Below are positions 1 to 64,000 of a stretch of 64,000 bases of DNA, piece by piece. Both the position numbers and the translations under genes were made by a program. The notes below the pieces were generated by a model. The model did not search any database. It was not told where the DNA came from and was given only the letters and a program-made list of their open reading frames with translations. Position 1 is the first letter of the stretch. Each line of letters opens with the position of its first letter. The stretch is from an uncultured Gemmatimonadales bacterium (GTDB lineage Bacteria; Gemmatimonadota; Gemmatimonadetes; Gemmatimonadales; GWC2-71-9): positions 736,001 to 800,000 of the forward strand of contig CAVUAK010000001.1 of NCBI GenBank assembly GCA_963739455.1, written 5' to 3'.

Positions 1-757
1 TGCGCAACTGGCCCTCGGTGGTCTGCAAGGCGAGCAGTGCCTGGGACACCGCGGTGCGCGCCTGCAGCACATCGGCGATGGTGGCAACGCCGACGTTCCG
101 CCGGTCCTCGGCGGCGGCGAGGTTCACCTTCTGTTCCTCGAGGGTCTTTTCCTGCGCGCCGAGCAGCGCGCGGTATCCGACATACGCGTAGTAGGCCTGC
201 GCCGTGCGCAGCACGACGTCGGCGATGACCGCGTTGTGGGTCCAGTCGGCCGCGAGCAGGGCCTCGCGCGCGGCGCCGATGGTGCCGGCGCGGCCACCCA
301 CGTCGAACAGCAGCCAGCTGAACCCGACGCTGGGGATGTACAGCACCTGCTGCACCGACTGACGGCCCTGGGTGGCGGGGTTCTGCAGCGCCGTGATGCC
401 CATGGAGCCGTTGATCTCGGGGAATGCGGTGCCGCGGGCAGATCCATACGCCGCCGCACGAGCGCGCGCGTTGTCCCAGGCGAGCCGGGTGTCGGGGCTG
501 TTGCGCAGGGCAAGGTCCACGAGGTCCCCCAGCGTGAGCGAATCGCGCCGGACCGCGAACTCGGCGGGCAGCGCCAAGGGGGCCGGGATCGGGGTCCGTT
601 CCGGCGCCCGGGACGGCGGAGTCCAGACCTTTTCGGGCGCCGGCGCCGTCGACTGGGCACCACCGACTCCCGGTGATGCGGGGGCGCACGCGAGCATTGC
701 CGAGAGGGCAAGAAGAGCCGGAAGCGTCGTATGGCGGGCGCTGTGGAGCTGGGGCAC
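1..757 (-). CDS. TolC-family outer membrane efflux lipoprotein (3' part beyond window start)
   Basis: Manual translation from GTG 757: lipobox ..LSAMLAC, then LTLGDLVDLALRNSPDTRLAW..SWLLFDVGGR..DVVLRTAQAYY, typical of OEP/TolC; open to the window edge. Confidence 0.85.
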   Translation of the reverse strand, partial: MPQLHSARHTTLPALLALSAMLACAPASPGVGGAQSTAPAPEKVWTPPSRAPERTPIPAPLALPAEFAVRRDSLTLGDLVDLALRNSPDTRLAWDNARARAAAYGSARGTAFPEINGSMGITALQNPATQGRQSVQQVLYIPSVGFSWLLFDVGGRAGTIGAAREALLAADWTHNAVIADVVLRTAQAYYAYVGYRALLGAQEKTLEEQKVNLAAAEDRRNVGVATIADVLQARTAVSQALLALQTTEGQLR

Positions 758-765
758 GTCGAGTC

Positions 766-786
766 TATTCAGGGCAAGGGTGAATA
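766..786. promoter_or_regulatory. Inverted repeat TATTCA-N9-TGAATA, candidate repressor operator of the efflux gene
   Basis: Perfect 6-bp AT-rich palindrome 9 nt upstream of the TolC start codon. Confidence 0.4.
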
Positions 787-865
787 CAGCACCTCAGTTA
801 TACGCGCGGATGAGGTGGAATGTTGAAGGTAAAGGCGGGGAGGACGCAGAGCGCGGGGAGGTTGG

Positions 866-2270
866 CTACTCCAGCTGCCACTTGTACGCCACCTGGTACT
901 TCGGGGAACGCGCGGTCATCCAGGGCCGGACCTCGACGAGGAGTCGTTCCTCACGCGGGGCCAGGAGCAGGCTGGTGTCCCGCGCCACGCAACGTTCCTG
1001 CACATTGACACAGTCGTAGAGGGCCAGCCCGGTGATGCGGACGGGCTGCCCCGATCGGTTGCGCGCCGAGACGAGCTGACGCCTGGAACCCTTGATCCGC
1101 GCTTCATCAAGTTCGATCGGGCTCCCCATGAGCCGGACGGCGCCGGGAACGCGTGGCGCACCGGTCCAGCCCGCCATGGCCAGCGCGCGTCCCCGGGCCA
1201 GTCCCGGACCCTGCCAGAGGATGGCGCCGCCCGGCGAGGTGACCGCAATGACCACGGCCTCGAGCGCAGCGTACCCGTAGAGGGAGGTGTCAGCGCCCAC
1301 GGACCAGCGGGATTGGCGCCTGCATCCGCCAATGGTCGATGACCCACCGGCCGTCATCGAGCCGAAGGAAGCTGAGTTCACCGCCGCTGCTGGTGCGTGG
1401 CACCCAGCGGCCCAGTCCCGTGTAGCGAAAGACGAGGCTCCTGAGCTGCAACGTGCCTGCATCGAGCCAGACGGCGCCTTCCACGTCAGAGAGTGGTCCC
1501 TGCTCCGCGGGTCGGTAACTCACCCCCACGAGATTGGAGCCGGAGTCGCCGGCCAGGGCCACAAGGCAGTGGGTCTCGAGAAATGCCGGGGCGTAGAGGA
1601 CGTTGAGGTCGGGGCCGTAGTAGACGGGTGCGTCAAGCTGGTCGCGCTGGACGAAGCCGCGCGCAAGCAGCGCCTCGGCAGGCAACGCCTCGACCGGCCA
1701 GCGGGCCTTCATGTTGACCGTGACGACGCTGTCGCTGAGCAGCTGGTCGTCGGCACTGCTCCGGCTGTTCCTGCGGTCGAGCCGGTAGGAGAACGGTTCG
1801 CCGCGGTAGGAGAGGTCGGCAAGGGTGATGGCCTTCCGTGCCTCCTCCCACAGGACCGCAACCCGATCGGTGGCCGTCTGGATTGATTCGCAGCGGTCCG
1901 AGCGGGTAGCGATTTCGGGAAGCCGCACCAGCAGGTCCTCGACGACAAGTCGCAACTGCACCGTGTCACTCGCCGCACCGACGAAGGACTGCGATCGCCA
2001 TGCGCGGAACCCGATGCGGGCCACTTGCACCTGCCTCGTGCCCCCGGGCGAACCGGTCAACATGAAACTGCCACTCGTCGCCGTGATCCCGCGACCGAAC
2101 TCGTGCCCTGTGCTGTCGACCAGCGTCACGAGCGCCCCTGGCACCGGCGCCCCGGTTGCCTCGTACACGAATCCGCGTACGACCTGCGCGCTGGCCGGAT
2201 CAGCGGCGAGCAGGAAGAGAAGCAGGGCGAAGAATGAGATGCGCGTGAGCGCGCGCGCGGCGGAAGTCAT
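866..2270 (-). CDS. Secreted protein with carboxypeptidase regulatory-like N-terminal domain (frameshift near 1297)
   Basis: Signal peptide, AQVVRGFVYEATGAPVPGALVTL..ARIGF; ORF 1290..2270 continues after a +1 base into ..GADTSLYGY.. of ORF 866..1462. Confidence 0.7.
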
Positions 2271-2430
2271 GCGTGAACTGTCAGGCGCGATGTCCTTGGT
2301 GGCAAGGGAGGAACGCCCGGATGCGCCGACGGCGGCCCCGACTGGGAGCCGCCGTCTCGCTTCGCTTCGCCGGCCGCCCGAGCGCGGGCGACCGTCTTCA
2401 CTACGGGTGCAGGTTCACCGGAGTGTCAGT

Positions 2431-2553
2431 TCAGCGGGCACTCTTGTCACCGCCCAGCTGTGCCGGGAGCGGGCGGGCGAGGTATAGGGTCGGGGCTCCG
2501 GGGCCACTCAGGGGAACTGTCCGGGGCGAGCCCTGTGCTGGTGTCTGTTCCAT
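2431..2553 (-). CDS. Putative 40-aa small protein (MEQTPAQGSPRTVPLSGPGAPTLYLARPLPAQLGGDKSAR)
   Basis: GAGGAG SD 7 nt upstream of ATG; ECF-like promoter upstream; GC hairpin at about 2370-2396 downstream. Confidence 0.5.
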   Translation of the reverse strand: MEQTPAQGSPRTVPLSGPGAPTLYLARPLPAQLGGDKSAR

Positions 2554-2618
2554 CGTTCTGCTCCTCAGGTTCTCGTTACTGGCGGCCGGAATGACGTGTC
2601 GCCCGGCCTTCACAACCT

Positions 2619-2646
2619 TGGATGCATCCCGGCGGGGAATGGTTGC
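2619..2646 (-). promoter_or_regulatory. Putative ECF sigma promoter (divergent copy) GCAACC-N18-TCCA
   Basis: Same spacing and near-identical elements as the copies at 2659 and 6287. Confidence 0.5.
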
Positions 2647-2658
2647 GTAGGGTGGCGC

Positions 2659-2686
2659 GCAACCCTTTCCAGGCAGGCTGTGTCTA
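2659..2686 (+). promoter_or_regulatory. Putative autoregulated ECF sigma promoter GCAACCCTTTCC-N12-TCTA
   Basis: Upstream of the ECF sigma gene; motif repeated exactly at 6287-6314. Confidence 0.7.
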
Positions 2687-2726
2687 CGTGCTGTCCCACG
2701 GATCGAATCCAGCGCCCCGGAGCCAG

Positions 2727-3275
2727 GTGGACGACCAGCAACTGATCGGGCGTATCCAGGCCGGGGACCCGGCAGCGGAGCGTCAGTTCTTCGAGACCCA
2801 CGCGGACCGGATCCACCGGATCGTCTACCGATTCGTCGGCGACCCGGAGGCCGCCCAGGACTGCGTGCAGGAGACGTTCATCCGCGCATTCGACCGCCTG
2901 GGGACGTTCCGGGGTGAGTCGGCCCTGGGGACCTGGCTCGGCTCGATCGCCGTATCGGTGGCGCTGAACACCTTGAGGGGACGAAAGCGGGACGAGAAGC
3001 GACACGCCCCGTGGGAAGCCGCCGAGGCGGTGGCAGCACCGCCCGCCCGGATCAGCGACCCGGACTTGAAGGCGCGGCTGCACGCCGAGATCGACCAGCT
3101 GCCGGAGGGTTACCGGATGGTGTTCCTGCTGCATGACGTGGAGGGCTATACGCACGAGGAGATCGGCACGATGCTCGGCGTGCAGTCGGGAACATCGAAG
3201 GCCCAGTTGTTCCGGGCCCGGGCGCGCCTCAGGGACCGGCTCGCCGATTTCGCACCGGAGGTAAGCGGCACATGA
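2727..3275 (+). CDS. ECF (sigma-70 group 4) RNA polymerase sigma factor
   Basis: AQDCVQETFIRAF, FRGESALGTWL, LHDVEGYTHEEIG..SKAQLFRAR; GTG start after GGAG. Confidence 0.95.
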   Translation: MDDQQLIGRIQAGDPAAERQFFETHADRIHRIVYRFVGDPEAAQDCVQETFIRAFDRLGTFRGESALGTWLGSIAVSVALNTLRGRKRDEKRHAPWEAAEAVAAPPARISDPDLKARLHAEIDQLPEGYRMVFLLHDVEGYTHEEIGTMLGVQSGTSKAQLFRARARLRDRLADFAPEVSGT

Positions 3276-3949
3276 ACGACGAAAACGACGAGACCCCGCT
3301 GGACCCGCAGGTTGTCGAGATGGCGAAGGGCTACAACGCGCCGCCGACACTCAATCGAGATGCCGCGTGGAAGGCGATCGCGGCGAGTCGGCAGTTGGCA
3401 GTCGGCAGTCGACAGGCAGTCGACAGTCGGCAGGCGAGTGGCCGGCGGCGCTCGAGGGGTGGCCGGATGCCGGTGCTCAGCACGCGGGCGGCAGCGTGGA
3501 TTTCAGGAATCGCGGCATTGCTCGTACTCGGCATTGGCATCGGGCGGATGACTGCACCAACCGTCGAGACGGTGGCGACGGCGCCGGTGACCAAGGCGCC
3601 GTCGGTGGCGCTCGAGGTGGCGGCGGCGCAGCACCTGAGCCAGTCGGAGGCGTACCTCACGCTGTTCCGCGCGTCGGTGCGCGACGGACAGGTGGACAGC
3701 CTCCCGGTTGCCGCCGCGCGTGAGCTGCTCGCGACCAACCGCCTCCTGCTCGACTCGCGCATCGCCGATGCTCGACTGCGCCCGCTCCTGCTCGACCTCG
3801 AGCTCGTGCTCGCCGAGATCACCCAGCTCGGCACGAGCGGGCGACAGGCTGATGTCAAGCTGATTACCGACGGCCTCGACCAGGGCGACGTGATGATGCG
3901 CCTGCGTGTCGCCCCGGGCCGCCGCACTCTTCCCAACGGAGTTCTCTAG
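3272..3949 (+). CDS. Single-pass membrane protein, probable anti-sigma factor
   Basis: ATGA overlap with the sigma stop; one TM helix (AAWISGIAALLVLGIGIG); helical C-terminal domain. Confidence 0.7.
   Translation: MNDENDETPLDPQVVEMAKGYNAPPTLNRDAAWKAIAASRQLAVGSRQAVDSRQASGRRRSRGGRMPVLSTRAAAWISGIAALLVLGIGIGRMTAPTVETVATAPVTKAPSVALEVAAAQHLSQSEAYLTLFRASVRDGQVDSLPVAAARELLATNRLLLDSRIADARLRPLLLDLELVLAEITQLGTSGRQADVKLITDGLDQGDVMMRLRVAPGRRTLPNGVL
3386..3433 (+). repeat. AGTCGGC-type heptamer array (in-frame in anti-sigma gene)
   Basis: AGTCGGC AGTTGGC AGTCGGC AGTCGAC AGGC AGTCGAC AGTCGGC. Confidence 0.85.
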
Positions 3950-5515
3950 ATGCGTCACCTCTTGGGTCTCATGTTCGTTGTTTCCACCCAAGCCGCCGCA
4001 CAACTGTCGCCGGCACCGAGCATCGCGCCCGCGGCGCGGGCCGCATACCAGTCGTCGCTGACGCTGGTTCCGACGGCGGCGCCGTCCATCCCGCGGAGCG
4101 AGTCGCACCAGGGCGATCCCGCCGACTCGCTCTACAAGGCGGGGCGGAACGCGCTGAACAAGAACCAGTACAAGACCGCGGCCGATCTCTTCCGCCAGGT
4201 GCGGTCGCGATATCCCAAGTCGGCATACGTGCCGGACACCTACTACTTCGAGGCGTTCGCGCTGTACCGCACGGGGAGCAATGCCGACCTGCGCCAGGCG
4301 GGCAGCCTGCTGGAGACGCAGGCAAGCAAGTACCCGAAGGCCGCCACGGCGGGTGACGCGCGCGGGTTGATGTCGCGGATTGATGCGCAGCTGGCACAGA
4401 AGGGCGATGCGCAGGCGGCCGAGCGGATGTCGACGACCGCGTCGTCCGCGGCTGCCCCGCGCTCGGCATCGACTTCGGCGGGTGGGCCAATGCCGCCGAT
4501 GGGCCCCATGACAGCGCCCCCGATGGCCCCAATGGCCCCGATGGCGCCGATGGCCTCGGCGGACAGCAGGCGGCCACGGGCGCCGTCTGAGCCGCGCGCT
4601 CCCCGCGCGCCGCGGAGCCGAGGCGATGACTGCGGCGACGAAGACGATGACGTACAGATGGCAGCGCTCAACGGGTTGATGCAGATGGATCCGGCGAAGG
4701 CGACGCCGATCCTGCAGAAGGTGCTGGCCCGGCGCGACTCCGGCTCGGTGTGCCTGCGCCGCAAGGCGGTGTTCCTGATCGCGCAGCAGGACAATGCCAA
4801 CGCGGAGAGCATACTGCTCAGCGTGGCGCGTAACGATCCCGATCCGGAGGTGCGTTCGCAGGCGGTGTTCTGGCTGTCGCAGGTGAACAGCCCGACTGCC
4901 GTCGCGGCACTCGACTCGATCTTGCGGTCGTCGAAGGACCCGGAACTGCAGGAGAAGGCATTGTTCGCACTGTCACAGCAGGACTCGCCGAAGGCGAAGC
5001 AGCTCCTGCGGGCGTATGCCGACCAGGAGAGTGCGCCGGAGGAGTTGCGGGAAAAGGCCGTGTTCTGGCTGGGACAGGAGGGCGACACGTCGAGTATCAC
5101 CTTCCTGCGCACGCTGTATGGGCGAACCACGAACGCCGAGCTGAAGGAGAAGATTCTCTTCGCGGTGTCGCAGTCGAACACGACGGGAGCCCAGGCATGG
5201 CTGCTGGATGTGGCGCAGAACCCGAGGGAGTCGATGGAGGCACGGAAGCAGGCACTGTTCTGGGCGGCGCAGAACGGGGCGAGCATCGCGAGCCTGAGCA
5301 AGCTCTATGGACAGCTGCAGGAGACGGAACTCAAGGAACAGCTGATCTTCGTGCTCGGGCAGAGCAACGACCCCGCAGCAGTGACGAAGCTGCTCGACAT
5401 CGCGAAGAATGACCCCGACAGGGAACTCCGGAAGAAGGCGATCTTCTGGCTGGGCCAGTCGAACGATCCGCGCGCGGCGCAGGCGCTGGAGTCGATACTG
5501 ACGGGGGGCAAGTGA
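3950..5515 (+). CDS. Secreted TPR/BamD-like plus HEAT-repeat protein
   Basis: Signal peptide; ADSLYKAGR..RYPKSAYVPDTYYF; Pro/Met-rich linker; repeated R/K-x-A-V/I/L-F-W/A-L-G/S-Q units. Confidence 0.85.
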   Translation: MRHLLGLMFVVSTQAAAQLSPAPSIAPAARAAYQSSLTLVPTAAPSIPRSESHQGDPADSLYKAGRNALNKNQYKTAADLFRQVRSRYPKSAYVPDTYYFEAFALYRTGSNADLRQAGSLLETQASKYPKAATAGDARGLMSRIDAQLAQKGDAQAAERMSTTASSAAAPRSASTSAGGPMPPMGPMTAPPMAPMAPMAPMASADSRRPRAPSEPRAPRAPRSRGDDCGDEDDDVQMAALNGLMQMDPAKATPILQKVLARRDSGSVCLRRKAVFLIAQQDNANAESILLSVARNDPDPEVRSQAVFWLSQVNSPTAVAALDSILRSSKDPELQEKALFALSQQDSPKAKQLLRAYADQESAPEELREKAVFWLGQEGDTSSITFLRTLYGRTTNAELKEKILFAVSQSNTTGAQAWLLDVAQNPRESMEARKQALFWAAQNGASIASLSKLYGQLQETELKEQLIFVLGQSNDPAAVTKLLDIAKNDPDRELRKKAIFWLGQSNDPRAAQALESILTGGK

Positions 5516-6282
5516 GGGCGGGTAAGGCGGGTGGGGCCACGATGCTGCTCCTGCTGTTCCCCGGAATCGTTGCGGCGCAGAGCCTCGAGTCGCGAGTGTA
5601 TGCGAGGCAGGATGCGGTGGTGCGCATCAGTTACGCGAGCCGTCCCGGTGTGTGCGGCAGTGGTGAGGGGAACATCAACGTCAGCGACGGTGACGATGAG
5701 CGTGACGGGTGGACCTCCGACTGCGAACGTGGACCGGTGCGGGTGGCAATCACGGTGAGCCAGGGCAGCGTCACCAGGATCAGTACCCGGGTGGGTGGTC
5801 GCTGGCTTCCGAAAGCCGGGGTGACAGACCTGGGCACAGTGTCGGCGCCGGCGGCGTCGCAACTCATGCTGGCCATTGCCCGTAAGGGCGGCAAGGCAGG
5901 CGAGGACGCGATCATGCCGGCGATACTGGCGGACAGCGTGCAGGTCTGGCCTGACCTCATCAAGATTGCGAAGAACCCGAATGTGAGCACCGACGTCCGG
6001 AAGTCGGCGGTGTTCTGGGTTGGGCAGGCGGCCGCGACCGCGGCCACTGCGGGGCTGGTGGAGGTGGTGGGTGACGAGGCGGTGAACCGCGACGTGCGGG
6101 AGTCGGCGGTGTTCGCGCTGTCGCAGCGGCCGAATGGTGAAGGGGTCCCGGCACTGCTCGCGACGGCCCGAACCGACAAGGATGGGAAGATCCGGAAGAG
6201 CGCGATCTTCTGGCTGGGCCAGTCGGAGGATCCGAGGGCGCTGGCGTACTTCGAGGAAGTGCTGACGATGGGATCCAGGTAG
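5512..6282 (+). CDS. Secreted HEAT-repeat protein
   Basis: GTGA overlap; RKSAVFWVGQ, RESAVFALSQ, RKSAIFWLGQSEDPRA repeats. Confidence 0.85.
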   Translation: MRAGKAGGATMLLLLFPGIVAAQSLESRVYARQDAVVRISYASRPGVCGSGEGNINVSDGDDERDGWTSDCERGPVRVAITVSQGSVTRISTRVGGRWLPKAGVTDLGTVSAPAASQLMLAIARKGGKAGEDAIMPAILADSVQVWPDLIKIAKNPNVSTDVRKSAVFWVGQAAATAATAGLVEVVGDEAVNRDVRESAVFALSQRPNGEGVPALLATARTDKDGKIRKSAIFWLGQSEDPRALAYFEEVLTMGSR

Positions 6283-6286
6283 GACG

Positions 6287-6314
6287 GCAACCCTTTCCCG
6301 GTGGCCGCCATCTA
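6287..6314 (+). promoter_or_regulatory. Putative ECF sigma promoter GCAACCCTTTCC-N12-TCTA
   Basis: Identical elements and spacing to 2659-2686. Confidence 0.7.
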
Positions 6315-6352
6315 AGCGGCACACCTCCAATGGGATGCCGGGACCGACCTGA

Positions 6353-9018
6353 ATGCTGTTTGCACTGCTCCTGCAGGTGGCACTTGTCGCGTCGCCAGCG
6401 GCGCCAGGGGGCGATGCACCACCCGATTCGGTGGCACTCGCCGCTGCGCGTAACGTGCATGCCGTGCGTACCATGGAACCGGTGCGCGTCGACGGCATCC
6501 TCGACGACAGCGTCTGGGCCCTGGCCACACCGGTATCGGCGTTTGTGCAGCGGGAACCCAAGGAAGGCGCGCCGGCCACGGAGCGCACCGACGTGCGCGT
6601 GGTGTTCGACAACGGCGCGATCTACATCGGCGCCGAGATGTTCGACGCGGCACCCGACTCGATCGTGACGCAGCTGGCGCGGCGGGACAACTGGGTGAGC
6701 GCCGACCGCTTCTACGTGTTCCTCGATCCCTACCGCGACAAGCAGACGGGCTTCTACTTCGCGCTGAATGCATCCGGCGTGCAGTACGACGGCACGCTCA
6801 TGAACGACGACTGGGACGACAACACCTGGGACGGGGTGTGGCAGGGGGCGGTGCACCGCACCGCTACCGGATGGACAGCGGAGATGCGCATTCCCTACTC
6901 GCAGCTCCGGTTCAAGCCGGGCGCTGACCAGCTGTGGGGCATCAACTTCGAGCGGGATATCGCCCGGAGGAACGAGCGGGACTACCTGACCTTCACGCCA
7001 AGCAACGCCAGCGGTTTCGTGTCGCGCTTTCCGGAGCTGCAGGGAATGGCGCAGCTCGACCCGCCGCGTCGGCTCGAGCTGCTGCCCTATGCCACGGCAC
7101 GGGCAGAGTACGTCTCGCACGATCCCGGGCGATCCCTACAACGACGGCTCGGTGTACGGCATGGGTGTCGGCGGCGACTTCCGTGTCGGGCTGGGCTCCA
7201 GCATCACCGTCAACGGCACCATCAATCCCGATTTCGGCCAGGTGGAAGTGGACCCCGCGGTGGTGAACCTGACCGACGTCGAGGTCTTCTTCCCGGAGCG
7301 GCGGCCCTTCTTCGTGGAGGGCGCCAATACCTTCGAGTTCGGCCAGGGGCGGCTCGAACAACTACTGGGGCTTCAACTGGGCATCGCACGACTTCCTGTA
7401 CACACGGCGCATCGGACGCACGCCAAGCGGTGCGACGCCGGAGGACGCGTCATACGTGGACTCGCCGGCGGGAACGCAGATCCTGGGGGCGATCAAGCTG
7501 TCGGGAAAGCTGGGTGGCTGGAATGTGGGCGCGCTCTCGTCGCTCACTCGACGCATGTTCGCCGACTACCAGATCGAAGGCGTGCCGGGGAGCGTGGAAA
7601 CCGAGCCCACGACGAGCTGGAATGCGATCCGGGTGCAGAAGGAAATCGGTGGCGGCCGCCAGGGCATCGGCGTCATCTCCACCATCACCCAGCGGTTCTT
7701 CAACGAGTCGGGGCTGCCGGCGCAGATGAATCGCGGCGCCTACACGCTGGGCGTGGATGGCTGGAGCTTCCTCGACCGGGAGAAGGTGTGGGTGCTGACG
7801 GGTTGGGCAGGTGGCAGCCTGGTGACAGGCACTACGCAGCGGATGACGGACCTGCAGCAGAGCAGCACGCACTATTTCCAGCGCCCTGACCAGGACTACC
7901 TGCACGTGGACTCGAATGCCACGAGCCTCAGTGGCTTTGCCGGACGACTGCTGGTGAACAAGCAGAAGGGCCCGGTACAGTTCAACGCCTCGCTCGGCGC
8001 ACTCAACCCCGGCTTCGAGTTGAATGACCTGGGCTTTGCGCAGCGTACCGACCACATCAACAGTCATGTGCTCACCGGCTATCGCTGGACCAAGCCGACG
8101 CGCCTGTACCGGCGGATCAACTACAACATCGCGGTGTTCGGCACGTGGGACTTCGGCCTCAACAACACCGGCGCGGGGCTGTTCACCAACGTCAACATCC
8201 AATGGAGCAACTTCTGGTGGAGCTGGTTCCGGGTGAACGTGAACCCGCAGACGCTCAACATCCGCAACACGCGGGGTGGCCCGATGATGCTCAACACCGC
8301 CGGTTTCAACATGGGCGGTGGCTTCGAGAGCGACGGCCGCAGGTCGGTGACGTACGGCCTCGACTGGTTCATGAACCGGTACCGGCAGGGCGCGGACAAC
8401 AGCTGGGGGGTGGACCCGTGGGTCGAGTGGCGCCCGATGCACCAGCTCCAGGTTCGGGTGGGCCCGAGCCTGAGCCGTAACCTGGACGGGGCGCAGTATG
8501 TCGGCACGTGGGCGGACCCGACTGCCACCGCGACCTACGGGAACCGGTATGTGTTCGGCGAGCTGGACCAATGGACGCTCTCGGGCAACTTCCGGGTGAA
8601 CTGGATCTTCACCCCGAAGCTGAGCCTCGAGCTGTTCATGCAGCCGTTTGTCTCCACCGGCAACTACCGGGTGATCAAGGAACTCGCCGCGCCGCGCACC
8701 TTCGACTTCAACGTGTATGGCGAGAACGGCTCGACCTACGATCCCTCGACGGGGATCGCGTATCCCGACGGGCCAGATGGGCCGGCGGCACCGATCGATG
8801 TGGGCAATCCCGACTTCTCCATCGGCTCCCTCCGTGGCAACGCCGTGTTGCGCTGGGAATGGCATCCGGGATCGACGGTGTTCCTCGTGTGGCAGCACAA
8901 TCGCAGCAACAGCGACGGCAACTCCGACTTCGATCCGGGGCAGTCGTTCGACAACCTCCTGCAGGCGCCCGCCGACAATGTGCTGCTGGTGAAGTTCACG
9001 TGGTGGCTGAATCCGTAG
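6353..9018 (+). CDS. CBM9-like plus DUF5916-type outer membrane protein (frameshifts near 7125 and 7348)
   Basis: VRVDGILDDSVW..GWTAEMRIPYSQLRF; TINPDFGQVEVDPAVVNLT..FFPERRPFFVEG; C-terminal LLVKFTWW; three ORFs join after removing two +1 bases. Confidence 0.85.
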
Positions 9019-9021
9019 GGG

Positions 9022-9056
9022 AGTCGGCAGTCGTGAGTCGTGAGTCGTGAGTCGCT
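9022..9056 (+). repeat. Heptamer array AGTCGGC (AGTCGTG)3 AGTCGCT, intergenic
   Basis: Direct reading. Confidence 0.85.
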
Positions 9057-9075
9057 GGGTTAGATTCTCCCGCCC

Positions 9076-10158
9076 ATGATGCGTCCGTCCATCCCTGCCC
9101 TCGCCGGGCTGTCCGCCCTCCTGATCACTGCCTGCGGCCCTGGTCCCGCGCCGGTGCCCCAGCTGTCCCTGGTGCCGGGGAGCGATTCCATTGTCGCGCC
9201 GTTCGCCGAGGCGACCGATGCGGCGTGGCTGGGCAGTGATCGCTGGGCGGTCCTGCTGCCAGGGGGGCCCGAGGCGGGCATCGTGGACTTCGCGAGCCAT
9301 TCCCAGACCAGGCTCGGCACCAAGACCACGCTGGAGAGTCCCTTCAGCCTGTTTCGGGTGGGCGACACGCTGTATGCCGGCGATCCGCTCAAGCGCCGCC
9401 TGACACTCTGGACCCTGGACGGGGGTTTTGCGCGGGACGAGCCGGCGTCCGACCTGGTGCGGGGAGCACTCCCGCGGGCACGGGACGGTTCCGGCCATTT
9501 CTTCACCGAACTCCGGCCAGCGCCTGGTTCGGATGGGAGCGGCAATCGCGACTCGGCGGTGGTGGTTGAGCTTACCGGAACCGGGGTGGATACGGTGGCG
9601 CGACTGGCACCCATCGACCTGGCCAAGGTGGCGAGCCCGACCGGCGAGCGTTTCGAGCGCCGCGTGTTCAGCGGCGTTGATCGCTGGGGCGTGTATCCCG
9701 ACGGGACGGTGTGGCTGGCGCGGGTCTATCACAATCGCGTGGATTTCCGTCGCCCTGACGGGAAGACCGTCAAGGGTGAGCCGCTGCCGGACCGGGTGCT
9801 CGAGGTAACCCGCGCTGATCGTGAGGCCTTCGTGCGCAAGTTCCCCGAGGAGCTGCGAGGCACCGCCGAACAACTGCCGTTCTCGCCGATCAAGGCGGCG
9901 TTCACCAGCGCCTTTGCCGATGCCGACGGGCGGATATGGCTCGAGGGCAGCCGCGCGGTGGACGATTCAATCCAGCGATACAACGTGGTAGGCCGCGATG
10001 GCCACCTGCAGTTCGTGGCCCTGCTGCCAGGCAGCGGGCGCGCGCTGGCCGCATCTGCAACCCAGGTGCTGGTTGCTGACCGGATAACCGGGGGCATTCG
10101 CCTGCGACTCGCACCAATACCCGCACTTCCAACGACCACTTCCGATACTACCAAGTGA
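9076..10158 (+). CDS. Lipoprotein, probable beta-propeller
   Basis: Lipobox LITAC; DGTVWLAR and DADGRIWLE blade-like motifs. Confidence 0.7.
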   Translation: MMRPSIPALAGLSALLITACGPGPAPVPQLSLVPGSDSIVAPFAEATDAAWLGSDRWAVLLPGGPEAGIVDFASHSQTRLGTKTTLESPFSLFRVGDTLYAGDPLKRRLTLWTLDGGFARDEPASDLVRGALPRARDGSGHFFTELRPAPGSDGSGNRDSAVVVELTGTGVDTVARLAPIDLAKVASPTGERFERRVFSGVDRWGVYPDGTVWLARVYHNRVDFRRPDGKTVKGEPLPDRVLEVTRADREAFVRKFPEELRGTAEQLPFSPIKAAFTSAFADADGRIWLEGSRAVDDSIQRYNVVGRDGHLQFVALLPGSGRALAASATQVLVADRITGGIRLRLAPIPALPTTTSDTTK

Positions 10159-11249
10159 GAGTGATGAGAAGCCGCCATTCCCTGTCGATCGCCGCTACCG
10201 TCCTGCTGGCAGGCTGCGGTCCCAAGGTGCCCTCGGTGACGCTCGCCGTGGAGAAGAAGCTCAACGCGACGTTCAGCAACGTGAGCAACGTGGTGGAGAT
10301 CGAGGGCGGGCTCGTGGCGTTCGCCGACCCGATTGCACGGCGCTTCCACACCGGCAATTTCGCAACCGGAGCGGTCGATACCGTGGGCGTCCCCGTGGAC
10401 TCGATGCCGGTCGATGCCCCTGCGTCGCTGTACAAGCGACCGGGCTGGGTGGCCCAGCTCGGCTTCGACACGGTGGCGGTCGTGGATTTCGGGGCGACCC
10501 GCACGACGCTGTGGACGCCGGCGGGTTTCGCGCGGGTCCTCGCCATTCCCGTTGTGGGCGGCCTGACACCGGTGCTGGCGTACGACACCGTTGGTCATGG
10601 CTACAAGGCCGACTTCCGTACGGTGACGGGAGGCGCGGAGCCAGGCACGCAGATGCGGAAGGACAGCCTTCCGGTGCTGCGAATGAACCTGGCGAGCGGC
10701 GTGGTCGACACGGTGGCGCGACTGAGCGTGCCGGAGTTCGGGGAAGCGAAGTTCGGCCCGCAGATCCAGACGGTGGCGCAGATCTTCGGCCCGACCGACA
10801 TCTTCGGCGCGCTGCCTGACGGCTCGATCTGGGTGGCGCGTGCACGCACGATGTCGGTGGACTGGCGCTCGCCCGATGGCACCTGGACGCGCGGTGCCGA
10901 GCACAGCTACGCAAAGGTGGCGGTAACCGACGAGGACAAGACGCGGGTGATGGACCGGCTGCATGCGCGCGGCATGCCGAGCAACGTGGAAGTGGTGTTC
11001 CCCTTCGCGAAGACCAAGCCGTCGTTCGAGGCGGCCATCGGCCGGCCCGGTGGCGAGGTGTGGCTGCAGGTCAGTCGCGCGGACGAGAACGACCCGATCA
11101 CCTACGCCGTGATCGGGAGAGACGGCACCATGCTGAGGACGGTCACGATGCCGGCCGGTGTGGGGCTCACCAGCATCTCGAGCGCATACGCCTATGGTGC
11201 GATGAAGAACGGCGAGGGACGGGACCTGGTACGCCTGGCGCTGCAATAG
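10155..11249 (+). CDS. Lipoprotein, probable beta-propeller (paralog of upstream gene)
   Basis: Lipobox LLAGC; shared VDTVARL, PDGSIWVAR and VDWRSPDG-like motifs. Confidence 0.7.
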   Translation: MRVMRSRHSLSIAATVLLAGCGPKVPSVTLAVEKKLNATFSNVSNVVEIEGGLVAFADPIARRFHTGNFATGAVDTVGVPVDSMPVDAPASLYKRPGWVAQLGFDTVAVVDFGATRTTLWTPAGFARVLAIPVVGGLTPVLAYDTVGHGYKADFRTVTGGAEPGTQMRKDSLPVLRMNLASGVVDTVARLSVPEFGEAKFGPQIQTVAQIFGPTDIFGALPDGSIWVARARTMSVDWRSPDGTWTRGAEHSYAKVAVTDEDKTRVMDRLHARGMPSNVEVVFPFAKTKPSFEAAIGRPGGEVWLQVSRADENDPITYAVIGRDGTMLRTVTMPAGVGLTSISSAYAYGAMKNGEGRDLVRLALQ

Positions 11250-11258
11250 GGGCTCAGC

Positions 11259-12305
11259 TCAGCCCGCTCCACCACCCAGATCGATGACCACCTTGCCCGT
11301 CTGTTCACCGCGGGCAAGGCGCCCAAAGGCCTCGAGGGCACGGTCGAACGGGAGCACCTGGTCTACGTGAGGCCAGAGCAGTCCCTCCCCCGCCAGGCGC
11401 ACGATCTCGCGATACTCCGCATGGCTCCCCAGGGTCGATCCCAGCAGCGACCAGTGGTGCCAGAACAGCCGACGCAAGTCGATGCTGACATGCGGCCCAC
11501 CGGTGGCGCCACAAGTGACCAGCGTTCCTCCCCTCCGGAGCAGCCGCGTCGATCGTTGCCAGGTTGGCTCCCCCACACTCTCCACGATGATATCGGCGCC
11601 GCGGTTGGCAGTGAGCTCCCGCACCCGCGCCACCACGTCTTCAGTGGCATGGTTCACGAGACCCTCCGCCCCATAGCGGCGCGCTACCTCCAGCTTCTCC
11701 GCCTTGCTGCTCGTGGCAATGACGCGCGCCCCGTGGTGCACCGCGACCTGGACGGCGGCAAGTGCGACACCGCCGCCGACGCCCCAGATGAGCACGGTGT
11801 CCCCAGCCCTGATGCGTGCGCGCGTGGCGAGCATGCGCCACGCGGTGAGGGTCGCAAGGGAAAACGCAGCCGCCTGGGCCCAGGACATGGACGCCGGGAC
11901 GGCGCCGAGGTTCGACTCGGGCACCACGATCAGCTCGGCGAGCGTGCCGCTCCGATGCTCGCCGAGCACCTGGAGAGCGGCACAGAGTGACTCGTCGCCA
12001 CGAAGGCACTCGGCGCACGTCCCGCATGACACGCCGGGGTTGATCATGACCCGGTCGCCCGGGCGCACGCCGGTGACGCCACTCCCGACCGACTCCACGA
12101 CCCCGGCCCCGTCCGATCCCACGATGTGGGGGAAGGTGTAGGCCACCCCGGGCAGCCCATCGGCCACAAAGAGGTCCAACCGGTTGAGTGCGGCGGCCCG
12201 GAGCCGGACCCGGACGTCATGGGGGGCCCGGATCTGTGGAGCGGGGACCTCGGCCAGCCTGAGGTGTTCCCGGCCCCCCACCGACTCGAGGACGAGGGCG
12301 CGCAT
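11259..12305 (-). CDS. Zinc-binding alcohol dehydrogenase / quinone oxidoreductase (MDR family)
   Basis: PHIVGSDGAG, CGTCAEC..C structural Zn site, GVGGGVA, GKVVI. Confidence 0.9.
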   Translation of the reverse strand: MRALVLESVGGREHLRLAEVPAPQIRAPHDVRVRLRAAALNRLDLFVADGLPGVAYTFPHIVGSDGAGVVESVGSGVTGVRPGDRVMINPGVSCGTCAECLRGDESLCAALQVLGEHRSGTLAELIVVPESNLGAVPASMSWAQAAAFSLATLTAWRMLATRARIRAGDTVLIWGVGGGVALAAVQVAVHHGARVIATSSKAEKLEVARRYGAEGLVNHATEDVVARVRELTANRGADIIVESVGEPTWQRSTRLLRRGGTLVTCGATGGPHVSIDLRRLFWHHWSLLGSTLGSHAEYREIVRLAGEGLLWPHVDQVLPFDRALEAFGRLARGEQTGKVVIDLGGGAG

Positions 12306-12514
12306 GAGGAAGCCGGCGCCGTCAGGCGTACCTGTTGCAAGCAGGTTCATCGGATGACAGCCTTTGCAGTCATGGCGTCTGCTTTTCCGGTTCGCGCGCA
12401 ATAGTGCAGCTTGCAGAGCGAGTGAACTTGTGCATCTTAGGAGCGTTGGCGGAAGGCCCTATCGCCTCGACCGCGGCGGGTATCGCCGCATTCCAGGTAC
12501 CACAGGAGCGTACG

Positions 12515-12964
12515 ATGGCCGAGCTTGAGTCGAGCTGGCAGAGCGCCGGGTGGATGGACGAACTCCCAGGGTCAGCGGAACCGGCATTGCCCCCACCACC
12601 GCCCCCGACCCCCCCGGCGCCGTCACTGGCCGAGCGGGTGAAGACGGCGGTGGTAAAGGCTGAGCAGGCGGTCGAGAAGGCCGTTTCCAAGGCGGGCAAG
12701 GCGGTGAAAAAGGTCGCCAAGAAGGCGAAGCGCCGGGCGGCAGCGCGGAAGGTCGTTCGGAAGGTCAAGAAGACGGTCAAGAAGGCGAAGAGGAGCGCCA
12801 AGAAGGCGGCTCGGAAGGCGAAGCGGACCACGAAGAAGGCCGCCCGGAAGACGAAGCGGACCACGAGGAAGGCGGCCCGGAAGACGAAGCGGACCGTGAA
12901 GAAGGCAGCGCGGAAGGGGAAGCGGACCGCGAAGAAGGCGGCCCGCAAGGCAAAGCGCCGCTAG
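12515..12964 (+). CDS. Histone H1-like Lys/Arg/Ala-rich protein
   Basis: AGGAG SD; C-terminal tandem 11-aa KKAARKTKRTT-type repeats. Confidence 0.75.
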   Translation: MAELESSWQSAGWMDELPGSAEPALPPPPPPTPPAPSLAERVKTAVVKAEQAVEKAVSKAGKAVKKVAKKAKRRAAARKVVRKVKKTVKKAKRSAKKAARKAKRTTKKAARKTKRTTRKAARKTKRTVKKAARKGKRTAKKAARKAKRR

Positions 12965-12980
12965 CCTGTTTATGAATTCC

Positions 12981-13011
12981 AACGCCCCGACTCTCATGGA
13001 GCCGGGGCGTT
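12981..13011 (+). terminator. Probable intrinsic terminator
   Basis: AACGCCCCG..CGGGGCGTT hairpin followed by GTGTATTTT. Confidence 0.6.
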
Positions 13012-13046
13012 GTGTATTTTACGGCTTCCCACGTCCCCGGACCCGA

Positions 13047-14390
13047 ATGCCGAAGCACCTTTTGGTCCTGCTGCTCGCAGCGGTCGCCTGCAACCGTGCA
13101 CCACCCGACGGGGTGGCGCTGGTGGGTGCCACGGTGTTCGATGGTTCGTCGGCGCAGCCGCAGACGGACCAGGTCATCATCGTCCGCAACGACAAGATCG
13201 AGGCGATCGGGACGCGCGCGGAGGTGGATGTCCCGAGGCGGATGCGCACGGTGGACCTCACCGGCAAGTTCATCGTGCCGGGCCTGATCGACGGTCACGT
13301 GCACCTGCAGCGCTGGACGCTTCCGCGCTTCCTGGCCGCCGGCGTCACCAGCGTGCGCGACGTGCATGGTCCCTTCGATTCCATCCTGGCCCTCCGGGAA
13401 CAGGCAAACCTCGGATCACTGACCAGTCCACGCATCTTCAGCGCCGGTGCGATGATCGACGCGGCGCCGGCGACCTACTCGGATGCGTTCGTGGTGGGCG
13501 GCGCCAATGAAGCGCGCAAGGCGGTGGACAAGCTCGCGGTCGCAGGCGTCGACTATGTGAAGACCTACACGAGGATCACTCCCGACCTGCTGCGCGCCAT
13601 CGTGGACGAGGCGCAGACCTTCGGCCTCAGGGTGACGGTGCACCTCGGGCTGACTGATGCGGTCACGGCCGGCGACCTGGGGGTGCGGGCCATCGAGCAC
13701 ATGAGCGGCGTGCCGGAGGCAGCGGTCGCCAACAACGCGCCGATCTATGCGGCGCATCGCGCGGGCTTCTTCGACGGCTGGACCGCCTTCGAGAAGGCGT
13801 GGGCGGGCCTCGATTCGACGGCGATGGCGCGAGTGGCCGAGAAGCTGGTGGCTGACCGGGTGACCATAGTGCCGACGCTGGTGCTGCACGAGACGCTGAG
13901 CCGCCTGGATGATCCCGCGTTCATGCAGGACAGCGCGCTCAGGATGGTTCCCGACTCGGAGATGAGCCGGTGGGACGTGCCTGGCATGGTGGCGCGCGCC
14001 GGGTGGACCACGCCCGACTTCGAGGCGTTCCGGGCGTCGCGCCCGAACCAGGACCTGTTCGTTCGCATCTTCCGCGCGAGTGGTGGAAAGGTGGTGGCCG
14101 GGACGGACGCGGCCAACCAGCTGATCGTTCCCGGACAGAGCCTGATCCGCGAGCTCGAGCTGCTGGTGCAGGCAGGCTTCTCCAATACCGATGCGCTCTT
14201 TGCCGCCACGCGTGACGCCGCGCTGCTGCTGGGCGCCGATTCGCTTGGTGCGCTCGTGCCCGGCCGCAAGGCCGACCTCGTGATCCTCTCGCGCGACCCG
14301 GTGGCGGACATCAGCAACCTGCGGAGTATCCAGCAGGTGATGGTGCGCGGCCACCTGATGTCGACCGACTCACTGCGACGCAACTGGTAG
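13047..14390 (+). CDS. Amidohydrolase-family lipoprotein
   Basis: PGLIDGHVH, AGVTSVRD, VAGTDA, GRKADLVIL. Confidence 0.9.
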   Translation: MPKHLLVLLLAAVACNRAPPDGVALVGATVFDGSSAQPQTDQVIIVRNDKIEAIGTRAEVDVPRRMRTVDLTGKFIVPGLIDGHVHLQRWTLPRFLAAGVTSVRDVHGPFDSILALREQANLGSLTSPRIFSAGAMIDAAPATYSDAFVVGGANEARKAVDKLAVAGVDYVKTYTRITPDLLRAIVDEAQTFGLRVTVHLGLTDAVTAGDLGVRAIEHMSGVPEAAVANNAPIYAAHRAGFFDGWTAFEKAWAGLDSTAMARVAEKLVADRVTIVPTLVLHETLSRLDDPAFMQDSALRMVPDSEMSRWDVPGMVARAGWTTPDFEAFRASRPNQDLFVRIFRASGGKVVAGTDAANQLIVPGQSLIRELELLVQAGFSNTDALFAATRDAALLLGADSLGALVPGRKADLVILSRDPVADISNLRSIQQVMVRGHLMSTDSLRRNW

Positions 14391-14392
14391 CG

Positions 14393-14752
14393 ATGTCGCT
14401 TTCGCGCATTGTCCTGGCCTGGCTCGCCACCAGCGCATGGTTTGCGCTGGCCGAGCTGGCGCTGGCGCGCCTGCGAGGACAGCCGGGGGCGGGCCGGGGC
14501 CCGGCCCCACGGTGGGTGCCCGCCGTGGAAGGAATGCTCTTCACGCTGTTCGGGGCGCTGTGGTTCGGGAGTTTCGGGCCGGGGCGAGGGGGTTGGATCC
14601 TGTTGTTCGTGCTGCTGGGGTTGTTGCTGGAGCTGCCGGTGCGGCTCAGGGATGCGGTACAGCGGTCGCAACCACGCGGACTGGTCGCCGCCGTTGCGAT
14701 TGGAGCAATGCGATGGGTGGTGGCGGGTGGGATTCTCGCGTTGATCCTGTGA
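14393..14752 (+). CDS. Hypothetical membrane protein
   Basis: About 4 hydrophobic helices; operonic spacing. Confidence 0.65.
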   Translation: MSLSRIVLAWLATSAWFALAELALARLRGQPGAGRGPAPRWVPAVEGMLFTLFGALWFGSFGPGRGGWILLFVLLGLLLELPVRLRDAVQRSQPRGLVAAVAIGAMRWVVAGGILALIL

Positions 14753-14778
14753 ACTGCGTGAGGAGGAACTGAAACAGC

Positions 14779-15837
14779 GTGAGGAGTGAGGAGGCACTAC
14801 CGCCGCGGCTGACAAGCCTGTCTCACGGGGCTGGGTGCGCGTGCAAGCTGGGTCCTTCCGAGCTGGCGGAAGTACTGCGACACATTCCTCAGGTATCCCA
14901 CCCTTCCCTGCTGGTTGATGCGTCTACCAGGGATGATGCTGCCGTCTATCGGCTCTCCGCAGACCGGGCACTGGTGGCTACCGTGGATTTCTTCACGCCC
15001 ATCGTCGATGACGCAGCCGACTGGGGCGCGATCGCGGCTGCGAATGCGCTCAGTGACGTCTATGCCATGGGAGGCACACCGCTGCTGGCACTCAACGTGA
15101 CGGCATGGCCGCGGGAGACGCTGCCACTCGAATTGCTGGGTGAGGTGCTCGGGGGTGCTGCCGCGGTGTGCCGCGAGGCGGGATGCCTGGTGGCGGGCGG
15201 CCATACGGTCGATGACCCGGAGCCCAAGTTCGGGATGGCGGTGATCGGCGAGGTGCACCCCGACCGGATGCTGACGAACTCGCGCGCACTGCCAGGTGAT
15301 GTACTCGTGCTCACGAAGCCGCTCGGCACGGGGGTTCTCACGACGGCACACAAGCGGGATCTCTGCGGCTACGATGAACTGGCCCCGGCCGTGGCTTCGA
15401 TGCGCATGCTCAACGCGGGCGCCGCTCGGGCAGCGGTGCGCTCGGGCGTGCACTCGGCCACGGACGTGACGGGATTCGGGCTGCTCGGCCACCTGCACAA
15501 CATGCTGATGGCGAGTGGCGTCGGCGCGGAGATCCACGTCGCAGCACTGCCAGTGCTTCCTGGCGTGCGGGACCTGGTGCGGCGCGGCGCCGTCGCGGGC
15601 GGTACCAGGCGGAACCTGGAGGCGCGGGGTGACGTGAACTGGGGGGAATCGGTGACCGAGCTTGATCGTATCATCTGTGCCGACGCGCAGACGTCGGGAG
15701 GCCTGCTGCTCGCCGTGTCCGAACAGGATGTGGCCTCTTTGCAGCGCGCGCTCCAGGACGAGGGGGCACTTGAGAGCGCCATCGTGGGCCGGTGCATCGC
15801 TGGAGTTCCAGGCGCCACCCGCGTGCTGGCGGGATGA
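14779..15837 (+). CDS. selD: Selenide, water dikinase (Cys-type)
   Basis: HGAGCACKL, DDAAVY, TVDFFTPIVDD, ANALSDVYAMGG, TDVTGFGLLGH, DAQTSGGLL. Confidence 0.95.
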   Translation: MRSEEALPPRLTSLSHGAGCACKLGPSELAEVLRHIPQVSHPSLLVDASTRDDAAVYRLSADRALVATVDFFTPIVDDAADWGAIAAANALSDVYAMGGTPLLALNVTAWPRETLPLELLGEVLGGAAAVCREAGCLVAGGHTVDDPEPKFGMAVIGEVHPDRMLTNSRALPGDVLVLTKPLGTGVLTTAHKRDLCGYDELAPAVASMRMLNAGAARAAVRSGVHSATDVTGFGLLGHLHNMLMASGVGAEIHVAALPVLPGVRDLVRRGAVAGGTRRNLEARGDVNWGESVTELDRIICADAQTSGGLLLAVSEQDVASLQRALQDEGALESAIVGRCIAGVPGATRVLAG

Positions 15838-15841
15838 CGCG

Positions 15842-16066
15842 ATGAGTATTCGCTGGACACCAGAGCGGATGGACCGGCTCGAATCGGCGGCCCGACGCGG
15901 CCTGCGGGTGACACTGTCGCGCCGGGGGACGGAGTACGTGGTCGTGGCGCGGCAGGTGACCATGAAGGGCGGCAAGGAGGTCTTCATCGGCTTCCTGCCG
16001 ATGACCGGCGAGGAACTGGTGTTCGTGCTGAATGACCTGGATGCGTTCGAGGTGATCGGGCTGTGA
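15842..16066 (+). CDS. Small hypothetical protein
   Basis: 74-aa ORF coupled between selD and rnhA. Confidence 0.7.
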   Translation: MSIRWTPERMDRLESAARRGLRVTLSRRGTEYVVVARQVTMKGGKEVFIGFLPMTGEELVFVLNDLDAFEVIGL

Positions 16067-16686
16067 GCCAGCGGATCGCAGTGGTGCACCTCGACGAAAG
16101 CTGCCTTGGCAACGGGCGCGAGGGTGCGAACCCAGGCGGAGCGGGCGGGCTGATCGAGGTGCGCACGAGTCGTGGCATCGAGCGACGCGACGTGCTGGTG
16201 GGAAGCCCCGACACGACGAACAACCGGATGGCGCTGGCGGGAGCGATCGCGGTGCTCGAGCTGCTGGGAAGGAAGGAGACGAAGTTCCGCGCGCTGTTCG
16301 TCTCGGACTCGGAGTACCTGGTGAAGGGAATCCGCGAGTGGGCACCGGGCTGGGAGCGGCGGGGATGGACGCGGAAAGGGGGCGCAATCGAGAACCTCGA
16401 GCTATGGCAGTCACTGGTGGCGGCGGCGCGGAAGCATGATGCGCAGTGGACGTGGGTGCGGGGTCACAAGGGCCATGCGAAGAACGAGTACGCGAACGAC
16501 CTGGCGGTGAAGGCGGCAAGGGAGCAGGTCACGTCGGACGGGGCGGTGGAGTCGGGATTCGCTGCCTGGATTGAGGCAAAGCGGGAGAAGAAGATGTACC
16601 TGGACTACGATGCCGACGCGACTTTCTCCACGCTGGAGGAACGACTCGCCAGGGGCGAGAGGTTCCTCCTGCGGGAGGAAGCCTAG
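16063..16686 (+). CDS. rnhA: Ribonuclease HI
   Basis: DESCLGN, TTNNRM, SDSEYL, NLELWQ, WVRGHKGH..NEYANDLA. Confidence 0.9.
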   Translation: MSQRIAVVHLDESCLGNGREGANPGGAGGLIEVRTSRGIERRDVLVGSPDTTNNRMALAGAIAVLELLGRKETKFRALFVSDSEYLVKGIREWAPGWERRGWTRKGGAIENLELWQSLVAAARKHDAQWTWVRGHKGHAKNEYANDLAVKAAREQVTSDGAVESGFAAWIEAKREKKMYLDYDADATFSTLEERLARGERFLLREEA

Positions 16687-17588
16687 GACACCGGTACCCA
16701 GGTACGCACCGCCGGCTGGCCACACGCGCTCCACAGCACCTTCACGTAGGATCCATCGCTCAACTCATAGTGGATCTCTCCCGCCGAGATGCGGGGGGCC
16801 CCGGTGCACGCCGCGTCGAAGTGCAGCGGCGCCACCGTGTTTACGGTGAACGCGCGGACATTTCCGTTGCGGCTGAAGGTGACCTGCCCGCTCTTGACCG
16901 CCGTACCGCTGGGTAGTGGCGTGCCGCGAACGAGTTCGCTTCCCGGGTCAGGCGAGAAGACCAGCAGCGTGTTGTGCGCCACGGTGGCGTCGGCGCGACG
17001 GGCGAAGGTGCGGACAATGGAGACCTGGTTGCTGAGACTCAACTGCGCCGCCGTGGCGGTGAGGGTGCGCGAACCGTTGCGCGTGGCGGACCACGAGTCG
17101 ATGGTGTTGGGCGCCGTATACTGCCACCTGAAGTTGTCGTAGTTCAACAGGTACGCGAAACTCGGCGCCGGGTCGGGGTCGCTGATGCTGATCACGCCGG
17201 TGAGTTCCACGTTTCCACCACGCCAGTTGGTGAAGCTGCAGGCGGGCAGTGCGTAGGTGAATGCGGTGTTATCGCGGATGCCGTCGCCGTCGGTGTCGGT
17301 GGTGGCAGACACGGTGGCGCAGAGAGGCCGCCTGATGGCGAGCAGGTTCCCATTCGTCGGCGTGCTGCTGAGGGACATCGCCACCGCATCGTCGGCGCTG
17401 TTCAGCGCATCGATCGCAAGTTCTGTTTCATCTGCGCTTGCGGCGCCCATGTCGAGCGCATCCTGCTGCACGGCACTGGTGCTGTCGGACGGCAGGGTGG
17501 CGCCGTCGGAACAGCCGCCAAGGATTGCGGCGCCCACCAGTGCGGACCAGAGCATCCGGGCCCGCGTGTGATGAAGGTCACGAGACAT
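16683..17588 (-). CDS. Hypothetical lipoprotein
   Basis: Lipobox ILGGC; DTDGDG motif; beta-rich. Confidence 0.7.
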   Translation of the reverse strand: MSRDLHHTRARMLWSALVGAAILGGCSDGATLPSDSTSAVQQDALDMGAASADETELAIDALNSADDAVAMSLSSTPTNGNLLAIRRPLCATVSATTDTDGDGIRDNTAFTYALPACSFTNWRGGNVELTGVISISDPDPAPSFAYLLNYDNFRWQYTAPNTIDSWSATRNGSRTLTATAAQLSLSNQVSIVRTFARRADATVAHNTLLVFSPDPGSELVRGTPLPSGTAVKSGQVTFSRNGNVRAFTVNTVAPLHFDAACTGAPRISAGEIHYELSDGSYVKVLWSACGQPAVRTWVPVS

Positions 17589-17742
17589 TTTGCAGTTCCC
17601 CCAGTTTCCAGGTTGCGGAGCGGCCTTCCTGCTGCAGCCAGGGACGGGGCGAAGGGAATGGCGTTAAGCGTGACCGGACGGGGCGGGGTGTGTAGCTTCA
17701 CGACAGATGCTGGAAAGTGACGTCCCTCCGGGGAGGAGCTGC

Positions 17743-18462
17743 GTGCAGGATATCGAACGCCTATTTCGTCATCTCACGCGTACCCTGCAGGCAGTGGACC
17801 CTGCGCGGCTGCAGCAGCCGGTCAGCGTGGCCGAACTGGTGTCGCGATTCGTGCCGTATCGCACGAGCCGGCGGGCACTTGGCGTGGAGTCGAGCGAGGA
17901 CTACGAGCTCCTCCTGCTCCGGTTCGCGAGTGGCGAGGGAGGATTTGCAAACACCGAACCGGACCCGGTACGGCGACGCTTCGCGAGCGAGGTGAAGAGC
18001 CCCAACCCGGACCTGTCAGTGCTGCGTGAGTTCCGGGATGCGGTGTTCGTGCTCCAGCCGATTCCGCTCGCGCGGGTGCTGTCGGGGCAGAGCGAGGACG
18101 ACGCATATGCTCCCCCGCCCCACCCGGCGCCGGCGCCACCGCCGGAGCTGGTTGAGGCGGTGGCACAGATGGACGCCGAGTCGGACGTGATCGAGCCGCT
18201 GCCATTCGACGCGGTGCGCACCATCGCGCCGCTGGAAGAGGTGGAGTTGGTGCCGGTCGTCGAGGCGCCGTTAGTACCGGTCGCGGCGGCGCCGCGATGC
18301 AGCTACTGCGGCGGATCGCTGCCAGCGGGAAGGGCGGTGCATTTCTGTCCGCACTGCGGGCAGTCGCAGATGGTCGGTCAGTGTCCCAAGTGCAAGGCGG
18401 AAGTGGAGTATGGCTGGAAGCACTGCGTCAGTTGTGGCACGGGGCTCAGCTTTGATGCCTGA
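17743..18462 (+). CDS. Double zinc-ribbon domain protein
   Basis: GGAGGAG SD; C-terminal CSYC..CPHC..CPKC..CVSC. Confidence 0.85.
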   Translation: MQDIERLFRHLTRTLQAVDPARLQQPVSVAELVSRFVPYRTSRRALGVESSEDYELLLLRFASGEGGFANTEPDPVRRRFASEVKSPNPDLSVLREFRDAVFVLQPIPLARVLSGQSEDDAYAPPPHPAPAPPPELVEAVAQMDAESDVIEPLPFDAVRTIAPLEEVELVPVVEAPLVPVAAAPRCSYCGGSLPAGRAVHFCPHCGQSQMVGQCPKCKAEVEYGWKHCVSCGTGLSFDA

Positions 18463-18480
18463 CCTGCAGCGAGAATTGCC

Positions 18481-19677
18481 ATGACCACTCCAGATGTCGT
18501 ATTCCTCAGTGGTGCACGGACCGGCTTCGGCGCCTTCGGTGGCGCGCTCAAGTCGCTTTCCGCGACTGACCTCGGTGTCGTTGCAACTACCGCTGCGATC
18601 GAGCGGAGCGGCTTGGGCGCGGAGCAGATCGATCACGTCGTCATGGGCAATGCCCAGCAGACATCGGCGGACGCGATCTATCTCGCCCGGCATGTTGGGC
18701 TTCGCAGTGGATGCCGCATCGAAACGCCGGCACTTACGGTCAATCGGCTCTGCGGCTCAGGGTTCGAGGCGGTCGTGCAGGCAGCACAGCAGATCCGCCT
18801 GGGCGAATCGCGCGCGGTGCTGGCCGGTGGGACGGAGTCGATGAGCCAGGCCCCGCATGTGGTGCGCGGTGCCCGGTGGGGACTCAAGTTCGGGCAGGCG
18901 ACGCAGCTCGAGGATTCGCTGTGGGAGGCGCTGCGCGACAGCTGGTGCGACACCGCGATGGCAGACACCGCCGAGAACCTGGCGACGAAATACGGCATCG
19001 ATCGCGCGGCGGTGGATGCGTATGCACTCTCGAGCCAGCAGCGAGCCCGCGATGCGTGGGCGGCAGGTGCATTCACTGACGAGCTTGCAGCCGTGGTGCT
19101 GAAGGACCCGAAGACGAAGCAGCCGGTATCGTGGGCGCGCGACGAACACATGCGCCCCGAGTCGAGCCTCGAGGGACTGGCGAAGCTGGCGCCGGTCTTC
19201 AGGACGGGTGGCGTGGTGACGGCGGGGAACGCGTCCGGCCTCGCGGACGGCGCTGCCGCCATGGTGGTGGCCGACGCCGCGCTGGCCCGGGAGCGGGGAT
19301 TGAAACCGCTTGGCCGGCTGGTCGCGTACGCGGTGGCGGGCGTGGAACCCTCCCTGATGGGCATCGGGCCAGCTCCAGCAGCACGCGCCGCACTGGCGCG
19401 AGCGGGACTCGTGCTCGAGGACATGGACCTGGTCGAAGTGAACGAGGCGTTCGGGGCACAGTACCTCGCCGTGGAGAAGGAGCTCGGCCTCGACCGGTCG
19501 CGGACCAACGTGGATGGCGGCGCCATCGCCATCGGTCATCCGCTCGGCGCCACCGGCGCCCGGATCCTGGTGCACCTGCTGCATGCATTGCGTCGCCGCG
19601 GTGGACGCTATGCCCTGGGCAGTGCCTGTATCGGTGGCGGGCAGGGCATCGCCGTCATCGTCGAATCTGTCGGCTGA
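18481..19677 (+). CDS. Acetyl-CoA C-acetyltransferase (thiolase)
   Basis: [27 protein letters not shown]. Confidence 0.95.
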
Positions 19678-19690
19678 AGGGACGCCACTC

Positions 19691-20590
19691 ATGGAATTTC
19701 TGCTGCCTGCGTTGCTGCTGGTTGTCGGTTACTGCTTCGGGAGCCTCAGGGTCCTGCGGCAGTATGAGCGCGGCGTGTCGTTCTTCCTGGGGAAGTACTG
19801 GGGCACCAAGGGGCCGGGCCTGACCTTTGTGCCGCTCGGGTTTGCCCAGATGAAGCGCATGACACTCCGTACCGTGGCGCTTGATATTCCGGCGCAGGAC
19901 GTGATCACCCGCGACAACGTCTCGGTGAAGGTCAACGCGGTGCTGTACATGCGCGTGCTCGACCCGGCCAAGGCGTTCATCGAGATCGAGGACTACCTGT
20001 ACGCCACGAGCCAGTTGTCGCAGACCACCTTGCGATCGGTGCTGGGCGAGGTCGAACTGGACGAGTTGCTGGCCGACCGGGAGAAGATCAACGCGGTTTT
20101 GAAGAAGATCATCGATGAGCGCACCGATCCCTGGGGCATCGAGGTGTCGGCGGTGGAAGTAAAGGATGTGGACCTTCCCGACCAGATGAAGCGCGCGATG
20201 GCCCGGCAGGCGGAAGCGGAACGCGAGCGCCGCGCGAAGGTGATCGCGGCACAGGGCGAGCTGCAGGCGTCGTCCACGCTGGCGGAAGCGGCGAAGATGC
20301 TTGCGTCGGAGCCGGTATCGCTGCAATTGCGCTACCTGCAGACCGTCACGGAAATCGCGGCGGAGAACAACTCGACCACGATCTTCCCGCTGCCAATGGA
20401 CCTGCTCCGGCCATTCATGGACATGGCCGACCGGGCGGCGCGGACGCGGGACGACAAGGCGATCGCGGCGGCAGCGGCACAGCCGGCGCTACCTCCCGCG
20501 GCACCGATGCCAACCCATGAACTGGGTGACCTGATGCAGCGCCTCAAGGAAAAGGCACGCCAGGAGGAAGCGGAGAAGCATGGGAAGTGA
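19691..20590 (+). CDS. SPFH/slipin (stomatin-like) protein
   Basis: [43 protein letters not shown]. Confidence 0.95.
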
Positions 20591-21437
20591 GCTGACACCG
20601 AAGTTCGACCAGGAAGCACTGCAGCGGATCCTGCAGCGCGCAGCGGAGCTGCAGGCGAACGAGCGCGACGTGACCGGATCGCTCGACGGCAGCGAGGTGC
20701 TGGCGCTGGGGCGGGATGTCGGCATCCCGGAGCACTACCTGCGGCAGGCAATGCTGGAGGTGGGCCAGGTGCGCGAGGCGCCGGCGCCGGAGAGCTGGCT
20801 GGACGAGATGATGGGACCGGCGACGGTGGTGGCGGACCGGGTGGTGCGGGGCGACGCGCACGCGATCGAGGCGGCGCTGGTGAGCTATCTCGAGACAGAA
20901 GAGGTGTTCGGCATCATCCGGCGCACCGAGGGCCAGGTGATGTTTCAACCAGTTGGCGGATGGCAGGCAGCGGTACGCCGGGCGACCGGCAGCAAGACAT
21001 TCATGCTGCGGAAAGCGGAGCGGGTCTCGGCCACGATTGTGCCGCTCGAACCGGGGCTGTGCCAGGTGGTGCTGCGCGCGAGCCTGCGTGATGTTCGGCG
21101 GGGATACATCGGCGGTGCGGCGGCACTCCTGTCGACGGCCGTCGCGGCCACGATCGTACTGGGAGCGCTCAATGCATTCTGGCCCGTGCTGCTGATGCCG
21201 CTGCCGGGAGCCTTCGGATTCTCCTGGGCCATCGGGAAGTCCTACCGTACAGAGACAGAACGTGTCCAGCTCGGGCTCGAGTGCGCGCTCGACCATGTCG
21301 AGCGCGGGTCGGTGCGCGCGTCGCACCAGCTCCCGGGCCGAGGGACCGGCCTGCTGGACACGGTCATGTCGGAAATCGAGACGCTGATCTCGCCGCGGAC
21401 TCCGGGCCAGGGCAGCACCCCAAGGCGCAAGCGGTGA
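20580..21437 (+). CDS. Hypothetical membrane protein
   Basis: Long ORF with operonic overlap; two TM segments near the C-terminus. Confidence 0.75.
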
Positions 21438-22319
21438 GCAGCATCCGCACCGTGGGCGTGGTGGGTGCGGGGCTGATGGGTGCGGGCATCGCGCAGGCGG
21501 CGGCATCGGCGGGGTTCGACACGATGCTCCGCGACGTGGACGAGCTGGCGTTGAGGCGAGCGCGCACGGCAATGGAGAAGTCCACCGCGAAGTTTGTGGA
21601 GAAGGGCCAGATGACGGCGGAAGCGCGGGTGGCCGCGCTGAGCCGGGTGACCACCACGACCGAACTGGGTGACATCTCCGCCGTCGACCTCGTGATCGAG
21701 GCCGTTCCGGAAAATGCGGAGGTCAAGCTCGATCTGTTTCGAGAACTGAATTCCGTGTGCCCCTTTCCCACCGCATTTGCGAGCAATACGTCAAGCCTCA
21801 GCATCACCCAGCTGGCCATTGGGAGTGGAAGGTCGGACCGATTCGTCGGGCTTCACTTCTTCAACCCGGTGCCGATGATGCCGCTGGTGGAGGTGATCCG
21901 CGGGGGCGGACACGTCGGCGGAGACGTACGACGCGGCACTCGGGTTCGTGCGGAGGCTGGGCAAGGAGACGGTAGAGGCGCAGGACGTGCCGGGGTTCGT
22001 GGTCAACCTGCTGCTGGTGCCGTACCTGCTGGATGCCGTGCGAGTGCTGGAGCGCGGCGTCGCAAGCACGGTAGACATCGACCGTGGAATGGCGCTGGGG
22101 TGTGGTCACCCGATGGGACCGCTGATGCTGCTCGACTTCGTGGGCCTCGACACGGTGGTGCGGATCGGCGAGATCCTGCATGCCGGGTACGGTGAGGAAC
22201 GCTACGCTGCGCCAGCACTGCTCGAGCGCATGGTGACCGAGGGATTGTTGGGGAAGAAGAGTGGCCGCGGGTTCTATGACTACTCCGTCACGCCACCCGC
22301 ACCGGCGAGCATGGCATGA
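21434..22319 (+). CDS. hbd: 3-hydroxybutyryl-CoA dehydrogenase (frameshift near 21905)
   Basis: GVVGAGLMGAGI, IEAVPE, SNTSS, HFFNPVP, PGFVVN, HPMGP, GKKSGRGFY; +1 base in a G run. Confidence 0.85.
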
Positions 22320-22975
22320 CGGGAAGATGGCGCCGTTTCCTGCCGCCCTGCCGCCTTGTCTTCCTGCCGCTCTTGTTCGCATGTGACCCCAATACGACCA
22401 GGCCCAGGGTCGATCCCTTCCCCGAGGATGCAACGACCGAGGTGCGGGCGAAGATCCCGGTGGCGACGGAGCGGCTGCTCGCAGCGCTCGCGGCGGACAG
22501 CGTGCCGATCAAGTTCTCATCCACGCGCGATGGGTATGTGGAGACGCCGTGGCTCAATGCGGAGACGCTGCAGGCCACTGATGCCCGGCCGATCGGGAGT
22601 GACATCGTGCGGATCCGCGGATGGGTGAACCCCGGCAAGGAGGGGTTCTCCGTCATCATCGTGGAAGGGGCATACCGGCAGATGGCCGATCCGTCACTGC
22701 CGGAACGTGAACTGGAGCGGCCGCTGCCGGATGACCATCCGGTGCAACTGCGCATCGACAGCCTGGTGGCGCGGATCCCGACGAACCGGGCGGGCACACC
22801 CAACCCACCACGGCCTCCGGCTTCCGTGACCGACAGCAGTGCCGCGCCTGCTGTTCCCCCCGCTCCGCCGGCCGACACGGTCAGGAAGCCTGCCGGCGCT
22901 CCTGCCAGGACTCCTGTTCCCGCACCTCGCGCACCCGCTGCTGCACCACAGGATTCAGCACCAAAGAGCCAGTAG
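22316..22975 (+). CDS. Hypothetical lipoprotein with Pro/Ala-rich tail
   Basis: Lipobox LLFAC; overlap with upstream stop. Confidence 0.7.
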   Translation: MTGRWRRFLPPCRLVFLPLLFACDPNTTRPRVDPFPEDATTEVRAKIPVATERLLAALAADSVPIKFSSTRDGYVETPWLNAETLQATDARPIGSDIVRIRGWVNPGKEGFSVIIVEGAYRQMADPSLPERELERPLPDDHPVQLRIDSLVARIPTNRAGTPNPPRPPASVTDSSAAPAVPPAPPADTVRKPAGAPARTPVPAPRAPAAAPQDSAPKSQ

Positions 22976-23006
22976 TCTTTTTCGTCTCCCTCAAACTGTG
23001 AGCCTC

Positions 23007-24356
23007 ATGACGTCACCCAGCCCCAGCCGGCTTCCCCGCAGCATCGGGCTCTGGAGCGCCATCGCTGTCGTCATCGGTTCGACGATCGGGTCGGGCATCT
23101 TCCGGTCGCCGGCGGGCATCGCCGAGCGCTTGCCGGGGCCGTTGCCGCTGCTGTCGGTGTGGGTGCTGGGCGGAGTCTTCGCCCTCTGTGGCGCGCTGAC
23201 GCTTGCGGAGGTATCGAGCGCGATCCCGGAGACAGGCGGGCTCTACGCCTTCCTCCGCGACGGGTGGGGGCGGATCTATGGCTTCCTCTTCGGGTGGGCG
23301 CAGCTGGTGATCATCCGGGCGGCGTCGCTCGGCGCGATCTCGATCACGTTCGCCGAATATTTCATCAGGGTGCTGGGTTACGATCCGCGGGTGGCGCCGT
23401 ACGACATGTACTCGCACCGTCTCGCGGCGGTGGCGATCGTGGTGACGGCCACGTTCAACATCGTCGGCGTAAAGTGGGGAGCGCTCGTCACCAACCTCAC
23501 CACGCTCGCGAAGTACGGCGGGCTGATGTTCATCATCATCCTGGCGCTGACGCTGGGGCTGCCGGAGACAGGTGGGCACTTCACGCCGATGGTGCCGCCG
23601 GGAAGCTTCTCCATCGCGCCGTTCGGGCTGGCGCTGGTGGCGGTGCTGTGGGCGTACGACGGGTGGGCCGACCTGACCTTCGCAGCGGGCGAGATCAAGG
23701 ACCCGCAGCGGAACCTGCCGCGGGCGCTGATCGGGGGCACGCTGGCAGTGATCCTGATCTACGTGCTGGCGAACATCGCGTACCTGTCGGTGCTCGACGT
23801 GAACGAGATCAGGACCTCCAAGCTGGTGGCCGCCGACGTGGCCGAGAAGCTGATCGGGCGGAAGGGCGTGATCTTCGTGTCGGTGACGGTGATGCTCTCG
23901 ACGTTCGGGACGCTGAGCAGCGTGCTGCTGACGTCGCCGCGCATCCTCTTCGCGATGGCGGATGACAAGCTCTTCTTCAAGCAGGTCGCGACAGTGCACC
24001 CGAAGTTCGGGACGCCGTACGTGGCGGTGCTGCTCGTGGCGGCGATGGGCATCGCGTTCGTGCTGCTGCAGACGTTCGAGAAGCTGACCGATACCTACGT
24101 CATCGCGGTGCTGCCGTTCTACGCGCTGGGAGTGGCGGCGGTGTTTCCGCTCCGGAAGAAGCTGGGCTATGCGCCGTCGTTCAAGACGCCGTGGTACCCG
24201 GTGGTGCCGCTGCTGTTCATTGCGTCAACGATCTTCCTGCTGGGGAACTCGGTGATCGAGCCGGACACGCGGATCTGGACGCTGGGGATCTTCGGGGTGA
24301 TCCTGGCGGGAATTCCGTTCTACTGGTTCGTGTCGAAGAGAAGGGGCGAGGCGTAG
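23007..24356 (+). CDS. APC-family amino acid permease
   Basis: IGSGIFRSP, ETGGLYAFL, WAYDGW, EIKDPQRNLP; about 12 TM helices. Confidence 0.95.
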   Translation: MTSPSPSRLPRSIGLWSAIAVVIGSTIGSGIFRSPAGIAERLPGPLPLLSVWVLGGVFALCGALTLAEVSSAIPETGGLYAFLRDGWGRIYGFLFGWAQLVIIRAASLGAISITFAEYFIRVLGYDPRVAPYDMYSHRLAAVAIVVTATFNIVGVKWGALVTNLTTLAKYGGLMFIIILALTLGLPETGGHFTPMVPPGSFSIAPFGLALVAVLWAYDGWADLTFAAGEIKDPQRNLPRALIGGTLAVILIYVLANIAYLSVLDVNEIRTSKLVAADVAEKLIGRKGVIFVSVTVMLSTFGTLSSVLLTSPRILFAMADDKLFFKQVATVHPKFGTPYVAVLLVAAMGIAFVLLQTFEKLTDTYVIAVLPFYALGVAAVFPLRKKLGYAPSFKTPWYPVVPLLFIASTIFLLGNSVIEPDTRIWTLGIFGVILAGIPFYWFVSKRRGEA

Positions 24357-24375
24357 AGAAGGGGAGGGTATTTCC

Positions 24376-24687
24376 ATGACCTTCAAGCCGGCGATCTGGT
24401 ACCCGATTTCCGTCGTGCTCACCGTGGTCAACGTTGGCGCCGCCTGGTTCGCTGCCCGGGATGCGGAGCCGTGGCACGCCGTGGTTCACGCAGGCCTGGC
24501 GGTGGCGTTTGGGCTCTGGGCGCAGCGGCTAAGGCGGGGGCGCCAGCGCAGGGGCGATGAACTCCAGGCGGGTGTCGAGGCGCTCGAGATCGAGGTGAAC
24601 ACGCTGCGGCAGGAATTGAGTGACGCGCAGGAGCGCATCGACTTTGCGGAACGATTGCTTGCCCAGAACAAGGATCGCCGCCAATGA
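24376..24687 (+). CDS. Small membrane protein with coiled-coil tail
   Basis: GGAGG SD; 2 TM; QERIDFAERLL. Confidence 0.75.
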   Translation: MTFKPAIWYPISVVLTVVNVGAAWFAARDAEPWHAVVHAGLAVAFGLWAQRLRRGRQRRGDELQAGVEALEIEVNTLRQELSDAQERIDFAERLLAQNKDRRQ

Positions 24688-25163
24688 TCCCTCACATTCT
24701 TGCCACGCTGGCGCTGATCGGGATTGCCCTGCTGCTGGGCGCCTGCGCCTACGAGTCCGTGGTGATGGCGCCGAACTTCGAGCGGGAGGTCCCGGCCTCC
24801 ATCGAGGCTGCGCGACAGTTCCTGAAGCGCACCACGCCGGGTCACTACTTCCGGATACTGGCCCCCGTTACGCAGCTGCTGGTGCTGGGCGGCGTAATCA
24901 TGTCGTGGCAGGTCATGGCGGCTCGCTGGGCACTGCTGACGGCACTCGGCGTCCTGCTGCTCACCGACGCCATCACCTTCACGTATCACTATCCTCGCCT
25001 GGCGATCATGTTCAAGGGGCCCCTGCCGGAGGATCATGCGCGGCTGGCCCGTGCGGCGCGGGAGTGGGGCCTGGGCAATATCGTGCGGGTGGCGCTGTTG
25101 CTGGTGGCGTTCCTGGCGGCGCTTCGGGCGGTGTTGATCCTGCCAATGCACGCGGCGGGCTGA
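24684..25163 (+). CDS. DUF1772 / anthrone oxygenase-like membrane protein
   Basis: 4 TM, FTYHYPR, W..GNIVR. Confidence 0.6.
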   Translation: MIPHILATLALIGIALLLGACAYESVVMAPNFEREVPASIEAARQFLKRTTPGHYFRILAPVTQLLVLGGVIMSWQVMAARWALLTALGVLLLTDAITFTYHYPRLAIMFKGPLPEDHARLARAAREWGLGNIVRVALLLVAFLAALRAVLILPMHAAG

Positions 25164-25178
25164 GAAGCGCGTGAAGTA

Positions 25179-25685
25179 CTAGAGGATGCCCGGGTTCGCC
25201 TTCCACACGGCGTAGGTGAGCATCGTGGCGAAGGTGACCCAGGCCAGGTATGGAATCATCAGCGTTCCGGCAACAGGGCGCACGCGGCGGAACAGGTTCA
25301 TCGTCATCGCCACGGCAATCCAGAGCAGCACGACACCCACGAATGCCAGCGCGCCCCGGTGCCAGGCGAAGAAGAGCCAGGTCCAGAGCGCGTTGAGCGC
25401 GAGCTGCACCAGGTAGACCAGGAGCGCCACGCGCGCGCCGACGTAGTTCCGCGCCTTCCAGACCATCCACGCCGCAACCGCCATCGCCAGGTAGAGCACC
25501 GTCCAGACCGGCCCGAACACCGACCCGGGCGGCGCCCAGCTCGGTCGCTGCAGCGCTTCGTAGAACTCACGTGAGTTGGCAGCGGCGATGGAGCCGATGG
25601 CCGCCGCGACCGCCGTGATCCCGATCCAGCCGAGCAGACCCGGAATGGTCGAGCCACCCACCGATTCGACCCTGCCCTGCGCCAT
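25179..25685 (-). CDS. tspO: TspO/MBR tryptophan-rich sensory protein
   Basis: LQRPSWAPPGSVFGPVWTVLY, QLALNALWTWLFF, PYLAWVTFA. Confidence 0.95.
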   Translation of the reverse strand: MAQGRVESVGGSTIPGLLGWIGITAVAAAIGSIAAANSREFYEALQRPSWAPPGSVFGPVWTVLYLAMAVAAWMVWKARNYVGARVALLVYLVQLALNALWTWLFFAWHRGALAFVGVVLLWIAVAMTMNLFRRVRPVAGTLMIPYLAWVTFATMLTYAVWKANPGIL

Positions 25686-25783
25686 GATCCAGCCTCCCCC
25701 AAGCCTGACGCCCGTCCAGCAGTACCCAGCCAATCATACCCCGGGTCCCGGCGCGTTGGCCGGTTTCAGGCCCGCGCTACTGG

Positions 25784-26176
25784 ATGCGACTTGACCCCGC
25801 GCTGGCAGCGTGCGGTGGCGACTCGAACGAACCGAAGGAACTCCAGTTGCGCGACATCGCGGGCAACTGGCAGGGCACTGCCTTCGAAATCACGGACCTT
25901 GAAACCGGGGAGAAGGCGGAGTACTTGTCGAAGGGCTACCTCGCCGAATTCGACATGACCGTGAGCGCCGCAGGGGCGTTGGCGTTCTCGGCACGTGAAC
26001 CTGACGAAGACGAAGCGGATGTCAGCACCGGGACGATTGCGCTGGACGGGAACAACGTAACCATCACCCTCGACGCAGAGGTCTACCACGGAACGATCGC
26101 GACCGGCGACCGCACCCTTACCATCAACCTCCTGAGTGATGAACTCAGGCAGGTCCTGGTGTTCCGCCGCAGGTAG
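25784..26176 (+). CDS. Hypothetical lipoprotein (lipocalin-like); start uncertain
   Basis: LAACGGDS lipobox; IAGNWQG; signal peptide appears truncated. Confidence 0.55.
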   Translation: MRLDPALAACGGDSNEPKELQLRDIAGNWQGTAFEITDLETGEKAEYLSKGYLAEFDMTVSAAGALAFSAREPDEDEADVSTGTIALDGNNVTITLDAEVYHGTIATGDRTLTINLLSDELRQVLVFRRR

Positions 26177-26222
26177 CGGAGGAGCCTGATCGCGTAGGGG
26201 TTCTAGCGGGAACTGCGCGGAC

Positions 26223-27018
26223 TCAGACCACGTACGCCTTCACCCACTCCTCGAGCTGAGCCAGGTCGAGGAGTGCGTCCTTGCAGGGACCAGACGGGCA
26301 GCGTCATGGTCAGGCCCAGCACTGGAACCTTCCCTGCCACGTCGTGCAGGCCACTCACCATGTCCCGCTCGCAGGCAACAGCAACGACGGCGCGGGGGCG
26401 TCGCTCGCGAATGACGCGGCGGGCAAGCTGCCCGCGGGTGGCGACGAACACCGGGACATCGTACTTCCCGGCGATCTGGAGCACGCCGTCGAGCGTGGCC
26501 CGCGACAGGCACCGCGGAATGAGCAGCAGCAACTCGCCCTTGCCGACTTTCCGGTTCCGTTCCAGCACCAGCGCGTTGTAGACCTTTACCGCGGCGTTCT
26601 CGACCCAGTCGCGCTTGCCAAACCGGTCTGCCACGCGCGACGTGAGCTTCATGAGCCGGAGGAACGGGCCCCGTTCGGCGAGGCGCTCGGGCAGCAACGG
26701 GCGGCGCAGGAGATAAGAAAGGAGGATGGCGCCCCACCAGAGCCAGAGCACTCCCGCCACCACACCGAGTCCCAGCCAGACGTAGGTGGGCACCACCGCG
26801 CTCAGGTGCGCGATGTGGGGAGAGAGCAGCTCGGCGACGAGGGCAAGCACGCCGAGGGCGAAGGCAAGCGCCACGGCCGACCAGGCAAAGAAGAGCGCGA
26901 CCGGCGAGTCATAGTTGCCCAGGTTGGGCAGGGGGGTGCCATCCCACTCGTCCCACTCGTGACCGAGCCGACGATCTACATCTATATGTATGAGCTGGGC
27001 GCGCTGGATATCCGACAT
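26223..27018 (-). CDS. DUF116-domain membrane protein (C-terminal frameshift near 26296)
   Basis: LLIPRCL, VVAVACERD; removing one base restores LPSGPCKD..*. Confidence 0.85.
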
Positions 27019-27048
27019 AGGGAATCAAGATAACGTAGGTTTGCGGTC

Positions 27049-28712
27049 ATGCCGTCCGTTCCCCGACTCCGCGGATCATTCCGAACCGACGTCCGAGCCC
27101 GCGCCGCCTACAGTGAAGGAGCTGGGGTGTATCCGGGTGGTCCCGGCAGCTGTGGCGCTTCCTGTCGATGAAGCAGACCTTCGTGCCCTGCTGCAGTGGG
27201 TAGTCGGCAGTCGGCAGTCGGCAGGGAGTCGTCAGACGCTGGTGCTGCGGGGGGCGGGCAGTGCGATGGGGGGCGGGAATGTGGGAGACGGAATCGTGGT
27301 GGACCTCACCGCCATGGCCGAGCGGGAGTGCGCTGTGGACGCCATCCAGCGCAACGTGACCGCCTCGGCGAGGGTGACGCTGGGCGAGATCGAGCGAGCT
27401 GCCGAGCCCTTCGGCCTCCGGCTGCCGCCCGATCCATCGAGTGCCCGTTGGGCAACAGTGGGCGGGGCGTTCTCGACCAATGCCTCGGGGCCACGGACAC
27501 TGCGTTATGGAAGCATGCGGCGCTGGGCCCTGGGCGCGACGGTGATCACGGCAGACGGCGAGCGGCTGGTACTGCGCCGAGGCGAGGCAGCGAGCGGCCG
27601 GGCGGCAGCGCGATTCGAGTCGGATGTGGCGCCGGCGATCCGCGCGATAGCTCCGCGCATCCGGGAGCGATTCCCCCATACGCGGAAGAACTCCTCGGGT
27701 TACGCGCTCGATGCCTGGCTCGAGTCAGGTGACCTGCTCGACCTCTTCATCGGCGCCGAGGGAACGCTGGGCGTGGTGACGGAGGTGACGTGGCGGCTGG
27801 ATCCGATCCCGCCCTTTCGGTCGGGGCTCAAGGTCGAGGTCGCGTTGGTGGAGCGGATCGCCGAGGTGATCGCGGCGCTGACGGCGACCGGCCCGTCGGT
27901 GTGCGAGCTGCTCGACCGGAGCTTTCTCGAGGTGGTCCGGAGCGGGGCGACGGGGGCGGCGGTGAGCGTTCCGGATGCCGACGCGGTGCTCCTGCTCGAG
28001 TACGAGGAGGACTCGGCGGCGGCACTTGAGGCAGCGGTGACGAGCGGCGCGCGTGCCGCGGAGTCCGCGGGCGCGCGAGCGGTACGGCCTGGCAATGCGG
28101 AAGAGCAGGCGGCAATCTGGACGCTGCGTCATGCGGCGAGTCCGATCCTCGCCCGGTTGCCGCTGACGCAGCGGTCGATGCAGGTGGTTGAGGACGGCTG
28201 CGTGCCGGTGAAAAGTCTTGCTGAATACCTGCAGCTGCTGCGAGATGCGACGGCGGCGCGTGATCTTCCAATCGTCCTCTTCGGCCACGCGGGCGATGGT
28301 CATGTGCACGCGAACCTTCTTCCCGACACGACTCGACCGGGGTGGATCAATGCGGTGGAGTCACTGCTCGAGGAAGTGAGCGCTGGCGTGATCGCGCTGG
28401 GAGGGACGCCCTCGGGAGAGCATGGCGACGGGCGGCTCCGTGCCGGTCTCGTGGAGCGGGTCTATGGTCCGGAGATCGTGGGCCTGTTCCGGATGGTGAA
28501 GAACTGCTTCGACCCACTGGGCATCCTGAATCCGGGCGTTATCCTTCCCGCCGTTCCAGGTGAAGCACCGCTCTCCGGGCTCAAGGTGGGGGCCGACGCG
28601 GCGCCAATACCACGACGACATAGCGGTGGCGTTGAGGGACATCGAGCGCGAGGGCGGCTACGGCCGCTCGAGGCTCCTGATAGCTGACGACTCCCTGCCG
28701 ACTCACGACTGA
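27049..28712 (+). CDS. FAD-binding oxidoreductase, GlcD / D-lactate dehydrogenase family (frameshifts near 27133 and 28612)
   Basis: RGAGSAMGG, PDPSS..ATVGG, GAEGTLG, GHAGDGHVH, SGEHGDG, DPLGILNPG. Confidence 0.9.
27202..27235 (+). repeat. Heptamer array (AGTCGGC)3 AGGG AGTCGTC, in-frame in FAD oxidoreductase
   Basis: Encodes SRQSAGSRQ. Confidence 0.85.
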
Positions 28713-28727
28713 CGACTGACGACTGCC
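28684..28727 (-). repeat. Heptamer array (AGTCGTC)2 AGTCGTG AGTCGGC AGGG AGTCGTC
   Basis: Inverted relative to the 27202 array; ends just before the thyX start. Confidence 0.85.
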
Positions 28728-28729
28728 CT

Positions 28730-29482
28730 ATGAAGATTCTTCGAGATGCCACCGTCACGCTCCTCGCCCGGCCCCAGTTCGTGGAGCCGGCACACCTGCC
28801 GATTTCCTGGCAGGGCGCGTCCACCGACGGGGAGCGGCTCGCCGAGTTCGCCGGGCGGCTCTGCTACATGAGCCAGCACAATCCCGCCGGACGGAGCACC
28901 GCCGAGTACCTCGAGAACATCCTCAAGCAGGGCCATGGGTCGGTGTTCGAGCACTCGACCTACGTGCTCCTCCTCGAGGGGATCTCCCGCTCCTGCACCC
29001 ACGAGCTGGTGCGGCACCGGGCGGGCTTCGGCTACTCGCAGCTCTCCCAGCGGTACGTGGACGAGTCGGAGGCAAACTTCGTCATGCCCCCGGCAATCCA
29101 GGGCGATGCTGTCCTCGAGGGGGAGTGGCAGCGGGCGATGGAGTCGGCCCAGACCTCCTATGTGGCGACGGTGGAGCTGCTGATGGAGAAGTACAGCTGG
29201 GTGGAGAGCCGGGTGCACCGGCGGAAGATGGCGCGCGAGGCGGCGAGGAGCGTCCTGCCCAACGGGACGGAGACGAAGATCGTGGTGAGCGCCAACGTCC
29301 GCGCCTGGCGGACGATGCTGGAGCTCCGCCTGGGAGAGGGAGCGGAGCTGGAGATCCGGCGCCTCGCGGTGATGATCCTCCGCGTGCTCAAGAGCGAAGC
29401 GCCGGCGCTCTTCGGTGACTTCGAGATCTACAAGGCGGGCGATGGGACCGAGTGCGGGCGGGTTGGATACCACAAAGTGTGA
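28730..29482 (+). CDS. thyX: FAD-dependent thymidylate synthase
   Basis: GHGSVFEH, ELVRHR..SQLSQRY, EAARSVLP, ELEIR. Confidence 0.95.
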   Translation: MKILRDATVTLLARPQFVEPAHLPISWQGASTDGERLAEFAGRLCYMSQHNPAGRSTAEYLENILKQGHGSVFEHSTYVLLLEGISRSCTHELVRHRAGFGYSQLSQRYVDESEANFVMPPAIQGDAVLEGEWQRAMESAQTSYVATVELLMEKYSWVESRVHRRKMAREAARSVLPNGTETKIVVSANVRAWRTMLELRLGEGAELEIRRLAVMILRVLKSEAPALFGDFEIYKAGDGTECGRVGYHKV

Positions 29483-29501
29483 GAAAATCCCGAAAAAACT
29501 A

Positions 29502-29530
29502 TTGTGCAATCGTTTTGCATTCCTTACCTT
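29502..29530 (+). promoter_or_regulatory. Putative sigma70 promoter TTGTGC-N17-TACCTT
   Basis: AT-rich patch with correct spacing and an A-tract upstream. Confidence 0.5.
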
Positions 29531-29570
29531 AGACTGCGCGCGCGAGAAAATCAGCAGTTCCGAGTTCGCT

Positions 29571-29595
29571 CGTCCGGCATCGGACGTCTTTTTTT
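29571..29595 (+). terminator. Intrinsic terminator / possible attenuator
   Basis: CGTCCG-GCAT-CGGACG then TC and T7; only 13 nt before the next start codon. Confidence 0.65.
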
Positions 29596-29608
29596 GTAGA
29601 GGGCCCGT

Positions 29609-30739
29609 TTGGCAGTTCGGATCGGACTAGCCTTCAATCTCAAGCCTGAGGCACCGGCACCAGTCGCCGGGGCGGACTCGCCCTCCCCCGTAATCCCCAA
29701 TCACAACAGTGACGTCACGGCGCTCCCCTCGGCGCAGCGAGTGCTGCGCGACGACCTGGAGCAGCCCGATCTCTACGCCGAGTGGGACGAGCAGGGCACC
29801 ATCGACGCGGTTGCCGCGGCGCTCTCCACCATAGGAGAAGTGGTGCTTCTCGAGGCGAACGAGAGCTTCCCGGAGAAGCTCCGTGCCGCCCGGCCCGACT
29901 TCGTGTTCAACATCGCCGAGGGGCTCTACGGCCCGAACCGGGAGGGGCACATCCCGGCCATCTGCGAGTTCTACGGCATCCCCTGTCACGCCTCCGACCC
30001 GCTCTCGCTCTCGCTCTGCCTGCACAAGGGCCGGACGAAGGAGATGCTGCTCCAGCATGGCGTGCCGACGGCGCCCTTCACCATCGCCCGCACCCGGGAT
30101 GACGCCCGGAACGTGTCGCTGCCCTTCCCGCTCTTCGCGAAGCCGTGCTTCGAGGGGTCGGGCAAGGGCGTCACGGTCAAGAGCCTCTGCCACAACCGGG
30201 CGGAGCTGGTGGCCCGGGTGGAGGCGCTGCTCGACACCTACAAGCAGCCGGTGCTGATCGAGACCTGGCTTCCGGGTCTCGAGTTCACGGTGGCGGTCAT
30301 CGGGAACGGCGAGGAGGCACGCTGCTTGCCAATCGTCGGCATGAACTTCGACGTGCTGCCCGCGGGCGCACCGCCGATCTATGGCTACGAAGCGAAGTGG
30401 CTCTGGGACACGATCGCGAATCCGCTGCAGCTGTTCGAGTGCCCGGCCAAGGTGCCGGCGGAACTGACCCGGGACATCGAAGCGGCGGCACTCGCCGCCT
30501 ACCGGGCGCTCGAGTGCCGGGACTGGTGCCGCATCGACGTGCGCTGCGACGCGGTGGGTCGCCCGATGGTGGTGGAGCTCAACCCGCTGCCGGGGATCCT
30601 TCCCGACCCGATGGACAACTCCTGCTTCCCCAAGGCGGCACGGGCAGCGGGCATGACGTACGACGACCTGATCCGCACCGTGGCGGACATCGCCTGGCGG
30701 CGGATCAGCGGCGGGTCCCTGCTGGCCGAGGTGAGCTGA
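29609..30739 (+). CDS. Ddl-like ATP-grasp ligase 1 (non-canonical)
   Basis: FNIAEG..REGHIP, FAKPCFEGSGKG, EFTVAV, YGYEAKW, CRIDVR, ELNPLPG. Confidence 0.9.
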   Translation: MAVRIGLAFNLKPEAPAPVAGADSPSPVIPNHNSDVTALPSAQRVLRDDLEQPDLYAEWDEQGTIDAVAAALSTIGEVVLLEANESFPEKLRAARPDFVFNIAEGLYGPNREGHIPAICEFYGIPCHASDPLSLSLCLHKGRTKEMLLQHGVPTAPFTIARTRDDARNVSLPFPLFAKPCFEGSGKGVTVKSLCHNRAELVARVEALLDTYKQPVLIETWLPGLEFTVAVIGNGEEARCLPIVGMNFDVLPAGAPPIYGYEAKWLWDTIANPLQLFECPAKVPAELTRDIEAAALAAYRALECRDWCRIDVRCDAVGRPMVVELNPLPGILPDPMDNSCFPKAARAAGMTYDDLIRTVADIAWRRISGGSLLAEVS

Positions 30740-31753
30740 ATGCGCGCAGTCATCCTGTACGACGGTGGAAGCGACGAGTGGTCGGCCCAGGACGTGGCCG
30801 CGGTCATGGCGAATGTGCGGGAGGTGCGGACTGCCCTCCGTCGCGCGGGTCATGAGCCGGTGCTCGTGCCAGTCCACCTGGGTGACTTCCGCTGGCTGAC
30901 GCGGGCGCGGAAGGCCGATCTCGTGTTCAACCTGTGCGAGGGGATCAACGGCAAGGCGCGCTACGAGGACTTCGTGGTGGGCGCGCTGGAGCTGACCGGG
31001 GTCCCGTTCACCGGCTGTCGTCACTGGCCGATCGCGGTGTGCCACCGGAAGTACGTCGCCAACACGCTGCTGGCCGCGGGTGGCCTGCCGGTGCCGACGT
31101 TCACGCTGGCGCAGGCGAACAAGATCCCCGCCGACTTCCCGCTGCCGGCGATCGTGAAGCCGAACGCCGAGGACGCGAGCGTCGGGATCGACCGGGATGC
31201 GGTGTGCACCACGCGCCGGGGGCTCAGGAAGCGGGTGGCCACCATGCTGGAGCACTTCGACGAGGTGCTGGTCCAGCAATACATCGGGGGCCGTGAGTTC
31301 AACGTCGGCTTCATCGGCGACCGGATGCTGCCCATCTCGGAGATCAAGTTCGACCGGATGCCCGAGGGGAGCTGGCCGATCGTCACGTACGCCGCCAAGT
31401 GGCACGCGGGGAGCGCTGAGGACATGGGGACGCAGCCGGTGTGCCCGGCACAGGCGCCATCGGAGTTGCTGCGTCGCATCGGTGCGGTGGCTCGTCAGGC
31501 ATGGATGGTCATGGCGCACGGCGAGGGATACGGCCGGGTGGACCTGCGGGTGGACGAGCAGGGTACGCCGTGGATCCTCGAGGTGAACCCCTGCCCCGAC
31601 CTGTCGAGCGATGCGGGCCTGGCGCGCATGGGTCGCGCGGCGGGATGGAACTACGACGAGCTGGTGCTCCAGGTGGTCGAGGAGACGCTCAACCGCGCCC
31701 GCCGCGCCTCGGCCGCAGCAGCAGCACAGGTGCCAAGCAGCATCCCGGCGTGA
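30740..31753 (+). CDS. Ddl-like ATP-grasp ligase 2 (non-canonical)
   Basis: FNLCEG, IVKPNAEDASVGI, GREFNV, YAAKW, GRVDLR, EVNPCPD. Confidence 0.9.
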   Translation: MRAVILYDGGSDEWSAQDVAAVMANVREVRTALRRAGHEPVLVPVHLGDFRWLTRARKADLVFNLCEGINGKARYEDFVVGALELTGVPFTGCRHWPIAVCHRKYVANTLLAAGGLPVPTFTLAQANKIPADFPLPAIVKPNAEDASVGIDRDAVCTTRRGLRKRVATMLEHFDEVLVQQYIGGREFNVGFIGDRMLPISEIKFDRMPEGSWPIVTYAAKWHAGSAEDMGTQPVCPAQAPSELLRRIGAVARQAWMVMAHGEGYGRVDLRVDEQGTPWILEVNPCPDLSSDAGLARMGRAAGWNYDELVLQVVEETLNRARRASAAAAAQVPSSIPA

Positions 31754-32247
31754 CCGTCGCCGCCGTGGTGCTGCTGCGTCCCCTGTCCACCGTGGACCGC
31801 CCGGCGGTGGAGACGATGACGCGAAACACCGGGTTCTTTCACGAAGATGAAGTGGCCATTGCCGTCGAGGTGTTCGATGCCTCAGTGGCGGGCACATCGG
31901 ACTATATGGCGCTCGGTGCCGAGGTGAATGGCGCCCTCGCCGGCTGGATCTGCTGGGGACCGACGCCCTGCACGCTCGGGACCTGGGATTGCTACTGGAT
32001 CGTGGTCGATCCCGCCCATCAGGGCGAAGGGATCGGCTCAACATTGCTTGGCGAGATGGAGCAGCGGCTTGCGGGCCGCGCGCGCCTGATCGTCGCCGAG
32101 ACGGCGGGACGCGATGAGTACGGGCCGACGCGAGCGTTCTACGAGCGCCGTGGCTATCACGCCCAGTCGCGCATTCCCGATTTCTACGCCCCGGGCGACG
32201 ATCAGGTCGTCTACGTGAAGTATCTGAGCGCCGCGGTTCGGCCTTAA
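31750..32247 (+). CDS. GNAT-family N-acetyltransferase
   Basis: YWIVVDPAHQGEGIGSTL (motif A), RAFYERRGY; GTGA overlap. Confidence 0.9.
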   Translation: MTVAAVVLLRPLSTVDRPAVETMTRNTGFFHEDEVAIAVEVFDASVAGTSDYMALGAEVNGALAGWICWGPTPCTLGTWDCYWIVVDPAHQGEGIGSTLLGEMEQRLAGRARLIVAETAGRDEYGPTRAFYERRGYHAQSRIPDFYAPGDDQVVYVKYLSAAVRP

Positions 32248-32264
32248 GGAGGACGGGTACCGGC

Positions 32265-33440
32265 ATGGAGACCTGGCAGGAGGTCCTGCGAAAGAACTCG
32301 ATCGCTTCCCTCGAAGCGCTCGCCATCAAGTTCGGCCCGGAAAACTTCCCGGAGCTGGACCGGCTGCGCATCGCGGCGGACAATTTCGAGTTCCGCATCT
32401 CGCCCGCAATGGTGGACCTCATCAAGGAGCCGAACGACCCGATCTGGCGCCAGTACGTGCCGACGGTCGACGAGCTCGATGTGGTCGATGGGATTGTCGA
32501 CTCGCTCAACGAGGACGAGGACAGCCCGGTACCGAACATCACGCACCGCTATCCCGACCGGGCGCTGTTCCTGGTGTCGCCGGTGTGTGCCTCGTACTGC
32601 CGCTTCTGCACCCGCCGGCGGAAGGTGGGGGACCCGGAGAAGATCCCGATGTCCCAGTTCGAGTCGGCGTTCCAGTACCTCGAGGAGCACACGGAAATCC
32701 GGGACGTGATCATGTCGGGCGGCGATCCGCTGCTCCTCAATGATCGCCGGCTGGACATGATCCTGACCCGGCTCCGGTCGATCAAGCACATCGAGATCAT
32801 CCGTATCGGGAGCCGGGTGCCGTGTCACCTGCCCGAGCGGATCACGCCGGAGCTGTGCGAGACGATCAAGAAGCACCACCCGGTATGGATCAACACGCAC
32901 TTCAACCACCCGGACGAGCTGACGCCGGCGGCCGTGAAGGCGCTGGGCATGCTGGCGGACGCGGGCATTCCGCTCGGCTGCCAGACGGTGCTCCTCAAGG
33001 GGGTCAATGACAGCCCCGAGGTCATGAAGTCGCTGATGCACCGGCTGATGATGGCCCGGGTGCGGCCGTACTACATCTACATGGCCGACCAGGTGGCGGG
33101 CGCCGAGCACTTCCGGACGACCGTGCAGACCGGGCTCGAGATCATGCACGCGCTTCGGGGATGGACCAGCGGCCTGGCCAACCCGTACTTCGTCATTGAC
33201 GCGCCGGGCGGCGGCGGGAAGATCCCGCTCCTGCCGGAGTACGTCGAGAGCATGAACGAGGAAGAGGTGGTGCTGCGGAACTTCCGGGGCGAGCGGTTCG
33301 TCTACCGGCAGGCGCGGGAAGAGGTGGGGGTCGGGGCGGGATCGTCCGATCCGGAGTACCTGTTCCAGCCGACGCTGCAGCTGAAGAAGTCGCCGCGGAA
33401 GAAGGCGGTGGGAGCAGCGAGGAAGCGAAAGACGGCGTGA
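32265..33440 (+). CDS. kamA: KamA-family radical SAM/PLP 2,3-aminomutase
   Basis: THRYPDR, CASYCRFC, SGGDP, THFNHP, QTVLLKGVND, RPYY, DAPGGGGK. Confidence 0.9.
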   Translation: METWQEVLRKNSIASLEALAIKFGPENFPELDRLRIAADNFEFRISPAMVDLIKEPNDPIWRQYVPTVDELDVVDGIVDSLNEDEDSPVPNITHRYPDRALFLVSPVCASYCRFCTRRRKVGDPEKIPMSQFESAFQYLEEHTEIRDVIMSGGDPLLLNDRRLDMILTRLRSIKHIEIIRIGSRVPCHLPERITPELCETIKKHHPVWINTHFNHPDELTPAAVKALGMLADAGIPLGCQTVLLKGVNDSPEVMKSLMHRLMMARVRPYYIYMADQVAGAEHFRTTVQTGLEIMHALRGWTSGLANPYFVIDAPGGGGKIPLLPEYVESMNEEEVVLRNFRGERFVYRQAREEVGVGAGSSDPEYLFQPTLQLKKSPRKKAVGAARKRKTA

Positions 33441-33477
33441 ACTGGGACGTGAAGGCGTGAGGACGTGAAGTGGACGG

Positions 33478-33511
33478 AAAGAGGGGCGGCCCGCATGGAC
33501 CGCCCCTCTTT
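33478..33511. terminator. Bidirectional intrinsic terminator
   Basis: AAAGAGGGGCGG..CCGCCCCTCTTT between convergent genes. Confidence 0.85.
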
Positions 33512-33554
33512 GTTTCCGCCTGTCAGTCACCTCACGTCCTCACGTCCTCACGCC

Positions 33555-35069
33555 CTACTGCGCAAACTTCACGATCGTCGCGTCCTTGGCCAGGTAGAGG
33601 ATCTCGAGCGCACCGTCCCGGCCGGGCACCATGGCGGCGGTGCGGGTAAGACCGATGAGGCTGTCGACAGTGCTGTAGCGCCAGCGGGGCCCGCTGGTGC
33701 AGACGCTGGAACAGGTGGCGTAGCGCAGGCGGTCGAGACCGTTGTCGAGGAAGATTGCCTGGACGCGGCCGTTCGGGTCCATGGTGACGCCGTTGCCCTT
33801 TCCAACCAATCCCGTCGTCGTGAACTCGAAGCCAGTCCAGTTGGCAACGGTGATGCACGCGCTCAGGCAGGAAGCGTACTTCACGCTGCCCAAGGCACCC
33901 GTGCCACCGAGCGCCGCGTAGTAGGTCACGAGGAGCACATTACCGGGACCGATCGCGATCGAAGGGTTCTGGCCTCCGTCGAATACGGAGACAGGGCCCA
34001 CCAGCCAGGACGCGGTGCCCACGCAGGTGACGGTACAGGTGGCGTACTTGAGGGCCCGGTTGGTGCTGTCCTGGTAGACGACATGCAGGGTGGTCCCATC
34101 GGCAACGATGGCGCTCGTCATGCCGACAAACGGCCCGGTGTCGGGGGTGCCCTGTTCCCAGTTGGCGTCCAGCGCACACAGCCCCGGGCAGCGCGCGTAC
34201 CGGAGAAAGCTGTTGATACCGTCGTAATACGTGGTGTGCACAATGCCGTCCGGCGTCACCGCGATCGACGGATTGATGCCGATCAGGCTGCTGGAGTTGT
34301 CGACGGTGGCGATGGACCAGGAGAGGAGATCGGTACAAGCGGTAGTGCACGTCGCGTACTGGAGTGTCTGCAGCCGGTCACTGCGATAGACCACGTGGAC
34401 CCTGCCCGTCCGGTCGACACCAATGGCGCTGGAAGAACCGATGTTGCCCACGGTATCCACGGCCAGGGTACGCCAATTCCCAGCGAGGGAACAGTTGCTG
34501 GCGCACTCGGCGTAGATGAAGTCGCCATTCGTCGAATCGGCATAGACCGCGTGGAGGCCGCCCGACGAATCGGCAGCGAGCGCCAGGTCCCCGAAGAAGC
34601 TGATGCCGGCCGCGGTGCCGTCGGCCAGCGGAAAGGTGACGATCGGCCGGGTCTTGAAGCTCCAGGTGAATGGCTCGGCCATGACCGACCCGCTGGTGGA
34701 CTGCAGCGAACGGGTAATGGTCGCGTTGTAGGTCATGTTGGGCAACAGCGTCGCGGTGGCCTGGAGCGTGGTGCCGCCGGGAACGAGAATGCGTCGGGAG
34801 ACGTCGACCGCGCCGGGATTCTCAGTGATGACGAAGGACGAGGTCGTGGCGGTCGAGGTGTTGAGCGGCTGGCTGGCGGTGACCGTCACGGGCAGGCCAT
34901 ACGGAGCGAGGAGCGCTCCGGCGGCCGGGGACGGATTCGAGATAACCAGCGGGGTGCCACCGCCGCCACCGCTGTCGGGCGGGGGAAGCGGCACCGGTTC
35001 ATCGCATGCGGCCAACCCGGCAAGGAGCAAGAGGGCAGCGACGCTGCGCCGGTTCCATGGTGAGCTCAT
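33555..35069 (-). CDS. Lipoprotein: Ig-like (Big_5-type) domain plus Cys-containing repeat beta-propeller
   Basis: Lipobox GLAAC; LLPNMTYNATIT..FTWSFKT; six YAxCxxxC-x5-W repeats. Confidence 0.8.
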   Translation of the reverse strand: MSSPWNRRSVAALLLLAGLAACDEPVPLPPPDSGGGGGTPLVISNPSPAAGALLAPYGLPVTVTASQPLNTSTATTSSFVITENPGAVDVSRRILVPGGTTLQATATLLPNMTYNATITRSLQSTSGSVMAEPFTWSFKTRPIVTFPLADGTAAGISFFGDLALAADSSGGLHAVYADSTNGDFIYAECASNCSLAGNWRTLAVDTVGNIGSSSAIGVDRTGRVHVVYRSDRLQTLQYATCTTACTDLLSWSIATVDNSSSLIGINPSIAVTPDGIVHTTYYDGINSFLRYARCPGLCALDANWEQGTPDTGPFVGMTSAIVADGTTLHVVYQDSTNRALKYATCTVTCVGTASWLVGPVSVFDGGQNPSIAIGPGNVLLVTYYAALGGTGALGSVKYASCLSACITVANWTGFEFTTTGLVGKGNGVTMDPNGRVQAIFLDNGLDRLRYATCSSVCTSGPRWRYSTVDSLIGLTRTAAMVPGRDGALEILYLAKDATIVKFAQ

Positions 35070-35126
35070 CAAGTTCCTCCGGCCAGCGGGCCTCGAGTGC
35101 GGTAACACGATATCCAGCCGAAAGAT

Positions 35127-35142
35127 CGCAAGCGACGAGCCG
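35127..35142 (-). promoter_or_regulatory. Putative sigma54 -24/-12 promoter CGGCTCG-TCGC-TTGCG
   Basis: GG-N10-GC, close to TGGCACG-N4-TTGCW; about 58 nt upstream of the lipoprotein start. Confidence 0.55.
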
Positions 35143-35201
35143 GGCTGGGAACTCCAGCAAGAGACCGCTTCGGAGCTATCGTGTAAGTGATGGAATGATA
35201 A

Positions 35202-36812
35202 TTACTTAGCGGTTAACTGCGGCTCCAGGCCCCACCGTTCCACCCCCTCAAGCCAGCTCCAGGGATCGATAACAACCCCGGTGATTCGCCGGGAGACGAC
35301 GGCGGATTGCTCGGGTGTGTAGAGGAACACCGCCGGCACGTCGGCGTTCATGGAATCGAGCACTTCGCGCCAGCGCGGACGCGCGGTCGGAAGCGCGGAT
35401 GCTGAAAGAGCCTCGCCGATGAGGGAGTCGACAACCGGATTGCCGTAGCGACCGTAGTTGAGCGCGCCCCACCCTGCCCTGGTCCATTGATCGACGAGCC
35501 CAAGCGGACTTGGCTCATCGAGATAGGCGCCGATGTACACGTCGAACTTTCCCTCGGCGAGCCGCTGCTGGAAGACGGGAAAATCGACGGCGTCGATCGA
35601 AACGTCCGCGCCGAGCCGGCGCCAGGATTCCTGCAGCGCTTCGGCGAGCAGCTTCCGGCTTGGGCTGGTGGCGGGCACGAGCAGGCCGAAAGCGAGCCGA
35701 GTGGTGCCGTGTCGACGCATGCCCGATGCATCGCGCTTCCAGCCGGCGGCATCGAGAAGCCCGGATGCCGCAGCGGTGTCGAATGGCAGGGTGACGACGC
35801 CGTCACCAGCAATCCACTGCAGCCGGGAGACGGGTCCCTCGGGGACAGCGGCGTTGGGGCCGAAGACGGCGCGGGCCATTGTGGCGCGATCGACCGAGAG
35901 GGTGAGCGCCTGCCGGACCGCGCGATCGGAGAAGCGTGGATCGGGCTTCCCCTTCGCGCCGATGAACTTGAATGCCGCGAACCCGTAGACGGCAGACGGG
36001 TAGGGCATGACGCGAAGCAGCGTGTCGGCGGCGGCGCGGTCGGACTGCGCCGGCGGCCCCGCGTGCTCCAGCAACTCGGCCTCCCCCGAGAGGACCAGGT
36101 TGAGCGCGGCGTCAGGATCGGTGGTGAAGCGCCAGACGAGACGGCGAATGGCTGGTGCCGGTTGCCAGCTGGAGTCAGCGTCCAGCGTGATGGCCGTGCC
36201 GCGCTCCCAGCTGACGCACGCGATAGGGTCCGCTCCCGACCAGGTGCGCGAGGCTCGTGTCGTTGGGCCAGGAGGCGGGTGGCATTCCCGACCAGATGTG
36301 CCTGGGCAGGATGCGCACGTGCCAGGTGGCGTCATACAACTGCTCGGGCGAGTAGCGTGGAAAGTGAATCAGCACCGTGGCGGAATCCGTCGCCTCGGCG
36401 GTAACGCCGGTGAGTGCGGATGCTGCCGCCGTCTCGAGAGTGGAGTCGGTGTATGCAGCGAAGGAAAAGACAACATCGCCTGCCGTCACCGATACGCTGT
36501 CGTGCCAGAGCGCGCCGGGGCGGAGGTGGAAACGCCATGTGAGTGAGTCGACCCGTTCCCATGAATCAGCCAGCGCCGGATGAAACGCGGTGGGGTCGAT
36601 GGTGGCGCCACCGGACCTGAACGTGGCGAGTCTTTCGTAGACGCGATCACTGATGTCGCGACCGACGGTCTCGAACACCAGCGGAGGAAGGATGCTCGCA
36701 GGTTCGCGCACGGCGGCGATGCGGACGGTGCCGCAATCCTGGCACCTGAGATCCGCTCGCTGACACGCCGCCAGGACAAGGATGGCGCAGGCCAGGACCC
36801 GGACTGGCGCAT
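35202..36812 (-). CDS. ABC transporter substrate-binding protein, family 5 (frameshift near 36218; start approximate)
   Basis: LVLAAC lipobox, PALADSWE..WRFHLR..WHD, VGSGPY, VRQAL..DR, LLDAAGW. Confidence 0.9.
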
Positions 36813-36930
36813 TGGCGCCTGCATCGCGATGATGTGGGTGGAACAAAACGTTACACTCCATTCCCGGGTGCCGAAGCATTGGCTACCTGTAACTTATTAC
36901 CGGAAAGCTACTTAGCAAATCTGGCCGAAA

Positions 36931-36946
36931 GGGAATGCCGCCTGCT
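36931..36946 (+). promoter_or_regulatory. Putative sigma54 -24/-12 promoter GGGAATG-CCGC-CTGCT
   Basis: GG-N10-GC about 64 nt upstream of an operon encoding a sigma54 activator; palindrome at 36838-36856. Confidence 0.5.
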
Positions 36947-37009
36947 TATGGGTGGGTGTCCGGGGCCCGATCAAGGGCCATCCTTCTGACCAGACCCAGA
37001 GGTATCGTC

Positions 37010-37927
37010 ATGCGAAGCACTACTGCTGTTACCCTCGCCGCGAGCGTGATCATTCTCGCCGGCTGTTCCGATGCAGGCACCGGCACGGGCACCTCTGCCG
37101 ACGCGACGGTGCGATTCAATGTGGCGACGTCGAGTGCGCCCGCCGCCGCGGGTGCCGCGCTCAGCGTCAGCGGAGATCCGGAGACGTTCACTGACGGCAC
37201 CAACACGCTGGTGATCGATACCGCGCAGATGGTGCTGCGCGACATCAAGTTCCACCTGGTGGAGACGGCGAGCTGCACGGACGATGGCAACGATGATGGC
37301 CCCAACGGTGGCGGCGCTGACAGCAGCGAGAGCGGTGACGACCATGGCAATCACAGCGGGTCCGATGTGAGGACGGCCGGTTCCCGCATTGCGATGTCGC
37401 ACGATGACGACGGGAATGACAGCGACTGCGATGAGCTCCGGATCGGGCCGTACCTGCTGGACCTGCCGCTGGGTGCCGGTGCAGCGCGGGCCTTCTCGAT
37501 CGAGCTTCCGGCCGGCAGCTACCGCGAGGTGAAGTTCAAGGTGCACAAGGCGACGAACGACAGCGACGCGGCGTTCCTCACCGCGCACCCGGAGTTCGCG
37601 CAGAAGAGCGTGCGAGTGGTCGGCAAGTACAATGGCGTGGCTTTCGTCTTCACCAGCGACGCCACGGCGAGCCAGGAAAACGCGTTCGATCCTGCGCTGG
37701 TGGTGGACGGCACCACGGCCACCGACCTCACGCTGTTCGTGGATCTGTCGACCTGGTTCCTGGTGGATGGCGTGCTGGTAGACCCGGCGCTGGCCAACGA
37801 CCAGCAGCCGCTGTCGAGCCAGGTGAAGAACAACATCAAGGCATCGGTCCGCGCGTTCGAGGACAATGACCGCGACGGCGAGGATGATCACCATGACCAC
37901 GGGAGCGACAATCACGGCCAGGGCTGA
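37010..37927 (+). CDS. Lipoprotein with Asp/His-rich segments
   Basis: Lipobox ILAGC; PAGSYREVKFKVHK; C-terminal EDNDRDGEDDHHDHG. Confidence 0.8.
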   Translation: MRSTTAVTLAASVIILAGCSDAGTGTGTSADATVRFNVATSSAPAAAGAALSVSGDPETFTDGTNTLVIDTAQMVLRDIKFHLVETASCTDDGNDDGPNGGGADSSESGDDHGNHSGSDVRTAGSRIAMSHDDDGNDSDCDELRIGPYLLDLPLGAGAARAFSIELPAGSYREVKFKVHKATNDSDAAFLTAHPEFAQKSVRVVGKYNGVAFVFTSDATASQENAFDPALVVDGTTATDLTLFVDLSTWFLVDGVLVDPALANDQQPLSSQVKNNIKASVRAFEDNDRDGEDDHHDHGSDNHGQG

Positions 37928-37945
37928 CGGGATCCGGAGTCGCGG

Positions 37946-39277
<1,332 letters not shown>

Positions 39278-39305
39278 ATCCGGCAGCAGGCCGGAAGGAT
39301 GCCGC

Positions 39306-39941
39306 ATGTTTTCCAGCGCACGCTTCAGGGTGATGACCGTCGTCATTGCGGTGGCGCTCGCCATCGGCTGCTCGTCGGACTCGGGCGCACCCTCGCCCAA
39401 TGACCCGGGGTCCGAGCGACCACCCGACGGGCTCACCGTCGCGCGACTTGCGGTCACGGCGCCGCCGCTGGAGGAGAACACGGTGTCGTTCTGGGCTGTG
39501 AAGGGCCGGAGTGCGGAGCAGAGGCTCTACTTCCTCGATGAAGGCGGTGGACGGGGGGACGAATACCTCTCGCTCAAGCTGGAGAATGAGTCGTTGAGCC
39601 AGCGACCCGACGGGTCGGCGATCGCCGAGGGCGACTCGGTGCTGATCACGATCACGGTGGAGGATCCGGCGCTGGTGCTGTTCTCGCTGGAGCCCACCGG
39701 GCTCAAGTTCAGCGCTGAGAAGCCGGCCGAACTCAAGATCCGCTATGCGCATGCGGACGATGACTTCAATGAAGACGGCGACGTGGACGGCGAGGACAGT
39801 CACCTGGAGACGATCCTCGGCATCTGGCGTCAGGAGTTGCCGGGCCAGCCGTTCGTGCGCCTGGGCAGCGTGAAGGTGGAGGACGAGGAAGAACTCGAGG
39901 CGAAGCTGAATGGCTTCAGCCGCTACGCGATCGCCTACTGA
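39306..39941 (+). CDS. Hypothetical lipoprotein
   Basis: Lipobox AIGC; DFNEDGDVDGED; ends GFSRYAIAY. Confidence 0.8.
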   Translation: MFSSARFRVMTVVIAVALAIGCSSDSGAPSPNDPGSERPPDGLTVARLAVTAPPLEENTVSFWAVKGRSAEQRLYFLDEGGGRGDEYLSLKLENESLSQRPDGSAIAEGDSVLITITVEDPALVLFSLEPTGLKFSAEKPAELKIRYAHADDDFNEDGDVDGEDSHLETILGIWRQELPGQPFVRLGSVKVEDEEELEAKLNGFSRYAIAY

Positions 39942-39949
39942 GTCGATCG

Positions 39950-40939
39950 ATGATCGCGCCCACCGCTGAACCTGACCTCGTCGCGATACTGCGCGCGCTG
40001 CTTGGCGCGGGCCGGTATCGCGAGGTGGTGTCGTCGTGGCTCGCCGCGCCGGCGGCGGACGCGCGCCGCAGCGAGGCGCTGCTGCTGGCGGCGACGGCGT
40101 CGATGCGACTGGGGGACGTGGTGCAGGCGGGAGAACTGGCGGCGGAGGCGGCGGAGGGATTCCGCCTGCGGGCCGACCTGGACGGGCGGCTGCGCGCCCT
40201 CAACCTGCTCGGCGCAGTCGCGTTCGAGCGGGGTGACCTGGATGACGCCGCGAGCCGATTCGAGATGGCGCGCTCGCTGGCGCGGCAGCTGGGCGATACG
40301 CTGTTCGACGCGCACGCGGCCAACAACCTGGCGTCGGTGGCACACCTGCGTGGCGACGCGGTGACGGCGCTGAGCCTCTATCGCGCCGCCCTGCTGGGCT
40401 ACCAGCGTCTCGGCGACCGGCGCGGAACGGCGCAGACATACCACAACCTGGGGCTCGCGTTTCGGGAGCTCGGTGCCTGGCAGGATGCGGACGAGGCGAC
40501 GGTGCAGGCGCTGCGGCATGCGCGGATGGTGGAAGATGCCGCGCTGGCGGCGCTGGCGGTGACGGGTCGCGCAGAGCTCGACGTCGCGCGGGGTGCGCTG
40601 GACGTGGCGTCGCGCGAGCTGGATCGCGCCAGCGAGCTCGCACTGCAGGCAGGCGACCAGATCGGCATCGCCGAGATCGGCCGGGTGCGAGCGGTGGTGG
40701 CACTGCAGCGGAATGACGCGGGGGCGGCGCTGGAGGAGGCACGGGCTGCGGGCTCGATGGCGGAGAGCCAGGGATCGGCGCTGCTGGTGGCGGAGTGTGC
40801 CGCGGCGGAGGCACTGGCGTTGCGACGTCTCGCGCGACGGGGGGAAGCAGATACCGTGCGGGTGAAGGCGGAGGACGGGTTTGCGCGGCTGGGGGCGGCG
40901 GCGCTCGCCGAGCGCTTCAGCCGGGAGTGGGAGCGCTAG
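39950..40939 (+). CDS. Tetratricopeptide repeat protein
   Basis: ALNLLGAV, AANNLASV, AQTYHNLGLA TPR units. Confidence 0.85.
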   Translation: MIAPTAEPDLVAILRALLGAGRYREVVSSWLAAPAADARRSEALLLAATASMRLGDVVQAGELAAEAAEGFRLRADLDGRLRALNLLGAVAFERGDLDDAASRFEMARSLARQLGDTLFDAHAANNLASVAHLRGDAVTALSLYRAALLGYQRLGDRRGTAQTYHNLGLAFRELGAWQDADEATVQALRHARMVEDAALAALAVTGRAELDVARGALDVASRELDRASELALQAGDQIGIAEIGRVRAVVALQRNDAGAALEEARAAGSMAESQGSALLVAECAAAEALALRRLARRGEADTVRVKAEDGFARLGAAALAERFSREWER

Positions 40940-41927
40940 TAGTGTCGGAGCCTCGTCCATAGCGGGCGATGAACTCGCGCACCAGCAACGTCAGCGGCAC
41001 CGCCAGGATCGTCCCCACCGGCCCGAACACCCATCCCCAGAACAACAGCGAGAAGAACATCTCCACGAAGTTCATCTCGAACCCGTGCTTGATGAGCCGC
41101 GGGCGGATGATGTTGTCATTGATGAAGCTGATGAGCACGTAGCCCACCACCACCATCAGGGCGCGATCCCAGCCGAACTGCAGCAGCGCGATGATAGCGG
41201 GCGGCACCATCGCCAGCACGAAACCCACCACCGGAATGAACGACACGAAGAAGGCGAGCACCCCCCACGTGATCGCAAAGTCGACCCGCAGCACCTCGAG
41301 CAGGACCAGGTTGGCCACGGCGCCGATGAAGGCCATCAGTGCCGTGAGGCGCATGTAAGCCCGGATCTCGCCACCGAACGCCTGGGTCTGCTGCATCCAG
41401 CGCAGGCCGGGCAATCCCGGCGTCCGGCTGTCGCGCACGGCGAGATCGATGAGCATGAAGGCGACAAGAAGCAGGACAAAAATCCCCCGTCCCAGGGTCA
41501 GGATGACGCGGCTCGCCACGGAGGTGGCGGTACCGACAAGCCGGTCGGGATTCAGGAAGCCCAGGGTACTCAGGTGGCTCGTGTCGACGTGCAGGCGGGT
41601 GAGCAGCGCCGTGGTGCTGGCGCCGAGCGAGGCGAGCTGCTGCTGGTAGTGCGGAAGCGTCTGGACGAGTTGGGTGAGCGAGTTGATCAGCAACCCGATG
41701 AGCACGGCCCCGCACACGACGGTGAGTGCCAGGGTGAGGATCGATGCCGCGGCGCCGGAGAGGCCGCGGCGCATGAACCACTGCATCACCGGCGCCAGGC
41801 TCTCGGCCACCACGATGGCCACCATGAACACCGTCAGCACCGGGGCCAGCGACTGCAGGGCGAATACGATGATCGCCGCAGCCGCTGCGCCAAGGAGGAG
41901 GCGCAGCAGGGGTGTCGCCGGGATCAC
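40917..41927 (-). CDS. AI-2E family transporter
   Basis: SFIPVVG, DNIIRPRL, FWGWVFGPVGTILAVPLT. Confidence 0.9.
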   Translation of the reverse strand: MIPATPLLRLLLGAAAAAIIVFALQSLAPVLTVFMVAIVVAESLAPVMQWFMRRGLSGAAASILTLALTVVCGAVLIGLLINSLTQLVQTLPHYQQQLASLGASTTALLTRLHVDTSHLSTLGFLNPDRLVGTATSVASRVILTLGRGIFVLLLVAFMLIDLAVRDSRTPGLPGLRWMQQTQAFGGEIRAYMRLTALMAFIGAVANLVLLEVLRVDFAITWGVLAFFVSFIPVVGFVLAMVPPAIIALLQFGWDRALMVVVGYVLISFINDNIIRPRLIKHGFEMNFVEMFFSLLFWGWVFGPVGTILAVPLTLLVREFIARYGRGSDTTSAPTPG

Positions 41928-41934
41928 GGGCGCG

Positions 41935-43005
<1,071 letters not shown>

Positions 43006-43204
43006 AAGTCCCTTCTCCATATTGCTTTATGCTGATCAGACATCAGGGTTGACCGAGCGGATGCTGCGGGCCCGGGGCAGTATCCTATGGCGCGAACGGT
43101 CCGGGCGCCACCGCGGCATAACCACAAGGTTGCTCTGGACAGCCGGACAGGGCCTCACCATGTTTCTCAGCCCTTATCGCCTACCCTGTATCCGAGGATG
43201 TCTT

Positions 43205-43882
43205 ATGCGTCGTTTGTTTGTCCGTACCGTTGCGGCGGCTTCCCTGCTGGCGGCAGCCAGCGCGGCCCCGGCCGCCGCCCAGATCCCGACCTCAGCGTTC
43301 GAGATCACTCCGCTGATCGGCTACGTCTGGGGTGGCGCCTTCCCGACCGCAGGCATCTCGAACGTTCCCAACGGCCGCCTGGTACAGGAGAGCGGGCTCG
43401 GCTGGGGCGTTGAGGCAGGCTTCACGCCGAACGGCAGCAGCTGGTTCGAGCTGACGTACCTGCGCCAGGATAGCGATATCAACTTCGTTGCGACCGGTGG
43501 TGGCTGTCCCGCATTGAACCCGGCCAACTGCTCGTCCACCCTGGCCGTGAACTACATCCATGCCGGCGGCCGCTGGGAGTTTGGCCAGAAGGCCAAGATC
43601 CATCCCTTCCTCGGCGCGGGCCTCGGCGTCACCATCTTCGATCTCGGCGCCCCGGGCGTTGGTTCGAGCACCGACTTCTCGATCTCCGGCCAGGCCGGCG
43701 TCCGCTACATGTTCGGCAAGGCGCAGCGGGTCGGCCTGCGCGGCACGTTCCGCGGCTGGTGGAGCTTCGTGCCGAACGGCCAGGTGGCGGCATGGTGCGG
43801 CTGGTACGGCTGCTTCGCGCAGCAGGCCTCGTCCACCGTGGCGCAGGGTGAAATCTCCGCCGGACTGGTCATCCAGTTCTAG
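43205..43882 (+). CDS. Outer membrane beta-barrel protein
   Basis: Signal peptide, alternating strands, HPFLGAGLG, terminal Phe. Confidence 0.85.
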   Translation: MRRLFVRTVAAASLLAAASAAPAAAQIPTSAFEITPLIGYVWGGAFPTAGISNVPNGRLVQESGLGWGVEAGFTPNGSSWFELTYLRQDSDINFVATGGGCPALNPANCSSTLAVNYIHAGGRWEFGQKAKIHPFLGAGLGVTIFDLGAPGVGSSTDFSISGQAGVRYMFGKAQRVGLRGTFRGWWSFVPNGQVAAWCGWYGCFAQQASSTVAQGEISAGLVIQF

Positions 43883-43902
43883 TCCGCCGCGGGTCGAGTT
43901 AC

Positions 43903-43932
43903 AGAAACCCCGGGCGGCGCCCGGGGTTTTCT
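43903..43932 (+). terminator. Intrinsic terminator
   Basis: AAACCCCGGGC..GCCCGGGGTTTT. Confidence 0.8.
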
Positions 43933-43989
43933 CGTTGGGGGGCAGAGGCCCAGGCCCATTGTGTTCATGACGACATTGCGAGGCACACC

Positions 43990-44241
43990 ATGACTCCAGA
44001 CGAACCACTTCCCGATTTCTCCGACGTCGAGGGCGGCAGCTCGTCCGCCGCTGCGGAGCCGGAAGCGCAGGTCGCACCGCGCACCTACGAAGTGAAGAAG
44101 GGCGACAGCCTGTCGAAGATCGCGAAGCACGTGTACGGCGACGCCGGCAAGTGGAAGGCGATCTTCGCGGCGAACGGCGACCAGCTCAAGGACCCTGACA
44201 AGATCTATCCCGGTCAGGTTCTCACCATTCCAGACGCCTGA
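43990..44241 (+). CDS. LysM peptidoglycan-binding domain protein
   Basis: YEVKKGDSLSKIAK..IFAAN..DPDKIYPGQVLTIP. Confidence 0.95.
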   Translation: MTPDEPLPDFSDVEGGSSSAAAEPEAQVAPRTYEVKKGDSLSKIAKHVYGDAGKWKAIFAANGDQLKDPDKIYPGQVLTIPDA

Positions 44242-44256
44242 CGGCGAGGAGCGATC

Positions 44257-44712
44257 ATGAAGCCGATCCGTACCCTGTTCGCCGTGACCCTGCTGGCAGC
44301 ACCGCTGCTGGGCACCGCGTGCAAGAAGGAAGCGCCGCCCCCGCCGCCGGCTGAGACGATGGCGCCGGAGCCGACGCCGGCACCGCGGCCGGCGGTGACC
44401 CAGATCGAGCTGGGCAGCTCCGTGGGCGCCGACAAGCGCGTCCTCGCGGCGCGGTCGAGCTTCGGCGTGAAGGACAGCATCATCGCATCGGTTTATACCG
44501 AGAACACTGCACCGGGCGCCGTGCTCACTGCGAAGTGGACGTTCCAGACGGGGCAGACGGTTGATTCCACCAGCCAGACCGTCGCAGCAGCCCCGGCCGT
44601 CACCGAGTTCCACATCGTGAAGAAGAGCGCCTGGCCCGTCGGCCGGTACACCATCGACATCTGGCTCGATGGCACGCCTGCCGGATCGCAGCAGTTCGAT
44701 GTCGTGAAGTAG
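44257..44712 (+). CDS. Hypothetical lipoprotein
   Basis: AGGAG SD; LGTACKKE; WPVGRYTIDI. Confidence 0.8.
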   Translation: MKPIRTLFAVTLLAAPLLGTACKKEAPPPPPAETMAPEPTPAPRPAVTQIELGSSVGADKRVLAARSSFGVKDSIIASVYTENTAPGAVLTAKWTFQTGQTVDSTSQTVAAAPAVTEFHIVKKSAWPVGRYTIDIWLDGTPAGSQQFDVVK

Positions 44713-44717
44713 GCTTG

Positions 44718-46775
44718 CTAGGCGTGCTGAAGCTCGGCACGCTCCCTTGACTCCGACGCCACCTTCGTCGTCACCTCCGGTGGTGCCTCGGCGAATCCGT
44801 GGAACTTCTCCTTGTGGGTTCCGCGGCCATGAGTGATGGAATGCAGCGCGGTGGAGTAGCGATAGAGCTCTGCCGCGGGCACGATCGAGCGTACGCGAGT
44901 CAGCCGGCCGTCGCGGTCGGTGCCAAGTATGTGCCCCCGGCGTGCGCTCAAGTCTCCCATCACGTCCCCCAGGGTTTCCTCCGGCGCCCAGGTCTCCACC
45001 TCAATGAGCGGCTCGAGCAGCACGGGGCGGCACTGCGGCGCCACGTTCCTGAACGCCTGGATTCCCGCCATCTTGAACGACATCTCGTTCGAGTCCACGT
45101 CGTGATAGCTGCCGTCGAAGCACTCCACCTCGAAATCGACGACGGGATGGCCCGCGAGCACCCCGCGCAGCGCTGACTCCTGGACACCGCGGTCAACCGC
45201 CGGGATGTACTTGTTCGGGATGACCCCGCCCACCACTTCATCCTTGAAGCGATAACCCTCGCCCCGCGCCAGCGGGCGGATGCGGATCCAGCAGTCGCCA
45301 TACTGCCCGCGCCCGCCGGTCTGCTTCTTGTGCTTCCCCTGCCCTTCTCCACGCGCGCGGAAGGTCTCCCGGTATGCGATCCGGGGACGCGTCAGTTCAG
45401 CAGCCACCCCATAGCGTCGCGCGATGCGGCCGAGAAGCGTCTCGAAGTGCCGCTCGCCCATGCCGTGAATGAGCGTCTGTCCCAGTTCGGAGTTGTACTC
45501 GAAATGGAATGACGGGTCCTCCTCGTGCAGGCGATGCAGTGCGGACGCGAGCTTGTCCTCATCGCCGCGCTTGGTGACCAGGGCCGCCGTGGCCACCGCC
45601 TCGGGAAACTCGATCGGTGGGAGCCGCACCGGTGCATCACGACGGCAGAAGGTGTCACCGGTGTGCGTGTCCTTGAGCTTGGCCACGCAGCCGATATCGC
45701 CGGGCATGAGGCGCTCCACCTCCACGCGTTCCTTCCCCTGCGGCACCGAGAGATGGTTGATCTTCTCGGCGATGCCGTGCTCCGCGTTCCATACCTCGTC
45801 GCCGCTCCGCATCTCGCCGCGATAAAGCCGGAAATAGGTGACGTCACCCACGTGCGGCTCGGAGACCGTCTTGAAGACGCGCCCGAGCAGCGGTGAGTTC
45901 TCGTACTCGCCATTGTTGGGCGGAAGCGGTGCCTCGGCGGCGGACGGCAACAGCTCGACCATTTCCTTGAGCAGCGTGCGAGTGCCGTAGGTGAGGTCGG
46001 AACTGCAGCAGAAGAGGGGCACCACCGCGCCGGTGACCACGGCGTGCTTCATTGCCGCCGTAAACTCCGCGCGGGGGATCTCCTCCCCACCGAGATAGCG
46101 CTCGATGAGGCCGTCGTCGGTGGCGGCCACCGCCTCGAGGAGCTGGTCGGAGTACTGCTTCACCTGCGCCTCGAGCTCCCTCGGCACCGGGACCACCTGG
46201 TACTCCCCGCGCGTGCCCTTGTACTCGTGGCAGTGCCCGGAGAAGAGGTTGACGATGCCGTGGAAGCCGCGCCCGTCGCCCACCGGGACCTCCACCGGCA
46301 CGACGCGCGAGGTGAGGTGCGTGCGCACGTCTTCGTAGACCCGTGCGAAGTCGGCGTTGTCCTTGTCCATCGCCGCCACGACCAGCATCCGTGGCAAGTG
46401 ATAGTGATCGCAGAGCTCCCAGATCTTCTCGGTGCCGACCTCGACGCCTGCGGTGGAACTCAGCACCACGAGCGCGGCGTCCGCGACGCTGAGCGCCGCG
46501 ACGGCTTCACCGAGGTACTCGAGATATCCGGGAGTGTCGAGCAGGTTGATCTTGGTATCGAGCCACTCGGCGTACGCCGGGCCCAGGGTGATGGAGTGCT
46601 GCCGTTCGATTTCGTCGGGGGAGGTATCAGTGAGGGTACTGCCATCCTTGACGCGGCCGTGGCGACGGCTCGAACCGGACACATACGCGAGCGCGTCGAC
46701 CAAGCTGGTCTTGCCGGCGCCCCCGTGGCCAGTGACTGCCACGTTTCGCAGGGCGTTGGGGCCATAGACTTTCAT
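44718..46775 (-). CDS. Elongation factor G-like protein (EF-G2 type)
   Basis: GHGGAGKT, DTPGY, GMGERH, IAYRET, KQTGGRGQYG, GSYHDVDS, LLEP. Confidence 0.9.
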   Translation of the reverse strand: MKVYGPNALRNVAVTGHGGAGKTSLVDALAYVSGSSRRHGRVKDGSTLTDTSPDEIERQHSITLGPAYAEWLDTKINLLDTPGYLEYLGEAVAALSVADAALVVLSSTAGVEVGTEKIWELCDHYHLPRMLVVAAMDKDNADFARVYEDVRTHLTSRVVPVEVPVGDGRGFHGIVNLFSGHCHEYKGTRGEYQVVPVPRELEAQVKQYSDQLLEAVAATDDGLIERYLGGEEIPRAEFTAAMKHAVVTGAVVPLFCCSSDLTYGTRTLLKEMVELLPSAAEAPLPPNNGEYENSPLLGRVFKTVSEPHVGDVTYFRLYRGEMRSGDEVWNAEHGIAEKINHLSVPQGKERVEVERLMPGDIGCVAKLKDTHTGDTFCRRDAPVRLPPIEFPEAVATAALVTKRGDEDKLASALHRLHEEDPSFHFEYNSELGQTLIHGMGERHFETLLGRIARRYGVAAELTRPRIAYRETFRARGEGQGKHKKQTGGRGQYGDCWIRIRPLARGEGYRFKDEVVGGVIPNKYIPAVDRGVQESALRGVLAGHPVVDFEVECFDGSYHDVDSNEMSFKMAGIQAFRNVAPQCRPVLLEPLIEVETWAPEETLGDVMGDLSARRGHILGTDRDGRLTRVRSIVPAAELYRYSTALHSITHGRGTHKEKFHGFAEAPPEVTTKVASESRERAELQHA

Positions 46776-46832
46776 GGCCTGCACCTCCTTCGGCTGGAGT
46801 CATGTCCATCATGCAGGCCGAAGGAGCCGCTG

Positions 46833-47984
46833 TCAAATCCCGCCGCGTGCCTTGAGGATGGCGAGCACCTCCGCGACGGGGAGCGCCGCGACGGTGTGGC
46901 CGTTCGCCGTCTGGGTGGTCGCCATGAAGAGACTGTTGTAGATCGCCTCCTCCGTGGCCTCCGCGACGCCGTCGAAGAGGCCCGACATGTAGTCGTTGCC
47001 GACGTCGGCCTGCGATATGCGTGCGGCACCTCGCGGTCGTCGCACCGCAGGGCTGTTCGAGAATGCGATGATGTAGTCACCCGAGCCGTTGTCCACGCTC
47101 GAGCCGGTGCGACCGATGCCGAGCATCGCGCGGGACGCAAGACGCTTGAGGTTTCGGTCGCTCAATGGGGCATCGGTGGCGACGACCACCATGATCGAGC
47201 CGAGTGGGCCCTTGGCCGGGGCCAGGCTCGAGACTCCAGACTTCCCCAGGATGCGACCGACTGGCACTCCCACGATCGTCAGCTCGGAAGCACCGCCGAA
47301 GTTGGACTGCACCAGCACGCCCACGGTCCAGGTGCTGTCTCCCACCTTCACGACGCGGGATGAGGTGCCGATCCCGCCCTTCCACTCGAACGCAATGGTC
47401 CCGGTGCCGGCACCGACGCTGCCTTCGGCAACCGGACCGGTTGCGGCGGTGGTGAGGGCATGGCGCACATCGGCCTCGGAGACGAGACGCGAGCGGATGG
47501 CGTTGAGGACGTAGCCGTCGTTTGTCTCCCCCACCACGGGGTTGATCGATCGCACCTTGTCCATGCCGGGTTGCTCGAGCATCCAGGTCACCATCGCGTC
47601 GGCGGCGCGCCACACGCAGAGGGTGCAGGTGAGGAGGATCGGCGTCTCCAGTTCACCAAGCTCGGCGACCTGCGTGACCCCGAGCAGCTTTCCGAAGCCG
47701 TTGCCAACGTAGATGGCTGCGGGCACCCGCTCCAGAAAGAGGTTCTGCGAGGTCGGCAGGATCGCGGTGACACCGGTGCGCACCGAGTCGCCGATGACGA
47801 CCGTGGTCTGCCCCACCAGCACTCCGGGGACATCGGTGATGGCGTTGAGCGGACCCACCGGCAGGACGCCGGCGACGACGCCGAGACTGCGGGCTCGGCC
47901 CTGGGCATGGGCCGGCCCGGCGCTCGCCGCCGCGATGGTGAAGATTGCGACCAGTGCACGCGAGTATCGCGATGACATCCTCAT
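46833..47984 (-). CDS. DmpA / P1 (S58) family aminopeptidase, secreted
   Basis: NAITDVPGVLVG, NGFGKL, GETND, GAGTG, KGGIGTSSR, GSI, NGSGD. Confidence 0.9.
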   Translation of the reverse strand: MRMSSRYSRALVAIFTIAAASAGPAHAQGRARSLGVVAGVLPVGPLNAITDVPGVLVGQTTVVIGDSVRTGVTAILPTSQNLFLERVPAAIYVGNGFGKLLGVTQVAELGELETPILLTCTLCVWRAADAMVTWMLEQPGMDKVRSINPVVGETNDGYVLNAIRSRLVSEADVRHALTTAATGPVAEGSVGAGTGTIAFEWKGGIGTSSRVVKVGDSTWTVGVLVQSNFGGASELTIVGVPVGRILGKSGVSSLAPAKGPLGSIMVVVATDAPLSDRNLKRLASRAMLGIGRTGSSVDNGSGDYIIAFSNSPAVRRPRGAARISQADVGNDYMSGLFDGVAEATEEAIYNSLFMATTQTANGHTVAALPVAEVLAILKARGGI

Positions 47985-49144
47985 CTCCTCACGATCTCCG
48001 CAACGAATGGAAGGTGGTCCGATCCATAGTCATCACCCACATGCGCGCCGACAGCCTTCAGCTCGTCATCCAGCAATACGTGATCAATGCGCACCTCGAT
48101 CCAGCCGTTGAGCTTGGTGAATCCCCAGCCGTTGCCGGAGGCGTTGAATGCATCGGTAAGGCCACCCCAGTACTGCTGCCAGATGATGCTCTCGACCGGG
48201 AGGTTGAAGTCACCCAGCACGATCCGCGGTGGCGTCGTCGAGTCGATCCACCGGCGGACGGCGCGTGATTCGGTATCGCGCAGGATGTTGTTCGCGTCGA
48301 TGAGCCGCGGCGCATTGGAGGGATCGGAGAGAAGGTGCTGCACGCCGTGTCGAGGCGTCTCGAGGTGCAGGACAAACACCGTGACCGTGCCGATCGGTGC
48401 CATGACCTCGTAGCGTGCCGCCGCGGCCGACCCGCCCGCTGCCTGGAAGTCCCGTGCTGCCATGCGGCGTGGCGGTGCCCGCAGCGGATACCGGCTCAGG
48501 AAGCAGGTGCCACCTGCGGTATCGACTGCGGCCCAGCCTTCCAGGCTGCCGAGGGCGTCGCGCATGGCCGGACCGCATTCCTGGAACCCGGCGATATCGG
48601 GACGCGTCGCTTCGAGCAGCTCCTTGAGCCGCAGCGACACGACACTCCCGTTCTCGACATTGAAGGTCAGGATGCGAATCGGTGCCTTGGGATGCCAGAG
48701 CGGTGCCGTGCTCAGCCGTCCACCCATGACGGGACCGACCACAATAAGCGCTGCGAGCCCGATGGGGATCAGTGCCTGGCGTCGCCACAAGAGCGCGAGA
48801 GCAGCCAGCAGAGCGACGGGCAGCAACCATGGCCAGCGCCCCGAGTAGATGAGCGCGGTACCCCACCAGGTGCGATCGCCGAAGAAGCGATAGGCCCAGG
48901 CCAGGAAGAGCATGAACATCACGAGCAGCCAACCGACGCCATCGAGCGGCGTCAGGACCACCTTCCGGATCCGGAGGCGCGAGTGCGGTGCGGCACCGCG
49001 GACCCACTGCGCAAGGCGCGCGGTCCGCAGTCGGTCGACCGGGGACTTGCAGACCGGACAGCGTGCCGGCGCCCAGTAGCGACCGGGATCGACGGCAACG
49101 CGATGGCGTCGGGAGCATTGAAAGACGTAGCGGGGTTCAGCCAT
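47981..49144 (-). CDS. Membrane-anchored endonuclease/exonuclease/phosphatase family protein
   Basis: TFNV, FQEC, LGDFN, RIDHV, GSDH; 3 TM; N-terminal C..H..CPVC. Confidence 0.9.
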   Translation of the reverse strand: MAEPRYVFQCSRRHRVAVDPGRYWAPARCPVCKSPVDRLRTARLAQWVRGAAPHSRLRIRKVVLTPLDGVGWLLVMFMLFLAWAYRFFGDRTWWGTALIYSGRWPWLLPVALLAALALLWRRQALIPIGLAALIVVGPVMGGRLSTAPLWHPKAPIRILTFNVENGSVVSLRLKELLEATRPDIAGFQECGPAMRDALGSLEGWAAVDTAGGTCFLSRYPLRAPPRRMAARDFQAAGGSAAAARYEVMAPIGTVTVFVLHLETPRHGVQHLLSDPSNAPRLIDANNILRDTESRAVRRWIDSTTPPRIVLGDFNLPVESIIWQQYWGGLTDAFNASGNGWGFTKLNGWIEVRIDHVLLDDELKAVGAHVGDDYGSDHLPFVAEIVRR

Positions 49145-49193
49145 AGGCGGCGAAAGGTAGGGCCGTGCCCGTCAAAGCCGGTATACTCCTTAC

Positions 49194-49904
49194 ATGACTT
49201 CACATCGTGTCGCCCTCGTCACCGGTGCCACCGAGGGTATCGGTCGCGCCGTCGCCTTCGCGCTCGGCCGGGCCGGCTGGTCGGTGGGCGTGTGTGCCCG
49301 GACCGCCGACCGGCTCGAACGGCTATTGCTCGAACTGCGCGGCGCCGGCATCCATGCCGATGGCCTTCCCACCGACGTGGGCAACGAGACCCAGGTGAAG
49401 GCACTCACCGCGCACGTCAGCAAGGTGCTCGGCCCGATCGATACGCTGGTGAACAATGCCGGTGTGCTCATCGCGAAGACCATCAGCGAGCTCAGCATTG
49501 AAGACTGGGACGCCACGATGCGCACGAATGTGCGGAGCCTGTTCCTGGTGACACGCGAAGTGCTGCCCGGCATGCGCACCGCCGGACGGGGCGACATCGT
49601 GAATGTGGCGAGCCTGGCAGGCAAGAACGGTTTCATTGGTGGCACCGCATACGTGGCATCCAAGCACGCGGTTCTCGGCTTCAGCAAGGCGCTGATGCTG
49701 GAGGAGCGCAAGAACAACATCCGCGTCATCGCGGTATGTCCGGGATCGGTGGCGACCGCCATGCTCGAGAACCAGCCGCTGCTGCCCTCCAGGCCGGAGA
49801 AGATCCTCCGCGCCGAGGATGTTGCGGAGACGATCCTCACCACGCTGCGCCTGCCTGGCCGCGCGCTGGTGAGCGAGCTCGACATCCGCCCCACCAATCC
49901 GTGA
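49194..49904 (+). CDS. SDR-family oxidoreductase
   Basis: TGATEGIG, VNNAG, YVASK, PGSVAT. Confidence 0.95.
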   Translation: MTSHRVALVTGATEGIGRAVAFALGRAGWSVGVCARTADRLERLLLELRGAGIHADGLPTDVGNETQVKALTAHVSKVLGPIDTLVNNAGVLIAKTISELSIEDWDATMRTNVRSLFLVTREVLPGMRTAGRGDIVNVASLAGKNGFIGGTAYVASKHAVLGFSKALMLEERKNNIRVIAVCPGSVATAMLENQPLLPSRPEKILRAEDVAETILTTLRLPGRALVSELDIRPTNP

Positions 49905-50120
49905 GCCGCATCCCGGACCGGTGGGCGGTGACCCGCTGTGTCTGCCAGCGCATGACCTTCGACAGCCTGCTTCGCCTTGCACGGGAGTACGGCTGGACCA
50001 TTGAGGAGCTGGTGGCGAACACCGGCTGCGGCGACCAGTGCGGCATGTGTCATCCGTACCTCGAGAAGATGCTGGAGACCGGCGAAACCAGGTTTCGCAC
50101 CGTTCCCGTAACGCCCTGGC
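49901..50120 (+). CDS. BFD-like (2Fe-2S)-binding protein (end approximate)
   Basis: RCVC..TGCGDQCGMCHPY; GTGA overlap with SDR; no stop seen before the next gene in this frame. Confidence 0.75.
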
Positions 50121-50167
50121 TGACCTTTCCCTGGCTGCGATTACCTTGGGACCATGCACGTCGTTCG

Positions 50168-50498
50168 GTGACCTTCCTCCGTACCCTCCTGCTGAGCCTG
50201 TTCGTGCTCGGCGGCCCGGGGCTGCCCCTCATCGATGCGGTGGTGTGGCATGGATCGGGATCGCAGCAGGTGGCAGGGTCGCGACTGGACGAGCAAGGTG
50301 CGGCCCGTCCCCACTGCCGATACCTGTTCGCTCGCGGCGCCGATTCCGGTCCCCGGACCAGTGCCGTGCAGTGCTTCCCCGGTACCGGCGGTGCGCGGCA
50401 CCGAGCGCGCTGTTGCTGAGCCTTCGCAGGTCGTTCGCGTCACCATCACCCCTGATCGCAGCACACGTCCTCGAGCCCCGCCCGCATTCTCCGCCTGA
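50168..50498 (+). CDS. DUF2946-like leader protein with C-terminal RAPP motif (frameshift near 50315)
   Basis: Hydrophobic N-terminus, WH..H(A)DTC, ..RPRAPPAFSA*; directly upstream of a TonB receptor. Confidence 0.65.
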
Positions 50499-50622
50499 CC
50501 TGAGTCACATCCGACACATATCGCAGCGCTGAGCGACCCGTGCTTCACGGGCCGTCGGCATTGCCAGGCCGCTCCTCGACCGACCCTGAACCGGTGGTCT
50601 GGGGCACAGGTGGAGATCACAC

Positions 50623-52907
50623 ATGTACACATTGCTCCTCGCCGTGGCGGTGGCATCTGCCTCGGCCAGCAGTTCGACGCCCGTCGACGCTGCACAGCTC
50701 CGCGGAAAGGTGACTGACTTTCACGGCAATCCCCTGGCGAACGTGCGCGTGACGGTCGTGGAGTTTTCGCGACTGGTCCTGACCGACCAGGAGGGGAACT
50801 ACGCCCTGTCCAGCCTGCCCACCGGCAGCTATACCGTCACCTTCGCACTACTGGGCTTCGGGCCACAGACGCGGAGAATCGTGCTGGGCACGGAGGTCCT
50901 GACGCTCAACGTCACCCTGAACGAATCACTCGTCGAACTGCCGCCGCTGCAGGTCACGGCCAGCCCCAACGGGTCGAGTGCGCTCACGTCGCCCCAGCCG
51001 GTGTCGGTCCTGAGCGGGGCACGCCTTCAGGCCGATCACACCGCCAACCTGGGCGAGACGATCGACAAGATCTCCGGGCGTCTCGGCGTGGACCACCGGT
51101 GCCGGGATCGGCAAGCCGGTGATCCGCGGGCTGTCGTCGAACAACGTGCTGGTCCTCGCGAATGGCCAGCGCACCGACACCCAGCAGTTTGCCGACGAGC
51201 ACAGCCCCAACATCGAGACGTCCGGCGCCGAGCGAATCGAGGTGATCAAGGGACCGGCGAGCGTGCTGTACGGTTCGGACGCGGTGGGTGGCGTGGTGAA
51301 CATCATTCCGCCTGCCATCCCCGATGCGATCGGGGTGAAGGGGAGTGTCGGCGGCAAGGTGCTTGGTGCCTATGGGACGAACAACACCAACCCCGACGGG
51401 AGCCTGCTGCTGAATGGTGCCAGCGGTGGCTTCGGCTTCCGGGCGGCACTGGTCGGCCGGAACGCCGACAACATCGAGACGCCGGTCGGTACGCTGTACA
51501 ACACCGGCTTCTCGACCGTGGATGGAAGCGTCGGAGCGGGATACAAGGGAACATGGGGCACGGTGAAGGCGTCGTACACGCATCGCTATGAGACGCTGCA
51601 ACTGATGGACGAGGACCCTGCCGCCACGCCGTTCCAGCACGTCACCGACAACCGCTTCAACATCGGTGTTGTAGCCCCCACAGGCGGTGCCTCGCGGATC
51701 GAGGCCAACCTCGGCTTTGACAGCAACCGGCGACGCGAGTTCGAGTCGGCGGGCGACACTGAGGCTGACGTCGCCTCAGGACTGCAGAACAGTCTCTGGA
51801 CCAGCGACGTCCACTACCACAACAACCCGATCGGCCCCTTTGCCGGAACGCTCGGCGTGCAGGGCTATCACAATGGCTGGGATCGATTCGGCACCGAGAA
51901 GTTCCTCCCCCCGAACCAGGCCTTCGGCATCGGCGTGTTCGGGTTCGAGCAGGCCGACGTGGGCCGGTTCACGCTCTCGTTCGGGTTGCGGTACGACTTC
52001 CGGCAACTGGATGTGGACGAGGCGGAGGTGGGCCGGGAGGATCGTAATCGCATCGTTCCGGAGCAGACCCGGACGCTACAACTCGGTGACCGGCAACATC
52101 GGCGCGCTCTACCACATCGGGCAGTCGGTTGCGATTGTGGCCAACCTGGGCCGCGCCTTCCGGGCGCCGAATATCTTCGAACTCTTCGGCTATGGTGTTC
52201 ACGAGGGGGTACCGCAGTTCGTCATCGGCAACGACTCGCTGCAGAACCAGACCTCATGGACCACGGACCTGGCGCTGCGGGTACAGAGCGGGCGGGTCCA
52301 GCTGGAGGCAGGCGGATTCTACACCCCGATTCATGACTTCATCTATTCCAACCCGACGTCCGGGCGAGATACGAGCTCAACGGACCCGGAGGCCTCGGGG
52401 CTGCAGGAATTCGTGATTACCCAGGGCGATGCACTGTTCTACGGGTTCGAGGTGGGCGCAGACTACCACCCGACCCACTGGCTGGAGCTTGGCGCCGGCA
52501 GCGATTACACCTACGCGCAGAACCGGGTGCTGGACCAGCCGATCCCGTGGATTGCGCCGTTGCGCGTGCGCTACTCGGCGAAGGTGACCGGTGGCAGCGG
52601 GACCTGGTATCGTGCCCCGTACTTCTCGGTGAGCGGATCGACGGTCATGGCCAAGGTCGCATACCGCGTCGACCCGAACGAGCTCGAGCCCGGAACCCCG
52701 ATTCCCGGCGGCTACACGCTCGTCAGTCTCGGCGCGGGCGCGCAACTGGCGGTCGGTGGCCAGGTGATCTCCGTCGATCTCGACCTGCTCAACGCCTTCA
52801 ACCAGCAGTACGTCTGGTTCCTCAATCGCTACCGCAACTTCGTCGAGGACAGCCGGAATCTCGGCATGGGCCGCAACTTCATGCTGCGGCTGGCGTGGAC
52901 CTTCTGA
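50623..52907 (+). CDS. TonB-dependent receptor (frameshifts near 51075 and 52075)
   Basis: N-terminal carboxypeptidase-regulatory-like domain; KPVIRGL, DEHS, IEVIKGPASVLYGS, FRAPNIFEL, MGRNF..F. Confidence 0.9.
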
Positions 52908-52964
52908 GTGGCGGGCGGGTTGGCCTCCTGTGAAGCTGTGACCCGCTGGGACGTCCTAGGATCC

Positions 52965-53537
52965 ATGAAGCCAATCAATGCGACCGGACGCGTCCTCTGC
53001 TTCGCGGCCCTCGCCGTTGCAGCCACTGGCTGCAGCGGCGACAATGGGCCGGTGAAGGAGCCGGAGACGCCGGAGCTCATCAACCAGGTGACGCTCACCC
53101 TCATGCGACGACAGGACAGCACCTTCCAGCACGCCACCATCGTGGACCCTGACGGGCCCGGCCCGCTGCCCTGGCGGGACCAGGCCGGGGCGTTGCACGT
53201 CGTGCCCAACGCTTCGTACACTGCGACCATCACCCTCACGAACTCGACCACGTCACCGCCGGTGGATGTCACGCCGCTCATCAACTCCAGGAAATTGCAG
53301 CACCGCTTCTTCTACACCATGCTGCCGGAGAATGGCGTCATCGCGACGGACCTGACCATCGACAGCAACAGCGCGGAATACGGCGAGGCATTTGCCATTC
53401 ATGTGCCGGCCGATGTCGAGTTGCGAAGCTGGACGCTGGAGGTGCTGCTCAGTCACTACGAGGGAGATACGAAGGGAAACGGCCTGGTGCCCGGGTCACT
53501 GGCCGACGTGGACGTGACCTTCGTGCTAACGACCTGA
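52965..53537 (+). CDS. Lipoprotein downstream of TonB receptor
   Basis: ATGC lipobox; ELINQVTLTL, DPDGPG, QHRFFY, DVDVTF. Confidence 0.75.
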   Translation: MKPINATGRVLCFAALAVAATGCSGDNGPVKEPETPELINQVTLTLMRRQDSTFQHATIVDPDGPGPLPWRDQAGALHVVPNASYTATITLTNSTTSPPVDVTPLINSRKLQHRFFYTMLPENGVIATDLTIDSNSAEYGEAFAIHVPADVELRSWTLEVLLSHYEGDTKGNGLVPGSLADVDVTFVLTT

Positions 53538-53540
53538 CGG

Positions 53541-54137
53541 TCACTGGAGGGCCACCTCCTGGACCTTGGTGCTGCCCGGCACGAAGTAGAGGGAATAGCG
53601 CCTTTCATTTGCCACGTTGAGCAGGTTCACGATGTTCTGCTGGCTCGGGAACACCTCGAAGAGCAGGTCATTGCGTACGCCGAGTCTTCCTGGTGCCTTC
53701 GCGACCGGATATTCCACGATGAACCAGATCATCGGCTGGCCCTGCTCGTCGGTCTCGATGCCCGAGGCCTGGACGGAACCCTTGAGCCGGGCGCCGTCGG
53801 CCTCCACCCATACCCGCTCCGCCAGGTAGCCGGCGAAAAGGGAGTCGGTATCCTTGCTGGTGCCGAGGTCGAGCTTCTGCAGCTTGTAGAACCTGGCCAG
53901 CCCCGCCTGCAGGTCGTCCTTGAAAAGGCGAACACGGGAGACGATGGCGGCACTGTCCACCGCCATGCGGGTGAGGGTGACGTGGACGTCATGAGTCGGC
54001 AGTCGACTGTCGGCAGTCGGCAGAGAGCCTGCAGTCATCGAAAGGACAAATGCTCCCAGGCCCCAGAGCGGCCGACTGATGACTTTCTGCCGACTGCCGA
54101 CCGCCGACTGACGACTCAACTCACGATACTCCGGCAC
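53541..54137 (-). CDS. DUF6702-like secreted protein (start uncertain)
   Basis: HDVHVT, RLFKDDL, NDLLFEVFPSQQNIV. Confidence 0.75.
   Translation of the reverse strand: MPEYRELSRQSAVGSRQKVISRPLWGLGAFVLSMTAGSLPTADSRLPTHDVHVTLTRMAVDSAAIVSRVRLFKDDLQAGLARFYKLQKLDLGTSKDTDSLFAGYLAERVWVEADGARLKGSVQASGIETDEQGQPMIWFIVEYPVAKAPGRLGVRNDLLFEVFPSQQNIVNLLNVANERRYSLYFVPGSTKVQEVALQ
53994..54117. repeat. Two inverted heptamer arrays (53994-54023 +, 54071-54117 -) in the 5' end of the DUF6702-like gene
   Basis: AGTCGGC/AGTCGAC units on +; AGTCGTC/AGTCGGC/AGAA AGTCATC on -. Confidence 0.85.
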
Positions 54138-56229
54138 CTTCAGCGGTCCACGTGTTGTTCTCCCGGTTCACGTCAGCAAAGACTTCGTTCGGGTCCACCA
54201 CAACCTTGGTCACCACCTTGTCGGTGAAGAACCCGTATTGGTGCTTGAGCTCGTTCTGGCGCCAGGCATCGGCCGGTATCTTCACGAACTCGGTGGTGCC
54301 GTCGGAATATGTGACGTTCATCTGCACCGGCAGCAGGATGCCACCCTTGTTCTCGATGGTGATCCGCACGTAGTTCTTGCCGCGCGCCGTCGTGCCGATC
54401 AGTGAATCGGCCGACTGCTCCTCCACCGACGTCACCGCCTGGTCGTTGGCATAGGTGGTGAAGAACCAGCCACGCCAGAAATAGTTGAGCTGCTCGCCGC
54501 CGCCCTCCTCCAGCGAGCGGAAGAAGTCCGCCGGCTGCGGCTGCTTGAACGCCCACTTGGTGGAGTATTCGCGAAACGCCTGGTCGAACAGCTCCGGGCC
54601 CATGATCTGTTCCCGCAGCATCACGAGGCCTGCCGCCGGCTTGCCGTACCCGTTGTTGCCGAACGCGCGGTGGATCTCCTCCGACTCGGTCATGATCGGT
54701 ACCTGGTCGGGGTCCTGCATGTACTTCACGATGTTCTTGGCGGGGCCGCGATTGCTCGGATAGCCCTTCTCCCAGTCCTGCTCCGCGTAGTACTGCAGGA
54801 AGCTGTTCAGGCCCTCGTCCATCCAGGTCCACTTCCGCTCATCGGACGCCACGATCATCGGGAACCAGTTGTGTCCCACCTCGTGAATCGTCACCGAGAT
54901 CAGGGCATGCTCCACCTGCGGGGTGTATGAGCCGTCAGGCTGCGGGCGCGCGCCGCAGAAGGCGATCATCGGGTATTCCATGCCGAACACCGGGCCATGG
55001 ATGTTTGACGCCTTCGGGTACGGGTACGGGAACGCCATGCGCCCGTAGCTCTTCATCGTCTGGATGATGGCCTTGGTCGATACCTTGTCCCAGAGCGGCA
55101 TCGCGTCGCGCGGGTAGAGTGAGTGCATCTCGATCGGCTTTTGCTCCGGCTTGTACTTGAAGCCGGCGGCGTCCCACACGAACGTCTTCGACGACGCCCA
55201 GGCGAAGTCGCGGACGTTCTCCGCCCGGAAGTGCCAGGTGAGCGGCGCCGTGCCCGCGGGGCGTGAGCCGGGCGTCATCACCTCATCCGCATTGATGATG
55301 AACTTCGGCGTCTCCGAGGTGAATGCCTCCGCCAGGCGGGAGCGCTGTGTTGACGTGAGCACTTCAGTGGGGTTCACGATCACGCCGGTGCCTTGCACGA
55401 TATGGTCGTGCGGCACCGTCAGGCTCACGTCGTAGTTGCCGAAGTTGAGGTAGAACTCGCCCTGGCCCAGGAACTGGTCGGTCTGCCAGCCGTTCACGTC
55501 GTCGTACACCGATGCGCGCGGATACCACTGCGCCATCTCGTAGAGCCATCCGTCCTTCACCAGCTCCCGCACGCCGCGCCCGTTACGACTGTTCTCGGGT
55601 ACGGCGTACGACCAGTCGATCTCCAGCACCGCCGACGCACCCGATGCGAGTGGCGTGGGCAGCGGAATCTTCACCAGGGTTCCGTTGATCACGTAGGGCA
55701 CATCGACCAGTTGCGCCTTCCCCCTGGCGCTCGCCGGCACCTGTACCTGCACCCGCCCGAGACGGTATCCGCCATCGAACGGCTCGGGCAGCAGGAACTT
55801 GCGTGCTTGCGGGCTGATCTTCGCCGGCAGCGCCGACTCGGACGCGATCGTGCGGCTCACCTTGGGATCGTCGATGTTCTGGTCCAGCTGGAACCAGAGG
55901 TACGGCAGCGCGTCGGGCGAGTTGTTGTGATAGGTGACGCGCTCGACGCCGGTGAGCCGGTGTGCCGCTGTATCCAGTGAGGCGCGGATGCTGTAGTCCA
56001 CGCGCTGTTGCCAGTACCGGGGCCCTGGCGATCCGCTTGCCGTACGCACGTCGTTGGGATCGGGCCACTCCTCGATGGCGCGGAAGTTGGACTGGTTGGT
56101 CTTCGGGTTGGGGCCGGCGTTGAGCCACTGCTGCGCCGCGGCGGGCCGGGCACCAACTGAGACGAGGAGCACCAGTCCGGCGACGGCGCGGACAGGACAA
56201 AGGCGAGGTACCATCAGCATGCGGGACAT
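54121..56229 (-). CDS. M1-family metallopeptidase, secreted
   Basis: YWQQRVDY, GMEYPM, HEVGHNWF..WMDEG. Confidence 0.95.
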   Translation of the reverse strand: MSRMLMVPRLCPVRAVAGLVLLVSVGARPAAAQQWLNAGPNPKTNQSNFRAIEEWPDPNDVRTASGSPGPRYWQQRVDYSIRASLDTAAHRLTGVERVTYHNNSPDALPYLWFQLDQNIDDPKVSRTIASESALPAKISPQARKFLLPEPFDGGYRLGRVQVQVPASARGKAQLVDVPYVINGTLVKIPLPTPLASGASAVLEIDWSYAVPENSRNGRGVRELVKDGWLYEMAQWYPRASVYDDVNGWQTDQFLGQGEFYLNFGNYDVSLTVPHDHIVQGTGVIVNPTEVLTSTQRSRLAEAFTSETPKFIINADEVMTPGSRPAGTAPLTWHFRAENVRDFAWASSKTFVWDAAGFKYKPEQKPIEMHSLYPRDAMPLWDKVSTKAIIQTMKSYGRMAFPYPYPKASNIHGPVFGMEYPMIAFCGARPQPDGSYTPQVEHALISVTIHEVGHNWFPMIVASDERKWTWMDEGLNSFLQYYAEQDWEKGYPSNRGPAKNIVKYMQDPDQVPIMTESEEIHRAFGNNGYGKPAAGLVMLREQIMGPELFDQAFREYSTKWAFKQPQPADFFRSLEEGGGEQLNYFWRGWFFTTYANDQAVTSVEEQSADSLIGTTARGKNYVRITIENKGGILLPVQMNVTYSDGTTEFVKIPADAWRQNELKHQYGFFTDKVVTKVVVDPNEVFADVNRENNTWTAEGAGVS

Positions 56230-56233
56230 CCGT

Positions 56234-56836
56234 TCAGGAGACAGGGTTCAGTCGATCAATGATCATGGTCATGGCGACGGCCATCGTGCCACCGCAGAGA
56301 ATCAGCACCCACTCGCGACGCGTGAGACGGAGCACCCGCACCGCGAGCACGCCAAGCAGCATCACGATGGCGACGATGAACAGCTGCCCCACCTCGAGGC
56401 CGACGTTGAAGGCAAGCAATGGTTTCACGATCGATTCCTCACCGCCCAGCAGGCTCCGGAGGAAGGTGGAGAATCCCAGCCCGTGAATCAGCCCGAACGC
56501 GGCCGCGAGAAGGTACTGCGGTAGCTGTGATCCTGTGGGACCGCCGTCCTCAGTGTCCCCCTTCGACAGCACGATCGCGGCAATGCTCGTAAGCACGATG
56601 GTGACGGGGATCAGCACCTCGACCAGCTGCGAGTTCACCCGGACCAGGTCGAGCGTGGCCAGCGCCAGCGTCACCGAGTGACCCAGGGTGAATGCCGTCA
56701 CCAGCCAGATCAGCCGGCGCCACGCCACCGGCGGGTACGCCGCCGTCAGCGCTGCCACGAACAGGATGTGGTCGTACGCCCGCGGATCGGCGATATGGCC
56801 AAAACCGAGGCGGAGATACACCAGGAATTCGGACAG
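56234..56836 (-). CDS. HupE/UreJ family membrane protein
   Basis: HI..YDHILF, TAFTLGHSVTL, FGLIHGLGF, FNVGLEVGQ. Confidence 0.9.
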   Translation of the reverse strand: MSEFLVYLRLGFGHIADPRAYDHILFVAALTAAYPPVAWRRLIWLVTAFTLGHSVTLALATLDLVRVNSQLVEVLIPVTIVLTSIAAIVLSKGDTEDGGPTGSQLPQYLLAAAFGLIHGLGFSTFLRSLLGGEESIVKPLLAFNVGLEVGQLFIVAIVMLLGVLAVRVLRLTRREWVLILCGGTMAVAMTMIIDRLNPVS

Positions 56837-56887
56837 GGGGACTCCTCCTTGCCGTAGTACGCCCCTCGGACCGGGGTGGTTTCGGGT

Positions 56888-58981
56888 TCACAGAATGCCC
56901 CACAGGAACCGCCCGGCGTCCACCCCGAACCGCCACCCGCCCTCCTTGAATCCATACGCGACGTCGAACCGCAGGACGTCGAACAGCATCAGGAACCCGA
57001 TGCCCAGCGACGGATAGCACCCGTTCTCCGCCGACCCCCCATTCTCGGCCACCCGCTCCGCAACGCAGATCACCGTGCCGTACGGTGCCAGCGTCGCCTG
57101 CGCCGGGCTCTTCCCATACTTGAGCAGCGGCAACGCGAAGAACGGGACCGGAATCCGGACCTCCACACGCTGCGAGATCCCGTACTGCGCAGCAAACGCA
57201 TGAAACGCGTTGCCCGGACCGGTCACCATGCCGCCCAATCGCACCAGTTCCTGGCTCGGCACGGAGCCGCCGCCAACCGCGCCGGCGTGGGTCTCGAGAT
57301 GCAGCAGTGGCGATCCGATCGGACGATCGTACACCAGCGCCCCCGCCACGCGGGCAACCAGCGCGTTGGGCGAGCCGTCGCGCGGATCAACGCCCTCGAG
57401 GCGCCCGTTCACGCTCCAGCCCATCGTGCTCCCCGAGGTCCCGATGGCGGTGCGCTGCCTTGTCAGCGTCACGTCGAGCCGGATGGCGTCGAGTGGCACC
57501 GCCGGGATCGTTGGACCGTACGTTCCGCTCCATGGCGTCGCATTGACGCTCAGGCTGTCCTGTCGCTCGACCGCAAGACGCCCATCCCAGGTGTACAGGC
57601 CGCCCGGCTCGAAGCGCACACCGATCCCCGCCGCGTACACGTCATACGGACCGGTGTCATCCTGGCCGAAGAGCTGCGCCGCAATCGTGTTCCGTACACC
57701 AGAGACCTCGGCCACATCCCCTGCCAGCCGATACTCACGCCCACCGAACGCCGAGAGCCGCCACATGGGCTTCGCCCGCCACGATAACTCCAGCCCACCC
57801 TTCACTTGCTCGTCACTGAACCCATACGCCACGCGCGCACCAAGTCGCCATCCGCGCATCAACCCCACACTCCCGCCGAGCCCGATACCGACGCCTTCTA
57901 CACGATTGACCCTGAAGAAGTCGGAGATGCCCTGCCCGCCAATCGACGCACCCTGCGCCCGCTCGAGCACCTGCTGCTGCACCAGCCCCTCGGCCTGGCG
58001 CGTCACCGATTGTATCTCGGCAGTCGATAGCGCCTGATCGGCCGGGGCCAGCGCCGCCATGATCGGTTCCTGCCACTGGTACTTGTCGCGCTCCTCCTTC
58101 GGAGCGACGACGATGCGATTCGACGGATTGGACACGATAGTGCGGCCGGTGACGGCGAGCGGCGGCGGTGACGTCGCGCTGTCCGCATACGCAACATGAT
58201 CGGTGACCAGCCAGCGCGCGCGCACGATGCCCTTGATCGGGAAGTCGAACCAGGTGCTGCCGCGCACCACTTCGAGTTCCTGGCGATATGGGAGCCAGTA
58301 TCGCCCGTCGACGAGCAGGTTCTCCAGCACGAGGGTCAGGCTTTCGATCCTCGCATCGAGAATCGCGGCTCGGGTGAAGGTGACCGATAGCCGTACCAGG
58401 TCGCCCGTCGCCCGGTCGAGGTACATGCTGCCGACCATGCCGGGGTCCTCGGGATTGCGCGGCCGAAGCAGAAGCTCGTACGCCTCCACCCGGCGGCCCG
58501 GAACGGCGATCGATAGCGAATCGGCAATGGCAAATTCGTAGCCCGCCCGCCCTGCCGCTGAGAGCGGATGCGGCAGGTCGCGCACATCGTTGCCGTCACC
58601 CAGCCGGATGCGATCACCGAGGTTGTTGGTGACCACGCCATACCGATCATTGTAGAAGCCGACATCTCCCGGCAGCAGCATCGTGTCGCGCCGGCCGATG
58701 AGCCGCTGCTGGGTGACGCCCGGCGCCTGCCAGCGTATCAGCGACGCCAGCTCCACCAGCTTCACTACCCGCGGCGGCAGCACGGTGGAATTGCCCAGGT
58801 CCACAAGGAACTGCAGCGTCCCCGCGCCGTTCCCGGTCCAGGCGCGAAGCGTCGAGTCCACATGGGCCCGCCGTGCCACGGCGCGATCCACCATGGCGTT
58901 GGCAGCCGGGCTGTCCCACGCCTGGGCGCTCAACGGCCGGCTCGACGCCATGAGAATCGCCGTCAGCACGAACACCGACAT
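56888..58981 (-). CDS. Hypothetical secreted / outer membrane protein (start uncertain)
   Basis: Signal peptide ..LSAQ; C-terminal beta-barrel-like strands (RVNRVEG, LRFDVAYG). Confidence 0.75.
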   Translation of the reverse strand: MSVFVLTAILMASSRPLSAQAWDSPAANAMVDRAVARRAHVDSTLRAWTGNGAGTLQFLVDLGNSTVLPPRVVKLVELASLIRWQAPGVTQQRLIGRRDTMLLPGDVGFYNDRYGVVTNNLGDRIRLGDGNDVRDLPHPLSAAGRAGYEFAIADSLSIAVPGRRVEAYELLLRPRNPEDPGMVGSMYLDRATGDLVRLSVTFTRAAILDARIESLTLVLENLLVDGRYWLPYRQELEVVRGSTWFDFPIKGIVRARWLVTDHVAYADSATSPPPLAVTGRTIVSNPSNRIVVAPKEERDKYQWQEPIMAALAPADQALSTAEIQSVTRQAEGLVQQQVLERAQGASIGGQGISDFFRVNRVEGVGIGLGGSVGLMRGWRLGARVAYGFSDEQVKGGLELSWRAKPMWRLSAFGGREYRLAGDVAEVSGVRNTIAAQLFGQDDTGPYDVYAAGIGVRFEPGGLYTWDGRLAVERQDSLSVNATPWSGTYGPTIPAVPLDAIRLDVTLTRQRTAIGTSGSTMGWSVNGRLEGVDPRDGSPNALVARVAGALVYDRPIGSPLLHLETHAGAVGGGSVPSQELVRLGGMVTGPGNAFHAFAAQYGISQRVEVRIPVPFFALPLLKYGKSPAQATLAPYGTVICVAERVAENGGSAENGCYPSLGIGFLMLFDVLRFDVAYGFKEGGWRFGVDAGRFLWGIL

Positions 58982-59073
58982 CCGGAGAAATACGGATTGC
59001 CGGATGACCGCCCGGGGGTATCCTTCTCGTCCCTTGGTCAGATGTCTCAACCTCAAGCTGCTACGGGATTTAC

Positions 59074-60190
59074 GTGTTCAATTCCATCTGGTCGCCGACT
59101 CGTGCAGCACTCGCCACGTCCGCCACGGCACTGCTCCTCATGGCCTGCGGCGGCAAGTCGTCCGAAGGCGCTGCCGCGCCCAAGCCGGCCGCGACCTCGG
59201 CTGCATCGACCACGTTCTGGAAGCCCGACTCCGGTGAGCGTCACCTGCGGAACATCCGCCAGCTGACCTTCGGCGGCAACAATGCCGAGTCGTATTTCTC
59301 GCGCGACAGCAAGCAGCTGATCTTCCAGCGTCAGGAAAAGGTCGACGCCGGCTGCGACCAGCAGTATCTCATGAATGCCGACGGCTCCAACATGCGCCGC
59401 GTGTCGAACGGCGACGGCCGCACCACCTGCGGCTTCTTCTACGACGGCGACAAGCGCATCCTGTACAGCAGCACCTTCAAGCACGACAAGGCCTGCCCCA
59501 TTCCGCCGGACAAGTCACAGGGCTACGTCTGGCCGATCGGCTATCTCGAGATCTACACCTCGAAGCTCGATGGTTCGGACCTGAAGCCAGCTGACGAACA
59601 ATGGCACCTACAACGCCGAAACGACGGTCTCGGCGGACGGGAAGAGGCTGATCTTCACCAGCACGATGCACGGGGACATCGACCTCTACACGATGAACCC
59701 CGACGGCAGCGACCTGAAGCAGATCACCACCCGCATCGGTTACGACGGTGGCGCCTGGTTCTCGCCCGACGGCAAGAGCATCGTGTGGCGCGCGGCATAT
59801 CCCAAGACCGCCGCCGACACCGCGGACTACGAGAAGCTCCTCAAGGATCATCTCGTGCGTCCGTCGCGCACCGAGGTGTGGATCGCCAACGCCGACGGCA
59901 CCAACCCGCGCCAGATCACCAATCTCGGCGGCGCCAATTTCGCCCCGGTGTTCACGCCCGACGGCAAGAAGATCATCTTCTCGTCCAACTACAAGAACCC
60001 CCGCAGCGGCGCGTTCGACCTCTACCTGATCAATGTTGACGGCACCGGACTCGAGGCGGTCACCACCAACCCCGAGTTCGATTCCTTCCCCATGTTCAGC
60101 TACGACTACAAGCACCTGGTCTGGGCCTCGAACCGGCATGGCAAGCAGCCGGGGGAGACGGACTTGTTCATTGCGGAGTGGGTCGAGTAG
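59074..60190 (+). CDS. TolB-like PD40-repeat lipoprotein (frameshift near 59588)
   Basis: QLTFGGNNAESYFS, GYDGGAWFSPDG, NFAPVFTPDG, FDSFPMFS. Confidence 0.9.
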
Positions 60191-60199
60191 CCTTCGGGC

Positions 60200-60424
60200 A
60201 TGCCGACCTACACCTACGAGACCCTCTCCCCCGCCCCGCGCCGGTTCGACGTGCGCCAGTCGTTCAGCGACCCGCCGCTCGAGCAGGATCCCGAGACCGG
60301 CGAGCCGGTACGCCGGGTGATCAGCGGCGGCGCAGCGCTCCTCACCTCGAAGGAGAGCAGCAAGGTGGGTGAGCCGCCGGTGTCGGGTGGAGGATGCGGC
60401 AGCAGCTGCGGCTGTGGACACTGA
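60200..60424 (+). CDS. FmdB-family zinc-ribbon-like protein (Cys-less core)
   Basis: MPTYTYE..FDVRQSFSD.PL..DPETGEPVRRVISGG; tail GCGSSCGCGH. Confidence 0.8.
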   Translation: MPTYTYETLSPAPRRFDVRQSFSDPPLEQDPETGEPVRRVISGGAALLTSKESSKVGEPPVSGGGCGSSCGCGH

Positions 60425-61043
60425 GCCCACGCCGCTCCGGCGACTGGTGCCTCCGAGGGCGCTCCTGGCGAGCGCCCTTCTTTTTGCCCTCGCGTGCGCG
60501 CTCGACAGCTGGGCGTATCAGCACCTCCACGTGGACGACGTCTACGGCAAGGACTGGGGACGACTGCTCCGGATCGCCGGCTTCGTCCCCACCTGGATGC
60601 TCGGATCGCTCGCCCTCATCCTGCACGATCGCGGACCGGCGTCCCCGGCGCCACGCCGTTTCTGGTGGCGCGGGATGCTCCTCACCCTCGCACCGATCGT
60701 CTCCGGCCTCATCTGCGAGGTGCTCAAGATCCTGCTCCGCCGCGAGCGACCCAACCTCCATGAGGGCGCCTACTACTGGCGCAGCTTCACCGATCATCCC
60801 TGGAGCACGGGGAACATCGGGCTGCCGAGCAGCCATACCATGGTGGCGTTCGCCGGCGCTGGCATGGCGAGCTATCTCTTTCCGCGTACCTGGCCGGCGT
60901 GGATACTGCTCGCCGCCGGCTGCGCTTTCACGCGCGTTGCGGCGCAGGCACATTTTCTGAGTGACGTCACGCTGGCAGGGATTGCGGGGCTCTTCGTCGC
61001 GCGACTGATTTGGACCTTCCTCCGACCGACCCTCGAGAGGTAA
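60414..61043 (+). CDS. PAP2-family phosphatase
   Basis: KILLRRERP, PSSH, TRV...HFLSDV. Confidence 0.9.
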   Translation: MDTEPTPLRRLVPPRALLASALLFALACALDSWAYQHLHVDDVYGKDWGRLLRIAGFVPTWMLGSLALILHDRGPASPAPRRFWWRGMLLTLAPIVSGLICEVLKILLRRERPNLHEGAYYWRSFTDHPWSTGNIGLPSSHTMVAFAGAGMASYLFPRTWPAWILLAAGCAFTRVAAQAHFLSDVTLAGIAGLFVARLIWTFLRPTLER

Positions 61044-61050
61044 CACCGCA

Positions 61051-63163
61051 ATGCAGTTCCGTTCGCCGTTCGCGCTCGTCGCGCTCATGCTCGCCCTTGC
61101 CGCACCATCCCCGGCCCAGCAGGCCCCCGCGAGCCGCGAGTACCCCGGCCTCGAAACCGGCAAGATGTGGCAGTTCGACGTCCCGCCACTCGACTACTGG
61201 AACAAGCGCTTCGGCTTCACGCCCCCCGCCGGCTGGCTCGATCACGCCCGGCTCTCCGCACTGCGCTATGCCGGCAACTGCTCTGCCTCCTTCGTGTCGG
61301 GCCAGGGCCTGGTGATGACCAATCACCACTGCGCCCGCGAGTGCATCGAGAGTGTCAACCAGGAAGGCGAGGACCTGCTCGGCAACGGCTTCGTCGCCGC
61401 GAGCATGGCCGATGAACGGAAGTGCAAGACCGTCTATCTCGACCAGCTGCAGGAGATCACGGACGTCACGTCTCGTGTGCAGGACGCCATCGGCAAGGCT
61501 GCTCCCACCGAGGCGTCCCGGCTCAAGGCCGTGACGATCGGCGAGATCGAGCAGGCCTGCGTCGCCGCCAACACCGACGCCTTCTGCCAGGTCGTCACCC
61601 TCTATCGCGGCGGCCAGTACAAGCTCTACCGCTTCCGCCGCTACACCGATGTACGCCTGGTCATGGCGCCCGAGAGCCAGATGGCCTTCTTCGGCGGCGA
61701 CCCCGACAATTTCACCTACCCGCGCTACGATCTCGACATGTCGTTCGTGCGCGCCTACGTCGACGGCAAGCCCGCTGCAACCGACAGAGCACTTCGCCTG
61801 GAGCAAGGCCGGCGCGAAGGAAGACGACCTCATCTTCGTCATCGGCAATCCCGGCTCCACCGGCCGGCTCAACACGATGTCCCAGCTCAAGTACCTGCGC
61901 GACGTCTCCTATCCCGGCCAGATGAACACGCTCGACCGCCGCATCGCCATCACCGAGCAGCTCTCCACCATCACGGACGAGCGCGCCAAGGCCCTCCGCA
62001 ACCAGCTCTTCAGCCTGCAGAACTCGCGCAAGGCGATCGGTGGCTACCAGGCCGGCTTGCTCGACCCGAAGCTGATGGCGCAGAAGGCTGCCTGGGAGGC
62101 CGACTTCCGGAAGCGCGTCGCGGCGAACCCCGAGTACCAGCTCAAGTACGGCAAGGCCTGGGGCGAGATCGCGCTCGTGCAGCAGGAGCTGCGCGCCACC
62201 GCTGCCAAGCGGCGGCTCTACACCTTCAACGCCGACCTGAGCCGCCTCCTGCCAACCGCAGGAATGTTCGTGCGCTACAACGACGAGATGGCGAATCCCG
62301 GACTCGTTGCGCCTTCCGCTCTATCGCGACAGCAACCGCAAGGCGCTCGAGATCGCCATGGTGGCAGGGGCGCCGATCGACACTATCGCCGAACGGCTCT
62401 GGCTCACCGCCTGGTTCGGTGCGCTGGAAAGGGAACTGCCGCCCACCGACCCGATCCGCCGCGCGGCACTCGGTGGCGGACGCCTGCCGCCGCCGCCGAG
62501 TACATGCTGGCGAACACGATACTGATAGCGCCCGAACGGCGTCTCACCCTCTTCCAGAGTGGCGAAACCGGCATCGCGGCGTCGAAGGACCCGTTCATCG
62601 TCCTCGCGCGCGTCATCGACCCGCTCGATCGCAGCATCACGAAGCAGGTGCAGGCGCTCGCCAGCCGGGAGAGCGCGGCCACTGAACTTGTCGCGAAGGC
62701 CCTCCTCGCCACCTACGGCAACAGCGTGGCACCCGATGCCACCTTCTCGCTGCGCATCAGCGACGGCCAGCCGAAGCGCTACCCGATGAACGGCACCTTC
62801 GCGCCACCGTTCACCACCTTCTACGGGCTCTACGACCGGAGCATCGGCTTCGCGTCCGCCGGCCCCTGGGTCCTTCCGCAGCGCTGGCAGGACCGTAAGG
62901 ACTCGCTGGCGCTGGCCACGCCGTTCAACGTGGCGTCCACCAACGACATCATCGGTGGAAATTCCGGCAGCCCGGTCATCAACAAGGATGCCGAAGTGGT
63001 GGGGCTCATCTTCGACGGCAACATCGAGGGACTGCCGAACCGGTTCCTCTTCACCGAGTACCAGGCGCGTGCCGTCTACCTCGATTCACGCGGTATCGTC
63101 GAGGCTCTGCGCAGCATCTACGGCGCGCGCTGGATCGCCGATGAACTCACTGGCGCCAACTGA
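61051..63163 (+). CDS. S46-family dipeptidyl peptidase (frameshifts near 61773, 62297, 62478)
   Basis: GKMW, CSASFVS..TNHHC, FGGDPDNF.YPR, PDATFSLR, DIIGGNSGSP. Confidence 0.95.
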
Positions 63164-63215
63164 TGACTTTCTGACGACTGACGACTGCCGACTGACGACT
63201 GCCGACTGCCGACTC
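63159..63215 (-). repeat. Heptamer array, six AGTCG(G/T)C units plus AGAA AGTCATC
   Basis: Intergenic; overlaps the S46 stop codon. Confidence 0.85.
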
Positions 63216-63224
63216 ATGGTTCCT

Positions 63225-63704
63225 ATGCGCCTTCTCCTGACCCTCGCCGCACTCCTCGCGCCCACCGCTATTTCCGCGCAGGACTCCGCCGGCCTGCCCA
63301 TGCCCCAGATCACTCACGTCGATCCCGCAATCGAGCAACAGATCGTCGCCATCCGCGATACTGCCTGGCGCGCCTACTTCGCCAATGACCAGGTCACCAT
63401 GGGGCGGATCTTCCCCGCAAACTTCATCTCCATCGGCTGGAGCGGCGGACCCTGGCTCGACCGCGCCGGCACCCTCGCCGACGCCGCGAGCTTCGCCTCG
63501 CACGGCGGCAGCCTCGTGGCACTCGAGTTCCCCCACACCGAGATCCAGCTCTTCGAGGACGTGGCGGTGGTCTACAGCATGTATGTGGTGGAGTTCAACT
63601 ACGACGGCATTACGTCGCGTCAGTCGGGGCGGGCTACGGAAGTCTTCCAGAAGAAGGATGGGCACTGGGTGCACCCATCCTGGCACCTCGATTCAGGTAA
63701 GTAG
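63225..63704 (+). CDS. NTF2-like / DUF4440 secreted protein
   Basis: Signal peptide; DVAVVYS, GRATEVF..GHWV. Confidence 0.8.
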   Translation: MRLLLTLAALLAPTAISAQDSAGLPMPQITHVDPAIEQQIVAIRDTAWRAYFANDQVTMGRIFPANFISIGWSGGPWLDRAGTLADAASFASHGGSLVALEFPHTEIQLFEDVAVVYSMYVVEFNYDGITSRQSGRATEVFQKKDGHWVHPSWHLDSGK

Positions 63705-63714
63705 CGCCCGCGCG

Positions 63715-64000
63715 CTAGCCCCGGAGCGCCCGCGGAGATCCCTCGAGTGGGACCCCGACCCGCAACAGCTCAACCCACGGCGCGATGCCATCCGCCACCT
63801 GCTGTGCCATGGCGAGATGCAGGCGGGTAAACGCATCCGGTGCACCTGTGGTAAGGATCAGCGCCCCGCTGATCACACCCCCAGCCCTGAGCGGAAACAC
63901 CAGCTCGATCTCGGCACCGCCTCCCATCACCCCGTGCGGTACCTCCCCGCTGATCACCTTGCTGACCACCGCATGACTCACCGGCGTCGACGTGATCTCG
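63715..64000 (-). CDS. GAF-like domain protein (C-terminal part)
   Basis: VFPLRAGGVISGALIL..DAFT..AQQVADGIAPW; runs off the window end. Confidence 0.55.
   Translation of the reverse strand, partial: EITSTPVSHAVVSKVISGEVPHGVMGGGAEIELVFPLRAGGVISGALILTTGAPDAFTRLHLAMAQQVADGIAPWVELLRVGVPLEGSPRALRG

Follow-up and report, generated by a model that had tools for sequence, protein, structure and literature searches.

A conserved four-gene operon of Gemmatimonadota with a Ddl-derived ligase pair and a possible NRPS-free route to an acetylated beta-lysine amide

Four genes of a Gemmatimonadales bacterium, in a window of 64,000 nucleotides, the whole stretch of DNA that was analysed here, form one conserved operon encoding two ATP-grasp ligases, a small N-acyltransferase (GNAT) and an aminomutase (Table 1). 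On balance, we infer that they make a small N-acetylated amide of beta-lysine in the cytoplasm, with no NRPS involved. None of the four proteins has a hydrophobic stretch above 1.6.

Table 1. Features of the operon and its flanks in the window
Feature	Position	Strand	Description
Sigma-70-type promoter, conserved	29502-29530	+	-35 TTGTGC, 17 bases, -10 TACCTT
Terminator-like hairpin and T run, ligA leader	29571-29597	+	12 bases 5' of ligA start
ligA	29609-30739	+	TTG start, 376 aa; Ddl-fold ATP-grasp ligase
ligB	30740-31753	+	337 aa; Ddl-fold ATP-grasp ligase
GNAT	31750-32247	+	GTG start, 165 aa; small N-acyltransferase, PDB 2r7h family
kamA	32265-33440	+	391 aa; KamA-family radical SAM/PLP aminomutase
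Long inverted repeat	33444-33556		Heptamer units around hairpin 33478-33511; z -8.8

The preliminary description had placed the genes back to back with a promoter and a terminator of their own, and the layout bears this out. The TGA of ligA abuts the ATG of ligB (30739/30740), ligB and the GNAT gene overlap in a GTGA (31750-31753), and the TAA of the GNAT gene is followed by a GGAGG 12 bases 5' of the kamA ATG. A simple scan of the plus strand did not call the promoter, but it is backed by a comparison of 84 thinned upstream regions: 75 of them have a counterpart, with a spacing of 17 in all 75, and shuffled sequences gave a mean of 0.65, a generous control because the motif was derived from those same upstream sequences. 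The terminator was not called by simple scan either, but is backed by the hairpin and the T-rich bases that follow it in the inverted repeat. This repeat also faces a convergent gene and is likely a two-way terminator common to that gene and the operon. Contigs of relatives from four RNA libraries extend over the operon, a few of them across the ligA/ligB and ligB/GNAT junctions; they hold no strand or single-transcript information, may originate from DNA and carry no weight here.

The hairpin in the ligA leader is possibly an attenuator. It is found 3' of the promoter in 33 of the 84 thinned upstream regions, with stem sequences that vary among groups. A riboswitch reading is without support, since the whole leader folds no better than shuffles (z 0.70) and an alignment of the 33 hairpins yielded no consensus structure; positions 29483-29608 gave no Rfam match at E values up to 1.

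Synteny is conserved, with the order ligA-ligB-GNAT-kamA in 58 of 70 Gemmatimonadota loci; of 81 further loci, three have the genes rearranged as kamA-ligA-ligB-GNAT. Counted without genome G155, ligA is present in 97 of 200 Gemmatimonadota genomes, all 97 of which have the GNAT and 84 the usual aminomutase. One genome (G034) has ligA-ligB-kamA with no adjoining GNAT and a 36% homolog elsewhere. The cassette keeps a stable place on the chromosome, behind thyX or thyA-folA, and no transporter, NRPS or target gene recurs beside it. Fused relatives occur in Planctomycetota, Kiritimatiellae and Acidobacteriota, these phyla being assigned from source names, Atlas leads and three metagenome loci. 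No relative was found on viral contigs, and plasmid matches to the GNAT had either no cassette (H1, H6) or the GNAT alone (L113). In the open-access literature we found no assignment or description of a product for the four-gene set, in agreement with the preliminary description.

The two ligases differ strongly from each other, as stated before (32% identity over 271 aa). Both keep the ATP-grasp core, namely the equivalents of E. coli DdlB K97, K144, E187, R255, D257, E270 and N272, and an alignment of LigA and LigB orthologs shows the catalytic residues retained in both groups. The best fold matches of the LigA model (pLDDT 90) are Ddl enzymes (Z 31.1, rmsd 2.4, 296 residues aligned), and the LigB model (pLDDT 95) matches Ddl as well (Z 31.8, rmsd 2.4, 298 aligned); over both models, the Ddl family reaches Z 26-32 compared with 21-24 for RimK/LysX. 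By predicted fold and catalytic residues, LigA and LigB are ATP-grasp amide ligases. Their nearest relatives in sequence and fold are the Ddl/Van family, whose ATP, metal and oxyanion residues they retain.

However, they lack the residues E15 and H63, which we take to be the first D-Ala site of Ddl. Neither protein has the GGxSxE element with the E15 equivalent, and HG has become EG, as the preliminary description had noted; the H63 position is E in 100% of 110 LigA, 98% of 123 LigB and 99% of 161 fusion sequences. LigA (E104 at this position) keeps the equivalents of Ddl G276 and S281, the latter presumably the serine to which the carboxylate of the acceptor binds in Ddl. LigB (E67) additionally has A146 for S150, D287 for G276 and A292 for S281. 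Neither ligase qualifies as Ddl by score (LigA 163/137, LigB 139/119; cut-offs PRK01372 243, TIGR01205 246), and a separate true Ddl in the genome is above both cut-offs with 320 and 283 bits, respectively. In a quick tree of 54 rows with three canonical Ddl, E. coli DdlA and DdlB group with the Ddl of this genome in one clade (SH-aLRT 99), and the LigA group (SH-aLRT 93) and LigB with the fusions (SH-aLRT 93) both fall outside it. The ligases are thus non-canonical, as had been suspected, although they are routinely annotated as D-alanine--D-alanine ligase.

Such ligases could also attach beta-lysine, either by itself or in the form of a short acetylated tag, to a macromolecule, for instance a protein, a lipid or a precursor of the envelope. 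We regard this as unlikely. A stable chromosomal site and a conserved promoter would suit a housekeeping function, no exporter recurs, and GNAT-linked ATP-grasp enzymes that modify proteins are described in PMC4431377. However, the folds are nearest to the small-molecule Ddl family and not to RimK or LysX, and no potential target is a recurrent neighbour of the cassette. Beta-lysylation of EF-P is excluded in this genome, because it has no EpmA (above cut-off in none of 201 genomes, G155 among them, and in 2 of 14 controls) and its EF-P loop reads PGNL; of four further cassette genomes that were checked, three have the same loop, which excludes EF-P there too.

The aminomutase belongs to the KamA family (TIGR00238, 290 bits against a cut-off of 199) and has the CxxxCxxC and PLP lysine motifs in 92 of 92 orthologs. 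Alignment to 2a5h gives it a lysine-type site with equivalents of R134, Y290, D293, D330 and K337, all kept in the 92 orthologs except Y290 (87/92); we assume that R134, Y290, D293 and D330 are the substrate residues of lysine 2,3-aminomutase. As the first step of the pathway, the enzyme would very probably convert L-lysine to free beta-lysine. The substrate might be something other than lysine, since the enzyme is below the AblA cut-off (TIGR03820, 445 against 525 bits) and forms its own clade on a long stem (support 100, length 0.99). It also differs from AblA in the absence of the zinc-binding cysteines (S stands at C268 and there are no C-terminal cysteines), and F replaces H131 in all 92 orthologs. 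It is nevertheless quite improbable that its substrate is a different basic amino acid or an intermediate that contains lysine and that the product holds a different beta-amino acid. D293 and D330 are invariant, whereas position 330 is T in the enzyme that is annotated as an arginine aminomutase, and the scores are far under the cut-offs for glutamate (TIGR04368, 388 against 650) and arginine 2,3-aminomutase (TIGR04468, 313 against 600). EpmB was likewise rejected (229 against 369 bits). The lysine fermentation marker PF09043 had no match in five genomes, nor in the controls, so that its absence carries no information.

A further argument for lysine comes from a second, distant aminomutase, which is annotated as lysine 2,3-aminomutase, its substrate being known from annotation alone. 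This replacement, new here, was found in 11 of the 13 cassette genomes without the usual enzyme; the two enzymes never occur in the same genome, and in three loci (L118, L119, L215) the second one occupies the slot behind the GNAT gene. Neither was seen in cassette genomes G033 and G127 (210 and 270 contigs). This exchange suggests that the cassette requires free beta-lysine. Against this, the second enzyme is part of a catabolic-looking operon with a class III aminotransferase, a CoA transferase and an aldehyde dehydrogenase in 11 of its 12 genomes, seven of the 12 being from one genus. It is 61% identical to the aminomutase that a Streptomyces plasmid encodes next to vioC, vioD and a carbamoyltransferase gene, a layout that we read as streptothricin-type. 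Beta-lysine is named as a component of streptothricin in PMC10522769. As a precedent, a preprint (bioRxiv 10.1101/2025.05.27.656397) describes the negamycin cluster, in which ATP-grasp genes lie together with those that form beta-lysine. The cassette resembles such clusters in combining an aminomutase (for the streptothricin type, this component) with amide-forming enzymes. However, NRPS, exporter and tailoring genes are absent, the cassette has a stable place on the chromosome of about half the sampled genomes, and its ligases are Ddl-derived.

The only solved homolog of the GNAT is PDB 2r7h (E 2e-30), titled 'putative D-alanine N-acetyltransferase of GNAT family' and, as we assume, a structural-genomics entry from a Desulfovibrio. 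The protein has eight conserved acidic residues and an acidic pocket. Among the 150 matches listed, 47 of 49 relatives longer than 300 aa have an N-terminal ATP-grasp domain, and LigB-GNAT fusions occur in other lineages and phyla. A KamA-family aminomutase with a lysine-type site beside an acetyltransferase reproduces the arrangement of AblA/AblB (PMC3543383, PMC2821294), and the Ddl fold could mean that the ligases alongside are unrelated or make D-Ala-D-Ala. That the cassette is such a route to N-epsilon-acetyl-beta-lysine, as methanogens and some bacteria have it, is nonetheless hardly credible. The GNAT is not AblB (1.3% profile probability against a Bacillus AblB; no TIGR03827 match in the genome, with positive controls), its 165-aa family sharing no more than the fold with the 290-aa AblB. 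It fuses to one of the two extra ligases and tracks the ligases (97/97) better than the aminomutase (84/97), and these ligases have lost the D-Ala site in a genome with a true Ddl elsewhere. The AblA/AblB osmolyte is therefore an analogy only. With non-canonical ligases, conserved synteny and no product on record, the earlier interpretation of a beta-amino acid that is ligated and acetylated is supported, but not its AblA/AblB link.

For the route to an acetylated beta-lysine amide, we propose that each ligase would consume ATP and form its amide by way of an acyl phosphate. Substrates for each ligase are suggested by sequence alignment and the presumed roles of Ddl residues. LigA may join beta-lysine to an amino acid, because the acceptor-carboxylate serine of Ddl is kept; LigB, in which this serine is lost and an invariant aspartate gained, may use some other acceptor of more basic character, or else the amine of a side chain. 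In both, the glutamate at the H63 position could hold a substrate amine. The GNAT would acetylate a free amine of the substrate or product of LigB, as its acidic pocket and its fusion to LigB in many lineages suggest. Conversely, the true product might be an unacetylated polycationic beta-lysine amide which the GNAT caps for storage or self-protection and a deacetylase restores in some lineages. The acidic pocket, the displaced GNAT of G034 and a GNAT-plus-histone-deacetylase gene 3' of one cassette (L192) would fit, but this reading is very unlikely: L192 is the sole such locus among all loci examined, the gene is absent from this genome, and tight coupling and frequent fusion to LigB suit a pathway step.

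The acetylating pathway would work in a manner like two known schemes. In pyrrolysine synthesis, a radical SAM lysine mutase (PylB) feeds an ATP-grasp ligase (PylC), and in NAGGN synthesis, Ngg, a GNAT fused to an ATP-grasp ligase, makes an acetylated dipeptide. PylC, however, is a far weaker fold match to the cassette ligases than Ddl (Z of about 18 versus 31).

All parts of the cassette belong to known families. Its presence in 97 of 200 genomes and the fused relatives in other phyla suggest that it may therefore make a common unseen metabolite. Tentatively, and with less assurance than for the route itself, we see in it a widespread, undescribed beta-lysine pathway in which a Ddl-derived ligase pair with different acceptor sites and a fused or adjoining GNAT yield a new acetylated compound, either a beta-lysine peptide or a conjugate resembling a polyamine. 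This might be a routine constituent of soil Gemmatimonadales and several other phyla, draw on any cellular beta-lysine pool and be partly controlled by a leader attenuator of a novel class. If this is true, ligases able to use beta-lysine with no NRPS would be useful catalysts for beta-amino-acid peptides. Among four rhizobial and Thioflavicoccus ligases, three have an H63E-type site and two adjoin a kamA, in gene settings other than that of the cassette.

The cassette ligA-ligB-GNAT-kamA, which encodes two ATP-grasp ligases of Ddl (D-Ala-D-Ala ligase) fold, an N-acyltransferase and a KamA-family aminomutase, is real and conserved, and it cannot be assigned to Ddl, to the N-epsilon-acetyl-beta-lysine route AblA/AblB or to EF-P beta-lysylation by EpmA/EpmB. 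The four ORFs and their junctions are present as the preliminary description had them. They are flanked by thyX upstream and a convergent gene downstream; among named relatives, Gemmatimonadales MAGs are closest (LigB identity 64-96%). Synteny, on which the proposal depended, is conserved: in 70 loci (10 from relatives, 60 regions spread across GNAT match scores) the full order was found in 58, while seven lack the aminomutase and five are weak GNAT matches alone. A further 81 loci, mostly short and mostly from close relatives, gave the full order in 41; kamA comes first in three, two of which have a LigB-GNAT fusion. Among 200 Gemmatimonadota genomes (G155 left out; kin not independent), ligA occurs in 97, GNAT in 98, including all 97 with ligA, and the usual aminomutase, the clade of the window's kamA, in 85. 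The cassette is restricted mostly to two families. Its upstream neighbour (window 28730-29482 and loci L067-L108) is thyX in 43/70 loci; about 16 have thyA and folA there instead, one thymidylate synthase being exchanged for another.

Features of the cassette and its surroundings (window coordinates)
Feature	Position	Strand	Basis or remark
ligA ORF	29609-30739	+	ORF analysis
ligB ORF	30740-31753	+	ORF analysis
GNAT ORF	31750-32247	+	ORF analysis
kamA ORF	32265-33440	+	ORF analysis
Candidate promoter TTGTGC-17-TACCTT	29502-29530	+	Comparison of upstream regions
Terminator-like hairpin and T run	29571-29597		Promoter-to-ligA-start interval; position kept in relatives
Intergenic inverted repeat, heptamer units flanking terminator hairpin	33444-33556		z -8.8

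Both ligases match Dala_Dala_lig_C, with scores far under the Ddl cut-offs, and have predicted Ddl folds (LigA pLDDT 90, Z 31.1; LigB pLDDT 95, Z 31.8). At 32% identity they diverge from each other as strongly as first noted. When 110 LigA, 123 LigB and 161 fused proteins were aligned on E. coli DdlB, the equivalents of K97, K144, E187, R255, D257 and N272 were retained in 98-100% and that of E270 in 94-100%, and both ligases thus look catalytically active. The mapping agrees with the earlier reading that the ATP-grasp core is kept but the Ddl N-terminal and HG elements are lost, since E15 is gone and H63 is a glutamate throughout. LigA retains G276 and S281; LigB carries S150A, G276D, S281A and L282G. 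In a quick tree (54 rows), LigA (93) and LigB with the fusions (93) fall outside the clade of three canonical Ddl (99); on scores and tree position we reject a Ddl identity. The own genome encodes a separate true Ddl, whose score exceeds the cut-off, as well as a third Ddl-like paralog. The latter (L016, G000:C1:1270651-1274220; 1465-2520, minus strand) has the H63E change, falls among the LigB-like branches of the tree and is followed by a double zinc-ribbon-like ORF and a gene that matches Peptidase_Mx; it is probably another uncharacterised ligase cassette.

The aminomutase matches the solved Clostridium enzyme (E 1.6e-110) and exceeds the cut-off of the KamA family; its best score is on AblA, but lies below the AblA cut-off. 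CxxxCxxC and the equivalents of R134, D293, D330 and K337 are present in 92/92 orthologs, upholding the proposed lysine type, and the zinc cysteines are absent; the LAM/YjeK split is described in PMC2821294. A different beta-amino acid in the product is given little credence. The cassette copy is the only KamA found in the own genome (84% complete). EpmA exceeded its cut-off in 0/201 genomes and the EF-P loop is PGNL in the own genome and 3/4 other cassette genomes, which rules out EF-P as the target; that the cassette modifies some other macromolecule we consider unlikely, though the foremost alternative. Gemmatimonadota EF-P loops (L229-L234) are PGNL in 4/6 and PGKG in 2/6, with no EpmA found. 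A full-length class II lysyl-tRNA-synthetase-like match, present in 196/201 genomes, is missing from the own genome (L011, L012), probably through assembly incompleteness.

The GNAT has one solved homolog, 2r7h. Homology tests ruled it out as AblB, so the suggested AblA/AblB parallel fails at the acetyltransferase; an AblA/AblB route with incidental ligases is highly improbable. Eight acidic GNAT positions are retained in at least 78% of relatives (55 aligned) and would suit a cationic acceptor; that the acetyl group only caps a polycationic product seems very unlikely. Among the best 150 representatives of GNAT relatives, 49 exceed 300 aa; in 47 of the 49 the N-terminal part is an ATP-grasp domain, which in 41 is nearer LigB. 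A fused query matched 1170 of 7998 scored proteins at E 1e-30; of the best 120, the few that carry a source name come from Kiritimatiellae, Planctomycetota, Phycisphaerae, Ca. Brocadiaceae and Acidobacteriota. At L192:8513-10253 (contig GC 49%), a single GNAT-plus-histone-deacetylase-family gene, broken across two frames, lies directly 3' of the cassette.

On balance we lean towards a small acetylated beta-lysine amide as the product. The aminomutase would convert lysine to beta-lysine, LigA and LigB would form two distinct amide bonds, and the GNAT would acetylate an amine adjacent to the LigB step. An intracellular product would be expected, because none of the cassette proteins contains a hydrophobic stretch long enough to span a membrane and no recurring transporter or NRPS gene was seen near the cassette.

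Thirteen cassette genomes lack the usual aminomutase; 11 have a distant second clade (about 30% identity) and two are fragmented assemblies. None of the 200 genomes has both clades, and one, G094, has the second without the cassette. The second enzyme retains the radical SAM motif, R134, D293 and D330, and groups with proteins of Streptomyces, Anaeromyxobacter and Hyalangium in a separate clade (100). It shares 61% identity with the aminomutase of a plasmid-borne cluster that also holds vioC, vioD, a carbamoyltransferase gene and stand-alone adenylation genes and that we read as streptothricin-type. It lies directly 3' of GNAT in three loci (L118, L119, L215); in 11 other genomes it adjoins PRK05769 aminotransferase and/or CoA-transferase-like genes, a catabolic-looking set resembling that of Deinococcus. 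Most simply, both enzymes would yield the same free product, beta-lysine, and the cassette would lose its aminomutase gene where a second one exists, with the second clade's substrate taken from annotation alone and exchange events few (7/12 second-aminomutase genomes are one genus). A word search on such an exchange gave no match. A recurring operon (L208, L209, L210, L217, L235, L237) combines a GntR-type regulator, two CoA-transferase-like subunits, the second-clade aminomutase, PRK05769 aminotransferase and aldehyde dehydrogenase; it is a candidate for aerobic lysine breakdown via beta-lysine and resembles the Deinococcus kamA region in gene content.

The operon's own promoter, as first described, was not called on the + strand by a promoter scan of the window, but the candidate has a counterpart in 75/84 upstream regions (99 extracted, then a crude identity filter), all 75 with spacing 17 (16-18 allowed); the motif derives from the sequences in which it was counted, which makes the shuffle control (mean 0.65) too favourable. 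In the window and in 33/84 regions, the interval from promoter to ligA start holds a hairpin with a T run, and such a structure falls within the last 60 bases in 37/84 (shuffle mean 5.3). Stems vary among groups but pairing is retained; in other groups the leader is short and has no such hairpin. The hairpin is a possible attenuator, only a lead since an Rfam search of the leader gave no match and the hairpins no consensus structure. Short tandem units like those of the 3' repeat recur in other intergenic regions of relatives.

The cassette is a new variant among NRPS-free ATP-grasp pathways, with no described product in the literature searched. We found no paper on the four-gene set in the mostly open-access full texts searched; related background appears in PMC9337991, PMC3543383, PMC4431377, PMC10522769 and bioRxiv 10.1101/2025.05.27.656397. 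Rhizobial and Thioflavicoccus plasmids (L194-L199) carry related single ligases, with ATP-grasp genes adjoining kamA in several different settings. On a Streptomyces sp. SAT1 plasmid (L227), a second-clade aminomutase clusters with two ATP-grasp ligases, a GNAT, an N-hydroxylase and a class I tRNA-ligase-like gene; this too is an aminomutase-ligase-GNAT combination, but its ligase families differ from those of the cassette.
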